From: Eledone cirrhosa
Lineage: Eukaryota
Direction of reading: 5' to 3'
DNA length: 64,000 bases
NCBI GenBank assembly: GCA_964016885.1
Contig: OZ024743.1
Coordinates: 34,162,001-34,226,000, forward strand
Made by a program: the position numbers and the translations under genes. A model generated the notes under the pieces. That model was not told the DNA's origin. It saw nothing but the letters and a program-made list of their open reading frames with translations, and did not search any database. Below are positions 1 through 64,000 of this stretch, one piece after another. Within the stretch, counting starts at the first letter, position 1. The number at the start of each line of letters is the position of its first letter.

Positions 1-134
1 ACTTGATGCGGCTGAATAAAGTCGAACTTGAACTAAGGATGTAGTACAGCAAGACTTTAACTCGGTACTCTACGAAAACTGCCGATTCACTAGCCTTACA
101 AATTGGTATTATTGATACAAATAAGGTACACAAG

Positions 135-323
135 AGGGCGGTGGATTGACAGTATCGGCAGAGGGTCGGACGCCATGCTTTGCAGCACAGTTACGTCCCT
201 TTACGGACTGAGTTCAAATCCCGCCGAGGTTAACTTTGCCTTTCATCCTTACGGGGTCGATAAAATAAAGTACCAGTAATACACTGGGATAATTGCTGGC
301 CTTGTACCCAAAGTAGAAACAAT
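135..323 (+). mobile_element. tRNA-derived SINE (family S1, Meta-domain-like core), young copy
   Basis: GGGCGGTGGATTG head, B-box-like GAGTTCAAATCC, core GCCTTTCATCCTTACGGGGTCGATAAAATAAAGTACCAG, tail GGCCTTGT..AAAGTAGAAACAA. Near-identical copies at 3022, 24360, 25699 and 59353. Flanking near-direct repeat attattg(a/g)tacaaataagg at 108-126 and 322-340. Confidence 0.85.
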
Positions 324-340
324 TATTGGTACAAATAAGG

Positions 341-540
341 GTTATGGATTGGTAGAATCGTTAGAACAAAATGCCTTAAGGTGTTTTACTTATGACCCTT
401 TACCTTCTGAGTTAAAATCCCACCGTGGTCTACTTTGTTTTTCATCCTTCCGAGATGGATAAAATACAGTACCAGTCACGTAATGGGGTTGATATAATCG
501 ACATTACCCCACTCTCTAAAAATTACTTGCCTTGCGCCGC
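341..540 (+). mobile_element. older, diverged S1 SINE
   Basis: Degenerate ggtagaatcgttag...ctgagttaaaatccc...tttcatccttccgagatggataaaatacagtaccagt. Confidence 0.7.
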
Positions 541-1403
541 AGCTATTATGAACGCTCTTCAGGATGGAATGCATATCACAATTTCCTATACACCTGGAAT
601 GCATATCACAATTTCCAATAAACATCCACCTTTCAAAATTATGGAAAACGTTATGAAAATTTTACGACTCCATATGTCTTCTGATTCTCTGATTTGTTTA
701 ATCTGTCACGGTTAAGGCTGAGCTCGCGAACCAATTGTAAATGTACTCGTTTTACAAATAAGTAAGCCCAGTGGATAATGGTGAAAATCATCCAAAGCCT
801 TATGGTAGGACCTTTTTAAAAAAAAGTGGTTAGTGCCGATTTCATGTCAGCTACTGCGTCAGAGATAAATGTTTACCAATCGTATTTAAGATTCTCAGAT
901 GACCTAGTATCAGTTAGCCATATTTTGATGAACTTGGCTATGTAGAATAAAATGTTCTGTTAAGAAAAACAACATTCTTGCTGTCGATTTTAACAGATAA
1001 TTCGTAAGCTGGTAGAGGAAATGCTACCGATTTACAAATTTCGCTACTAGTATTATTTGTGCAATCACTCATAGTAACTGACAAGTACTTATTTTGATCT
1101 CTAAAGGAAGAGAGTCACATAAGAGCCATCTTAAAGTAGAAGGGAGTTAATGTAATATATTTAGTTTGTTAACTGTTGCTTGCCCAGATTCAGCTTTATC
1201 TATATTATCATATTTTAACTATAACCATGGGAAGGGAGTGTTCCAGCATGGCTATAGCCGGAATGACAAAAGAACTAAAGAAAATACTGAGTAGAATTCA
1301 TTGAAATGTTAAGACCTTATTCTTGTATGACCGTAGTATACACGCCTAATGTATGGAAAGATATTGTTCCTTTCATCCGCTATTTATATGCGGCTATAAT
1401 TAA

Positions 1404-1493
1404 TTGTTTCTACTTTAGGCACAAGGCCAGCAATTATCCAGTGCATTACTGGTACTTTATTTTATCGAGCCCGTAAGGATGAAAGGCAAAGTC
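1404..1493 (-). mobile_element. 5'-truncated S1 SINE
   Basis: Reverse complement of the S1 core and tail (ttgtttctactttaggcacaaggccagc...ggatgaaaggcaaagt). Confidence 0.8.
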
Positions 1494-2175
1494 AGAGTCA
1501 TTCATTCTACACACGCTCAACGCCCACACACAAACAAAACCTCACTCAAAACCAATGCAGAATTCTGCACTGGCATTGATTGAATTGAACTTCGAAATAT
1601 TAGTAAGTGCCAATATAGGCATTAGGTCTTGATTGGAAACCAAAATCTAGTGATGGCAGCAAAAAGATAATTAGAGAAATATATAATTAAATAACTTTAA
1701 AGAGCAACAACATAAATATATGAATAATAACAGCAGCTGTAGAAATTACTAGAACAAAATGCTAAAAGGTAAGTCATAATGTGATATGCAAGAATAAATT
1801 AAAATAGCGGCATGGAAAATCCAAAGAAAATAAATTTAGAAAATAAAAGAAAAAAGAACAGTCCTTAAAATAATAGAATCTCAAAAGAAATGATGGCTGC
1901 CAGAAATGAAAGGAAAAAAAAAAAGCTGCTTCTAGTGATAAAAAAATGTTGTTGCTAATATTAGTTGTTAGTTACAAGTGGTTATAGACTTACCTAGATT
2001 TAAGCTATCAAACACTTTCTTAGTCTTTACTTGAGAGCTTCTGACTGAGAATTTCGTTATGAATCGTAATTTCGAACTACGGATCTTATATAGAAAAAAA
2101 TAGTCGTAAATATTGTTTGTTTATCACGAATCTCTACAAGTCTGTCAAATATCCGACATGTACTCCTACGCTACT

Positions 2176-2199
2176 CATTATCATCCTCATCATCATTAA

Positions 2200-2258
<59 letters not shown>

Positions 2259-2282
2259 ACATCATCATCATCATCATTATCC

Positions 2283-2318
<36 letters not shown>

Positions 2319-2319
2319 A

Positions 2320-2397
<78 letters not shown>

Positions 2398-2451
2398 CAT
2401 CAACATCATCATCATCATCATTATCCTCATCATCATCATCAGCATCATCAT

Positions 2452-2524
<73 letters not shown>

Positions 2525-2629
2525 GCATCATCATATCATCATCATCATCATCAGCATCATCATACCATCATCATCATCATTATCATAGTCGTCGTCGTTG
2601 TAATCGTCATCATCATCATCATCATCATC
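2176..2629. repeat. (CAT)n microsatellite, about 450 bp
   Basis: Seen directly. It accounts for the poly-I/M/S/H ORFs. Confidence 0.97.
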
Positions 2630-3021
2630 TTTGAAGAAATAGATCATCCTCCAAGCAAACTGTCTTTCCGCCCTGTCATCAAAACCCAGATAATCTATCA
2701 AGATTTTTCATTTGTCTTCTTTTAGATTTAAGGTAATCACAATGATGAAACCTTTGAAATGACATCAGGGGAAAAAAATCACGTGGTGAAAACCAAAACA
2801 AGCTTAATACACTTCAACGTATGTATTGTTTATGTTGTTTACGCCATAATCCTAGTTTTACTGCAAGGTTTATTTCGTTGAAGTTAAATTAATGGCATAG
2901 AGAGCTTGAAACTTCATTTCTACGCTACATATTAATTATTTTTATTTCGCATACGTTTCAATAACAAACAAATGTGATGAAACACAATAAGTAGAAACGA
3001 CTTCTATTATGTAGTTAAAAC

Positions 3022-3211
3022 AGGGCGGTGGATTGGCACTATTGGTAGAGGGTCGGACGCCATGCTTTGAAGCATAGAGTTACCTCCCTTTATGATCTGA
3101 GTTCAAATCCCGCCGAGGTTAACTTTGCCTTTCATCCTTACAGGGTCGATAAAATAAAGTACCAGTAATACACTGGTATAATTGCTGGCCTTGTGCTAAA
3201 AGTAGAAACAA
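3022..3211 (+). mobile_element. S1 SINE with 14-bp TSD
   Basis: Full head-core-tail. TSD tatgtagttaaaac (3008-3021) / tatgtagctaaaac (3213-3226). Confidence 0.88.
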
Positions 3212-3226
3212 CTATGTAGCTAAAAC

Positions 3227-3430
3227 AGGGTGGCGGATTGGCAGAATCGTCAGGCCGTCGGACAAAATGGTTTGTGGTATTTAGTTATGTCCCTTTACGT
3301 CCTGAGTTCAATTCCTGCCGAAGTCAACTTGGCCTTTCATCCTCCTGAGGTAGATAAAATAAAGTACCTCAGTAAATAAAATAGTCTTTCCCCTCCCCAC
3401 AAATTACCGGCTTTGTGCATAATCTAGAAG
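3227..3430 (+). mobile_element. older S1 SINE
   Basis: tggcagaatcgt...gagttcaattcc...gcctttcatcctcctgaggtagataaaataaagtacc. Confidence 0.75.
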
Positions 3431-3739
3431 TCCTTAGGTAGTTACAATTTGTTTTCTTTTTGTTGTTGTTGCACTGATTGAGCTGATCTATGTAAGATGA
3501 GATTTGAGCAAGCATTCTGGAAAGAATTTCAGTTTAAGTATGCACTACTCCGTTCTATTGCTGGTGAATGGTTTCTTTATATTTATAATTACACATTTTT
3601 TAATTTGTAAACCCCTCACATTCCTCTAAGTGACCTCTATGGTAACCTCGTTGTCTCGGCTTTGGTATTCCGATGTTTTAGAAAAACGAAGCTCTCGTAG
3701 TCATGTGCTCTTTAATCAGTATGTAAAACATCTGGACAT

Positions 3740-4005
3740 TGGTTCCTCATACTTGTAGTTCGTCAAGAATTCTAATGTCTGAGGAACCACGCCATACGTG
3801 GCTAGCGAGTTTCGTATGGTCCCTCTAAGACTCAGGTGTAGACTACTCCATCCAATGGAAAGCTGTCACTAAGTCCAAGCCATACGCAGTGGGGTAATCC
3901 GTCTAGTGCACTGTGCGTTGAAGAAAGGATCAATATTCTGAGAAGTTTACACAATATCGATTGCCTAAATTCAAGAAATGAGCTTTTCTCACGTTGTCCA
4001 CACGT
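3740..4005 (+). pseudogene. decayed PLE GIY-YIG endonuclease C-terminus
   Basis: Frameshifted translation DYSIQWKAVTKSKPY..ALCVEERINIL..LNSRNELFSRCPH resembles the PLE C-terminal W..K..PY..C.LC.EEK..LN.R.EL.S.C.H motif. Confidence 0.55.
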
Positions 4006-4298
4006 CTGGAAACACCTCTTGCATAACTACAAAGCTCTGGATTGAACAACATCAACATTCTAATATTCTAACCAACTCGAATAATTTGTTCCGGTCATTC
4101 GCAGTTATCTCCCTTACACCTTTCGACCGTAGGAGTTCATTGCCTGGTAGAAGTGACCGTTTTTGCTCATGCGTACCCATACGGTTGCTTTTGCTTTTCC
4201 TTTTCCGTTCAACCACGCTCAGTCTCTCTCTCTCTCTATATATATATATATAAGTATGTATATATATAAGTATGTATATATATATATATATATATAGG

Positions 4299-4342
<44 letters not shown>

Positions 4343-4346
4343 ATAT

Positions 4347-4903
4347 GACTCTTAAGAGCTCCTTTGCCCTTTGACAGGTTTTGTTTTTAGTCCTGCAGGA
4401 TGTCCAAAGTCACCCTCCTCACCAAGAAACCTTGGTGGGGTTGCCAGTTTAGTCGCCAACGACCCGACCATGGGCCATCCAAAATCACTGGGAGAGATGA
4501 CCCCTTAGCCTTTGTCAAGGCAGAATTCTAAGAGAAGGAAAACTCTGATATAACACCTGCAACCCTGATGGTATCCAATGATGTTGACTTGTTCTTCTTT
4601 TTGGTAAATATCATCTTGGTTGAGAGAGTGGGACTGGCTTTGTGCAGTGCCTTTGCTCACTATAAAAGCTTCACGGCACAGGCGTTGCTTTATATCTGGA
4701 GATCTCTGATCTCTCTGCACTTGTCGTCACATGGTACCATGGGCCAAGCACTATGTGTCAATAATTGTCACAGGTGTAGTGTTTGTACCAGAGTTTTCAA
4801 GTCGCTGGCTGGACTGAAAAGTCACACTCGTTCAGCGCATCGGTAGGGGTTCTCCTACGTGGATATAAAGTAGTGGCCGTACTCGAAAACGAGTTGGCAG
4901 CCA

Positions 4904-4906
<3 letters not shown>
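4347..4906 (+). mobile_element. short non-autonomous RTE-type retroposon, copy 1, with inverted 5' segment
   Basis: Highly similar to 51155-51696. The 3' part encodes a terminal C2H2 finger ([23 protein letters not shown]) typical of RTE ORF ends. Segment 4347-4474 is the reverse complement of 51163-51290. Confidence 0.75.
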
Positions 4907-5257
<351 letters not shown>

Positions 5258-5285
5258 GTATATATATATACGTATATATATATAT

Positions 5286-5317
<32 letters not shown>

Positions 5318-5318
5318 G

Positions 5319-5397
<79 letters not shown>

Positions 5398-5458
5398 GTA
5401 TATATATATATATATATACGTATATATATATATATACACACACACATATATATATATC

Positions 5459-5592
5459 ACATGGCTTAGTGGTTAGAGCATTGGCCTTGCAATCGAAAGG
5501 TTGTGAGTTCAATTCTCAGACCATGTGATGTGTTGTTTCCTTGAGCAAGACACTTTATTTCACATTTCTCCAGTTTACTCAGCTGTAGAAAT
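5459..5592 (+). mobile_element. tRNA-derived SINE family S2, 5' part
   Basis: A-box tggcttagtggttaga, B-box gagttcaattc, core tccttgagcaagacactttatttcac. Confidence 0.8.
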
Positions 5593-5638
5593 GATATATA
5601 TATATAATAAAATGTGGAGAGGAAGCACACGAGTTAGG

Positions 5639-5679
<41 letters not shown>

Positions 5680-5682
5680 TAT

Positions 5683-6456
5683 ATGAAAACAGGGAGAATG
5701 AGGCGATTATTAGGAATAAATATATTTTTTCCTTTTTTATTTCTTTCTCTCTTTTTTCTGGGTTAGAAAATGATTAAAACGAAATGTTTTACTTTGTGTA
5801 AAGTGTTAAGGTATTAGTTGATTTATTTATTATTTAACAATGACATTTATTTATCTATTTATATATTTAATAATTGTCTATTACCTTTTTCAGCATTTTT
5901 ACGCATTATCAAATGATAATAGTATGTATTGGTGTAGAATGGTGGTGTCGCACATGTTAAAGAAATGCTCTACCTTACGCCCGTTTTATTCTGTTTTCTG
6001 TTTTCTTTTTTCTTTTTTCTTTTTTCTTTTTTCTTTTTTTCTTTTTTCTTTTTTCTTTTTTCTTTTTTCTTTTTTCTTTGTTCTTTTTTCTTTTTTCTTT
6101 TTTCTTTTTCTTTTTTTCTTTTTTCTTTTCACTTCATAAACCTTGTTTGTAAATAACATTATTCTCTCTGCACCATTTCTTTAACATGTCCAACAGCACC
6201 ATTCTACACCAATACATACTATTATCATTTGATAATGCATAAAAATGGTGAAACCGGTAATAGACAATTATTAAATATATAAATAGATAAATAAATGTCA
6301 TTGTTAAATAATAAATAAATCAACTAATACCTTAACACTTTACACAAAGTAAAACATTTCGTTTTAACCATTTTCTAACCCAGAAAAAAGAGAGAAAGAA
6401 ATAAAAAAGGAGAAAAAAAATATTTTTCTTCCTACTAATCGTCTCTTCCTCCCTGT

Positions 6457-6462
<6 letters not shown>
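5683..6462. mobile_element. TA-flanked fold-back element, about 290-bp inverted arms around a T-rich spacer (PLE-like)
   Basis: 5683-5968 is the reverse complement of 6174-6462. Each arm contains a hammerhead-like motif. Confidence 0.7.
6221..6268 (+). ncRNA. putative hammerhead ribozyme, U3:A8 core variant (somewhat decayed)
   Basis: TTGATAA-tgcat aaaa atggt-GAAA-ccgg-TA. The other arm reads atgct in stem II. Stem I is weak. Confidence 0.45.
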
Positions 6463-6501
<39 letters not shown>

Positions 6502-6545
6502 TATAAAGGGGGTCCTTTATATATATATACATATATATATATATA

Positions 6546-6875
6546 AAGGACCCCCTTCGGTCAAGAATGACCATGGATTTGCACCTAGACATCTCTCCTC
6601 CGAGGTACCAGTCCAGGCAAGGTTATTTGTCGAAGACCAGCATCACCCATACATACCAGCCTCCCCTCTCCACGCCACCGATGTTGTCCAAGGGAAAGGC
6701 TATAGCTGATACAGCTTGGCACGAGTGAAGTGGCAACTAATTTCTACAGCTGAGTAAACTGGAACAACGTGAAATAAAGTGTCTTGCTCAAGGACGCGGC
6801 GCATCACCCGGTCTGCGAACGAACTCACAACCTCATGATTGCAAGCCCAACACTCTAATCCCCAAGTCATACACC
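6546..6875 (-). mobile_element. S2 SINE, near full length
   Basis: Reverse complement of the 5459 head and core plus a tail ending ...gaagggggtc, which also appears at 7970-8076. Confidence 0.8.
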
Positions 6876-6893
6876 TTCACACACACACACACG

Positions 6894-6931
<38 letters not shown>

Positions 6932-6974
6932 TATATATCTATATATACACATATATATATACATATACATATAT

Positions 6975-7063
<89 letters not shown>

Positions 7064-7878
7064 CATACATATATAAATATATATATATAAATATAAATAA
7101 ATATATATATATAAATATAAATAAATATATATATATATGTGTGTGTATGTGTGTGTCTGATGGTAGCAAAGATGCTTCCATAGGCGGTATGCCGGTTGAG
7201 CACTCTATGCTCTTACAGAGCAGAGTATGATATAATATAAAATATAATATATAATATAAAAATTTATATATATATATATATCCATGAAATATCCGTTTCT
7301 ATCTATTTTCCTTTCTATCTCTTCATATGTGTACGTATAATAGGATACATGACTATTTCAGGAACCGACCAAAGAACAGCTCGATTAGTTTCTATTCGAC
7401 ACGGATGATTCACCAGGTGTGTCTATTTTTTTTTCTTTTTGGTTCTAAAGACGAAAAAAGATTACAAATACCTATGAATTTATCTATGAGTAACACACCA
7501 GGACGTTACTCATTTATATGCCAATACATTTGGTGGTGACACATTTGTCATAACATCTTTCAATTAGTGGTGACATATGTTACTCATACTAATGTCATCT
7601 GCTTTCTCTCTATGTAGGATGAACAATTTCCAGAGATGTTACACCTTCCCTATGAATCGGCGAAATATCCAGGTAAAACCACTCGAGCTATTCTTCGGTT
7701 CGATACTCAGAAACAGAGGGAAACAGAGTGACACAGGAAGGATCAAGGCAACAGACAGAAATTGGGAGAGAGGCTTGTGTTTTAAACAAAACGTCTATTT
7801 AAGATGTGATGCAAACTGTGTTTATTGCACATGCACTAGCACAACTATTTAGCACATATCCACACACACACATACACA

Positions 7879-7964
<86 letters not shown>

Positions 7965-7969
7965 CATAG

Positions 7970-8076
7970 CATGGGCGACTGCTAGTCTACCTCAAATAAA
8001 CCTGCCCGGACTTGTGCCTCGAAAGGAAACTTTCTAGGTGCAAATCACATGGTCATTCGTGAGCGAAGGGGGTCAT
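7970..8076 (+). mobile_element. S2 SINE 3' fragment
   Basis: Matches the reverse complement of about 6548-6650. Confidence 0.7.
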
Positions 8077-8086
8077 AAAAGAATAT

Positions 8087-8192
<106 letters not shown>

Positions 8193-8280
8193 AGCGAGGG
8201 AGAGAGAGCGAGAGCCGTAGAACACTGGAAGGTAATATCGGTAGTGGTAGAGCACTCAGTCCATGGGACGGGTTTGGTAG

Positions 8281-8357
8281 AAGTAGTAACACAACAGTTA
8301 ATTTACAATACCGAGAACAATTATTCTCGGTATGGTGAATTAACTGTTGTGTTACTA

Positions 8358-8359
<2 letters not shown>
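8281..8359. repeat. fold-back palindrome with about 37-bp arms abutting (TA)n
   Basis: aagtagtaacacaacagttaatttacaataccgagaa / ttctcggtatggtgaattaactgttgtgttactactt. Confidence 0.85.
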
Positions 8360-8401
<42 letters not shown>

Positions 8402-8501
8402 TATTGAAGTTTCCGTTGAAAATTGAAAAAGTCATAGGAGTGAAGAGTGCTCTATGTAAGTTACAGAGCTAAATTTAATGTATAATAAACAATACAATAT
8501 A

Positions 8502-8577
8502 ATTACCTTGTCTGACGAACGAATGAGGACGTTTCTTGTATTCGACTTATTCGGGAAACCTCTGGTAATGAGGTAAT
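8502..8577 (+). ncRNA. type I hammerhead ribozyme motif inside a TA-embedded fold-back element (8397-8602)
   Basis: Stem I attaccttgt/atgaggtaat; CTGACGA (8512); stem II cgaatgag/cttattcg; GAAA (8555); stem III cc-tct-gg; cleavage triplet GTA. Confidence 0.7.
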
Positions 8578-8599
8578 TATATTGTATTGTTTATTATAC

Positions 8600-8637
<38 letters not shown>

Positions 8638-8904
8638 AGATAACGTGTGTGTTTCTGTGTGTGGTTGCATGTACGTTTAAGTATGCATATGTGCATGTAT
8701 ACACGCTGTTCACGGTGTCGTGTAATTGCTGTGATCAAGCAATGAAGCTAGAGCTGGGAATAAATGAGTAGACTCAGTAACAGGTATTGAATACATCACA
8801 CCCACCCGGGTGGTTTGGTTGAACGATCTACCAAACACTCTCACACGCACGTGCGCACACATATACATGCATATTTGCGTGTATACACACATCCACACAT
8901 ACAT

Positions 8905-8955
<51 letters not shown>

Positions 8956-8957
8956 GA

Positions 8958-9103
8958 ACAGACCTCAGATCGTTGAAGCTCACGGTGGAGATGACGAAGG
9001 ACCGTGATGAGTGGAGTGATGCTGTGCTGAATAAGACCCGTCGCACCCTTGCGAGCAGGGAAGAGCGGACGTAAAATGATGATGATGATCATGATCATGA
9101 TTA

Positions 9104-9105
<2 letters not shown>
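8958..9105 (+). mobile_element. RTE LINE 3' tip with (GAT)n tail
   Basis: Homologous to about 52823-52957. Confidence 0.8.
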
Positions 9106-9151
<46 letters not shown>

Positions 9152-9203
9152 GTAAGTATGCATGTATACGTACATACATATATGTATACAGACGTACAGT
9201 AGC

Positions 9204-9248
<45 letters not shown>

Positions 9249-9486
9249 CAGGCACACACATATATATATATATGCACGTATCAGTTTACCGAACATTTAT
9301 TATAATGTTCGCTTTGTTCGTTTGTAAACAAACGAACAGCCTGATTTACGCCGTACAGTGTTCAGGCAACCACGTCACATGCTACTGTACGTCTGTATAC
9401 ATATATGTATGTACGTATACATACATACTTACATTTAAGTAAGTGCCGTACTAAGAGTGAGAAATGAAATTTCGTTTCATTCTATT

Positions 9487-9523
<37 letters not shown>

Positions 9524-9527
<4 letters not shown>

Positions 9528-9612
9528 GGAAAAATTTGAACAGGGACAAAACAGAGAGGCAGTACAACAAATGTTTATTAATTTCACGCTCTGGAGAGTG
9601 GGGTGTTGGTGG
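9524..9612 (-). mobile_element. 3' terminus of the Neptune/Penelope-like element seen at 33985-35349
   Basis: Reverse complement of about 35260-35349, flanked by (TA)n. Confidence 0.8.
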
Positions 9613-9635
9613 ATATATATATATATATATATATA

Positions 9636-9852
9636 TAACGAAGGAAATGTGGTAAGGAACCCTATGGACCATAACGCACCAAAGTACTCAATACTTAGGG
9701 TAGTAGAGTGGGTAATAAGAACAAGTATGACGCCGACGGCAGAGCTGAAGCCGATTCGACGGCTAATTCTGGACTAAATAAGAATTTTTTATTTAGTCCA
9801 TAATTAGCCGTCGAAACGGCTTGAGCTCTGCCGTCGGGGTCATACTTGTTCC
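9636..9852. mobile_element. family B copy with fold-back end
   Basis: About 9716-9780 inverts into 9788-9852 around the ggactaaata..tatttagtcc hairpin. Confidence 0.7.
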
Positions 9853-10449
9853 TATATATATATATATATGTATATATATATTTACATAATAAACAACACA
9901 ATATATTGTGTTGTTTATTATGTAACAAAATAACATACCAAAATGATTTTAGTATGTTTATGTACAATTTTTTTTTCTAACTTTGATTTTGTACCTAATT
10001 ATGTATGGTTGGCTATATGTCTAATCAATTTCCACGGGCTATTAGAAGTACTGGGTAAATCTTCTGTGGCTGTGGATCGTGGATAAAATAGCTATCATTT
10101 ATTTATCTATTATTTCTTCATAGGTACATTTTAAACTTATAGCCTCGTTTAATTGATATTTTGTATGGTTGATTATGCTGATTGGAAGAAGAAATACTGT
10201 ATATATTTTATCAAATGATTCTATGGACTTACTTTCTTATATATTGCTCTGATTGTTGATTATTTAATTAATTAATTCTTCATTGAGCCACACCGTGAAT
10301 GGTTGCCAAAAACATATATATATATATATCTATGGCTCTGTCTAGTTTATGTATATGTAAACCTCTATATTTTATATATATATATATTCTCTATTATTCT
10401 CTATTATTTGTTTCAGCTGAGAGTTTTTTCCGGTTCATTTTCATCGACA

Positions 10450-10495
10450 CAGGTTGAACAAGTTGGTCCTAGGGCCAACGAAACGTACATACCTG
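10450..10495 (+). ncRNA. putative hammerhead with extended core (TTGAACAA)
   Basis: cagg-TTGAACAA-gttggtcc ta gggccaac-GAAA-cgtaca-TA-cctg. The homolog at 14647-14682 (minus) has CTGAACGA. Confidence 0.45.
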
Positions 10496-10668
10496 GTATG
10501 GCACCTTTGTAGTAACTGGCCCTAATAATCATATTCAAAGGCGCCTTACGGGCTTGAGTTGCTCTATCTATGCCTCGAATATGTTTACCTACCTATTACT
10601 ACTACTACTGTATATATATATATATAAAATCTGTTTGTGTGTGTGAGTGTATATATGTATATGCGTAT

Positions 10669-10707
<39 letters not shown>

Positions 10708-11353
10708 TGTACATGTGTATGCACTCTCACACACGTATATGCATATGCGTGAGTGTATGTATGTGAATATGTATGTGAGTCCCTGTGTGTGCAGACACAT
10801 ATGCTTGGCATTACAATGGCGAGAGTTCACCTGTCTACTAACTAGGAAATATATTTTAAAAGAATATATATATCAAAGACAGTTGAAATGTGCATTTCAG
10901 CTCCTGTAGGCTGCACTTGTTAAAGCTGCTATCAGTAATATCGGAAATCTTTGATGTGAATCGAACACCGATTGAAACCAATTCTGCATTTGATCTCAGC
11001 AAAGTATTCAACTATTGCTGACATCAAAAAGAATTTCCCAGACGGCTAAAATTATTGCAAGAACTTATTGCAACAATATATATAAAGAAAATATTGCAGC
11101 TACTTTTCAGATTTGCACGTGTAAAATATATTTATATTCACTCGTCTTTTCACAGATTTCAGTCATTGGACCGTTGCGGTACTGAGGAACCACCTTCAAA
11201 AGATTTTTAGTCGATTATGTCGACCCCAATACATTCTCTGGTACTTACTTATTTCATCGACATGGCAAAATACGAAATCGAAAGTTTATATTTATATATA
11301 GGCAAAATAATTAATGAAAGAGTTACAAGCCGTTAAAACATATCTTTACAAAG

Positions 11354-11409
<56 letters not shown>

Positions 11410-11567
11410 TATATATACAAATATACATACATACATGTACGCTAAAACTACCCACGTATTGTGGATAGTTTTAACGTATGGCGTTGTTTGACTCAACAAG
11501 AGGTTTCCTTAGGTAGCGAGTTTGCGAGTTCTTGGGAATTCCTATGCAGGTTAATCTTCGATTAATA

Positions 11568-11781
11568 ATAGTGAAAGAGTGAAGAATAACATGGTCAGCT
11601 GTACAAGAAGGGTTTTATTTACAGTATTAACAATTGTTTCATTGATTAGAGTGTCTAAAAATTGGTAATCACTTGAAGTTGTGTCACTCAATTTTAAATA
11701 CAATATATGCCTAATCAAACAATTGTTAATACTGTAAATAAACCCTTTTTGTACTGTTGACCATGTTATTCTTCACTCTTT

Positions 11782-11787
<6 letters not shown>
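11568..11787. repeat. fold-back element with about 70-bp inverted arms ending in (TA)n
   Basis: 11568-11639 is the reverse complement of 11717-11787. Confidence 0.8.
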
Positions 11788-11827
<40 letters not shown>

Positions 11828-11834
11828 ATATATG

Positions 11835-11881
<47 letters not shown>

Positions 11882-11923
11882 ATATAATATAAGATCAAAA
11901 GATGGTTAAAAGAGTTCCAAGTA

Positions 11924-11994
11924 TTTTATTATGCGCATTTCAATCAAAAACAAATATCATCATGGGATGATATCCGCATTCTCATCAGATAAAA
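11924..11994 (-). ncRNA. type I hammerhead ribozyme motif
   Basis: Minus strand: ttttat-CTGATGA-g aat gcggatatcatc cca t gatgatatttgt ttttg att-GAAA-tgcgca-TA-ataaaa. Six-bp stem I and palindromic stem III. Lies within a TA-flanked element with inverted ends at 11885-11902 and 12072-12089. Confidence 0.75.
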
Positions 11995-12189
11995 TAGGGA
12001 GACATGATATGAAGCTTAAAAAACACTTGTGAGCAATGAATTTTTAAATCAACATATGTTGATTTAAACATTCTTTTGATCTTATATTATTTATACTCCA
12101 GTCCTATAAACTGTAGAGTACTACCTATCCGATATTTGCATTGCTTTATTGTGCTACAATAAAACTCACCTCCTACATATATATATGTG

Positions 12190-12259
<70 letters not shown>

Positions 12260-12349
12260 GTGTGGGATGCTTAAAGCGTCCGTAAGCGGTAGGCCGTTTG
12301 AGCACTCGATGCTCTTACAGAGCAGAGTGATATATATATGTATATATAA

Positions 12350-12435
<86 letters not shown>

Positions 12436-13027
12436 ATACTTTGGGTGGGTCATGCTGCCAATAGAAACACACGCACCGGTTGGTTTTCACTTCAATTTAT
12501 TACAAATTTCAGTTCAGAGTATGGTAAGCAGAGAGACATAAATTTGACAATTCTTGCTGTGACGACCCTACAAATATTACTAAGCCTGCATATTATATCA
12601 CACAGTCCAAAATTATCCACGCGAGATCATGTGAGAGGTCATAATATTGTATGACCTTCTTTGCCGCTTTGCATATTTCAAAAACACTGTTATACAAACT
12701 TGTAAAATCTGTGTTCCTTAAAGTTTCAATAGTGCGCTGATCTGAGGTCTACGTCCTTGGAGACTGCCAAGGTACCCTCAATGGTAGCGCCGCCCCTCGA
12801 TTTTACGATTTACCCGAAGAGTTGGTAGAGGGGGGTGGGGTTTCTATAATTTCTGTTTGTTTAACGTTTCTTACTTTCATATTTCCCTTTCTTTTCTTTC
12901 TTCCTTTTTTTCTATCGTTTTATCTTTCTTTTGTTACCTCTTCCTTTTGGCACTCCCGCCCCCCTCTGTTTTCTAGTACCGAATAAATCTCTCCATTTGA
13001 GTTTCACCACAGTAGCCAACTAAATAG

Positions 13028-13196
13028 CAGATCTGTCAACTCTCCCCGTCGGACGGGGAGATCTCCCACCCACTTTGTGAAAATGGGTATAGCTTTCATT
13101 GTGTAAAATCTCCCCATTTTGCCTCATTTCTCCCCGTTTTGAGGCACGTTTTATCATGGTACTCCCCATTTGGGTTTTTAGAGGTTTGCAGGTCTG
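13028..13196. mobile_element. MITE with TIRs and apparent 6-bp TSD
   Basis: TIR cagatctgtcaac / gtttgcaggtctg; aaatag directly on both sides. Confidence 0.65.
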
Positions 13197-13902
13197 AAAT
13201 AGGTTTCACAGAGACATGGGATACATATTTGCGTACGTTGGTAGCTGTTCTGTTTGAAAGTCCTTTAATAGTAAATAATCAAACTAACATCCACACATAA
13301 TTATTTTCAAAATCCCATCTTCTGATAATAACATGAAAACATTTTTCATATAATACTCATGTTTGTTTGCTAAATAATTTTGTATGCGTTTGTATTACAT
13401 ATATATACGAAATTATATTAAAACCGTTTTAACCGAGAGATCGTGAATATATACATAAATTTACATATTGAGTAAGTAGATATGTAAACATGTCAAATTT
13501 ACGTATCATGCAACATGATATCTTCAATCGATTTCCAAATCTTTTTATGTTCTCATCAGATTATATGAATATCAACTAAACAATGGCAAAGAAATAAGTA
13601 AATGAAGAATTTTAACGCACTATCACTTATAGTTTTATCACCGACATGGACGTACTAATTTGCATAGTTTTAACACACCGGTTGGGAGAACAGAATAGCG
13701 TTCAAAAATTGAATAAGATATTTATAATTTTTTTCTCCTGAGAAATACGTAATTTTGGAATGTTTACTTATCAAGATGCTCAATTTGTAAGTTTATATAC
13801 ACATTCACACATTCTATGTTACCTTTGTACTTTATATATACAGCTATAAACTCACACTTGTGCTGCTTAGCGCACAATTATATATAAATATATATATATA
13901 TA

Positions 13903-14255
13903 TTAGAAAATGAGGTTTTTTTTACAAAATGAAAAATAACCGAGGTGACCTACACGAGTGAAAGTATAAGGAAAAAGATGAAATCGAAAATGCAACTGGA
14001 GTCTTACTTAAAAAAATATATATACATTTATTTGGTTCCTTTACCGGTTTCGCAGTTCTTCTGCTTTTCAAAAGTAGAGTTGAGATGGAGGGTCTGTGGT
14101 TTTTTTCACATCTGATGTGAGAAAAACCACAGACCCTCCATCTCAACTCTACTTTTGAAAAGCAGAAGAACTGCGAAACCGGTAAAGGAACCAAATAAAT
14201 GTATATATATTTTTTTAAATAAGACTCCAGTTGCATTTTCGATTTCATCTTTCTT

Positions 14256-14262
<7 letters not shown>
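13903..14262. mobile_element. family C fold-back element: near-perfect palindrome with about 150-bp arms centred at 14113
   Basis: Arms 13964-14112 and 14114-14262. Unfolded copy at 54785-54980; shorter fold-back copy at 29611-29819. All abut (TA)n. Confidence 0.85.
14152..14187 (+). ncRNA. minimal hammerhead, U3:A8 variant (mirror copy 14039-14074 on minus)
   Basis: ctt-TTGAAAA-gcag aagaa ctgc-GAAA-ccgg-TA-aag. Confidence 0.6.
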
Positions 14263-14544
<282 letters not shown>

Positions 14545-15014
14545 TAATATTAGATAGGTAAAAATATTCAAGGTATAGAGCAACTCAAGTCCGTAGAGCG
14601 AGTTTGAATATAATTATTAAAGCCAGTTACTACAGCGGTGTCATACCAGGTATATAGGTTTTGTTAGCCCTCGTTCAGCCTGTGGCGATGGAAATAAATA
14701 AGAAAATGTTTGCTGAAAAAGAAATATGCAGAACAATAAGGAAAGAGAGAAGAACCCCCAAATCAAGGGCAGATTTAGAGCAGACAATTGGACCAAAAAA
14801 AAAAAAGCGAACTCACGGTAAATTAGCTGATAATTATGAGTGTACTAGAAAAAATCTGCAGATTAGGAATGATATATTTTATATGCAGGACTTGAGCCTA
14901 TTCATATATAAATCTCGACCATATATAAATGGGCTCAAGGCTTGCGGATTATGCAATGACGAGAAATGTAATAACATAAAATGTAATTCTCAGATTCTGC
15001 GTTATAATGTGTAA
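14545..15014 (+). mobile_element. decayed PLE: inverted hammerhead-bearing tail plus GIY-YIG C-terminal remnant
   Basis: 14545-14700 is the reverse-complement homolog of about 10435-10600. The ORF contains SRPYINGLKACGLCNDEK. Confidence 0.5.
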
Positions 15015-15589
15015 CAAGACCGGCCTTTTGGATTACAGACATGGTCCATCCAATATGCTTCCAAACAGTTCCTGACTACCCAATTTCACTCACAAAGCCT
15101 GGATCAACTCTGATATACCTTTATATCTGTGATATCCTTTCATGCTGTTGATATGAAGAGTTATCTCACTGACAGGAAAATGTTTGAACGACAGGACTAC
15201 AAAAAGGCTTCTCAAACAAAACAGAAACCCAGACGTCTCGTTGTCCACTAAATATTTACTAATGTAAGTGTAAATATATATCTGATATCACACAGCTCTG
15301 ACGTCACCTACAAATAACAATTTCCTTCTGTAAACGGTCTTCTGTCAGAATTAGTTCTCCAATATTTAATTAATTAAACTTGTTCCAGTATCCTGCCCAA
15401 CGGCCAAGTTAAATATCACTAATCACCTTTCGTCTTTTCACAACTACACATCACATATCCCCCTCCTCCCATCTCTCTCTAACAACATTCTTCACTCTTC
15501 TTTCCTCTCTTAACATCTTTCCTCTCAATAACTTTTTTATTCGCTGCTTTTATAGCTGTCTGTCGCCCCACTCGCGCACTCTATAACAT

Positions 15590-17160
<1,571 letters not shown>

Positions 17161-18408
17161 CTTTGTCTCCCCCCTCCTTGATTTTAACTCTTTTTATTCT
17201 CTTGCTCACCCTATACCATATATTCACTGAACGTCTCTGCCACTCTGTCACTCTCTTTGTTTCTCCCACATGCAGATACACTCACTCAACACCTACACCT
17301 CTTAAAAGACACACATACACACAGGAAGAGACAAACACACACACACACACACATAATGTAGGTGAAGCCAAGTTAAGCTTTTAATGTGAAATACTAGACA
17401 GATATTATTAGGTAGACATTGCTGATCTATTCTCAAGCATCTACTTCTCCCTTCTTTCGCCATACACTTATTTTTACATCACACTGTATTGTATAAACAT
17501 GGAAAGCGGGGAAATAAATAATCTGAATTGACACACTGTTTTAAACATCCACCAACGTTTTGACCCGCAGTTAATGATCCTTTCAAATACAACAAATAAG
17601 AACATATTTAAGAGTATATGATTCGATAGAGGATAGGTCAACCAGGAGAGAGATTAGCATTATGCTGTGTCTATGACCAAGGCACACTTAACTCTCAAAT
17701 GCCATCTAGTTATTAGATACTACAAACTGGCAACACAACTCGCAAGCACTGTAACATTGACAAAGTGTACGGTACCTTACAAAGCTGAGTTCGAATTCTC
17801 CTGAAGATATAGTTTGGTGAAGTATCACAAATCAGTGAAACTGATTTGTGTAAGACATGCTACATAAGAATTAGATCTTTAGTATTGCCGCCAAATACTC
17901 AATACTCGACACAAACAGGCTGTTGGTTAAAACCATGATCAAACACGTTTTTGCGTCTTTTTGTATACACAAAGCTACATTGTCCAAAGCATCCATTATA
18001 AGATGGTAGGGTAATAGTTGAGTAAGATTTCGGTATTACTTTTAGCACGTCGAGAGACTGCATAAATATTTCCTCGTTAACTCAACACAAACACAAAAGC
18101 AAACGCTAGAAATGGTCAGCCACTGGCGGCCCGTATCAGTATTTATCAGATTGGTTATAAAACTGAAAAATACATGACGTCGGACAGCGAAAGACTCTAC
18201 AGAGAAATTTAGCATCAAATTAATCTCAAAACTCGATGAGGTGATTGCCTAAAGTTTTTTTTTTTTTCTATATAGAACGTTGTCTAGTAATGAGTATGTC
18301 TTGTGTAAAAACTGTGTCATCTTGAGTTTCCAGCTGACGGTAAAAAACATACCACGGAAAGACCTGCATTTTTAGTGAGTATACGAGGGGAACACACACA
18401 CACACACG

Positions 18409-18462
<54 letters not shown>

Positions 18463-18467
18463 CACGC

Positions 18468-18566
<99 letters not shown>

Positions 18567-20199
18567 CTCTCTCTCTCTCTCTCTCTCATACACACATGCG
18601 TGTCCCTCGCATGGCATTCTGGATTCGGTAAATATAAGTATTGTATTTAAGTATTAAAGTAAATAGATTGCAAAATAAAATACGTCGTTTCAAATTCGTA
18701 TCTTTCTCCCGCAACGAAGGAAACGTTGCCTTTTAATTATATGAGATTCGCTAAATTGCACACTCCAAGAATAGATGCTATGGAGTATCCAAGAGTTAGT
18801 AACAAAGAACGTTTTATTAGAAAATCAGTATGGGTTTGAATCTCATCGAAGGTGCTATTTCAGTCATGTCTGCTTATTACTTACTTCATATACCATTTTT
18901 GCTTAATTAAATTTGGCGGGGACCACCATTTTGTAAAGAATCAATGTTATATCAAATTAAATTAATCGCAAGACAAATTATGCCAGCGCAAGTTCGTATT
19001 ATCTACATGTCAAAAGGGTAGTTTTCCTTTTCATACATTTGTATGCATTGATAGATAACTTAAGAACCATACGCACCCAGGCGGTATTTCTGTTAGTCAA
19101 GCGATAATATTGAACCTTCTCGATCCAAACGACTATTGCTAGACAGACTTCGATAAAGACGAGCTTTGCCAGATGATTCTCATATTTTGTTGATGTTTGC
19201 TGCAACAAGCTAAATGTTTGCTTATTTGATGTGAAGACTCAGTAATATACAAACATTTGTAATTTATTAGTTGAGAATTTCATAGAATTTCGACACAGTA
19301 GTTCAAGGTATATGCCTTTATTCTGTGAACACAAATATAGAGATGGTGGTATTTAATTGGATGACAGGTTTACCACTCAAGAACACAGACCACGATCAGC
19401 CGAAATACTGCATCCTATGCGATAGGAAATTGCATATGAGAAAGCAAGATACTTTTCCACCAGGTAGAAAGTTATATATGCAGCACTCGCTCAGTGTTTC
19501 ACACAAGCCATAATTGCGCTTAATCTGAGATATCCAGGCATTACAAAAAGGAGTGCAGCGTGTCGGTACAACAGAGGTGACTCTGAATATCTTGACAGCC
19601 TTCATCCTAAAAATCTACACAAAACATTATATTATAAAACCTAGCAAACATGCAGCTCTTCAGGGTTTTGTTGACCTTTTCACCGAAATCTGTATATTTC
19701 TTTATGAAACGAACATAACGTTTTACCATGCGAGAGCATGAGTGATAATAACTATAGACAGGGTCACCAGATGTGTCTGATTCTGAACTTTCTGTTTGCT
19801 TTTATTCCGTATGTCAGATGAAATTTCAACAGACTTCTGTTATATTTTATTGTTTATTTTTGCTTCGTCCCCAAGTATAAAGGTAGAAGACAGATACATT
19901 TGAATTATATATAATCTTATCGCAGGAACACATTAGGATCAAAATAGCCAACATTTTCATAGAAAATGAGCTAATTGTTTAAATAGCCCTCACATAATTG
20001 GTGTATTTAATTTTCATTTTAGGCATTTGGTTTCTATTTATTAAACAAAAATGTGACTTTGTGAAAGAACGTTTTCGATTATAACCGAAGTGTGAAATTG
20101 AGAGCTAACAAATCCTTGATTTGTGAAACAACATAATTCTATTAACAGTGAACAGTTACCCAGTGGATATATCATACTATGCACTGGTATTACTATAAT

Positions 20200-21760
20200 G
20201 CAGTGGTTATCAACGTTTTTATAACCAACTCCCACTTTTGTCACTTTTGTGAAGGCAAAATGCTCAATCAGTAGTAAAATTAGTAATTAACTCGGCATGC
20301 ATTAAACAAAATAAGTTAAAATTGTGCTTATCTTACTTAGAGAGACCCTTGAGACCGATGCTGAGAGATTAACATTTTAATATCCTGATTGACTTTTATT
20401 AAGGACAAACAAAGGACATCTTTCGAGGTTTCTGTTTTGTGAGAATATGATTCACAACACTAAGGCTGGATTTCACAGGATACAAAGTGGGTAAATTAAA
20501 AGTAATTTCCCTCATAGTTGGATATAAAGGAGTAATTCTTTTAGTTTTCCACTCTTTTGTACCCCCTCAGACGTTATACCATCTTTAATTGAAGACAATT
20601 CTGGAAATTGATGAAATTTCCTCATCAGAATAGTTTTGCAGAAGAAATAGAGCTTGTTGGTGAACAAAATAACACTTTTGCAGGGTTGCTAGTCATGTAT
20701 AAGCTGTAGATGTGTCTCGGTAAATTTATGGAAACATTTCATTTTTTAGTAGTTAAAAACGATAATCTTCGTTCTTATTTTCAAAACGATAAACACTACT
20801 ATAGTGTCAAATGGGTAAAAACAAAACAAAATGGGTCAAACATGCACTTTTTGATAGTCACCGGATTTCAATGTGTAAGAACTATCTGGAAAAAGAATTG
20901 TTTTGTTCTGACACAATTGTCGAAACATTTGATCATTTTTGGGGTGTTTGCTTTTATTTTATTTATAATACTTAAGGATTTATGAAGGCTTTCAGTACAG
21001 TGATTTCCAGCAATTTGTTGTCTAAGCACAAAACCTTTGGAATATCCTCCTCTAAATACGCAACATAACCACGAAAGCAACTTAGCATTTCAGATTCTCC
21101 ATCAATAACGTATGGAACAATATTGTTCATAGGTATATTATGTTTTAGAAAATATAATTTTGCAGCAATAAATATTGATAAACATGTGTCTGTAACCATA
21201 TTTGCAGTAGATAACATTTTGTTCTTGCAATACATTGTCTTTATCATAGTACGACAAATACGCCATTAATAAAGTATTGATGTCTACTATGGTAAACTCG
21301 TCCAACGGCAAAGAAAAATCGATGTTTTGAAGGTAGCAACATTTTTCTTCTTCAACGTTAAGCAGTTTCGTCTATAAACTGCTTCATTGAGTTATCACTG
21401 AGGGGCAATGTTTTTATAATTTCAGTTTTGTCTGATGTATCACCTTTCCGACAAATTCTTTGACAGACGATATTATCAAACTCTCACCAATGGTATGATT
21501 TTATTTAGATATTTGATAAGCTGCTGTTAATACATCATCCTTATATCTAACTGCGTTTTTTTTTTAAATTACGAAATTATTGTAGAACCTTTTTTTATCT
21601 TTCGTGTAGTTCTTACAAATATTCAATAGGTTGGTCATTTTTAATGGATGTCTTTTTTAACAAAGGGGTTCCATAATCGACCGAGCTTCGTCGCTTCGTT
21701 CGAAAATGGCTTTTGGCAGTGAATGCAATAGAAGTTATTTATTCCTAATATTTTCAATAA
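20200..21760 (-). pseudogene. decayed hAT (Charlie/Buster-like) DNA transposon
   Basis: TIR-like cagtggttatcaac at 20201. Minus-strand fragments NHTIGESLI..SVKE (~21460-21505), FSLPLDEFT (~21295-21320) and a decayed T-Y-L-C-E-type C-terminal motif (~20465-20490). Confidence 0.65.
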
Positions 21761-21906
21761 AACCGAAATTCAGATTTTCGGGTGAATAGCCAGGAGCATA
21801 CTTCTCTAAAATTTCTGATAAGCTTGTAATTCTTTTAATTCATCTTGCTGATCGAGTAAAAACACGAAAAATTAAAATTTACGACTAATCAAATTTCCTT
21901 AGAGCT

Positions 21907-21976
21907 AATTTCAAGCACAACTTCAAGAGAAATTTCAAGCACAACTTCAAGAGAAATTTCAAGCACAACTTCAAGG
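21907..21976. repeat. 23-bp tandem repeat, three units
   Basis: aatttcaagcacaacttcaagag repeated. Confidence 0.9.
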
Positions 21977-23397
21977 CCTAACGGCATATCAAGTGGTAAG
22001 TCCTTCTATGTGTGTACAATTACATACACAATCTAATTGGTCTTACCATGTTCAATAAAATGACAAATTTCATTAAAATAGGCTTTCAGCTAAGGAATGT
22101 ATGTCTGGAAGAAAGCTAAGCCTAGAATCAAAATCGAAAGAAAATGCCGGAGAAAATATACTATGCGCATGCGTTCGCTTAACTATATAGAGTTTTCTGT
22201 TTCTGCAAACAATAAGAATAGCAAAAAAAAAAAAAAAAGACAATCTCTTGTTAGGGGAAAGGGAAAACTGAGGCTGTGTTGGGTTAAAAACAGTTAAAGA
22301 ATTTACGCAGGGTTCAAAAGTCATTCAAGCATTGTAGTCTGATAAACAGCCAAACACGTTACTGGTGCTGCCCAGGTTAATGAGCACTTCTATAGAGAAA
22401 AAAGAATTACCCAATTAAAGGACAGAATTATCAGGTAACCTCAGCACCGAAAACATGTTATTAGCAGGAAAACAACTGCAGCAAAATTTTCTAGTTTCCA
22501 GAAATGGTTTTGTAAGCCGTGCTTTTTTCATAAGTAGTTGTCAAAATAATCCAACCAGATGTAATTGTAGAGGGAAACTTAATTATCATGTTCTCAAAAT
22601 TTGATCCGAATTTATAAAGTATTTTTAAATGGTTTGCCGAAAGTCTCAGAATTGTGCTTAATAAGTCATATATAAAACACGTTAATTTATGCTGTATACA
22701 TATTTTGCGACATTGTGCTCGTTAATTTCTGATTAATTGAAAACAAAACGACAAAATTCCGTAAAAGTATTTCGATGCAGCTATCCGAAAACTTTAAAGA
22801 TCCTCATAATCTTGTTATCAATCAGTTTGGAATTTAGTTATTACGAATAGGATTCTGACACTTTCAAAATCATCATTGAGTAAATAACATTCTGCACAAC
22901 CGGAATCCTTTAAAAAGCGTATTTTAAAAGAAATTAAGCGTATTAAGATTTATTGTTGTAGAACATATTGCATATTGCACAGTCAGAATAAAAGATATTA
23001 ATCATTAAATTCGTCACTGACACAAAATCATAATTTTAGGGGAGCAGAGCGCTTCACTGGCGGTAAATATAACCACGACTAGATTTTAACCCAAGGTGTA
23101 AATGAACATCCTAGTTTAAATTCCACCGATATTAACTTCGCCTTTTCATTCTCCTGCAGTCGATATAAAACCAGTCAAATAATATTTCCATCTAAATTTT
23201 GGATGGCGATAATATTTGATTGTTTTTTTATCGAATAAATCAGAAACTATTATTGTTATTATTATTGAGAGTGAAACAATTTCAGAATCAAAAGAACACC
23301 AGAAAATGTAGCATTGCATTCTCAGTTACGATACAGCCGAAGTTGATTTTGCGCTGCAGCCTTCCGAGGTCGAAAATGTGTGGCTGTATATTTCATT

Positions 23398-23452
<55 letters not shown>

Positions 23453-23454
23453 TA

Positions 23455-23900
23455 AAGCATCATGTTCATTTCCTAGCATGGCCTTGACGCTGCAGGCTTT
23501 TTCTCAGCTTGAGCCAGCAGGGCAGAACCGACGAGTCGGTAAAATCCAGGTGGCATGAAAATCTTCCCGTTCCATGGGGGAAGTCCCTTCATCTGGGATG
23601 TCACATGTTGCGACACCTTCTCCAGCGGCAACCTCGGCTACCTTTTCAGGCTTCGCTGCTCGTCAGGACGAAGAAGGCAAACTATTAAAGTATCGACCAC
23701 TCTCTGATAGGTTTGTGGTCGAGCCTGAGTTGTGGAGACATCCGACGTTCTTGGCCCCCCGGACCACATCCCTACTGCCTGATTTCTGCAAGAGTTGTTA
23801 TCCGCAAGTGCGAGCACCACAAGTTGGAGTGGCCATTCCAGCTCGCCTCCCTCACTATCTGTTGAACGTTCAACCAATTTCACTAGAAGGCATTTTAGTT
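23455..23900 (+). pseudogene. CRE-like LINE restriction-like endonuclease fragment after (TAG)n
   Basis: Frameshifted translation PGGMKIFPF..FIWDVTCCDTFS..AARQDEEGKLLKYRPLSDRF..VETSDVLGP matches the RPDG..WDVT..DT..K..KY..ET.G pattern. Confidence 0.65.
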
Positions 23901-24359
23901 GATCCGATAAATGAAACAATCATCGTCGAACACGACGAAGGTCCATTCAATTCTATTTTTTTGGTTCCTTCTAAAGATATTTGCACTGTTTAATTCACGA
24001 AATTGTTCTATCTGCAATGTTCCATGTAAAATGTGAAGATTATGATGTCTGAAATCTGGAATACATAATTGTTATTAATTACTTAATTTTTAAGTAGTTG
24101 TTTTTTAATCAATATCAGGTTTCAATATATTTGTCGATGGCGTCTTTGACATTTCTGTCTTTTTATTTTATTATAGTTTTGTTTAATTATTTTTGTCGAA
24201 CCTGCTTCCTGTTGGTTTCCGGTTTTCGGTTTAGTATATTACGTCATCGACATTTAGAGAATTAGAGCTGACTCTAATGTAAAGACTTTCATGAGTACAA
24301 AAGTTACTAACTATACCATTACGATAGGAAATAATAATAGTGATGATGATGATGATAAA

Positions 24360-24575
24360 AATTGTTTCTACTTTAGGCACAAGGCCAGTAATTTGAAGGG
24401 GGGGGGGTCGAATAAATCGATCCCTGTGCATTACTGGTAGTTATTTTATCGACCCCGTAAGGATGAAAGGCAAAGTTAACCTCGGCGTGGTTTGAACTCA
24501 GATCGCAAAGGGCCGTAACTATTCGCTGCAAAGCATGGCGTCCGACCCTCTACCGATACTGCCAATCCACCGCCT
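24360..24575 (-). mobile_element. S1 SINE, full length
   Basis: Reverse complement of the S1 consensus. Confidence 0.85.
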
Positions 24576-24600
24576 TCAATAATAATAATAATGGTTTCTG

Positions 24601-24732
24601 AATTAGGCACAAGGCCAACAATTTTTAGGAAGGGGAAAGGCGATTAAATCGACCCAGTGCGTTACTGGTACATACTGGGGTCGATTTATTGGACTTTGCC
24701 CTTTCTCAAAATTGTTGGCCTAGTGCCTAATT
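24601..24732. mobile_element. two S1 3' halves in inverted arrangement
   Basis: aattaggcacaaggccaacaatttt ... aaaattgttggcctagtgcctaatt. Confidence 0.65.
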
Positions 24733-24772
24733 GAGTAGTAGTAATAGTATTAGTAGTAGTAGTAGTAGTAGT

Positions 24773-24849
<77 letters not shown>

Positions 24850-25698
24850 CATGTTTTCTTTTTCTTTTCAGCACAAGGTCACGATAATATTACCAAGGAC
24901 ATCCTTTTCAAGTACTTTAGACATATTTAGCTGTGTATTCAGGAGAACCAGTTACCTGAAGTGATTCATATGTAATCCTTCTGACATAATTATTTCTAGT
25001 TAGATTGTTGATGCACCCAGCATTAAATATGTTAGAAATAACTTAATTATTGTTTTCAATGTGAATCTCTACACTGAGAAATTCATTCTCTAGTAAATAT
25101 CTTCTCCGCCAACACCATTGCATATATACGTAGGGAATTTTACATCACTACTTCGACAAATATAAAGAATGCTATGATTTGATGATGAGCTCATAATAAG
25201 ACCGAAACATGTTCGGAGTTGTATCCGTGCTTGTCGAAATAATCAAAAGATATATTAGTCATTAACTTGCATTATTTCCGACATGGCATAAATATTTCTA
25301 GTTAACTCTTTGCTGCCCTTTGTTTGAAGAATGTTAAAATTGATTCCTCTTGGTCGCGCCCTTCTTCCGCAATCTACTTTGACTTGCATAGGGAATAATC
25401 CTGCTTTGATTCTAGTTATAATACCTATCGATTAACATAGCTGCAAATAAGTCTGGCATTGCAAATAGAACTTATAGGCCCGACTATCTATTAATCGTGA
25501 ATTGTTATTTCAGAAGTAACAATGCTCCACTTTCACTTAAGATTCTGTGATCGAACTCACGATGTCTTACACTATTCCAAACAGAAATCAGACTCCACAT
25601 CACACACATTCACACATCATATTCACATCATTTTTCTATAAAGACTGGAGCTACATTTTTATTAAAGGCAAAAACAAATAAAAAAAAATTAAAATAAT

Positions 25699-25886
25699 TG
25701 TTTCTACTTTTGGCACAAGGCCAGCATTATCCCCGTGCATTACTGGTACTTTATTTCATCGACCCCGTAAGGCTGAAAGACAAAGTTAACCTCGGCGGGA
25801 TTTGAACTCAGACAGTAAAGGGGCGTAACTCTATGCTACAAAGCATGGCATCCGACCCTCTACCGATACTGCCAATCCACCGCCCT
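25699..25886 (-). mobile_element. S1 SINE with perfect 14-bp TSD
   Basis: TSD aaaattaaaataat at 25685-25698 and 25887-25900. Confidence 0.9.
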
Positions 25887-26715
25887 AAAATTAAAATAAT
25901 GGCCGCAAATTTGGACTTGGTTTTAAAGGCTCCCACATTGTAAGAAACAATTACTTAATATTTTATATACGTCTGAATTCATTTTCATGAGATGTTAGCT
26001 GTCCTTTAGATGTGTGCTTCTATATCATCGCTTATTCTTATTGTCTACTTAACAGCCTCCATCGAATCATTGTTTATACGAAGCACAACACAGTTGCGAA
26101 ATATTTGATGCAGCTGTTATTTTCGTTTTTTATTTTAGTTTTGTGGAATTCATAGCCACCAATACTTTTATAGGGGGATGCTTCCGGCATTTCTTTTATT
26201 CTTTATCGTTTTATCTATTATTTGAATATTGTCTTCTTTTTCATGTTGTTGATTGCTGTAGCTGCATTATTACCTGTTGTTCTTGCTACTACTGTTGTTG
26301 TTTTGGGGGTTGTTATTTAACACTTAACACTCTCTACTGATTTCGCAGAAAGTATCTAAAAAAACAACGTTTGTTAATTTAAATGTTTACAGAACATTTA
26401 CGAGTGAATAAATCGTTGTGAAAATTTGCGCAATAAGAATACATCCCTAAATTGTTAATGTAATACAGCACTAATTATATTTTTAAACTATTCAATCAGG
26501 CTTTGTTAATGTACTTTGATGTGGTACAGTAAGTTAAGAATTTATTTCATTTTAGTTTTAATCTGTCTGGGTATTTCTTTTTCAAAACGACTGAACGTTT
26601 CTTTACTTTCGTTTACTAAGTTCTGTTAAAAAACAGAAAGATTATATCATACATAGATCAATGTTTTGGTTATGAATTTGCTTATTGCCTTTCAATACAG
26701 AGCTCGTTAGAATCC

Positions 26716-26807
<92 letters not shown>

Positions 26808-26980
26808 TTGTAATAAAATGAAAACGAAATTTCATTTCTCACTCTTAGTACGGCACTTACTTAAACTGATACGTACATATATGTATGTGTACCTGTATGT
26901 ATATATATATGTATATATATATATGCATGCTACTGTACGTCTGTATGTATATATGTATGTACGTATACATACATACTTAC

Positions 26981-27055
<75 letters not shown>

Positions 27056-27094
27056 AAGACGCGTGGCTTAGTAGTTAGAGCATCGGTTTCGTAA

Positions 27095-28100
27095 TGGACT
27101 CTCTATTATGAACAAATTTTTTCAGCACAGAGACATCCATAAATATACATGGTATAAGGAGAACTAGGGACAGAGATCAATAATTTGTTATTGTATCTGT
27201 TCTCTGTGATTCTGTGCTGGATGTTCGTGCTAAGAGAGGAGCTAGGCTGCGTACTGATTACCATCTAGTTATCTGTAACTTGAGACTATCTAAAGCCAAA
27301 TGACCCCACACAACTAACAGGTCCAGGTCGTCCTACAGGATAAAGTGGGAAGCATTGGTGGATAGGAAGTCAGGACCAGGTAAGCAGATACTATTGCATT
27401 CAAATTCAGAGAACTCCCTGAGAAAACTTAGGACGTTGAGACAGAGAGGAGATTGTTCAGCTCAGCAGTTTCTGCTTCAGTTGTTAAATGTTGCGGGCGA
27501 AAGAAACTTGGTGAAGCGCCGGATGGCAGGACGAGCGCTCGGTTCAATCAAGAGGTCAAATATGCCATCTGAGCAAAGAAGGAGGCTTACAAAGTTTGGT
27601 TTGGAAATAAGCCCTCTTTCTTTCACTTTCTGTACAAGCAAGTACGAAGAATCGCAGCAGAGAAACTAATGACGTCGAAAGATAAGACATGGAAGGACTT
27701 TGGAGTTAAGCTAGAATCCGACTTCAGATCCGCCAATAAAGTGTTCTGTCAGACCATCCGCCGACTTCGTAATAAGAAGCCCCCCCCCCCCCCCCCAACT
27801 ACTAACAAGAACACGTCTGCGGTTCTCTTCTCTTCAGAGAGGTGCATCGTCACGAGGTGGAGAGAATACTTTGCTGATCTCCTAAACCCGAGCACAACAG
27901 CATCTTCTGATATACACGAGGTGCATACAGGAGCGATGACTAATCTCTAGGAGCCTGATGCCACAAAAGCAATTACATAGCTCAAATGTGGCAAGGCTGC
28001 CGGGGAAGAGGAAATCCGGTCCGAAATGTTAACGGCTTTAAATAGAAAAGGTATTCTCTGGCTGACTCGTATATGGAGGGTGGCCTGAATCTCTGGAAAG
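27095..28100 (+). pseudogene. RTE-clade LINE fragment (APE C-terminus to RT start), decayed
   Basis: LDVRAKRGA..TDYHLV, VFCQTIRRLR, RWREYFADLLNP, KCGKAAGEEEIRSEML. Confidence 0.8.
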
Positions 28101-28104
28101 GGAA

Positions 28105-28537
28105 ACTAAGAAAACCTGAGTGGAATAGCAACAACATCACAACTAGTTATTAAGGACAAAATGAAGACATACAGAGATACATAAAAACCAAACTAATAAA
28201 ACGAACCAGACACACGCAGATAGAACAAACAACCAAATAACAAACAACCAACTAGTGACAAGTAAATAAACGCATAAATAAAAACTAAAAACACACACGC
28301 AACCGGATGTTATGCATGCGCAAACCAAGCACTCATCACACAAAAACAATATGGTGAAGGACAGAACAAAGGAAAGACAAAAAAAAAAAAAATCAGTCAC
28401 TGAGGAGATCACAGAATGTGTGACGAAAGAGCTTTGACAATATAAAAACAACCAACCGGAGATTTATAATAAATTGAAGTGAAAACCAACAGGCGCGTGT
28501 GTTTTTATTGGCAGCATGACCTTCACAATGTATAACA
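28105..28537 (+). mobile_element. PLE 3' part with hammerhead (28396-28438), same family as 32452-33682
   Basis: Homologous to about 33245-33680. gtca-CTGAGGA-g atcaca gaatg tgtgac-GAAA-gagc-TT-tgac. Confidence 0.75.
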
Positions 28538-28547
28538 ACACACACAC

Positions 28548-28672
<125 letters not shown>

Positions 28673-28753
28673 GGTAAACAGAAATAACAACACAATTGGT
28701 ACAGTATATGGAAGGTATATATTAGGTTAACGCTTGATATAGCAGGAAGAGGG

Positions 28754-28789
28754 TCTTAACGTTTCGGACGCTAGTCCTTCATCAGAAGA
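28754..28789 (-). ncRNA. minimal type I hammerhead ribozyme
   Basis: Minus strand: tctt-CTGATGA-a ggac tagc gtcc-GAAA-cg-TT-aaga. Confidence 0.75.
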
Positions 28790-29275
28790 AAGAATGAGAA
28801 ATAAAATAGATTGAGGGGACGGGCGAGATGGAATTGGAAAAAATTGGAAAAAATGTCTTTAGATAAAAATAACAGGTCCATTCATGTTCACATCTCATAT
28901 ATATATATCTCCGAGATCAACTTTACCTTTCATCCAATCAAGGTCGATAAATAAAGTACCAGTCTGATACTGGGGTCGAGTCTTCCTCTATATCTCGTTC
29001 TCATCTCCATTCTCCCACTTTCTACACTTCTCTGGGAAAAATCAACTGTATTCACAGTCGGTGAGAAGATGGGCTCCGCCAGATTCTAAAGGGTGCTTTA
29101 GTAACGCCGTATGCCAATGTGGTGCCACTACGACCCCCCCCCCCCCCTCCAACCGATTGTTATTGGTCCACACACATTATATATATATATATATGTGTGT
29201 GAATGTGTGTGTGTGTCTGTTTAGTATATATATATATATGTGTGTAAGTAGGATATATTTATAATATGTAACATA

Positions 29276-29369
<94 letters not shown>

Positions 29370-29568
29370 CGACAGTCGATCGGCTTCCATCACATCGGAA
29401 CGAGGCAACAATGTTTCCATTGGTCTTTCCAATTGCTAATACTTTCTATCGGTCACAACTCCAGGTAGAAGGAGCAACATGAAGTAGAGTGTCTTGTCCA
29501 AGTCCAAGGACATAACGCATCGCCCGCTCCGGGAATCGAACTCACAACCTCACGATTGCGAATCCAAT

Positions 29569-29610
<42 letters not shown>

Positions 29611-29616
<6 letters not shown>

Positions 29617-29811
29617 AAAAAGGGATGAAATCGAAAATGCAACTGAAGTCTTATTTTTTTAAAAAATATATATATTTATTTATGTAAAAATATATATATT
29701 TTTAAAAAAAATAAGACTTCAGTTGCATTTTCGATTTCATCCCTTTTTCTTTATACTTCCACTCGTGTAGGACACCTCGGTTATTTTTCATTTTGTAAAA
29801 AAAAACCTCAC

Positions 29812-29819
<8 letters not shown>
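29611..29819. mobile_element. family C fold-back copy truncated before the ribozyme
   Basis: Arms 29611-~29675 and ~29690-29755. Same 3' terminus ...ttctaat-(TA)n. Confidence 0.8.
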
Positions 29820-29860
<41 letters not shown>

Positions 29861-30163
29861 CTTACATATAAATATATTATACTCACACACATATATATAA
29901 TATATATAATATATATATATATATATATGAGATACGTGTGCACGTTGGTAATGTGTATATTAATGAGATAAATGAGGTCAGATGTTCTGAAGAAGCACCA
30001 GAATTTGGTCGATGCTGAGTAGCAGGGATCCATTATAACATTGTAGACTGACGGAATTCCAGGCTGCTGAAGAAAAGAGAAAGTAATGCATATAAAGCAA
30101 AGTAAACAAGAAAAAAGAAAAGACGGGACATATTTTGGTTGAATCGTAAACCTCACCCAAAAG

Positions 30164-30226
<63 letters not shown>

Positions 30227-30266
30227 TGTGTGTGTGTGAGTGTGTATATATGTATGTATGTATATG

Positions 30267-30330
<64 letters not shown>

Positions 30331-30355
30331 CATATACATATACATACATATTTTA

Positions 30356-30480
<125 letters not shown>

Positions 30481-30487
30481 TAAATAT

Positions 30488-30793
30488 ACACGGGTGTGTA
30501 TGATTGTGTATAGAAGATTATATTAATAAAAGGAATTCCAACTTTGTCTGATTTACTCGTTTTATTTACAATCCTTTAAAATTTATAATGGTATTAGAAT
30601 GAAATAGTATGGTAAAATATTAAATGAATATTGAATAATATAAACCTGAAGATTGCGAATGCATGAAAGTACTTGTTCAATTAACACTTAACATTTAATA
30701 TTCTACCATACTATTTCATTCTAATACCATTATAAATTTTAAAGGATTGTAAATAAAACGAGTAAATCAGACAAAGTTGGAATTCCTTTTATT
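30488..30793. mobile_element. family D fold-back element with central hammerhead
   Basis: Arms ~30525-30626 and 30693-30793. Unfolded copy at 55058-55360. Confidence 0.8.
30643..30677 (+). ncRNA. minimal hammerhead ribozyme
   Basis: aac-CTGAAGA-t tgc gaat gca t-GAAA-gtac-TT-gtt. The copy at 55315-55351 (minus) has stem I gaac/gttc. Confidence 0.65.
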
Positions 30794-32335
30794 TATATAT
30801 ATATATATGCATGTATATATATATGTATATATATATGTATATATATGTATATATATGTATATATATATATGTATATATATATGTATGCATGTATATATAT
30901 ATATGCATATATATATATATATACACACATACATACATATATATATATACACACACATACATATATATATATCTTTATGTGTGTGTGTGAGTGTCTGTGT
31001 GTGTGTGTGTGCGCGTGTGTGTGTCCCTGCGCGTTTGTGTTTAAATGGGCATGGAACACTGTGTAGAAATCTTAATGGTAATGATATTAACATGTAAATC
31101 TAAAAATATCCCAGTGTAATTAACTCTGGTGGGTGGGGGGACCTGGTGAGAAGTGATGGGCTTAAAATAGATGGGAATTAAAGCCAAGTAAAAAGGGGTG
31201 TGGGGTTTGGTGGTTTTAATAGGGAGTTAGAGAAAGGTTTGCCTTTTCATAACTGTTGTCATTTGATAAGGAAATATAGCAGTGATTTATAGTTTAGCAG
31301 CGAGAGTGCCGCGTGGTTTTGTGGTTAGGTTCTTCATTTCACTATCGTAATAATGTGAATCCGATTTCAGACCGTGGGTTGTGTTCTTGAGTAAGATACC
31401 GTATTCCTTGTTGTCTTTGTCACTCATCTGATTGAGGGAGGGTTGCGATATGTTATACCTGTAATTTAGAAGGTCAAACCTCAGAACCAAGTTATGGATA
31501 CGCGTGACTGTGGGATGAACAGACACGTGTAAGATTATTTCATGAACTGGCTATTCAAACATCTGAATCACTCGTTGCTGGAACCCGACGGATATCCAAC
31601 AGCGACACACTTTAGCAGTAGAGAAATGAATGGGTTAGATTCTTTACCGTAATAATTTGTGCTGCATTAACCTAAGAATAAAATACATGTATTTATGCCA
31701 GGGGTACTCCAATGACGAGAATATTAGAAACATGCAAGGTTAAAAAGGTTCCCTATCATTGGCGTTTGATTGTCTTCTCTATGCTGGATAAAGTACGCCC
31801 CAGTACACTTTGGAGTCGTTTCAATCAAAGATATACTTACCTCCCTTACAAAATCGCCATTCCACCAAACATACCTCCTACATGTGTGATTAACTTCAGA
31901 GGATACATAGCGTGTGACGTGTAGGAATTCTTATGTTATGTAAGAAGACATGTTATTGTCACATATTAAGTCTGACTGCTTAGAGTTCAAGGTTTGAAAT
32001 TGTGGTGTTATATGCAACCCCCTACTTCAAGATAGTGTTTCTTCATTAATCTTCATTACTATTTTCCTTCTTCTGGTCAGTATCAGTGTTGACGTCCTCA
32101 ACATCGTCATCATAATCTCCATTCTCACCACCATCATCATTAGAGAGACTACCTCGATTCTGCACTGAATTCTGTGTTGTCTCGCCGCCATATTGCTAGA
32201 CAGTCTACTTCTTTTGTACTTGTGCCTTAAAGCAACGATCAAAATGATATAGACAATCCATTCCTCTACTTAGACTGCTTCCACATTCCTTCTTTTCTGT
32301 TATCACTCTCTCATTTTTGTTGCTCCCGTCTCTCT

Positions 32336-32397
<62 letters not shown>

Positions 32398-32629
32398 CGT
32401 TTCTGAATTTGTTTAGCAAGATTCTTTATCTGAAAACGTATGTTGAAACCGATATTGTTATGCTTTGGGAGGGTCATGTTGCCAATAAGAAACACACGCA
32501 CCAGTTGCTTTCACTTCAATTTATTATAAATTAAATTTATAAATTTAGGAATTTATAAATTTCCGGTTGGTTGGTTGGTTCCACAACCAGACGATTGTTC
32601 ATATATTGTCAAAGTTCTTTCGTCACAAA

Positions 32630-33290
32630 TGGTAAATAATGATACAAATGGGACCCGCCCCTTGTATAGGAGCAAATTTTGGAATAGAATAGAAATAACT
32701 AGGAATAAGGTTAATAGAATAAACTCATGGTATGATAGCAATAAATACCAGAGTGTAATGTTCATTGATACAACCCCTAGAGGTGAATTAGCTTACAAAT
32801 TTAGAAGGGCCCTAGATAAACATAAACTAAATATTAAGATAGTAGAAAGACCAGGTACCTCCATAAAAACACTTATTAGCAATACATACCCTTTTCAAAG
32901 ACTCCCTGTATAGATAAGAAATGTATAATCTGTAAACTAAACCCCCATATTAACTGTAAAACTAGAAATGTAGTATATAGCATAAGATGTACTGAAGGAT
33001 AATGTAGAGATAAGAATATAGTGTACATAGGTGAGACAGCTCGTAGTATAGGGGAACGGATAAATGAACACTGGCGAGAGCTTCAAGATAGTAAAGAATC
33101 ATCTGTACTCCACCAACATGCTAAAATAGAACATAAGGGTAAATTAGAGAACATAGAAATAAAAATAGAATCTACACACAGAAAAGACGCAATGTTTAGA
33201 CAAATCACAGAGGCAATAAACATAAATGAACTCCAACCAAAATTAAATAGAAAACATGAATGGAATAGCAACATCACAATTTACAATTAA
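32630..33290 (+). pseudogene. PLE GIY-YIG endonuclease, frameshifted and with stops
   Basis: ORFs 32575-32913 and 33021-33290. Confidence 0.85.
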
Positions 33291-33479
33291 GGACAAAATG
33301 AAAACGCACACATAGAACAAACAACTAACCAGTAACATGTAAATAAACAAATAAATAAACAAATATAAACACACACAGACACCCGGATGTAGCACATGCG
33401 CAAACTAAGCACACAACAAAAACAAGATGGCGTAGGACAGAACAAAGGAGAGGCACAAAAGCAAAGAAAAGAATCCCCA

Positions 33480-33522
33480 GTCACTGAAGAGGTCACAGAA
33501 TGTGTGACGAAAGAACTTTGAC
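33480..33522 (+). ncRNA. hammerhead ribozyme in the PLE pLTR
   Basis: gtca-CTGAAGA-g gtcaca gaatg tgtgac-GAAA-gaac-TT-tgac. Confidence 0.7.
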
Positions 33523-33704
33523 AATATATGAACAATCGTCTGGTTGTGGAACCAACCAACCAACCAACCGGAAATTTATAAATTCCTAAATTTATAAATT
33601 TAATTTATAATAAATTCGAGTGAAAGCAACTGGTGCGTGTGTTTCTTATTGGCAACATGGCCCTCCCAAAGCATAACAATATATATATATTTATATATAT
33701 ATAT

Positions 33705-35412
<1,708 letters not shown>

Positions 35413-35497
35413 TACTCTCTGTCTGTCTCACGGAATCTCCCCCCCCCTCTCTCTCTTTTCTCTTTCCTTTCTCTATGTATATATATATATTTATGTA

Positions 35498-35592
<95 letters not shown>

Positions 35593-35634
35593 ATAGAGAG
35601 AGAGAGAGATTGAGAGAGACAGACGGACAGACAG

Positions 35635-35677
<43 letters not shown>

Positions 35678-36177
35678 CCTCTTTGTGGATTCCTCCCTCT
35701 TACCGCCATGTCAGTATCTTTCAAGCTCACAACATCTCTACCTTTCTAACAACACTTTGCTGCCATTTTCCCACAGACAATTGAGGCTAGTCATGAAACA
35801 TAGTCCATTTGTCATCAACACAAAACACCGACAATGCATTAATACTTATATTCCAGTCTATTTCATCATCTCACTGATGATTCATACATATTACGACAAA
35901 AGTGACACCTACATTTAACAATGAAGAATATTTATATTTTCTTTTGTTGTTTTCAATATTTTTTCAATATTATTTTCAACTTTTTGTCATCAAAAGTCTG
36001 GGTCTTTTGGTTTGTTAAGTTTGCTATTGCTTCATTTTTATTTCATCTTTTGAATACTGGAATGTGTTTTTTTATATGATTATATAGATTCCTACATTCA
36101 TGGTGGCGTTTTGTAAATCTATAAGTCTATGTGTCTATGTGTTTTACTCTTTATATATATATATGTGTGGGTGTGTG

Positions 36178-36259
<82 letters not shown>

Positions 36260-36739
36260 CATGTATGTATGTGTGTGTGTGTGTTATCAATCGCAGAAAA
36301 TATCAATGGATAAAAATTTATGAAATATTTGTTTTCATCATAGCAAGATACAATATAGTAAAAGTAAAAAGATGAAACGAATGTCGAGTACCGTATGTTC
36401 TTCTGAAATTCAAAAATTAAAAAATGCGAAAACCACTTATAGATTTATAAAACTAGAAAGAGGAGCATCCGTGAAATCTTCCGAACTAAAGAGAGATATA
36501 AACTCTGTTTGAGAAAAGCGGTTATTTAACGTTTTTCTGTGCTCTTTGATTATATATTAATTGCTACTGTATCTAGAACTATACACGCAATGCTAATATT
36601 TGAAGATATTTCAGTAGTCATATTTGTGTCTTCCTTCTACCTTGTACCTATATTCCTTCTATTATATGTTATATTCCTGCTATTTCTCTGTAACTTCAAA
36701 TTGTATTTTTATCAACAATGTTGCCATCATTAATCTAGA

Positions 36740-36883
36740 CCCGGGGGGGGGGGGGGTCCGTGTAATATTCCTGGGGGTCCACAGGCAAACAATATTCTTT
36801 TGTCGAATAGCTGTGAGGGGGTCCACCCCCCAAACAAATAAGGGAAAAGGGGTCCATGAGTAAAGAAAGGTTGAGAACCACTC
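36740..36883. mobile_element. hAT-type MITE, right end
   Basis: Subterminal ggggtcc repeats and TIR-like ggttgagaaccact. Confidence 0.55.
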
Positions 36884-37617
36884 AGGATTCTAGAGTCTCG
36901 TCTAAAGTCTGCTTTAAGCCAGAAGCCTCGTTAGGCCGATGCCTATCTCGGTTTCGTGGCGTGAAGCGACTGAGAGTACAAGACTCCCCACTGGACTGGA
37001 CGCTAGTCCATCTCAGGGTAAAGCCTCTAGCTATTGTTGGTACTCATTTTCAGCTTAGTGTTCTAGAGCAACGTAAAATAATATGGAAAAAATGTTTCAT
37101 ATTAACAACGTTCTCTACTGCCAAATACACGCGATAGAAGAGCAGAAATGCTGCTTTGCTCATAGCCGATTTTATATAAGATGTTCAAAGTTAAAAAACC
37201 CTACATCATCTTTTTTGTGTATCCCGAGGGGATGTGTAAACAGTGTTCAGAATTGCTAAGGGTACGATGGTTACAGATCTATTACACAGTTCTATAAATC
37301 TGGGATTCATTGCAATTATTAATGCCCTTTTATTGTTGTTTTAAGTCTTGCTCCACCCTAGTTCTAATATATGATGTGTGAGTTACCTTTCACGAATTTA
37401 AGCATTAGAAGAAAAAGATGAAATTTTTGTGTTTAACAATTTAATTACGAAATTAATTAAAATTCTTTTTTCTTTCGTTTAATGCCGTGCTCTTATTCCA
37501 TACGCATGAATTAGCAATATGGCATCTACTCTGTTGAATTGTGAACATTATACTGTTCATATTGAATCCATGATTTACGCACAGTACATTTGACACTGCG
37601 ATGCTATAAATAGTTGG

Positions 37618-37649
<32 letters not shown>

Positions 37650-38195
37650 TGTATATATATATTTATCCCTATATATATATATATAGGGATAAAAAAGACA
37701 GAGACATATACATTCATTTATTCATTTATAGTCTTTCTCTTTTCATACATGCGCACAGATTACATATCTACTCACGCACACGCAGCCACATATACACATA
37801 TGTATTATTTTTATGCAGAACTATGTTGCTTAGTGATACTGTCTGAGTACTAGCACATTGGGAGTGTGTATTCAGTATGAGGTAGTACAGTGGGTGATGG
37901 CATTAGGTAGATATGTAAAGTTTATTGTGATTGAAAAAATGACAGTCTGTGTGGTAGCACAGTTTGAGAGGGCAGATTATATACAAAGTGGGGGTGTTAG
38001 ACACATATATGGGAGGGGCAGCAAAAAACAACCCCTTCAGCTAACCCTTTGGAAGTATCAACTCTATAGGGCCACCACCCATCATTAAGTACAAACAGAA
38101 GGCTTTCAGCGATTATATACACACACACACACACATATATATATATATGTGTGTGTGGTATATATATGTATATATATATATATACATATATATAT

Positions 38196-38243
<48 letters not shown>

Positions 38244-38297
38244 ATATATATATACATACATACATTCACACACGTATATATGTGAGTGTGTGTGTGT

Positions 38298-38425
<128 letters not shown>

Positions 38426-38554
38426 CTATATAGAGTAAAGGAAATAGAGTGAAATAACGACACAGATGACAGAGTGAAAGGAGTATTGAAAAGCATAGCA
38501 TGAGAAAAAACAAAACATGAAATACATACACATGAAATGATAGATAGATAGATA

Positions 38555-41210
38555 TATTTCTTTATTAGCCACAAGGGCGCACAAGAAAAGGGGACAACAC
38601 AAAGACATGCCGGGGATTTTACATACAATCGTGTAAACAATATAAAACAAACAATTATAAAAGTCGAAATCCCCAATAGGGGAGAAGCACCACAAATGGG
38701 TTGTTTAATACCCCGTCGATAGAACAACCCCCAACTTCAGGAGCGTGTTGTACAAGTGCTCCTTTCTTCCTTTTTCTCTCTTCTTTAACCTACAGGCTTA
38801 TAAACAGAGAAGGCCCAATCACTCGGGCCATTTTCGCTTCATTCACCCACCTTTCAGTAAATTTACAGGGGTGCAGTGCCTCTCTCTCCACTCTGATTCT
38901 CCTTCTAAAGTGATACTTAAAGAAGGGAATCAATTGTTGTCCGGAGAGAAAGGTATCTGTCCTCAGTCCTCTCAATCTCGTCCACCATATAACCTCTTTC
39001 ACCATAGACACTGTACAGAGGAAAACTGCCCCTCTTTCGTTTTTGAAAGAGGCTGGCGGTTTTATCCTTACTATGGACTCGGCAGTCAACTGGATTTATC
39101 CCATACGCGACAGCAGTTGTTCTGCATAGTTCCACAGGTCGCTTACGCCCAGGCAGTGTACAATTGCGTGCAAGACGGTTTCAATGTCCTGCTCGCATCT
39201 TGGACACGTCCTCTTGGAAGGATCCCTGCCGCAAACACCTTGGTCGTCACCTCGTTCCAGTTATTCTCCACCTGGAGTAGTGGCTCGAGAGTCAGTACGT
39301 ACAGAAGGGAGGAGAGAGGGCATCCCTGTCGGATGGATCGCGTGATATATATCGGCTTCGAGAGGTAGCTGTTCACCCTGACTCTTGAGCAGATGTTGCT
39401 GTTGTGCATTGCAGCAATCCAGCCACTGAACACGGGTCCGAAGCCTGCCGCCTCGAGCACCGCATCCAGGTAACGATGGTCAACCCTATCGAAAGCCTTA
39501 GACTGATCCAAGTTTATCAGGGCCCCACCGAAGCCGGATTTACACCCTACCCTCTCTATGATGTATCGCATGAGGTGGAGGTTGTCGTGTATGGACCTGG
39601 TCGGGATTGCGCATGTATGCGCTTCTCCCACCAGGTTTTGGACGACAAGCGCCAGCCTCTTTGCCAACACCTTGGCCAAAATCTGTAATTCTGTGTTGAG
39701 CATGGTTATGGGCCGGCAATTGCTTACGTCATCCCCCTTGTTCTCGTCCTTCCTGACTAACGTGATTACGCCCTTGGTCACAGAACTGGGAATTCTCCCG
39801 TTCTGCTGCCAGTTGCAGTAGACCGCTTCCAGGAGACCGGAGAAAAAGTCCGGCATTGCTACGTAAAATTCGTAGGGTAGACCGTCGAGACCTGGAGATT
39901 TGCGTTTGCCGCATTGGCTCATCGCGTCGCCTACCTCAGCGGCCGAAATCGGCCTTTCGCAGAACTTCGCCTCGCTATCCAAGAGTCGCGCTAGGCCGTC
40001 GAGGTATGAACCGAAATCCATAGCCCCTCTCGGCGCGCCGCCCTGCCTGAACAGTTGAGCAAAGTGCCGCTGAAAGGCCGCGCACATTTGCTTCGGCTCA
40101 CGTTCACGCGTCCGTCTTGGTCCTTCAAAGACCGAATCGTGGACTTGTTGGCGCTTTTCGACTCCGTCACTCGGGCCCAGCTAACAGCTTTGGCTCCCTC
40201 GTTTCCCAGAGCACGTATTTTGCTTCTGACAACACATCCTTCATGCTTTGCGTCGAAGAACTGGTCCAATGCCGTTGTCGTCGCTAGCACGCTGGCTACG
40301 TTGCCACACCCAAGTGCCTCTTCTACTTTATCTACCAGTTCCTTTTCGGTCTTATTTCTATCTAACACTAATTCTTTACTAAAACCTATCGAGTCTAATC
40401 TAACTGCCCTCTTGAGAGAGTACTTGCATACTTGAATACACCATCTGTTGTTGACAATGGCCCCCGTCAAGTGCTGCTTAACTAAAGTGCTAATCCGTCT
40501 ACTGTAGGCTTTGCATGTCGGTAACGACAAGTTCAGCTTCCAGTAGCCGGGTCCCTGTCTATGGGTTTTGTCAAGGTTGACTAAGCAGGTCACTAATTTG
40601 TGATCCGAATAGGCAACCATGAATATTTGTGGACAGCTTAACATGTCCCTATCCTTCTTTCTAACTAGAACCCTATCTATGTACGATCTAAATGTTCCGC
40701 TACGATTAGTCCACGTCCACAGTGGCAGAGGAGTCGGAAAATCTAGTGGATATCTATCGGCCAGGACAAATCGGCCGATTAACTGATTGAGGCTGTTAAA
40801 CCCCCCTCTATCGGGAAAGCTCCCACATAGTCCCAACGTGCATCTAGGAGTCCATTCCAGTCCCCCACTAACAGCAGGGAGCGGGACGTTCCCAGAAAAG
40901 TCTCTAGACGTTTGAAGAAGGTGGCCGCCTTCACTACCGTCAACGTCTAGGACCACCAGTCGACCATCCGGGTCCAGATGTACCGTCTGTGTTACGAGGG
41001 CCAGGTGTTTCCGCAGCAAAGCGGCAACCCCACCCCACCCCCCGACTGACAGATTCATGCGTAGATCTCAAAGTCGTCGAAGATGGGGGCCAGTTGTCGC
41101 TCACTGTGGGTCCTGGACTCGCAAATGGCTACTACATCCATACTGTGCGACCTGATGTCGTTTAAGAGTTTGCCCTGTTTCCAGGGCATTCCCAGGCCGT
41201 GTACAGGTAA
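38555..41210 (-). mobile_element. Tx1/L1-clade LINE copy 1 (subfamily A), 5'-truncated, with several internal deletions
   Basis: APE motifs (YSDHKLV, GPGYWKLN) and RT motifs (KSPGLDG, RPITMLN, LDQSKAFDRVDH, IRQGCPLS). YADD region deleted at ~39275. 3' end AATAAA followed by (TATC)n. Confidence 0.93.
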
Positions 41211-41284
<74 letters not shown>

Positions 41285-41527
41285 TAATAGATATATTTAT
41301 TTATTAGCCACAGGGGCACAAAAGAAGGGGACAAAAGGGGAAGTTTACATACAATAAAAACGTGTAAAATATTATCACAAATGTAATTTAAAAATTAGTC
41401 GATTTTCCCCAATAGCGGGAGACATTTCATATGGGTAACACATACCCCCGAAAAAAAATGTGCAACCCTCATCTCCAGGAGTACGAAGAGTTTGTACTCC
41501 TTTCCTCTCCTTCTCTTTTTCCTCAAC

Positions 41528-44496
41528 CTACAGGCTGATATAGAGAGAAGGCCCATTCACTCGGGCCATTCTCGCCACTTTCACCCACCTTTTATAAAAC
41601 TTGCTGGGGTACAGCACCGCTCTCTCCATCCTGATTCTTCCTCCAAAGTGGTATTTGAAAAAAAGAATCAGTTATTGGCCGGAGAGAAAGGTGTCTGACC
41701 TCAGCCCTTTCAACCTTGTCCACCATACAACCTCTTTCGCCATAGCTATCACACAAAGGAAAACCGCCTCTCCTTCGTTTTTGAAGGAGGGTGGTGGTTT
41801 GATCATGACAATGGACTCGGTGGTCAACCGGATTGGTCCCACCCGCGACAATAGTCGTTCTACATAGCCCCACAGGTCGGTGACGCCCGGGCAGTGTATG
41901 AATGTGTGCGTGACGGTTTCTTCGTCTCACACGCACCTCAGACAGATCTTTTTTGCAGGGTCCCTGCCCGGGCGCCCATATCTGTAGAGCTTGTCTCGAA
42001 CTGGTAGAGCTCCTCGGTAGCACTGCTAGGCCAGGGACTTTTGGAAGTTGTCCATCGGTCCCGGGCGGAAGGTCCTACCGAACAGACTGGCCAGTTCGTC
42101 TTCCTCTACGCCCAGAGTTTCACCGAGCACGTCGTAGCACTTGCTGCGTATCAACCCTCTATAGAATGACGAAGTGGAGTCTCCACTGATCGCCGGGTCC
42201 GCCTGCCAGAGAGCTGTGAGCGCCTGAGCAAATTCGATGTGCCAGTCGCCCATTTTCCTCGGTCTTTGCTTGACCCAGGACTGCAGCTCGGTCAGCGAGA
42301 CGAGTCGTGAGAAGGCTCGCCTCTCGAACGGGGCCCACACCGGTTGTCCGGTGAGGAATACGTAGAGATGCCGCAGCCTGAGCGCGTGTTTGCGCATCGT
42401 CAGCCACGGCACCCCCAGCCTTCCGTTGGAAGGGCGTTGGCAGCAGATGGATCTTCTCACCATAGGAGCCCGCCTCTTCCAAAGGAATTGGAAGAGCGCG
42501 CGCTCCATTTTGGCGAGCGTTTTGGCTGGAAAAGGTACGACGGTCAAGCGGTAGTAGATGGCGGACGCTATAAAAGTGTTCGCCACGTCCGCTCGACCTT
42601 TCAAGGATAGTTTGCACTCGGCCCACTTCTGGGTGAGTGCAAACACCTTAGCCGACACTTCGTTCCAGTTCTTCTCCACATGGAGGTCCGGACAAAACCA
42701 GATCCCGAGCAGCTTTACCGGTCCTTCCGTCCCGCGTCCTACGACGCCATCGGAAGGCATCGGTTTGCCTCTCCACGATCCGAGTTGCAAACCGATGGAC
42801 TTGTCCCGGTTCAGCTTCGCTCCTGTGAGACTTTCGTACCGTATGGACCTGGTCGGGATTGCGCATGTCTGCGCTTCTCCCACCAGGTTCTCGACGACAA
42901 GCGCCAGCCTCTTTGCCAACACCTTGGCCAAAATCTGTAACACTGTGTTTGGCAGAGTTATGGGCCGGAAGTTTCCTATGTCATCCCCCTTGTTCCCGTC
43001 CTTCTTGATTAGTGTGACCACGCCCCCGGTTACAGAACTTGGAATTCTCCCGTTCTGTTGCCAGTTGTAGTAGACCGCTTCCAGGAGACCGGAGAATAAG
43101 TCCGGCATTGCTACGTAAAATTCGTAGGGTAGACCGTCGAGACCAGGAGATTTGCGTTTGCCGCATTGGCTCAGCGCGTCCCCTATCTCAGTGGCTGAAA
43201 TCGGCTTTTCGCAGAACTTTGCCTCGCTGTCCGAGAGTCGCGGTAGGCCGTCGAGGTATGGACCGAAATCCATAGCCTCTCCTGGACCCCCCCCCCGAAC
43301 AGCCGAGCAAAGTGCCGCTGAAAAGCCGCACACATCTGCTTCGGCTCACGTATCACGCGTTCGTTTTGGTCCTTCAAAGACCGAATCGTGGACTTGTTGC
43401 CACTTTTTGCCTCCGTCACTCGGGCCCAGCTAACAGCTTTGGCTCCCTCGTTTCCCAGAGCACGTATTTTGCTTCTGACAACGCAGCCCTCGTGCTTTGC
43501 GTCGAAGAACTGGTCCAAGGCCGTTCTCGTTGCTAGCACGCTGGCTACGTTGCCACTTCTAATCGCCTCTTCTACTTTATCTACCAGTTCCTTCTCGGTT
43601 CTATTTCTATCTAACGCTAATTCTTTACTAAAAACTATCGAGTCTAATCTAACTTCCCTCTTGAGAGAGTACCACCATCTGTTGTTGACAATGGCCCCTG
43701 TCCAGTGCTGTTTAACTAAAGTGCTAATCCGTCTACTGTAGGCTTTGCTTGTCGGTAACGACAAGTTCAGCTTCCAGTAGCCGGGTCCTTGTCTATGGGT
43801 TCTATCAAGGTTGGTCATGCAGGTCACTAGTTTGTGATCTGAATAGGCAACCATGAACATTTGTGGACAGCTTAACATGTCCCTATCCTTATTTCTAACT
43901 AGAACCCTATCTAGGTACGATCTAGATGTTCCGCTACGATTACTCCACGTTCACAGTGGCGCAGTCGGAAAATCTAGTCGATATCCATCGGCCAGGTCAA
44001 ATCGGTCGATTAACTGTTTGAGGCTGTTACACCCCCCTTTATCGGGACATGCTCCCACATAGTCCCAACGTGTATCTAGGATTCCATTCCAGTCCCCCAC
44101 TAAAAGCAAGGAGCGGGACGTTCCCAGAAAAGTCTCTAGACGTTTGAAGAAGTCTGGCCGCGGTGTCCCGGATGGGGCATATGCGGCCACCAGCCTGAAG
44201 GCTCCACCTTCACTACCGTCAACGTCTAGGACCACCAGTCGACCCTCCGGGTCCAGATGTACCGTCTGTGTTACGAGGCCCAGGTGTTTCCGCAGCAAAA
44301 CGGCAACTCCGCCCCCACCCCCCGGTTGACAGAGGGATGCGTAGATCTCAAAGTCATCGAAGATGGGGGCCAGCTGTCGCTCGCCGTGGATCCTGGACTC
44401 CATACTGTGCGACCTGAGGTCGTTTAAGAGTTTGCCCTGTTTCCAGGGCATCCCCAGGCTGCGTACGTTCACACATCCAACTCTTATATTGGCCAT
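41528..44496 (-). pseudogene. Tx1 ORF2 (APE endonuclease plus reverse transcriptase), disrupted
   Basis: MANIRVGCVNVRSL, YAP, LVGDWN, SDH, KSPGLDG, KLLGIWF, LSLKGR. Stops at 42026 and 41927. Confidence 0.92.
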
Positions 44497-44529
44497 GTTG
44501 GTGCTGAAAAGTTAAAAGAGGAAAAGAGA

Positions 44530-46443
44530 TCACTCACCCTTCGTCTCCTGGGGACCAGGCCGCACGATATCCATGGGGGTGTTGGAGGGGTTGTCTGGAT
44601 GGGTGGTGGTTTCCGGCGGGGTGGGGATGGAGATGTTTGGTGGGGTTGGGTCTGGTGGGATGGGGGCGTCTGGGGTGGGGAGACATTTGAGAAGGACGCG
44701 GTTGAGTGGTTTCACGCAGGAATTCCCCACATCCTTCTCAAATGTTTCTTTTAGGGACCTATAAGTTTGTATAGGGACCCTAATCAGTTTTAAGTTCAGT
44801 TTTTTGCTATTTTTAATAGAGTGGGCGAAAGTTTTCCCTTCGGTTTTCACCGAAGGGTCGTTCGTGATGGACTCCATTAGTGTTTTGTTTTCAGTGTTTA
44901 TGTAAGTGTAAGTGTAATTTTCTTGTGTTGTGTTTGTTTTTGTCTGTAGTTCTTGTGTGTGCTTTCGTTTTGTTGTAGGTATTTTGTTTTCAGGAGGTGG
45001 GGGTTTTGTTTGTGATGTTTTTGTTGTTTGTGTTGGTGGTTGTATGTTTGTGGTAGTGTTTGCTGGTTTTTTGCTTTTGTGATGTCTTTTCTTTCTTTTC
45101 GAGCGATGAGGTTCTCCCTCGTCTTCACTGGGTGATGGCGAGATAGCTTCATCTGTTGTATCGTCTGTGTGATTGGGGAGGGGTATGTCTTGGGGAGCTG
45201 TTGTGTCTGTATGTGATTTTGCAGTGGTTTTAGGTGGAGTGGGGTTGGGTGGGACTATGTTTGTTGTGGTTATTTTTGTGTGTTGGTGTTGTTGTTGTTG
45301 TGGTGGTGTTGGTGGTTGTGTTGTTTTGATGGGTGTCGGCAGAAGAGCCTTTTTTATATTCATTAATTTAGGACAGGAAGCACTCAGGTGACCCCTGCTA
45401 AAGCAATGGTAACATGAAGGCCGCCTACCCTCAACCGAAAAGTTTATGTAGGTGAGTCCGTCCAGGAGTACACGTTGTGGGATCATAGCTATTCGCTCTG
45501 GGCTCATTTGCACCAGAACTTCAATGCTAGTCCCATTGAATACATCTCTGGGGGACTTGCCTACTGACAGTATTCTGTCTTCATCAAAATTGATGAAGCC
45601 GCACAGTATCCACCATATGTTCACCTTTGGTGTGACACTCGTGATTCTGATCTTTTGTGTCCTTTTTCCCATGTATGTAGGGAAAAAGGTGTACAGGTTG
45701 GATACAATTGGCGACACAGTAATTTTGGGCCGTCAATTGATCCTTCATGAGTACCGAAATACTCCCAAAAAGTTTGCTTCTTTGAATGAATGCAATATCA
45801 TTCATTGAATTTTTGAAAACCAGTTTAATTTCTTTCTGTGACAATTGGACTGGTTTTCGGGTAGAATTGGAAACTGTCCTAAAAACTATCGTTTTGAGAG
45901 CAGTTTCCTTGCGAATTTCTACCGGAGAATTGATGCTGAAAGCATCATTTTTTTCGAAACTGACATATCTCCTAGCGTCCTTTAAAAGTTGTTCAGCATT
46001 TGTTATGTCGAGATATATCAATTCTTCCTTTTTTTTTACTTTCTCTGCAAAGGAGATTTTGGTTTCTTTGTGGAATACGTATTGGTGGTGTTGTCATTAT
46101 TGTTGTTATTGCTGTTGTTATTCTTGTTGTCACTGATGTTGGTATTATCCGTATTTTCCTTGGTGTTGTTGTTGTCTTTGATGCTGGTGTTATTGGTGTT
46201 GTCCTTATTTTTTTCTTTGTTGTTGTTATCATTGTTGCTTTTATCATCATTATTGGTGTTGCTGTTATTTTTGTTGTCATTGAATTGTTTGGTGTCATTT
46301 GTGTTGTTTGAATATGAATTCGTTTTTACATTTTCATTTCGTCTTTCCATCTCTATAGTATCTAGTGATGAAGACGTTGTTGAATGCGAGCTTTGTAGTC
46401 TTACCGCCTCTCCACCACCATTATCATTGGACGCAGCGTTCAT
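44530..46443 (-). pseudogene. Tx1 ORF1 (gag-like), frameshifted
   Basis: ORF pieces 46036-46443 (N/D/T-rich), 45584-46021 and 44530-45717, with zinc knuckle CYHCFSRGHLSASC and a P/T-rich tail. Confidence 0.85.
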
Positions 46444-46700
46444 AACGTAATCAAAATTTTACAATATTTTTTCCAAGATTCGATGGAGAAAAAATATTTC
46501 AAATAGATATTCCTCCCCTGTGGGGGCGAAAATGAGTTGACCCACGGGGGGTCAAGTTACACAATGATATAAAATTTAACTAAAAACTCACGTTTTTTTC
46601 TTACATAAATTAACGGAAACTTCTCCGCGAAGTTACACACGTCTGATAGAGAGATAGATAAATAGATAGATAGATAGATAGGTAGATAGATAGGTAGATA

Positions 46701-48698
46701 AATATGATTCTTTATTAGCCACAGGGGCACAAAAGAAGGGGACAAATACAAAGGGGGAAGTTTACATACAATAAAAACGTGTAAAATATTATCACAAATG
46801 TAATTTAAAAATTAGTCGATTTTCCCCAATAGCGGGAGACATTTCATATGGGTAACACATACCCCCGAAAAAAAATGTGCAACCCTCATCTCCAGGAGTA
46901 CGAAGAGTTTGTACTCCTTTCCTCTCCTTCTCTTTTTCCTCAACCTACAGGCTGATATAGAGAGAAGGCCCATTCACTCGGGCCATTCTCGCCACTTTCA
47001 CCCACCTTTTATAAAACTTGCTGGGGTACAGCACCGCCCTCTCCATCCTGATTCTTCTTCCAAAGTGGTATTTGAAAAAAAGAATCAGTTATTGGCCGGA
47101 GAGAAAGGTGTCTGACCTCAGCCCTTTCAACCTTGTCCACCATACAACCTCTTTCGCCATAGCTATCACACAAAGGAAAACCGCCTCTCCTTCGTTTTTG
47201 AAGGAGGGTGGTGGTTTGATCATGACAATGGAGTCGGTGGTCAACCGGATTGGTCCCACCCGCGACAATAGTCGTTCTACATAGCCCCACATGTCGGTGA
47301 CGCCCGGGCAGTGTATAAATGTGTGCGTGACGGTTTCTTCGTCTCACACGCACCTCAGACAGATCTTTTTTGCAGGGTCCCTGCTCGGGCGCCCATATCT
47401 GTAGAGCTTGTCTCGAACTGGTAGAGCTCCTCGGTAGCACTGCTAGGCCAGGGACTTTTGGAAGTTGTCCATCGGTCCCGGGCGGAAGGTCCTACCGAAC
47501 AGACTGGCCAGTTCGTCTTCCTCTACGCCCAGAGTTTCACCGAGCACGTCGTGGCACTTGCTGCGTATCAACCCTCTATAGAATGACGAAGTGGAGTCTC
47601 CACTGATCGCCGGGTCCGCCTGCCAGAGAGCTGTGAGCGCCTGAGCACATTCGATGTGCCAGTCGCCCATTTTCCTCGGTCTTTGCTTGACCCAGGACTG
47701 CAGCTCGGTCAGCGAGACGAGTCGTGAGAAGGCTCGCCTCACGAACGGGGTCCACACCGGTTGTCCGGTGAGGAATACGTAGAGATGCCGCAGCCTGAGC
47801 GCGTGTTTGCGCATCGTCAGCCACGGCACCCCCAGCCCTCCGTTGGAAGGGCGTTGGCAGCAGATGGAACTTCTCACCATAGGAGCCCGCCTCTTCCAAC
47901 GGAATTGGAAGAGCGCGCGCTCCATTTTGGCGAGCGTTTTGGCTGGAAAAGGTACGACGGTCAAGCGGTAGTAGATGGCGGACGCTATAAAAGTGTTCGC
48001 CACGTCCGCTCGACCTTTCAAGGATAGTTTGCACTCGGCCCACTTCTGGGTGAGTGCAAACACCTTAGCCGACACCTCGTTCCAGTTCTTCTCCACCTGG
48101 AGGTCTGGACCAAACCAGACCCCGAGCAGCTTTACTGGTCCTTCCGTCCAGCGTCCGACGACGCCATCGGAAGGCATCGGTTTGCCTCTCCACGATCCGA
48201 GTTGCAAACCGATGGACTTGTCCCGGTTCAGCTTCGCTCCTGTGAAACGTTCGTATTCCTTCAGTAAGGTGCCGACTTCCAGGATTTGCGAGGCGCTCGG
48301 CACCATGACTGTCACGTCGTCGGCGTAGGCCAACGCCGCTTTCCGCAGTCCCGGTTCCAGAGGGATGCCCTGCAATAGCTCCAACTTCCGCAGTAGTGGC
48401 TCGAGAGTCAATACGTACAGAAGGGAGGAGAGAGGGCATCCCTGTCGAATGGATCGCGTGAAATGGAACGGCTCCGAGAGGTAGCTGTTCACCTTGACTC
48501 TTGAGCACATGTTGCTGTTGTGCATTGCAGCAATCCAGCCCCTGAAGCACCGCATCCAGGTAACGATGGTCAACACTATCGAAAGCCTTAGACTGATCCA
48601 AGTTGATCAGGGCCCCACCGAAGCCGGGTTTACACCCTACTCTCTCCATGATGTATCGCATGAGGTGGAGGTTGTCGTGTATGGACCTGGTCGGGATT
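46701..48698 (-). mobile_element. Tx1 copy 3 (subfamily B), 5'-truncated, retains YADD
   Basis: ORF 47443-48576 contains IRQGCPLS and AYADDVTV. The 3' 1.5 kb is near-identical to copy 2. Confidence 0.95.
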
Positions 48699-48742
48699 GA
48701 TAGATAGGTAAATAGATAGATTGATTGATAGATAGATAGATA

Positions 48743-49426
48743 AATTTCTTTATTAGCCACAAGGGCACAAAAGAAGGGGACAAATACAAATGGGGAGTTT
48801 ACATACAGGTATATGAAAATAAAACTATTAATACAATAACAAATAACTATTGAAATCCCCAATAGGGGGGGAGGTGTTACACAGGGGTTGTACGCACCCC
48901 GAAAAAATGTACAACCCTCATCTCCAGGAGCACCAACAGTGAGTACTCCCTTCCTCTCTTCCTCTTTTTCCTCAACCTACAGGCTTATATAGAGAGAAGG
49001 CCCAACCACTCGGGCCATCTTTGCCACATTCACCCACCTTTTATAAAATTTGCTGGGGTACAGCACCACTCTCTCCATCCTAATTCTTCTTCCAAAATGA
49101 TATTTGGAAAAACGAATCAGTTGCTCGCCGGAGAGAAAGGTGTCTGACCTCAGCCCTTTTAACCTCGTCCACCATATGACCTCTTTCACCATAGCCATAA
49201 CACATAGGAAAACCGCTTCTCCCTCGTTTTTGAAGGAGGGTGGCGGTTTGATCATGACAATGGACTCGGTGGTCAACAGGATTGGTCCCACCCGCGACAA
49301 TAGTTGTTCTACATAGCCCCACATGTCGGTAACGCCCGGGCAGTGTACAAATGCGTGTGCGACGGTTTCCTCGTCGCGCACGCATCTCGGACAGATCTTT
49401 TTCGAAGGTTCCCTACCTGGGTGCCA
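48743..49426 (-). mobile_element. Tx1 copy 4 (subfamily C), 5'-truncated
   Basis: C-terminal CPRC..EETVAHAFVHC motif and a distinct 3' UTR variant. Confidence 0.92.
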
Positions 49427-49446
49427 GATAGATAGATAGATAGATA

Positions 49447-49634
49447 TATTTCTTTATTTTCCACAAGGGCGCACAAGAAAAGGGGACAATACAAAGACAC
49501 ATGCCGGGGATTTTACATAGAGTCGTGTAAAAATATTGAAACAAACAATTATAACAATCGAAATTCCCAATAGGGGCGAGGCGCCACAAATGGGTTGTTT
49601 AACACCTTGTCGATAGAACAACCCTCAACTTCAG
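49447..49634 (-). mobile_element. Tx1 copy 5 (subfamily A), 3' UTR only
   Basis: Matches about 38555-38742. Confidence 0.88.

Positions 49635-49709
<75 letters not shown>
49635..49709. repeat. (GATA)n tract closing the array; others at 38539-38554, 41211-41292, 46645-46700, 48699-48742 and 49427-49446
   Basis: Seen directly. Confidence 0.95.
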
Positions 49710-49869
49710 GGATTGATATGAAACAGAGAGGGGACATTTGTATCTATCTCACATCAAGATATGAGTCTGTGATTACTAGTATTTGCAGTCAATAATGTTT
49801 ATGTTTTGGCGTCATATAATTATATACATTTCTATAACTATATCTCGTACAATAACTTTATACACTCTC

Positions 49870-49918
<49 letters not shown>

Positions 49919-50042
49919 TATACACATGCTTCATTCACATACACACACACACTCACATATTTGTATCATATGTGTTGTGTGTACATAAATGCATACATAT
50001 GGGTGTCATGTATATTATCTCTTTCTCCTAATTTCGAGTATA

Positions 50043-51050
50043 TTTTTTTTGACCGGCCACCTTCCTGGTGGCAAGGTTGTAAAAGAAAAGAAATTGTCAT
50101 CCCTTGAATCGCAAGAATATTTTGCAAATTTTGAAGGTGCCAGCTATCGCAGCCATTTGTAGACTATGAATTAGCTCATACTTTGGTCCAAGCGGGTTGG
50201 TATATAACCCGTAGCTCCAATAATGATGGGTATGATGCTAAAGGTGTATCTTGGATACTGGATTTGTAAACCCCTCATCAATGGTCCGTAGATGTCCTCC
50301 TTCCCCTGTATTTTTCTGACAACGTTTACATCAAGTGGGAAGCTGATCTCCACAACAGAACACGTTTTCAATGTGTGGTCCCAAACAACAATATCAGGCC
50401 GGTTGTGCTTTAATTTGGTGGCAGTTTTTATTTTCAGGTTCCACCAGTATTCCTTAGTGCCATCTGTCTCAATATATTCTTCCTCGTTTGTTGTTAATTT
50501 TGTTTTCCGAAGTGCGTTCCAGATGGTTCTAGCTATCCCATCGTGTTTCATGGTGAGGTAGTAACGAGATGACATTCTTTCGCAGCTGGCAACAATGTGG
50601 CTTACATCCTCGATCTTTGTTTTACATAGCCTACATTTATTGTCAGCTGCTGGCCCTCCTCTTTTGTGCAGCAGATATTTGGTAGGGAGTTCTTGTTCCT
50701 GTATTGCATAGAGATATCCCTCAAGGTGTGATGTCATAAACTTGTCAGAACTCCATGCCAGGCTTTTTGAGTGGTTTATCCCCTCTATGGTCTGTGTTTT
50801 ACGTCTCAAGTATCCATGCACAACTTTTTCAGTAAATTGGTCAATTTTTTTTATCTTGTTTGAACATTGAATAGTATCTTCCGATTTCTCTGGGTGAGAG
50901 ATTTATATCAGGCTTTATTCCATATCTCTCCTCCAGATCAGTCGCTATTCTAATGATATTTTTTTTTCATGCTCATAAACCTGGGCAAGATGGTTGCCAA
51001 CCTTTTTCCTCTGTTGAAGGTGTTGCTTCAGTGTTACTATCCGGGTCTCA
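50043..51050 (-). mobile_element. R4/Dong-like RLE LINE 3' fragment
   Basis: ORF 50171-50821: AIQEQELPT, CRLCK...HIVASC, HDGIA, HNRPDIVVWD...VVEIS.P, IIPIIIGATG. Short poly(A) at 50043-50050. Confidence 0.88.
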
Positions 51051-51154
51051 TATGTTGTTAATATTGATTTTAGTGGGTGTCATGTATGTATGTATGTATG
51101 TATGTATGTATGTATGTATGTATGTATGTATGTATGTATGTATGTATGTATGTA

Positions 51155-51696
51155 CAACCTGTCCCATGGTCGGGTCGTTGGCGACTAAACTGGCAACCCC
51201 ACCAAGGTTTCTTGGTGAGGAGGGCGACTTTGGACATCCTGCAGGACTAAAAACAAAACCTGTCAAAGGGCAAAGGGGCTCTTAAGAGTCAATGGCCATC
51301 CAAAATCACCGGGAGAGGTGACTCCTTAGCCTTTGTCAAGGCAGAATTCTAGGAGAAGGAAAACTCTGATATAACACCTGCAACCCTGATGGTATCCAAT
51401 AATGTTGACTTGTTCTTCTTTTTGGTAAATATCATCTTGGTTAAGAGAGTGGGACTGGCTTTGTGCTTCACGGCACAGGTATTGTTTTATATCTGGAGAT
51501 CTCTCTGCACTTGTCGTTACATGGTACCATGGGCCCAGCACTATGTGTCAATAATTGCCACAAGTGTAGTGTTTGTACCCGAGATTTCAAGTCGCTGGCT
51601 GGACTAAAAAGTCACACTCGTTCAGCGCATCGGTAGGGGTTCTCCTACACGGATATAAAGTAGTGGCCGTACTCGAAAACGAGTTGGCAGCCACCA
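51155..51696 (+). mobile_element. short RTE-type retroposon, copy 2, between (TATG)n tracts
   Basis: Same sequence and same 3' end (gcagccacca) as 4347-4906. Confidence 0.75.
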
Positions 51697-52289
51697 TGTA
51701 TGTATGTATGTATGTATGTATGTATGTATGTATATATGTATGTATGTATGTATGTATGTGAATGAAAACCTATACGACTGGACTTGTTTCTTCTTTTGCC
51801 ATGCGGATTTTCCTCATGTCTATAGTTGTCCTTTATATTTAGTTTGGATCAATGAAGACATGAAATTTAAAACTTTATACTCCAATTTATTATGCAGCAT
51901 AGATTAAGTAAACATTTAGTTGCAGACTCAACAATCGCATTTTTAGATGTAAACATAGAGAAAACTGTCAACGTATATTACATCAGACTGTACCAAATAC
52001 AGCAATATGTACATGAATTAAGGTCGAGGAATTTCAACGGTTATGTAAAAATCTGTTGTAAGGTCCTCTACTCAGAAGAGACAGCAAATTTTCCTTCACC
52101 AATGAATTATGAGAAAATGAAATTCATAATCTAAAGCGGCGGTTGCCCACCGTTGGTCCACCGACCACTTGTCGTCCGAGAGAAAATTTTGGTGGTCCGC
52201 AGAAAAATGTGGACATTATTTGCAATATCTATGTATTCAGTAGATGTACATGGAAAGTTGACAGTAGTAATCGCAGTGATAGACACATT

Positions 52290-52957
52290 TTTCAAATGCA
52301 GGTGGGTTCTATAGAAGTGGTCGATAGCTTCCGGTACCTAGATGATCAGATTAGCATGGGAGGGGGGGGGGGTGTTCCGAGGCCATAGTATCTAGAATAA
52401 GGACGGGTTGGAAGAAGTTTAGGGAGCTGCTTGCTCTTTTGACAAAGAAGGGTTTCTCCTTGCGTACGAAAGGCCGGTTATATGATGCCTGTGTGATCTG
52501 TGTGAGATGCGCGATGCTGCATGGTAGTGAGACATGAGCAGCAACTACAGAACCCATATGCGACGGCTGGAGAGAAATGAAGCAAGCATGCTCCGTTGGA
52601 TGTGCAATGTCAATGTGCGTGAACGACCAAGCATAGATAAGTTGAGCGAGAAACTGTGTATAAGAGGGATAAGTTGTGGTGTGCAGGAGAGAAAACTGAG
52701 ATGGTATGAACATGTGATGCGCATGGAGGATGACAGCTGGGTAAAGAAGTGCCAAGAAATCCCAGTAGAAGGAAGACGCAGTAGAGGAAGACCACGAAAA
52801 ACATGGGCGGATGTGGTGAGAGCAGACCTCAGATCGCTGAATCTCACGGAGGAGATGACGAAGGACCGTGACAAGTGGAGAGATGCTGTGCTCAATAGGG
52901 CCCGTCCCACCCTTGCAAGCAGGGAAAAGCGGACGTAAAAGGATGATGATGATGATG
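52290..52957 (+). mobile_element. RTE LINE 3' end
   Basis: EVVDSFRYL, LERNEASMLRWMC, RKLRWYEHVMRM, GRRSRGRPRKTW; (GAT)n tail. Confidence 0.9.
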
Positions 52958-54452
52958 AAAACAAAAATAATATTCGGTTAAAATATATTTTATAACCCAC
53001 TAAAATGTTTCTCCTCAGTAACGAACTAACATCCATGAAAGAATTTTACACATATGTATCATCTATCGACAATATGACACACGTACTCTTCAGTTCTGTT
53101 TCGATCATTGACCATTAATTCATGTTAGTGGTCGATGGGATTTAAAATTATGAATTTAGTGGATCAGCGACCGCTGATCTAAAGCAAACAATAGTCTAGA
53201 ACAGAGATATCAAACATACGGCCAACAAACTACTTTACTATGGCTCGTGGTAGAACCATTTCATATTAACTATGGAAGATATGAAACAGAAAATTTGTCC
53301 CACAATTTTGTACTAATTCACATATCTTACTTATTATAATATGAAAAACAATAAGTAGGAGCCTAACTGCTGTATTGCAGGTTAACAATATAAATGATAA
53401 AAATCATCGGCCACCGTCACCTCACGCTCTGCCTCTACCCCAGGATGTAATGGTCCTTTTGAGTCGTTGAGTTTCAGACCCTTTGTCTAGAACAAATTAA
53501 CAGATAATACCAAACTATAGAACATATAGATACATATTTTTGAAGAAAAAATACGCACATTATCTTTCTCCTTAACTATAAACTGCAATCCTGCAAACCT
53601 CTGAATTAAGGTAATATAAAAATTCATATACAAACATGTAAAGTGTAAAATTAGACTATTTGTTAATACAAAACTAGAAGTAAATAATTAGTTGATAATG
53701 CTGCTCGCTTATGCAGATCTTCCTGGAAACTAGATAAATATAGGACATGTATACTATAGTAATAGAAAAATACAATGCAACATTTAGTACAAGCTATCAG
53801 CAAAGATCGTTCACCATGGGTTAGTCAGTTTTCTGAATGCTATGTGTAGGTTGATGTTTAGCTAAGACATTTGAAATCTAGTGATAGACTCTATTCTCAT
53901 GATCCTCGTCTAGAATTATATCACGTCAATAGCAGGAAATCTCGACATTTTCATAAATTTATTTTCTCTATTTTGCTATTGAGCAGTTTTTCTTCGTGCT
54001 TCTAAACTCAAACATGAATATGTGTACATGTACTTCTTTCATTTTGTTTTTATTCACTTTCATCTGTTCTTCTGCAAAATCGTTGATTCCAGCTAGTGTT
54101 CTCTTCAATAACCGACATGACTCACATTAATTGTTTCTTCATACTTTTGCCAAACATGTCACATCAAACGATCAATCAATCTTTTGTATACTCAGAATCG
54201 GAAGATAGTTTTACCAGACTGATTAATCCATCACTCCATACACACTTGAAATAATGATCAATAGAACCACTTATCAACTACCTCACAAACCAGACAATTA
54301 TTAAACGGAGAAGAAATTAGCTTTGGTGGATTTCGTTGTGGTTGTTGAGGAAAGTATAAGACAATAAGGCGTCCCTCAACAACTACTGATGTCCGTCAAG
54401 TATACTGATGTTCACTGTGCAAAAAATCTCTGGATAACAGCTCGAACACACA

Positions 54453-54575
<123 letters not shown>

Positions 54576-54784
54576 ATGGCGGGTGAACAGGGAACTGTAC
54601 AGAAACATTAGTGTCTGCAGTTCTGTTGACATGCCAACACAAGAGCAAGAATGAAGGGTTCATTCTACTGAATTGGCTTTAAAATAAAGAGGCTGTTTGC
54701 ATAATTGCAAACGAATCGAATATTATTATTAATATTCGAAAAACTCAGATTACATTTGTTATATATATATATATGTATATATAT

Positions 54785-54970
54785 GCGAGAAAAACCACAA
54801 ACACTCCACCTCAATTCTACTTTTGAAAAGCACAAGAACTGCGAAACCGGTAAAGGAACAAAATAAATATTTTTAAAAAGACTCCAGTTGCATTTTCGAT
54901 TTCATCTTTTTTCCTTATACTTTCACTCGTGTAGGACACCTCGTTTCTTTTCATTTTGTAACAAAACCTC

Positions 54971-54980
<10 letters not shown>
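54785..54980 (+). mobile_element. family C copy with U3:A8 hammerhead at 54820-54855
   Basis: ctt-TTGAAAA-gcac aagaa ctgc-GAAA-ccgg-TA-aag; TA-flanked. Confidence 0.75.
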
Positions 54981-55057
<77 letters not shown>

Positions 55058-55058
<1 letters not shown>

Positions 55059-55360
55059 GGGTGTGTATGATTGTGTATAGAAGATTATATTAATAAGAGG
55101 AATTCCAACTTTGTCTGATTTACTCGTTTTATTTACAATCCTTTAAAATATATAATGGTATTATAATTGTTTCTACTTTAGGCACAAGGCCAGCAAATAC
55201 CCAGTGCATTACTGGTACTTTATTTTATTGACCTCGTAAGGATGAAAGGCAAAGTCAACCTCGGTATTATAATGAAATAGTATTTGATAGAATATTAAAT
55301 TCTAAGTGTTAATTGAACAAGTACTTTCATGCGTTCGCAATCTTCAGGTTCATAATATGT
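55058..55360 (-). mobile_element. family D copy (hammerhead 55315-55351) interrupted by an S1 SINE
   Basis: SINE at 55168-55262 with TSD ggtattataat (55157-55167 / 55263-55273). The uninterrupted site is at ~30590. Confidence 0.8.
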
Positions 55361-55380
55361 GGTGACAGTCGAGTTTGTAA

Positions 55381-56517
55381 TCTATATATATAAAACTGTG
55401 GTTGTCTGTCTGTCTATCGATTTTTGGCACACATCTCCTCTTAGAATCTCTGACGGAATTGCACCGAAATTGCTATACTTGTACATTGAGCCCTAGCGAA
55501 GACATCGGAAAAAAATATTTCAAATTGACCCACCCTATCTATATATATAAAACTGTGGTTGTCTGTCTATCGATTTTTGGCACACATCTCCTCTTAGAAT
55601 CTCTGACGGAATTGCACCGAAATTGCTATACTTGTACATTGAGCCCTAGCGAAGACATCGGAAAAAAAATATTTCAAATTGACCCACCCTATGTGACGAA
55701 ATCGAATATAATGTATCGATTTTTGAGCGTAAGTTATCAGTTATTTCCCTTTGTTCTGTTTACATTGAGCGTCTTACGTAAAAAATTACGCTGGCTTTCT
55801 CAGCGTTTAAAATGACATTAACACAATACACGAACAGTTGTCGAGCCAGCAAAATATTGACCTGCAAAATTCATCAGTTCGAACACTAAGCTTCCGTTTT
55901 GCTTCATTTCCATTTAAAAGCATTTTAAAACAATATTTTACTTGAAAACAAGTCTATTTAAAGACTACGTAAAACAAGCAAATATTTCGTCGTTAGGCGT
56001 GCAGACAGACAGTCGTGCAGACAGACAGTCGTGCAGAGAGGTGATATACGCGTGCAGACAGACAGTCGTGCAGAGAGGTGATATAGGCGTGCAGACAGAC
56101 AGTCGTGCAGAGAGGTGATATAGGCGTGCAGACAGACAGTCGTGCAGAGAGGTGATATAGGCGTGCAGACAGACAGTCGTGCAGAGAGGTGATATAGGCG
56201 TGCAGACAGACATAACTGATAATTTGGTTACGCTAATGTTTTTCTCTGCGTTGCAGTGTTTACATTTTCGATCTTTGTTAATAAATAACCAGTGCAGTTT
56301 CTATCCCCAGCATCCTCTTTTGTTATAACATTCGGGTTATCGTTATGTTTTCTTAACTTCATAAGGCATATTGTTGGTTGAGGGAATATTAATCAAAAAC
56401 ACCACATGCAAGTCTGCACAGTAGACACTACAGTTTTTAAGCCAAGAAAGAAACTTAACATTGTAACTTTAACACAGCTACTGAGCGACCCCGAGCAACG
56501 CCGGGCTTTACTGCTAG
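55381..56517 (+). mobile_element. non-autonomous Helitron
   Basis: A|TCTATATATATAAAA 5' end, (GTCT) run, 3' hairpin cccgagcaacgccggg and CTAG|T. Confidence 0.88.
55996..56211. repeat. about 37-bp minisatellite inside the Helitron
   Basis: ggcgtgcagacagacagtcgtgcagagaggtgatata repeated about five times. Confidence 0.92.
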
Positions 56518-56531
56518 TATATATATAAAGA

Positions 56532-56569
<38 letters not shown>

Positions 56570-56771
56570 AAAAGGAAGTTTGTATGTTGACCGGTAATAT
56601 CACTAAATAAAATTAATAATAATTAAGGTTTTTCGTGAATTTTCAACTAATCTGACCTCTATCAAGCTCGCCGTCGACTTATTTTCAGACAATAGAATGG
56701 AGTATGAGTGGGGGGAGAATGTGCTGCTGTTTCTAGCACACAGATACTGTCTGGTCGTCTGTTATGCTATC

Positions 56772-56837
<66 letters not shown>

Positions 56838-57203
56838 CATAAGTGCATCGAACTAGGCAAACAGTTTGAGTTAGTATGTTGAACTTTCCCACTCACTCAA
56901 TGAATTCTCGGGACTTGCACTTCTGGAGCGCCAGTCCGTGATTCAGAGCGCACAGATTTAGTTATTAGTGGTAAGTTCGGGATTATGTGCGGGTGTATAT
57001 ATAAATATATATGTATATATAAATATACGGATGAGCCCACAGCACGGTACGAAGGTAACCTAAGCGCAGCAGCAACGAACTTCCTCTTACACCAATAGCC
57101 AGTCAACACAGGCTGGGGATAGGTGTAGCAACAAGGGCGGTGCGCCCCAGCATGGCCTCAGCCTGGTGGTTGGAACAGGTAAAAGAGTAAAAGAGTATAT
57201 ATA

Positions 57204-57239
<36 letters not shown>

Positions 57240-57251
57240 TGTATGTATGTA

Positions 57252-57300
<49 letters not shown>

Positions 57301-58125
57301 TTATATATATGTTTATGTTAAAATTATTATTTCAATCATCTTGGCATCTGGTTGTGCATGCACAATAATATAAAAAATATAACGGAAATTGGGGACCACA
57401 TCTGGATAACAGTCTGTGCGCAGACTCGAACTCACGTCATTTTTTTTTTATCACTTACTTGAAGAAGTGTGTACATGTGATTAAGTTGCAAGACTGAATT
57501 TTCTATGATGTATGTGGTTAAAGAAGAAGTGTTTCTTTACGAACGTCCATAGAAATTCTCACCTAAATTAGTGTTGTAGTAAAGAATTATAACATTTAGC
57601 TACCGATGTCAAGGTGTCAAGTTTACATTTAATATTATAACTCAGCTTTAGCTTTGACATCATCGAAGCACAAACAATCTGGTTTGTATTGCCAAATTTT
57701 CCTTACATATGAATTAATGTGTGGTGGACGCATCCATATATCAGAGACACATACACACACACACATAGACACAGATGCGTATGCACGTACACATGTGGAA
57801 AATGTGACTATAAAATCAGTTTTTCGTTGTTTATTAGTCGTTTATATTTTGTATTAGAATAAAACGAAGTGTGAACTCAGAACACAAAGAGCTGGAACAT
57901 ATACCACCAGAAATCTCGTCCGACACTACAACAGTTTTGCCTTTGACTGGTACTATATTTTCCCGGCCGTGCAAGGATGAAAGGCAAAGTTGACTTCAAC
58001 TGGATTTCAACTTAGAGCGCAAACAACTGGAACGAATTCTGCAAAATATTTTGAACTGCCCTCTAATGACTCTGCCAATTCGTTGCCTGTATATACATGC
58101 AAACATGCTTAAATCCATTTATGTT

Positions 58126-58205
<80 letters not shown>

Positions 58206-58728
58206 GATGTGTGTATGTATATACACACATCCATACATATACACATGTATGTGTATATGTATGTATGTATATAAGTATGTATGAAGGCATATATGTATGT
58301 ATAAAGGTATGTATGTATGTATGTATGTATGTATGTGAATGGATACATGCATGTATACACTCACGATACACATATACAAATGCGTTGTGTGTGGGTTTCT
58401 ATGTCTATATGTGTATGGATGTTTGTATATTTATAAATATATCAAGTTGATTGCAATTTTATATGGAAGTTATGTGAGGAAAAATAATTTCAACTCGTAT
58501 CAACACCAAATCTTCTATCGTTGTCTTGTACGTTAAATTCTAAGAATTTTGCGATGCACAAAACAAAACGAGGGCAGTTTGCCAAGAACAGTTGAAGTAA
58601 TTAAAGGAATTGGAAAACAAGGTGCAGCTGAATGCAACTGGTAAATAGAGTTACGGGCAATCTCTAGACGGCGCCTAAACTCAATCGAAAAATAGCAAAT
58701 TTCACTTTAAAGCGATTAGGTAGTTCAT

Positions 58729-58797
<69 letters not shown>

Positions 58798-59352
58798 GAA
58801 AGAAGGTGCGGATGTTTTCATCCAGTTCTCAATATTAGAGAAACGCCCATTTTCGGTAAGTTAAAAAAAAATATATATATATATAGATTTTAAAATATTG
58901 AGTAATGAAAGATCTTTTTATGTTTACATCCAGACAACCTTTCGATTGGTTTGATCTCCGATCGTTGTATTCCTATATTGGTACAGTGGAAACTCACATA
59001 AAAAGAAGGGATGTGTATATATAATCCTTACTAATAACTCAGTTAATTACCTCAATGCTTACTAAAGCTCAATGTTGACGCAAACTCAACATGGATACCT
59101 TTATTGGTAGAAAAATATATTAACCTAAACATGTAAATTTAGCTGTAGAAATTCCCGTGGTTTAGTGTTTAAAGCGCTTGATTTAGATATGGCTCAATCC
59201 AATCTATGTACAAATTTAGGGTTAAGAATCTCGATGACAACTTGACGGTCGAAACTAGTGTAAATATTTTAGAAAATAATATTTTTATTTAACAACAATT
59301 GAATTTTGTTTTGGTTCTATTGAAAGACCAGTTTCCTTCATTATTATTTATG

Positions 59353-59606
59353 GTTAACTTTGCCTTTCATCCTTACGGGGTCGATAAAATAAAGTACCAG
59401 TAATACACTGGAATAATTGCTGGCCTTGTGCCAAAAGTAGAAACAATTATCGGTAGAGCGTCGGACAGCATGCTTATCAGCATAGAGTTATGGCCTTTCA
59501 TCCTTGCGGAGTCGATAAAATAAAGTACCAGTCACGCACTGAGGTCGAATTAATCGACTTTCCTCTTCCCTAAAATTGTTGACCTTGTGCCTAAAGTAGA
59601 AACAAT
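59353..59606 (+). mobile_element. two tandem S1 SINE pieces
   Basis: Young 3' half at 59353-59447, followed by an older copy at ~59450-59606. Confidence 0.8.
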
Positions 59607-60184
59607 TATTATTTATTTTTTGTGATTATGCAAGAAATAATATTACTGCATTATTTCACTAGCCTGGATCGTGTTAGTTTTATTTGAGATTTGTAGCTTG
59701 TGTAGGCTGTCATATCACCAATATATTGTCCAGATCCTTGTTTCAGTGCCGGATTAAACTCGTATCAAATATAACATATGCTACGGGCCTCGTAGTTTCA
59801 GGGAGCTTATTCTAAATGCTTTATACTATATTACTATATTGACTTTAGCATTCATGAACGACTGACCCCGTACAGTCAAGCTCCTCTGTAAGATCGGAAC
59901 GTCGGTGGCCCATCTGAGGAGGGAGCCCCGCGAGGAGGGGCGGCTGTTGCAACTGGTATTACTGGTCCGCGGGAATGCTTTTGCGTTATTGTTCGCGGGG
60001 TGCAGCCCTTCCACTGCCGCGCCCTAGGCGTGTCATCTAGGCGTGTCCCCTCGGCGTGATTCTTTCATCTAGTATACTTAACTTCTGAATGTTTATTTTT
60101 TATAATCAGATAAACGGAAAATACATATGTGTATGTGTGTGTGCGTGTGTATTTTTATATGAACACACACACACACACACACAT

Positions 60185-60225
<41 letters not shown>

Positions 60226-60626
60226 CTAACAACATTTGATTGATGCTATTTTCTAACCTGAACCTTGTTTTGAGGTCCCTAACCGAGATATCAATGCAAG
60301 TATGGCTCCCGATGTTTACATTACGCATGAATTATGAGTGTAGGTGTGTTAGGAAGGTTAGCCAGGAATAAAGGGTGTATATTGTTAGAATTGAGAGTGA
60401 GGAGGTGTTTAGAGTATAGATGGAAGAGCATAGGAAAAATAATCGAAACTTAACATCCAACCATATTAGAGTGACGTAGCAGAACAAGTCTCTGTAGACC
60501 TCGTTCTGCCGAAGCAGTATTAGTGTTTACATTTGTCCAAAGGGTGGTGGTTATATGTGCATATGTATATGTGTGTGTGGGTGTGCGTCACCCCGCTCTC
60601 TCTCAGTATATATATATAAATATGTA

Positions 60627-60680
<54 letters not shown>

Positions 60681-60755
60681 TACATATTTATATACATTTA
60701 TAAAAGGCGGTGGCTCAGCATTGCCTCAGCCAGTCAGCTGGAACATGTAAAAGAG

Positions 60756-60792
<37 letters not shown>

Positions 60793-60813
60793 ATGTATGT
60801 ATATATATATATA

Positions 60814-60927
<114 letters not shown>

Positions 60928-61810
60928 GGTCTGTGTGTGTGTGTACCTCCACCAACATCAAAACATCTTGGCAGATATTTGTAGACATTATTACAAATAT
61001 ATGTGGAAAGTGTGAAAACATACCCCATCAAGATCTGTGAACAAAACTAAGTGCATAATCCCTAGAAATAGAAAAACTATAATTAGAAAAATAATAAGAA
61101 TTAAGAAAAAATTCAACCAACTATAATACTGCCAGCAGCAACACACCCATTCGACTGTTATTGCATTGCTAGAATTAAAAAATATAACCTTCAAAACTGC
61201 ATGATAACCATCATCAATAACCAAAGTAAAGCTGGGGTGGAGTGGGCCATTGAGAAAATCAAACTGAATCTCAGTCTTCTATCCATATGCCAAAAAATAC
61301 AACGTCGCTGTCTCCACTGTTGGCTGTCTGTCTGTTGAAAATAACATATCTTGATTAATATCTCAAATGCCACCGTAAGCGCTATATCATTTGTATGGCA
61401 TGGAAAATATTGTATCAACATTGCCCAGTATTGGCATCAGCTTTTATATCCACCCCAAAGTACACCCTGTGCAATCCGTCCATTACAAGAATCGAGCTCG
61501 TATCGCATAACAACATAACGACACAAATATTTCACCTCAACTGGTCATTCTCCGTTAGTATCACATCAGAATACATCAAAATAAAAAAAGATTCCATGAA
61601 ATCAAAGATATCCCTGAAAAAATTCTTCAAAACAGTTCCGGATGCTCTCCTTAAACTTGGAGATGTATCCGAATAAATAACACTTTTCTAGAGTTGACCT
61701 TGCTGCCCATATCAAGACAGAGGTGTGAATTATGATCTGAAAGATTTTGCCTGGTGGTGCTATAAAGTTAGACATAGCCTGGGCCAATACTGACCAAAAC
61801 CTATCAGAGT

Positions 61811-61953
<143 letters not shown>

Positions 61954-62079
61954 ATGTGTGGGTGTTTGTGTGTTATGTATTTCCGTAGAAAAGGTAAAGG
62001 AAAGAAGAGAGCTCCATGTATAGTATAGAGCTATTTTATTACATAATAAACAACACAATATATTGTGTTGTTTATTATG

Positions 62080-62113
<34 letters not shown>

Positions 62114-62119
62114 CTGTAT

Positions 62120-62237
62120 ATAGGAGAATGTTCAGGACCCCAAGTGGGATCCTGAACATTTTCCTATTACCCACTCTACTACCCAAAGTATCGAGTACTC
62201 TGGTGCGTTATGGTCCACCTGGTCCCTCACCACACTC

Positions 62238-62242
<5 letters not shown>
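62120..62242 (+). mobile_element. family B copy with terminal hairpin
   Basis: Reverse-complement homolog of 4983-5070. Hairpin ataggagaatgttcagga / tcctgaacattttcctat. Confidence 0.65.
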
Positions 62243-62295
<53 letters not shown>

Positions 62296-62439
62296 TTCCT
62301 GATGATTTCTTTCGAATGAAACAGTTTTAGTCCTGTAGAAACTATTTCTATATTAAATTTGATGTTTACTAATGTACTGAGTACATTACTTACTGTGGTT
62401 AGCCCCCGATTGAACCCGTGACGCACACACACACACACA

Positions 62440-62515
<76 letters not shown>

Positions 62516-63068
62516 CTAGCAGTAGTACCCGGCGTTGCATGGGATAAGGTATTGTGAAATATATAACCGCCTTAGCTAAGCTTAGTATTGCCACAACCAC
62601 GGCTGGCAAAGAAGTAAGGGTCTGGTGGTACGTAAGTAAGTGACACTGTGGCTTAAAACGTGAGGAAGAAGTTGTGTGCACTTACCACCTGTTTGGGGAA
62701 TGAGTGTGAGATTTGTCTTGAGCAAGGGTAGCAGAATAACCGGAGGCAGCAGACAGCCAGACATACAGACAGCCAGACATACAGACAGCCAGACGTACAG
62801 ACAGATATTATAAGGGCGCGACGGTATATGTATGTATCTATCTAAAATGAGAAAGACTAAGAATTATAGAGAGAGATCGCTAAATCGCCTAATGCGGTCC
62901 CTAGGACATTGAAAATTTGAAATTGTTTTTGTTCAGAACACTCCCTGAAACATAAGTATTACATGTGTAAAGTTTGAAAACAGTCGGTTGGGTGCTTCTC
63001 TAGTTTTAGGGATTCAAACTCACACACACACACACACTGACAAACATACTCAGTTTTATATATATAGA
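62516..63068 (-). mobile_element. non-autonomous Helitron
   Basis: Minus strand starts TCTATATATATAAAACTG and ends cccatgcaacgccgggtactactgCTAG. Internal 16-bp tandem cagacagccagacata at ~62750-62802. Confidence 0.85.
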
Positions 63069-63139
63069 TATATAGATATACATTTATATATATATATTTA
63101 TATATATGTATACATATATACATATATGCATATATATAT

Positions 63140-63328
<189 letters not shown>

Positions 63329-63339
63329 ATACACATATG

Positions 63340-63370
<31 letters not shown>

Positions 63371-63566
63371 GCATAGCTATGGGTGTGTATGTGTATGTGT
63401 ACAAATAACCATGAACAGCACACAACGTAATTTTCATCGAAGATACAATTGTCATTATTGTCATAGACGATGTTATCGATGCCGCCATCACCATCTCTAT
63501 TGCTTCCTTCACCACTATCTTCCCCGTCACCTCCAGCCCACCATCAACCTCCACTATACAATCACA

Positions 63567-64000
63567 ACCATCACCACCATCATCACGACAGCCAATACCC
63601 TCGCCATCACCACCATCATCACGACAGCCAATACCCTCGCCATCACCACCATCATCACGACAGCCAGTACCCTCACCATCACCACCATCATCACGACAGC
63701 CAATACCCTCACCATCACCACCATCATCACGACAGCCAATACCCTCACCATCACCACCATCATCACGACAGCCAATACCCTCACCATCACCACCATCATC
63801 ACGACAGCCAATACCCTCACCATCACCACCATCATCACGACAGCCAATACCCTCACCATCACCACCATCATCACGACAGCCAATACCCTCGCCATCACCA
63901 CCATCATCACGACAGCCAATACCCTCGCCATCACCACCATCATCACGACAGCCAATACCCTCGCCATCACCACCATCATCACGACAGCCAATACCCTCAC
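63567..64000. repeat. 33-bp minisatellite running off the window end
   Basis: accatcaccaccatcatcacgacagccaataccctc-type units. It accounts for the VVMMV ORF. Confidence 0.93.

Follow-up and report, generated by a model that had tools for sequence, protein, structure and literature searches.

A LINE lineage of the L1 group with a strong preference for (TATC)n/(GATA)n microsatellites, and its head-to-tail array in the octopod Eledone cirrhosa

Unidirectional head-to-tail arrays are known from telomeres, where TRAS/SART insert within the short repeat and HeT-A/TART add onto chromosome ends; all of these belong to clades other than that considered here. Waldo, Mino, and Dong are members of the R1 and R4 clades. 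These three non-LTR elements target the microsatellites (ACAY)n, (AC)n, and (TAA)n, respectively, and in the same review the targeting of microsatellites by APE-type elements is described as poorly understood (PMC3812793). In the Tx1 clade, microsatellite-targeting families are known with TC, TTC, TTCC, and TTTC targets (PMC4494074, PMC3812793): namely, Kibi at (TC)n and Koshi at (TTC)n in teleosts (Kojima and Fujiwara 2004, as cited in PMC4494074 and PMC3812793), and the crocodilian families Tx1-1_Crp, Tx1-5_Crp, Tx1-6_Crp, Tx1-1_Gav, and Tx1-2/3/5/8_AMi on (TTCC)n or (TTTC)n (PMC4494074). Also, tandem insertions sandwiching a target-site duplication (TSD) are described for SINEU-3 (PMC4494074). 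A search of published papers, with Repbase and Dfam outside its scope, returned no TATC target for elements of this kind.

The window analysed here, a 64-kb stretch of E. cirrhosa DNA at 34.2 Mb in a 378.8-Mb contig, contains five L1-group LINE copies head to tail on the minus strand, with three types of 3' end (A, B, and C) and with spacers made solely of (TATC)n. (TATC)n/(GATA)n, perfect or slightly imperfect, makes up all four spacers as well as the outer flank on either side. The downstream flank, (GATA)4 at 38539–38554, is followed by copy 1 (38555–41204; type A), which is 5'-truncated at the ORF2 start, retains remnants of APE and RT interrupted by stops and internal deletions, and has a 3' end deviating by 4.8% from the family majority. 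A spacer of about 20 GATA units whose ends are imperfect (41205–41293) leads to copy 2 (41294–46644; type B), the 5' end of which is full length, i.e., identical in position to the start of another genomic copy, L280. ORF1 of copy 2 is broken and has a CCHC zinc knuckle near 45414–45373; its ORF2, from 44496, comprises APE, RT, and a C-terminal Cys/His motif, carries stops and frameshifts, and has a deletion of about 450 bp at 42840 in the RT. Behind 15 imperfect GATA units (46645–46704) lies copy 3 (46705–48697; type B), 5'-truncated within the RT, and then about 11 imperfect units (48698–48742) precede copy 4 (48743–49426; type C), a 684-bp 3' fragment only 1.2% from the family majority. Copy 5 (49447–49634; type A), separated by (GATA)5 at 49427–49446, is 188 bp of 3' UTR alone and 6.5% from the majority. 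Upstream of this 5'-most copy stands (GATA)18–21 (49635–49718), a tract that no array copy can have supplied as its tail.

In terms of their 3' ends, copies 1 and 5 are 90% identical, copies 2 and 3 are 97.5% identical, and copy 4 is 76–84% identical to the others. Elsewhere in the 64 kb, there is one perfect run of at least three TATC/GATA units (12 bp at 15712), and no further family copy was found in the window outside the array; neither the array nor two copies of the host repeat described below gave an Rfam match. The boundaries agree within a few bases with those of a preliminary description of the window, which had correctly seen that the copies are separated only by (GATA)n, that all five 5' ends are distinct, and that no copy in the window is sited in (TA)n or (CA)n.

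The family has two ORFs, APE followed by RT in ORF2, 5' truncation, and TSDs, as is typical of the L1 group. Both PF03372 (APE) and PF00078 (RT) scored above cut-off within a single natural frame of L280 and were found as remnants in copies 1–3; genomic copies have natural open frames that encode APE, RT, and, at the C terminus, zf-RVT. The closest solved relative is human L1 ORF2p (E ~1e-45, 157–160 bits), followed by R2 (1e-21, 60–78 bits), in a comparison that covered L1 and R2 alone among the clades. ORF1 of the Tx1 clade has a CCHC zinc knuckle instead of Transposase_22 (PMC5203782), and the same arrangement was found here: the ORF1 frames of L091, L099, L104, L108, L119, L132, and L269 contain one CX2CX4HX4C (CCHC) motif, and the four ORF1 frames scanned had no Pfam match to Transposase_22, RRM, or zf-CCHC. 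A coral protein registered at NCBI as “Transposon TX1 uncharacterized 149 kDa protein” is 31% identical over 638 amino acids and was the sole annotated Tx1 name returned, with no curated Tx1, Kibi, Koshi, or Keno protein among the matches. Protein relatives are 40–43% identical; one metagenome scan found no relatives, and a second gave relatives mostly 24–34% identical, with one at 42%. The family probably belongs to the Tx1 clade within the L1 group.

Copies of the family are dispersed over many contigs, and we analysed the best-scoring ones, which are 93–99% alike and, being the best-scoring hits, biased toward young copies. With junctions called by using element-only libraries, 110 5' junctions were resolved (19 of them set by hand) and 4 were left unresolved. 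A TATC 8-mer was present at 83 of these 110 junctions (75%) and at none on the opposite strand (0/110), compared with 49 of 26,640 background windows (0.18%). Among the best-scoring copies that are 5'-truncated and have no upstream neighbour, the 8-mer was present at 54 of 80 junctions (68%); this flank had been named beforehand as the place where the idea of (GATA)n targeting might be refuted, and it upheld the idea. Both frequencies lie far above the 20% of flanks by which a microsatellite-targeting element has been recognised (PMC4494074). In the same sample, 27 of the 110 junctions had no TATC 8-mer and 17 not even a 5-mer. TC 8-mers were found at 5/110 junctions (background 0.5%) and TA 8-mers also at 5/110 (background 7.8%), and a few family copies are sited in (TA)n or (TC)n. 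In 400 kb, we counted 7 TATC tracts versus 411 TA and 136 CA tracts; TA tracts are thus about 59 times commoner than TATC tracts and are not enriched at the junctions. The preference of the family for (TATC)n/(GATA)n is therefore strong but not absolute, and the recognition of this repeat proposed in the preliminary description stands as a preference and not as a strict specificity.

At the 3' side, the proposed order of AATAAA, a short gap, and (TATC)n was borne out, with the gap of about 10 nt to be revised: TATCT is found at +12 in 91 of 114 3' ends, i.e., 12 nt from the first A of AATAAA and 6 nt past the hexamer. No A6 run, and hence no poly(A), was seen at the 3' ends of the 115 copies examined, and 57 of 114 tails contain no more than a single perfect unit. 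TSD-like matches were found at 52 of the 110 junctions; 15 of them contain non-repeat letters, and these informative TSDs are 12–21 bp long and mostly begin with TATCT.

The tract is also present where the element is absent. A dispersed host repeat has 39 other copies, of which 26 lack an insertion and keep a TATC tract, 12 have been hit in that tract, and one is truncated; the empty sites are accordingly paralogous copies of one host repeat, and no match to the family was found at the TA or GT tracts next to the TATC tract in these 26. Given the 5' junctions, the TSDs, and the empty sites retaining the tract, (TATC)n is the target and not the tail alone. Half of the filled host-repeat sites (6/12) hold two or three copies, compared with a Poisson expectation of 18% (p 0.011, or 0.047 without L280). 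Also, 38 of 114 best-scoring copies have a neighbour in the same orientation, and arrays are thus common; neighbours numbered 46 in the same versus 2 in the opposite orientation, a count for which no p value is used because some pairs were counted twice. Insertion in one orientation, duplication of the target, and stacking, which had been read from the window, are in this way supported genome-wide. Mixed stacks like that in the window exist at many other loci, and the array, which had been regarded as a special, self-extending structure, is one of many and an ordinary outcome of the targeting habit.

We consider it quite probable that the array represents five stacked insertions of an L1-group (likely Tx1-clade) LINE lineage that is sited genome-wide at (TATC)n/(GATA)n, likely with the endonuclease cutting the GATA strand and reverse transcription starting from the cut. 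The predicted nick would fall on the GATA strand immediately ahead of the TATCT that becomes duplicated, and reverse transcription would begin at the nicked strand. The released AGATA end may, in addition, base-pair with UAUC at the 3' terminus of the RNA. Since each insertion duplicates the target, sites would stay open and be hit again. It is probably the endonuclease that sets the target specificity, with pairing of the RNA 3' end to the nicked strand as a live alternative.

According to that alternative, the target is picked mainly by RNA–DNA pairing: the endonuclease is loose, only nicks able to pair with UAUC repeats at the 3' terminus of the RNA prime, and these repeats are read through from the donor flank, so that a change of the tail and not of the protein switches the target. 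The lack of poly(A) and the constant register of TATCT at +12 would be consistent with such pairing, which has been named as a possible added contribution for L1 (PMC1950540). Two sister families, furthermore, have the same 3'-UTR layout as the TATC family but end in ATT and are sited in (ATT)n. In 9 of the 10 informative TSDs starting at +12, however, a C stands directly left of the duplication, including three non-TATC contexts, and this base is outside the primer; several copies, moreover, have (TC)n or (TA)n immediately adjoining the end of the element, which argues against the copying of a fixed tail. Between the TATC and ATT groups, the endonuclease also differs in two surface loops, a difference that reflects one lineage split and is not independent evidence. 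We thus regard a choice of target mainly by pairing as unlikely, albeit the most serious rival to targeting by the endonuclease.

In the RT tree, the TATC clade excludes the ATT sister families, a topology suggestive of a target switch between the two lineages, and the (TATC)n lineage would likely derive from (ATT)n-targeting relatives; for the root of the split, the AU test failed to reject the alternative (p 0.22). A domain swap, with the endonuclease tree tracking the target and the RT tree not, was hinted at by FastTree; we do not claim it because IQ-TREE gave no support (E+F 76/66; AU p 0.365 and 0.223). In L1 endonuclease, swapping of the beta-hairpin loop alters the nicking profile. Our tentative proposal, put at somewhat below even chances, is that one octopod LINE lineage switched from (ATT)n to (TATC)n via a few substitutions in the two surface loops, including the beta-hairpin loop, which would leave a pair of endonucleases about 62–64% identical with different microsatellite targets and a TATC branch that has come to occupy about one-third of suitable positions in a single host repeat.

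The history of the array itself is complicated by copies 2 and 3, which have 13 private mutations in common, two of them stop codons that none of 22 other copies has; over 276 pairs, a pair shares 0.37 such mutations on average, and the runner-up pair has 5. All 13 lie in a tract of 1.36 kb (41299–42658 in copy 2, 46710–48075 in copy 3), where identity is 99.0% versus 93.0% outside (0/2000 permutations as extreme). These mutations in common argue for DNA-level homogenisation of part of the array, and the tract was probably copied between the two copies by gene conversion after their insertion; of the three 3' types from which at least three independent insertions had been deduced, the types themselves hold, and the sequences of copies 2 and 3 are only partly independent. 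In addition, the 5' end of copy 3 is within about 20 bp of the start of the deletion in copy 2, a coincidence that fits independent insertion only if the spot is a hot spot; breakpoints are found at the same spot at two other loci. That this pair alone was produced by duplication is possible but rather doubtful. Both the private mutations and the coincident breakpoint could also be taken to mean that the array is mostly a tandem duplication at the DNA level, or a misassembly, of one or two insertions, and contigs from public runs, covering the left edge and three spacers, bridged no spacer; they likewise gave no empty allele and are neutral on the assembly; their GATA loose ends at several truncation points speak for insertion at (TATC)n/(GATA)n. 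Such an origin is nonetheless very unlikely, given that the three 3' types each have many dispersed relatives, that the five 5' ends are distinct, that copies 1 and 5 differ at 20 sites over about 185 bp, that copies 2 and 3 differ by 1% in the tract and by 7% outside as well as in terminal letters, and that comparable mixed stacks are found at many other loci. The TSDs of the five copies are unreadable because they lie within the repeat. The two outermost copies, both of type A, are older than the three that they enclose, and growth of the array was therefore likely by insertion into its interior. An imperfect motif common to two spacers may bracket copies 3 and 2, which is no proof.

Insertion anywhere with preferential retention in TATC repeats, a passive accumulation as proposed for Drosophila Waldo-A/B near CA repeats (PMC3812793), is highly improbable for a sample of the youngest copies with in-register and strand-specific junctions and with the far commoner TA tracts unenriched. 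Least of all would (TATC)n be an element-encoded tail alone, with random insertion and an array made by chance or by nesting in tails: TATC does follow every window copy, and full-length copies seem to bear a short TATC-like head (copy 2 and L280 both have CTCTCTATC ahead of the 5' end), but this reading is refuted by the empty sites and the 5' flanks of truncated copies, and the short tails and the (GATA)18 upstream of the 5'-most array copy also speak against it.

Targeting of (TATC)n is thus likely a new target for a known microsatellite-targeting habit; (TATC)n/(GATA)n, and probably also (ATT)n, join the targets of Tx1-type LINEs, with a mollusc as the host. The question of targeting becomes directly testable through closely related sister families that differ in target and have natural open frames for the endonuclease, and the TATC/ATT pair is relevant to the engineering of site-specific integration. 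GATA markers in these animals, furthermore, may often be LINE-flanked and multi-locus.

In comparison with the known systems, 13 recently active L1-Tx1 families with 421 insertions are described in Octopus vulgaris (PMC13282606); being of the same repeat class in an octopod host, they may include the TATC lineage, and the word “target” does not appear in the text of that paper. Dong has the TAA/ATT repeat in common with the octopod ATT sister families, whereas Waldo, Mino, and Dong belong to other clades and have targets other than TATC. The likeness to telomeric arrays, raised in the preliminary description, holds for TRAS/SART and HeT-A/TART as far as unidirectional head-to-tail stacking is concerned; the parallel with HeT-A/TART is loose, since the octopod array is interstitial and consists of internal insertions of a family that makes TSDs, and neither its position in the contig nor the dispersal of the copies is telomeric. 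SINEU-3 similarly shows successive insertion at a duplicated target resulting in head-to-tail copies, but is a non-autonomous SINE with a DNA transposon as the target. The crocodilian Tx1 families share the preference for a tetranucleotide microsatellite, the repeat unit varying among related families; the unit and the phylum are different, and the octopod genome has TATC and ATT sister groups together. Kibi and Koshi, which we compared by description, are likewise APE-type non-LTR elements of the L1/Tx1 group in a microsatellite with a pyrimidine-rich strand, but their targets are (TC)n and (TTC)n in teleosts, whereas that of the octopod family is (TATC)n, with TC at 5 and TATC at 83 of the 110 junctions.

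Inspection of the sequence and a self-BLAST of the window bore out the preliminary description of five related LINE copies on the minus strand (38300-50200), of which the spacers consist only of (GATA)n; the repeat also makes up both outer flanks of the array. At each 3' end, TATC units follow AATAAA in the order described, with the gap being 6 letters rather than about 10. Copies 2 and 3 (3' type B) are 97.5% identical over 1611 bp and copies 1 and 5 (type A) 90% over 207 bp, while copy 4 (type C) matches the others at 76-84%; beyond the array, self-BLAST found no family copies in the window. Every copy is broken: remnants of APE and of RT were recognized by Pfam in copies 1-3, and copy 2, with a full-length 5' end, carries stops, frameshifts, and an RT deletion of ~450 bp. 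The array lies at 34.2 Mb in a 379-Mb contig (genome, 3.0 Gb); in contigs of public runs, no listed piece bridges any spacer, and GATA loose ends occur at several truncation points. Elsewhere in the window, a frame of 243 aa containing zf-RVT (E 1.9e-6; 50171-50902, minus strand) belongs to a different retroelement with no match to ORF2 of the TATC lineage, and one of 135 aa (52531-52938, plus strand) presumably resembles the C-terminal end of an RTE-type LINE. Also present are (ATGT)n tracts (51082-51154 and 51696-51759), tandem repeats with units of 153, 37, and 36 bp (55380-55692, 56014-56212, and 63567-64000, respectively), and, immediately following (TC)n(TA)n, a tRNA-like Rfam match of 31 bits (cut-off 29; 5459-5527, plus strand), which is probably a SINE head.

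A genome search with the three array 3' ends yielded 1693, 2944, and 1033 first-look candidates, and 40 per 3' end were scored; this sample holds the best-scoring and therefore young copies. Among 117 full matches outside the window, 115 were examined (two segmental duplicates were left out) and a third duplicate was dropped, giving 114 copies and, as the 5' end was rearranged or not reached in four, 110 5' junctions, 19 of them placed by hand. A TATC 8-mer within -25 to +5 was found at 83 of the 110 junctions, as compared with 49 of 26,640 background windows from 40 evenly spaced 10-kb stretches, and on the opposite strand at none of the 110. When full-length copies and those with an upstream neighbor were excluded, the 8-mer was still present at 54/80 junctions, namely at most truncated copies. 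The proposed targeting of (GATA/TATC)n is thus upheld but not as strict specificity: 27 of the 110 junctions have no 8-mer and 17 not even a 5-mer, with TC and TA 8-mers at five each. In the 400-kb background sample, furthermore, there were 7 TATC tracts, 411 TA, 136 CA, 62 TC, and 37 TAA. TATCT stands at +12 in 91/114 3' ends, 57/114 tails hold at most one perfect TATC unit, and a run of six As was found at none of 115 3' ends. TSD-like matches occur in 52/110; the 15 containing non-repeat letters span 12-21 bp and mostly start with TATCT, and the preceding base is C in nine of the ten starting at +12. Targeted insertion of the TATC lineage is well supported.

Several copies occupy an identical position within a dispersed host repeat (L158-L187, L268-L287; 490 first-look candidates), in which TA, GT, and TATC tracts stand in series and LINE insertions occur only in TATC; two host-repeat copies had no Rfam match. 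With the right flank as query, we obtained 39 other copies: 26 are empty and keep the TATC tract (degenerate in one), in 12 the tract is filled, and one is truncated in the host. The tract is present at empty sites, which are paralogous rather than orthologous, and their TA and GT tracts have no match to the TATC lineage. The inserts differ in 3' type and in length, from 48 bp to full length; the left half of the host repeat is visible at nine of the 12 filled sites, and TATC is gone from the 5' junction at three of these nine.

Head-to-tail stacking, noted in the preliminary description, is real but no special structure: 38/114 copies have a same-orientation neighbor within 200-300 bp, and two have one in opposite orientation. 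Two or three copies are present at six of the 12 filled host sites, above Poisson expectation (p 0.011; 0.047 without L280), an excess that differences among sites could also produce. Sequential insertion fits locus L271, where 19 bp of host target recur behind each of two copies. Stacking is therefore the normal outcome of target duplication, and the array in the window is not exceptional. The array may well have grown from within, as suggested by divergence from the family majority, which is higher in the outer type-A copies (4.8% and 6.5%) than in the inner three (1.2-1.6%), with comparators picked by likeness to copies 1, 3, and 4. Other arrangements were seen as well: the final 200 bp of a full-length copy in three tandem repeats, each followed by TATC units (L280:7049-7460); a copy whose 5' part is inverted, presumably as in L1 twin priming (L125:4634-6176); and four copies at ~32-kb spacing, likely a large tandem segmental repeat, of which the two fetched share near-identical flanks (G000:C3:14651925-14749789).

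Copies 2 and 3 have in common 13 mutations, including two stop codons, found in no other of 24 aligned type-B copies; over 276 type-B pairs, the mean is 0.37 and the runner-up has 5. All 13 fall within a 1359-column tract with 99.0% identity inside and 93.0% outside, an unevenness equaled in 0/2000 permutations, and the last letters and tails of the two copies are unlike. The best fit would be gene conversion between two neighboring insertions, which we consider probable, with local duplication as a possible but doubtful source of the likeness. The preliminary count of at least three independent insertions, drawn from the three 3' types, stands. Furthermore, two 5' ends, the start of one deletion, and one internal junction, four breakpoints in all, lie within ~20 bp at the RT start (window 48697, window 42860-42840, L119:5616, and the downstream copy of L151), possibly a hot spot of template switching.

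PF03372, PF00078, and PF13966 were found in natural open frames of genomic copies, and a 914-aa frame scores ~158 bits against human L1 ORF2p vs 60-78 bits against R2. ORF1 has one CCHC knuckle, and a Pfam scan of its frames found no Transposase_22, a combination that, within the L1 group, the consulted part of PMC5203782 associates with the Tx1 side. Membership in Tx1 is only likely, because no curated Tx1 family was among the protein matches and a coral protein named after TX1 by NCBI is 31% identical. Among matches assigned to a named organism, a protein of Argonauta hians ranks first (64%), which makes an octopod host probable; after three matches of 64-74%, the closest are ORF2 proteins from metagenome assemblies (P0004-P0031; 39-43%), some of which sit in clusters of hundreds. 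The TATC lineage shows six or more distinct full-length 5' ends along with several additional types of 3' UTR (L102, L104, L111, L117, L123, L140, and L280) and is therefore a group of families.

Four related elements in a random sample (L304, L318, L297, and L298) have the same 3'-UTR layout with (ATT)n ends, and their families E and F gave 2737 and 600 first-look candidates (copies L328-L427). An ATT 8-mer is at the 3' end of 56/60 E/F copies and TATC of none, while ATT ends none of 115 TATC-lineage copies. The 5' calls (45 of 50 examined; a few in neighboring repeats) gave 35 ATT and no TATC (background, 0.55%). (ATT)n lies directly upstream of all 31 motif-recognized full-length 5' ends among 40 long E/F loci; in truncated copies, ATT at ~4/12 5' junctions, one with a 16-bp TSD, is weaker evidence. 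Full-length copies are numerous in E and F, and an open ORF2 of ~1150 aa is present in some copies of F. A type-B copy is 62-64% identical to E or F in the endonuclease and 75-79% in RT. The RT tree unites the TATC families in a single clade (100/100) that has E as its sister group (99/99), and F branches outside both; the TATC target would be derived by parsimony, while an AU test leaves an E+F grouping unrejected (p 0.22) and the endonuclease tree does not settle the branching order.

According to the consulted part of PMC1950540, swapping the beta-hairpin loop alters the nicking profile of the L1 endonuclease. The third place of the aligned loop is Ser in 29/31 TATC-labeled and Ile/Leu in 28/28 ATT-labeled copies, and an N-terminal loop reads MP in 18/20 and SS in 20/22, respectively, one F copy being probably mislabeled TATC in these counts. 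Because TATC/ATT is a single lineage split, a link to the target is a lead rather than proof. Directly observed are the junction sequences, the TSDs, the empty sites, the polarity, and the absence of poly(A); under target-primed reverse transcription, an established process, the GATA strand would be nicked ahead of the duplicated TATCT, reverse transcription would be primed at this nick, the second strand would be cut 12-21 bp away, and the duplicated target would remain usable for further insertion. We lean toward the endonuclease as the main target determinant and regard RNA pairing in that role as unlikely; the two may act together.

No Tx1 family targeting TATC/GATA was found in titles and abstract openings of the papers matched; Kojima and Fujiwara (2004), Repbase, Dfam, or supplements may already list it. 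In the consulted parts of six papers taken together (PMC4494074, PMC3812793, PMC13282606, PMC5203782, PMC1950540, and PMC10294476), the targets are TC, TTC, TTCC, and TTTC for Tx1 and ACAY, AC, and TAA for non-Tx1 elements. TATC is likely a new target for an element of a known kind, and the most valuable part of the finding is the sister pair of TATC and ATT.
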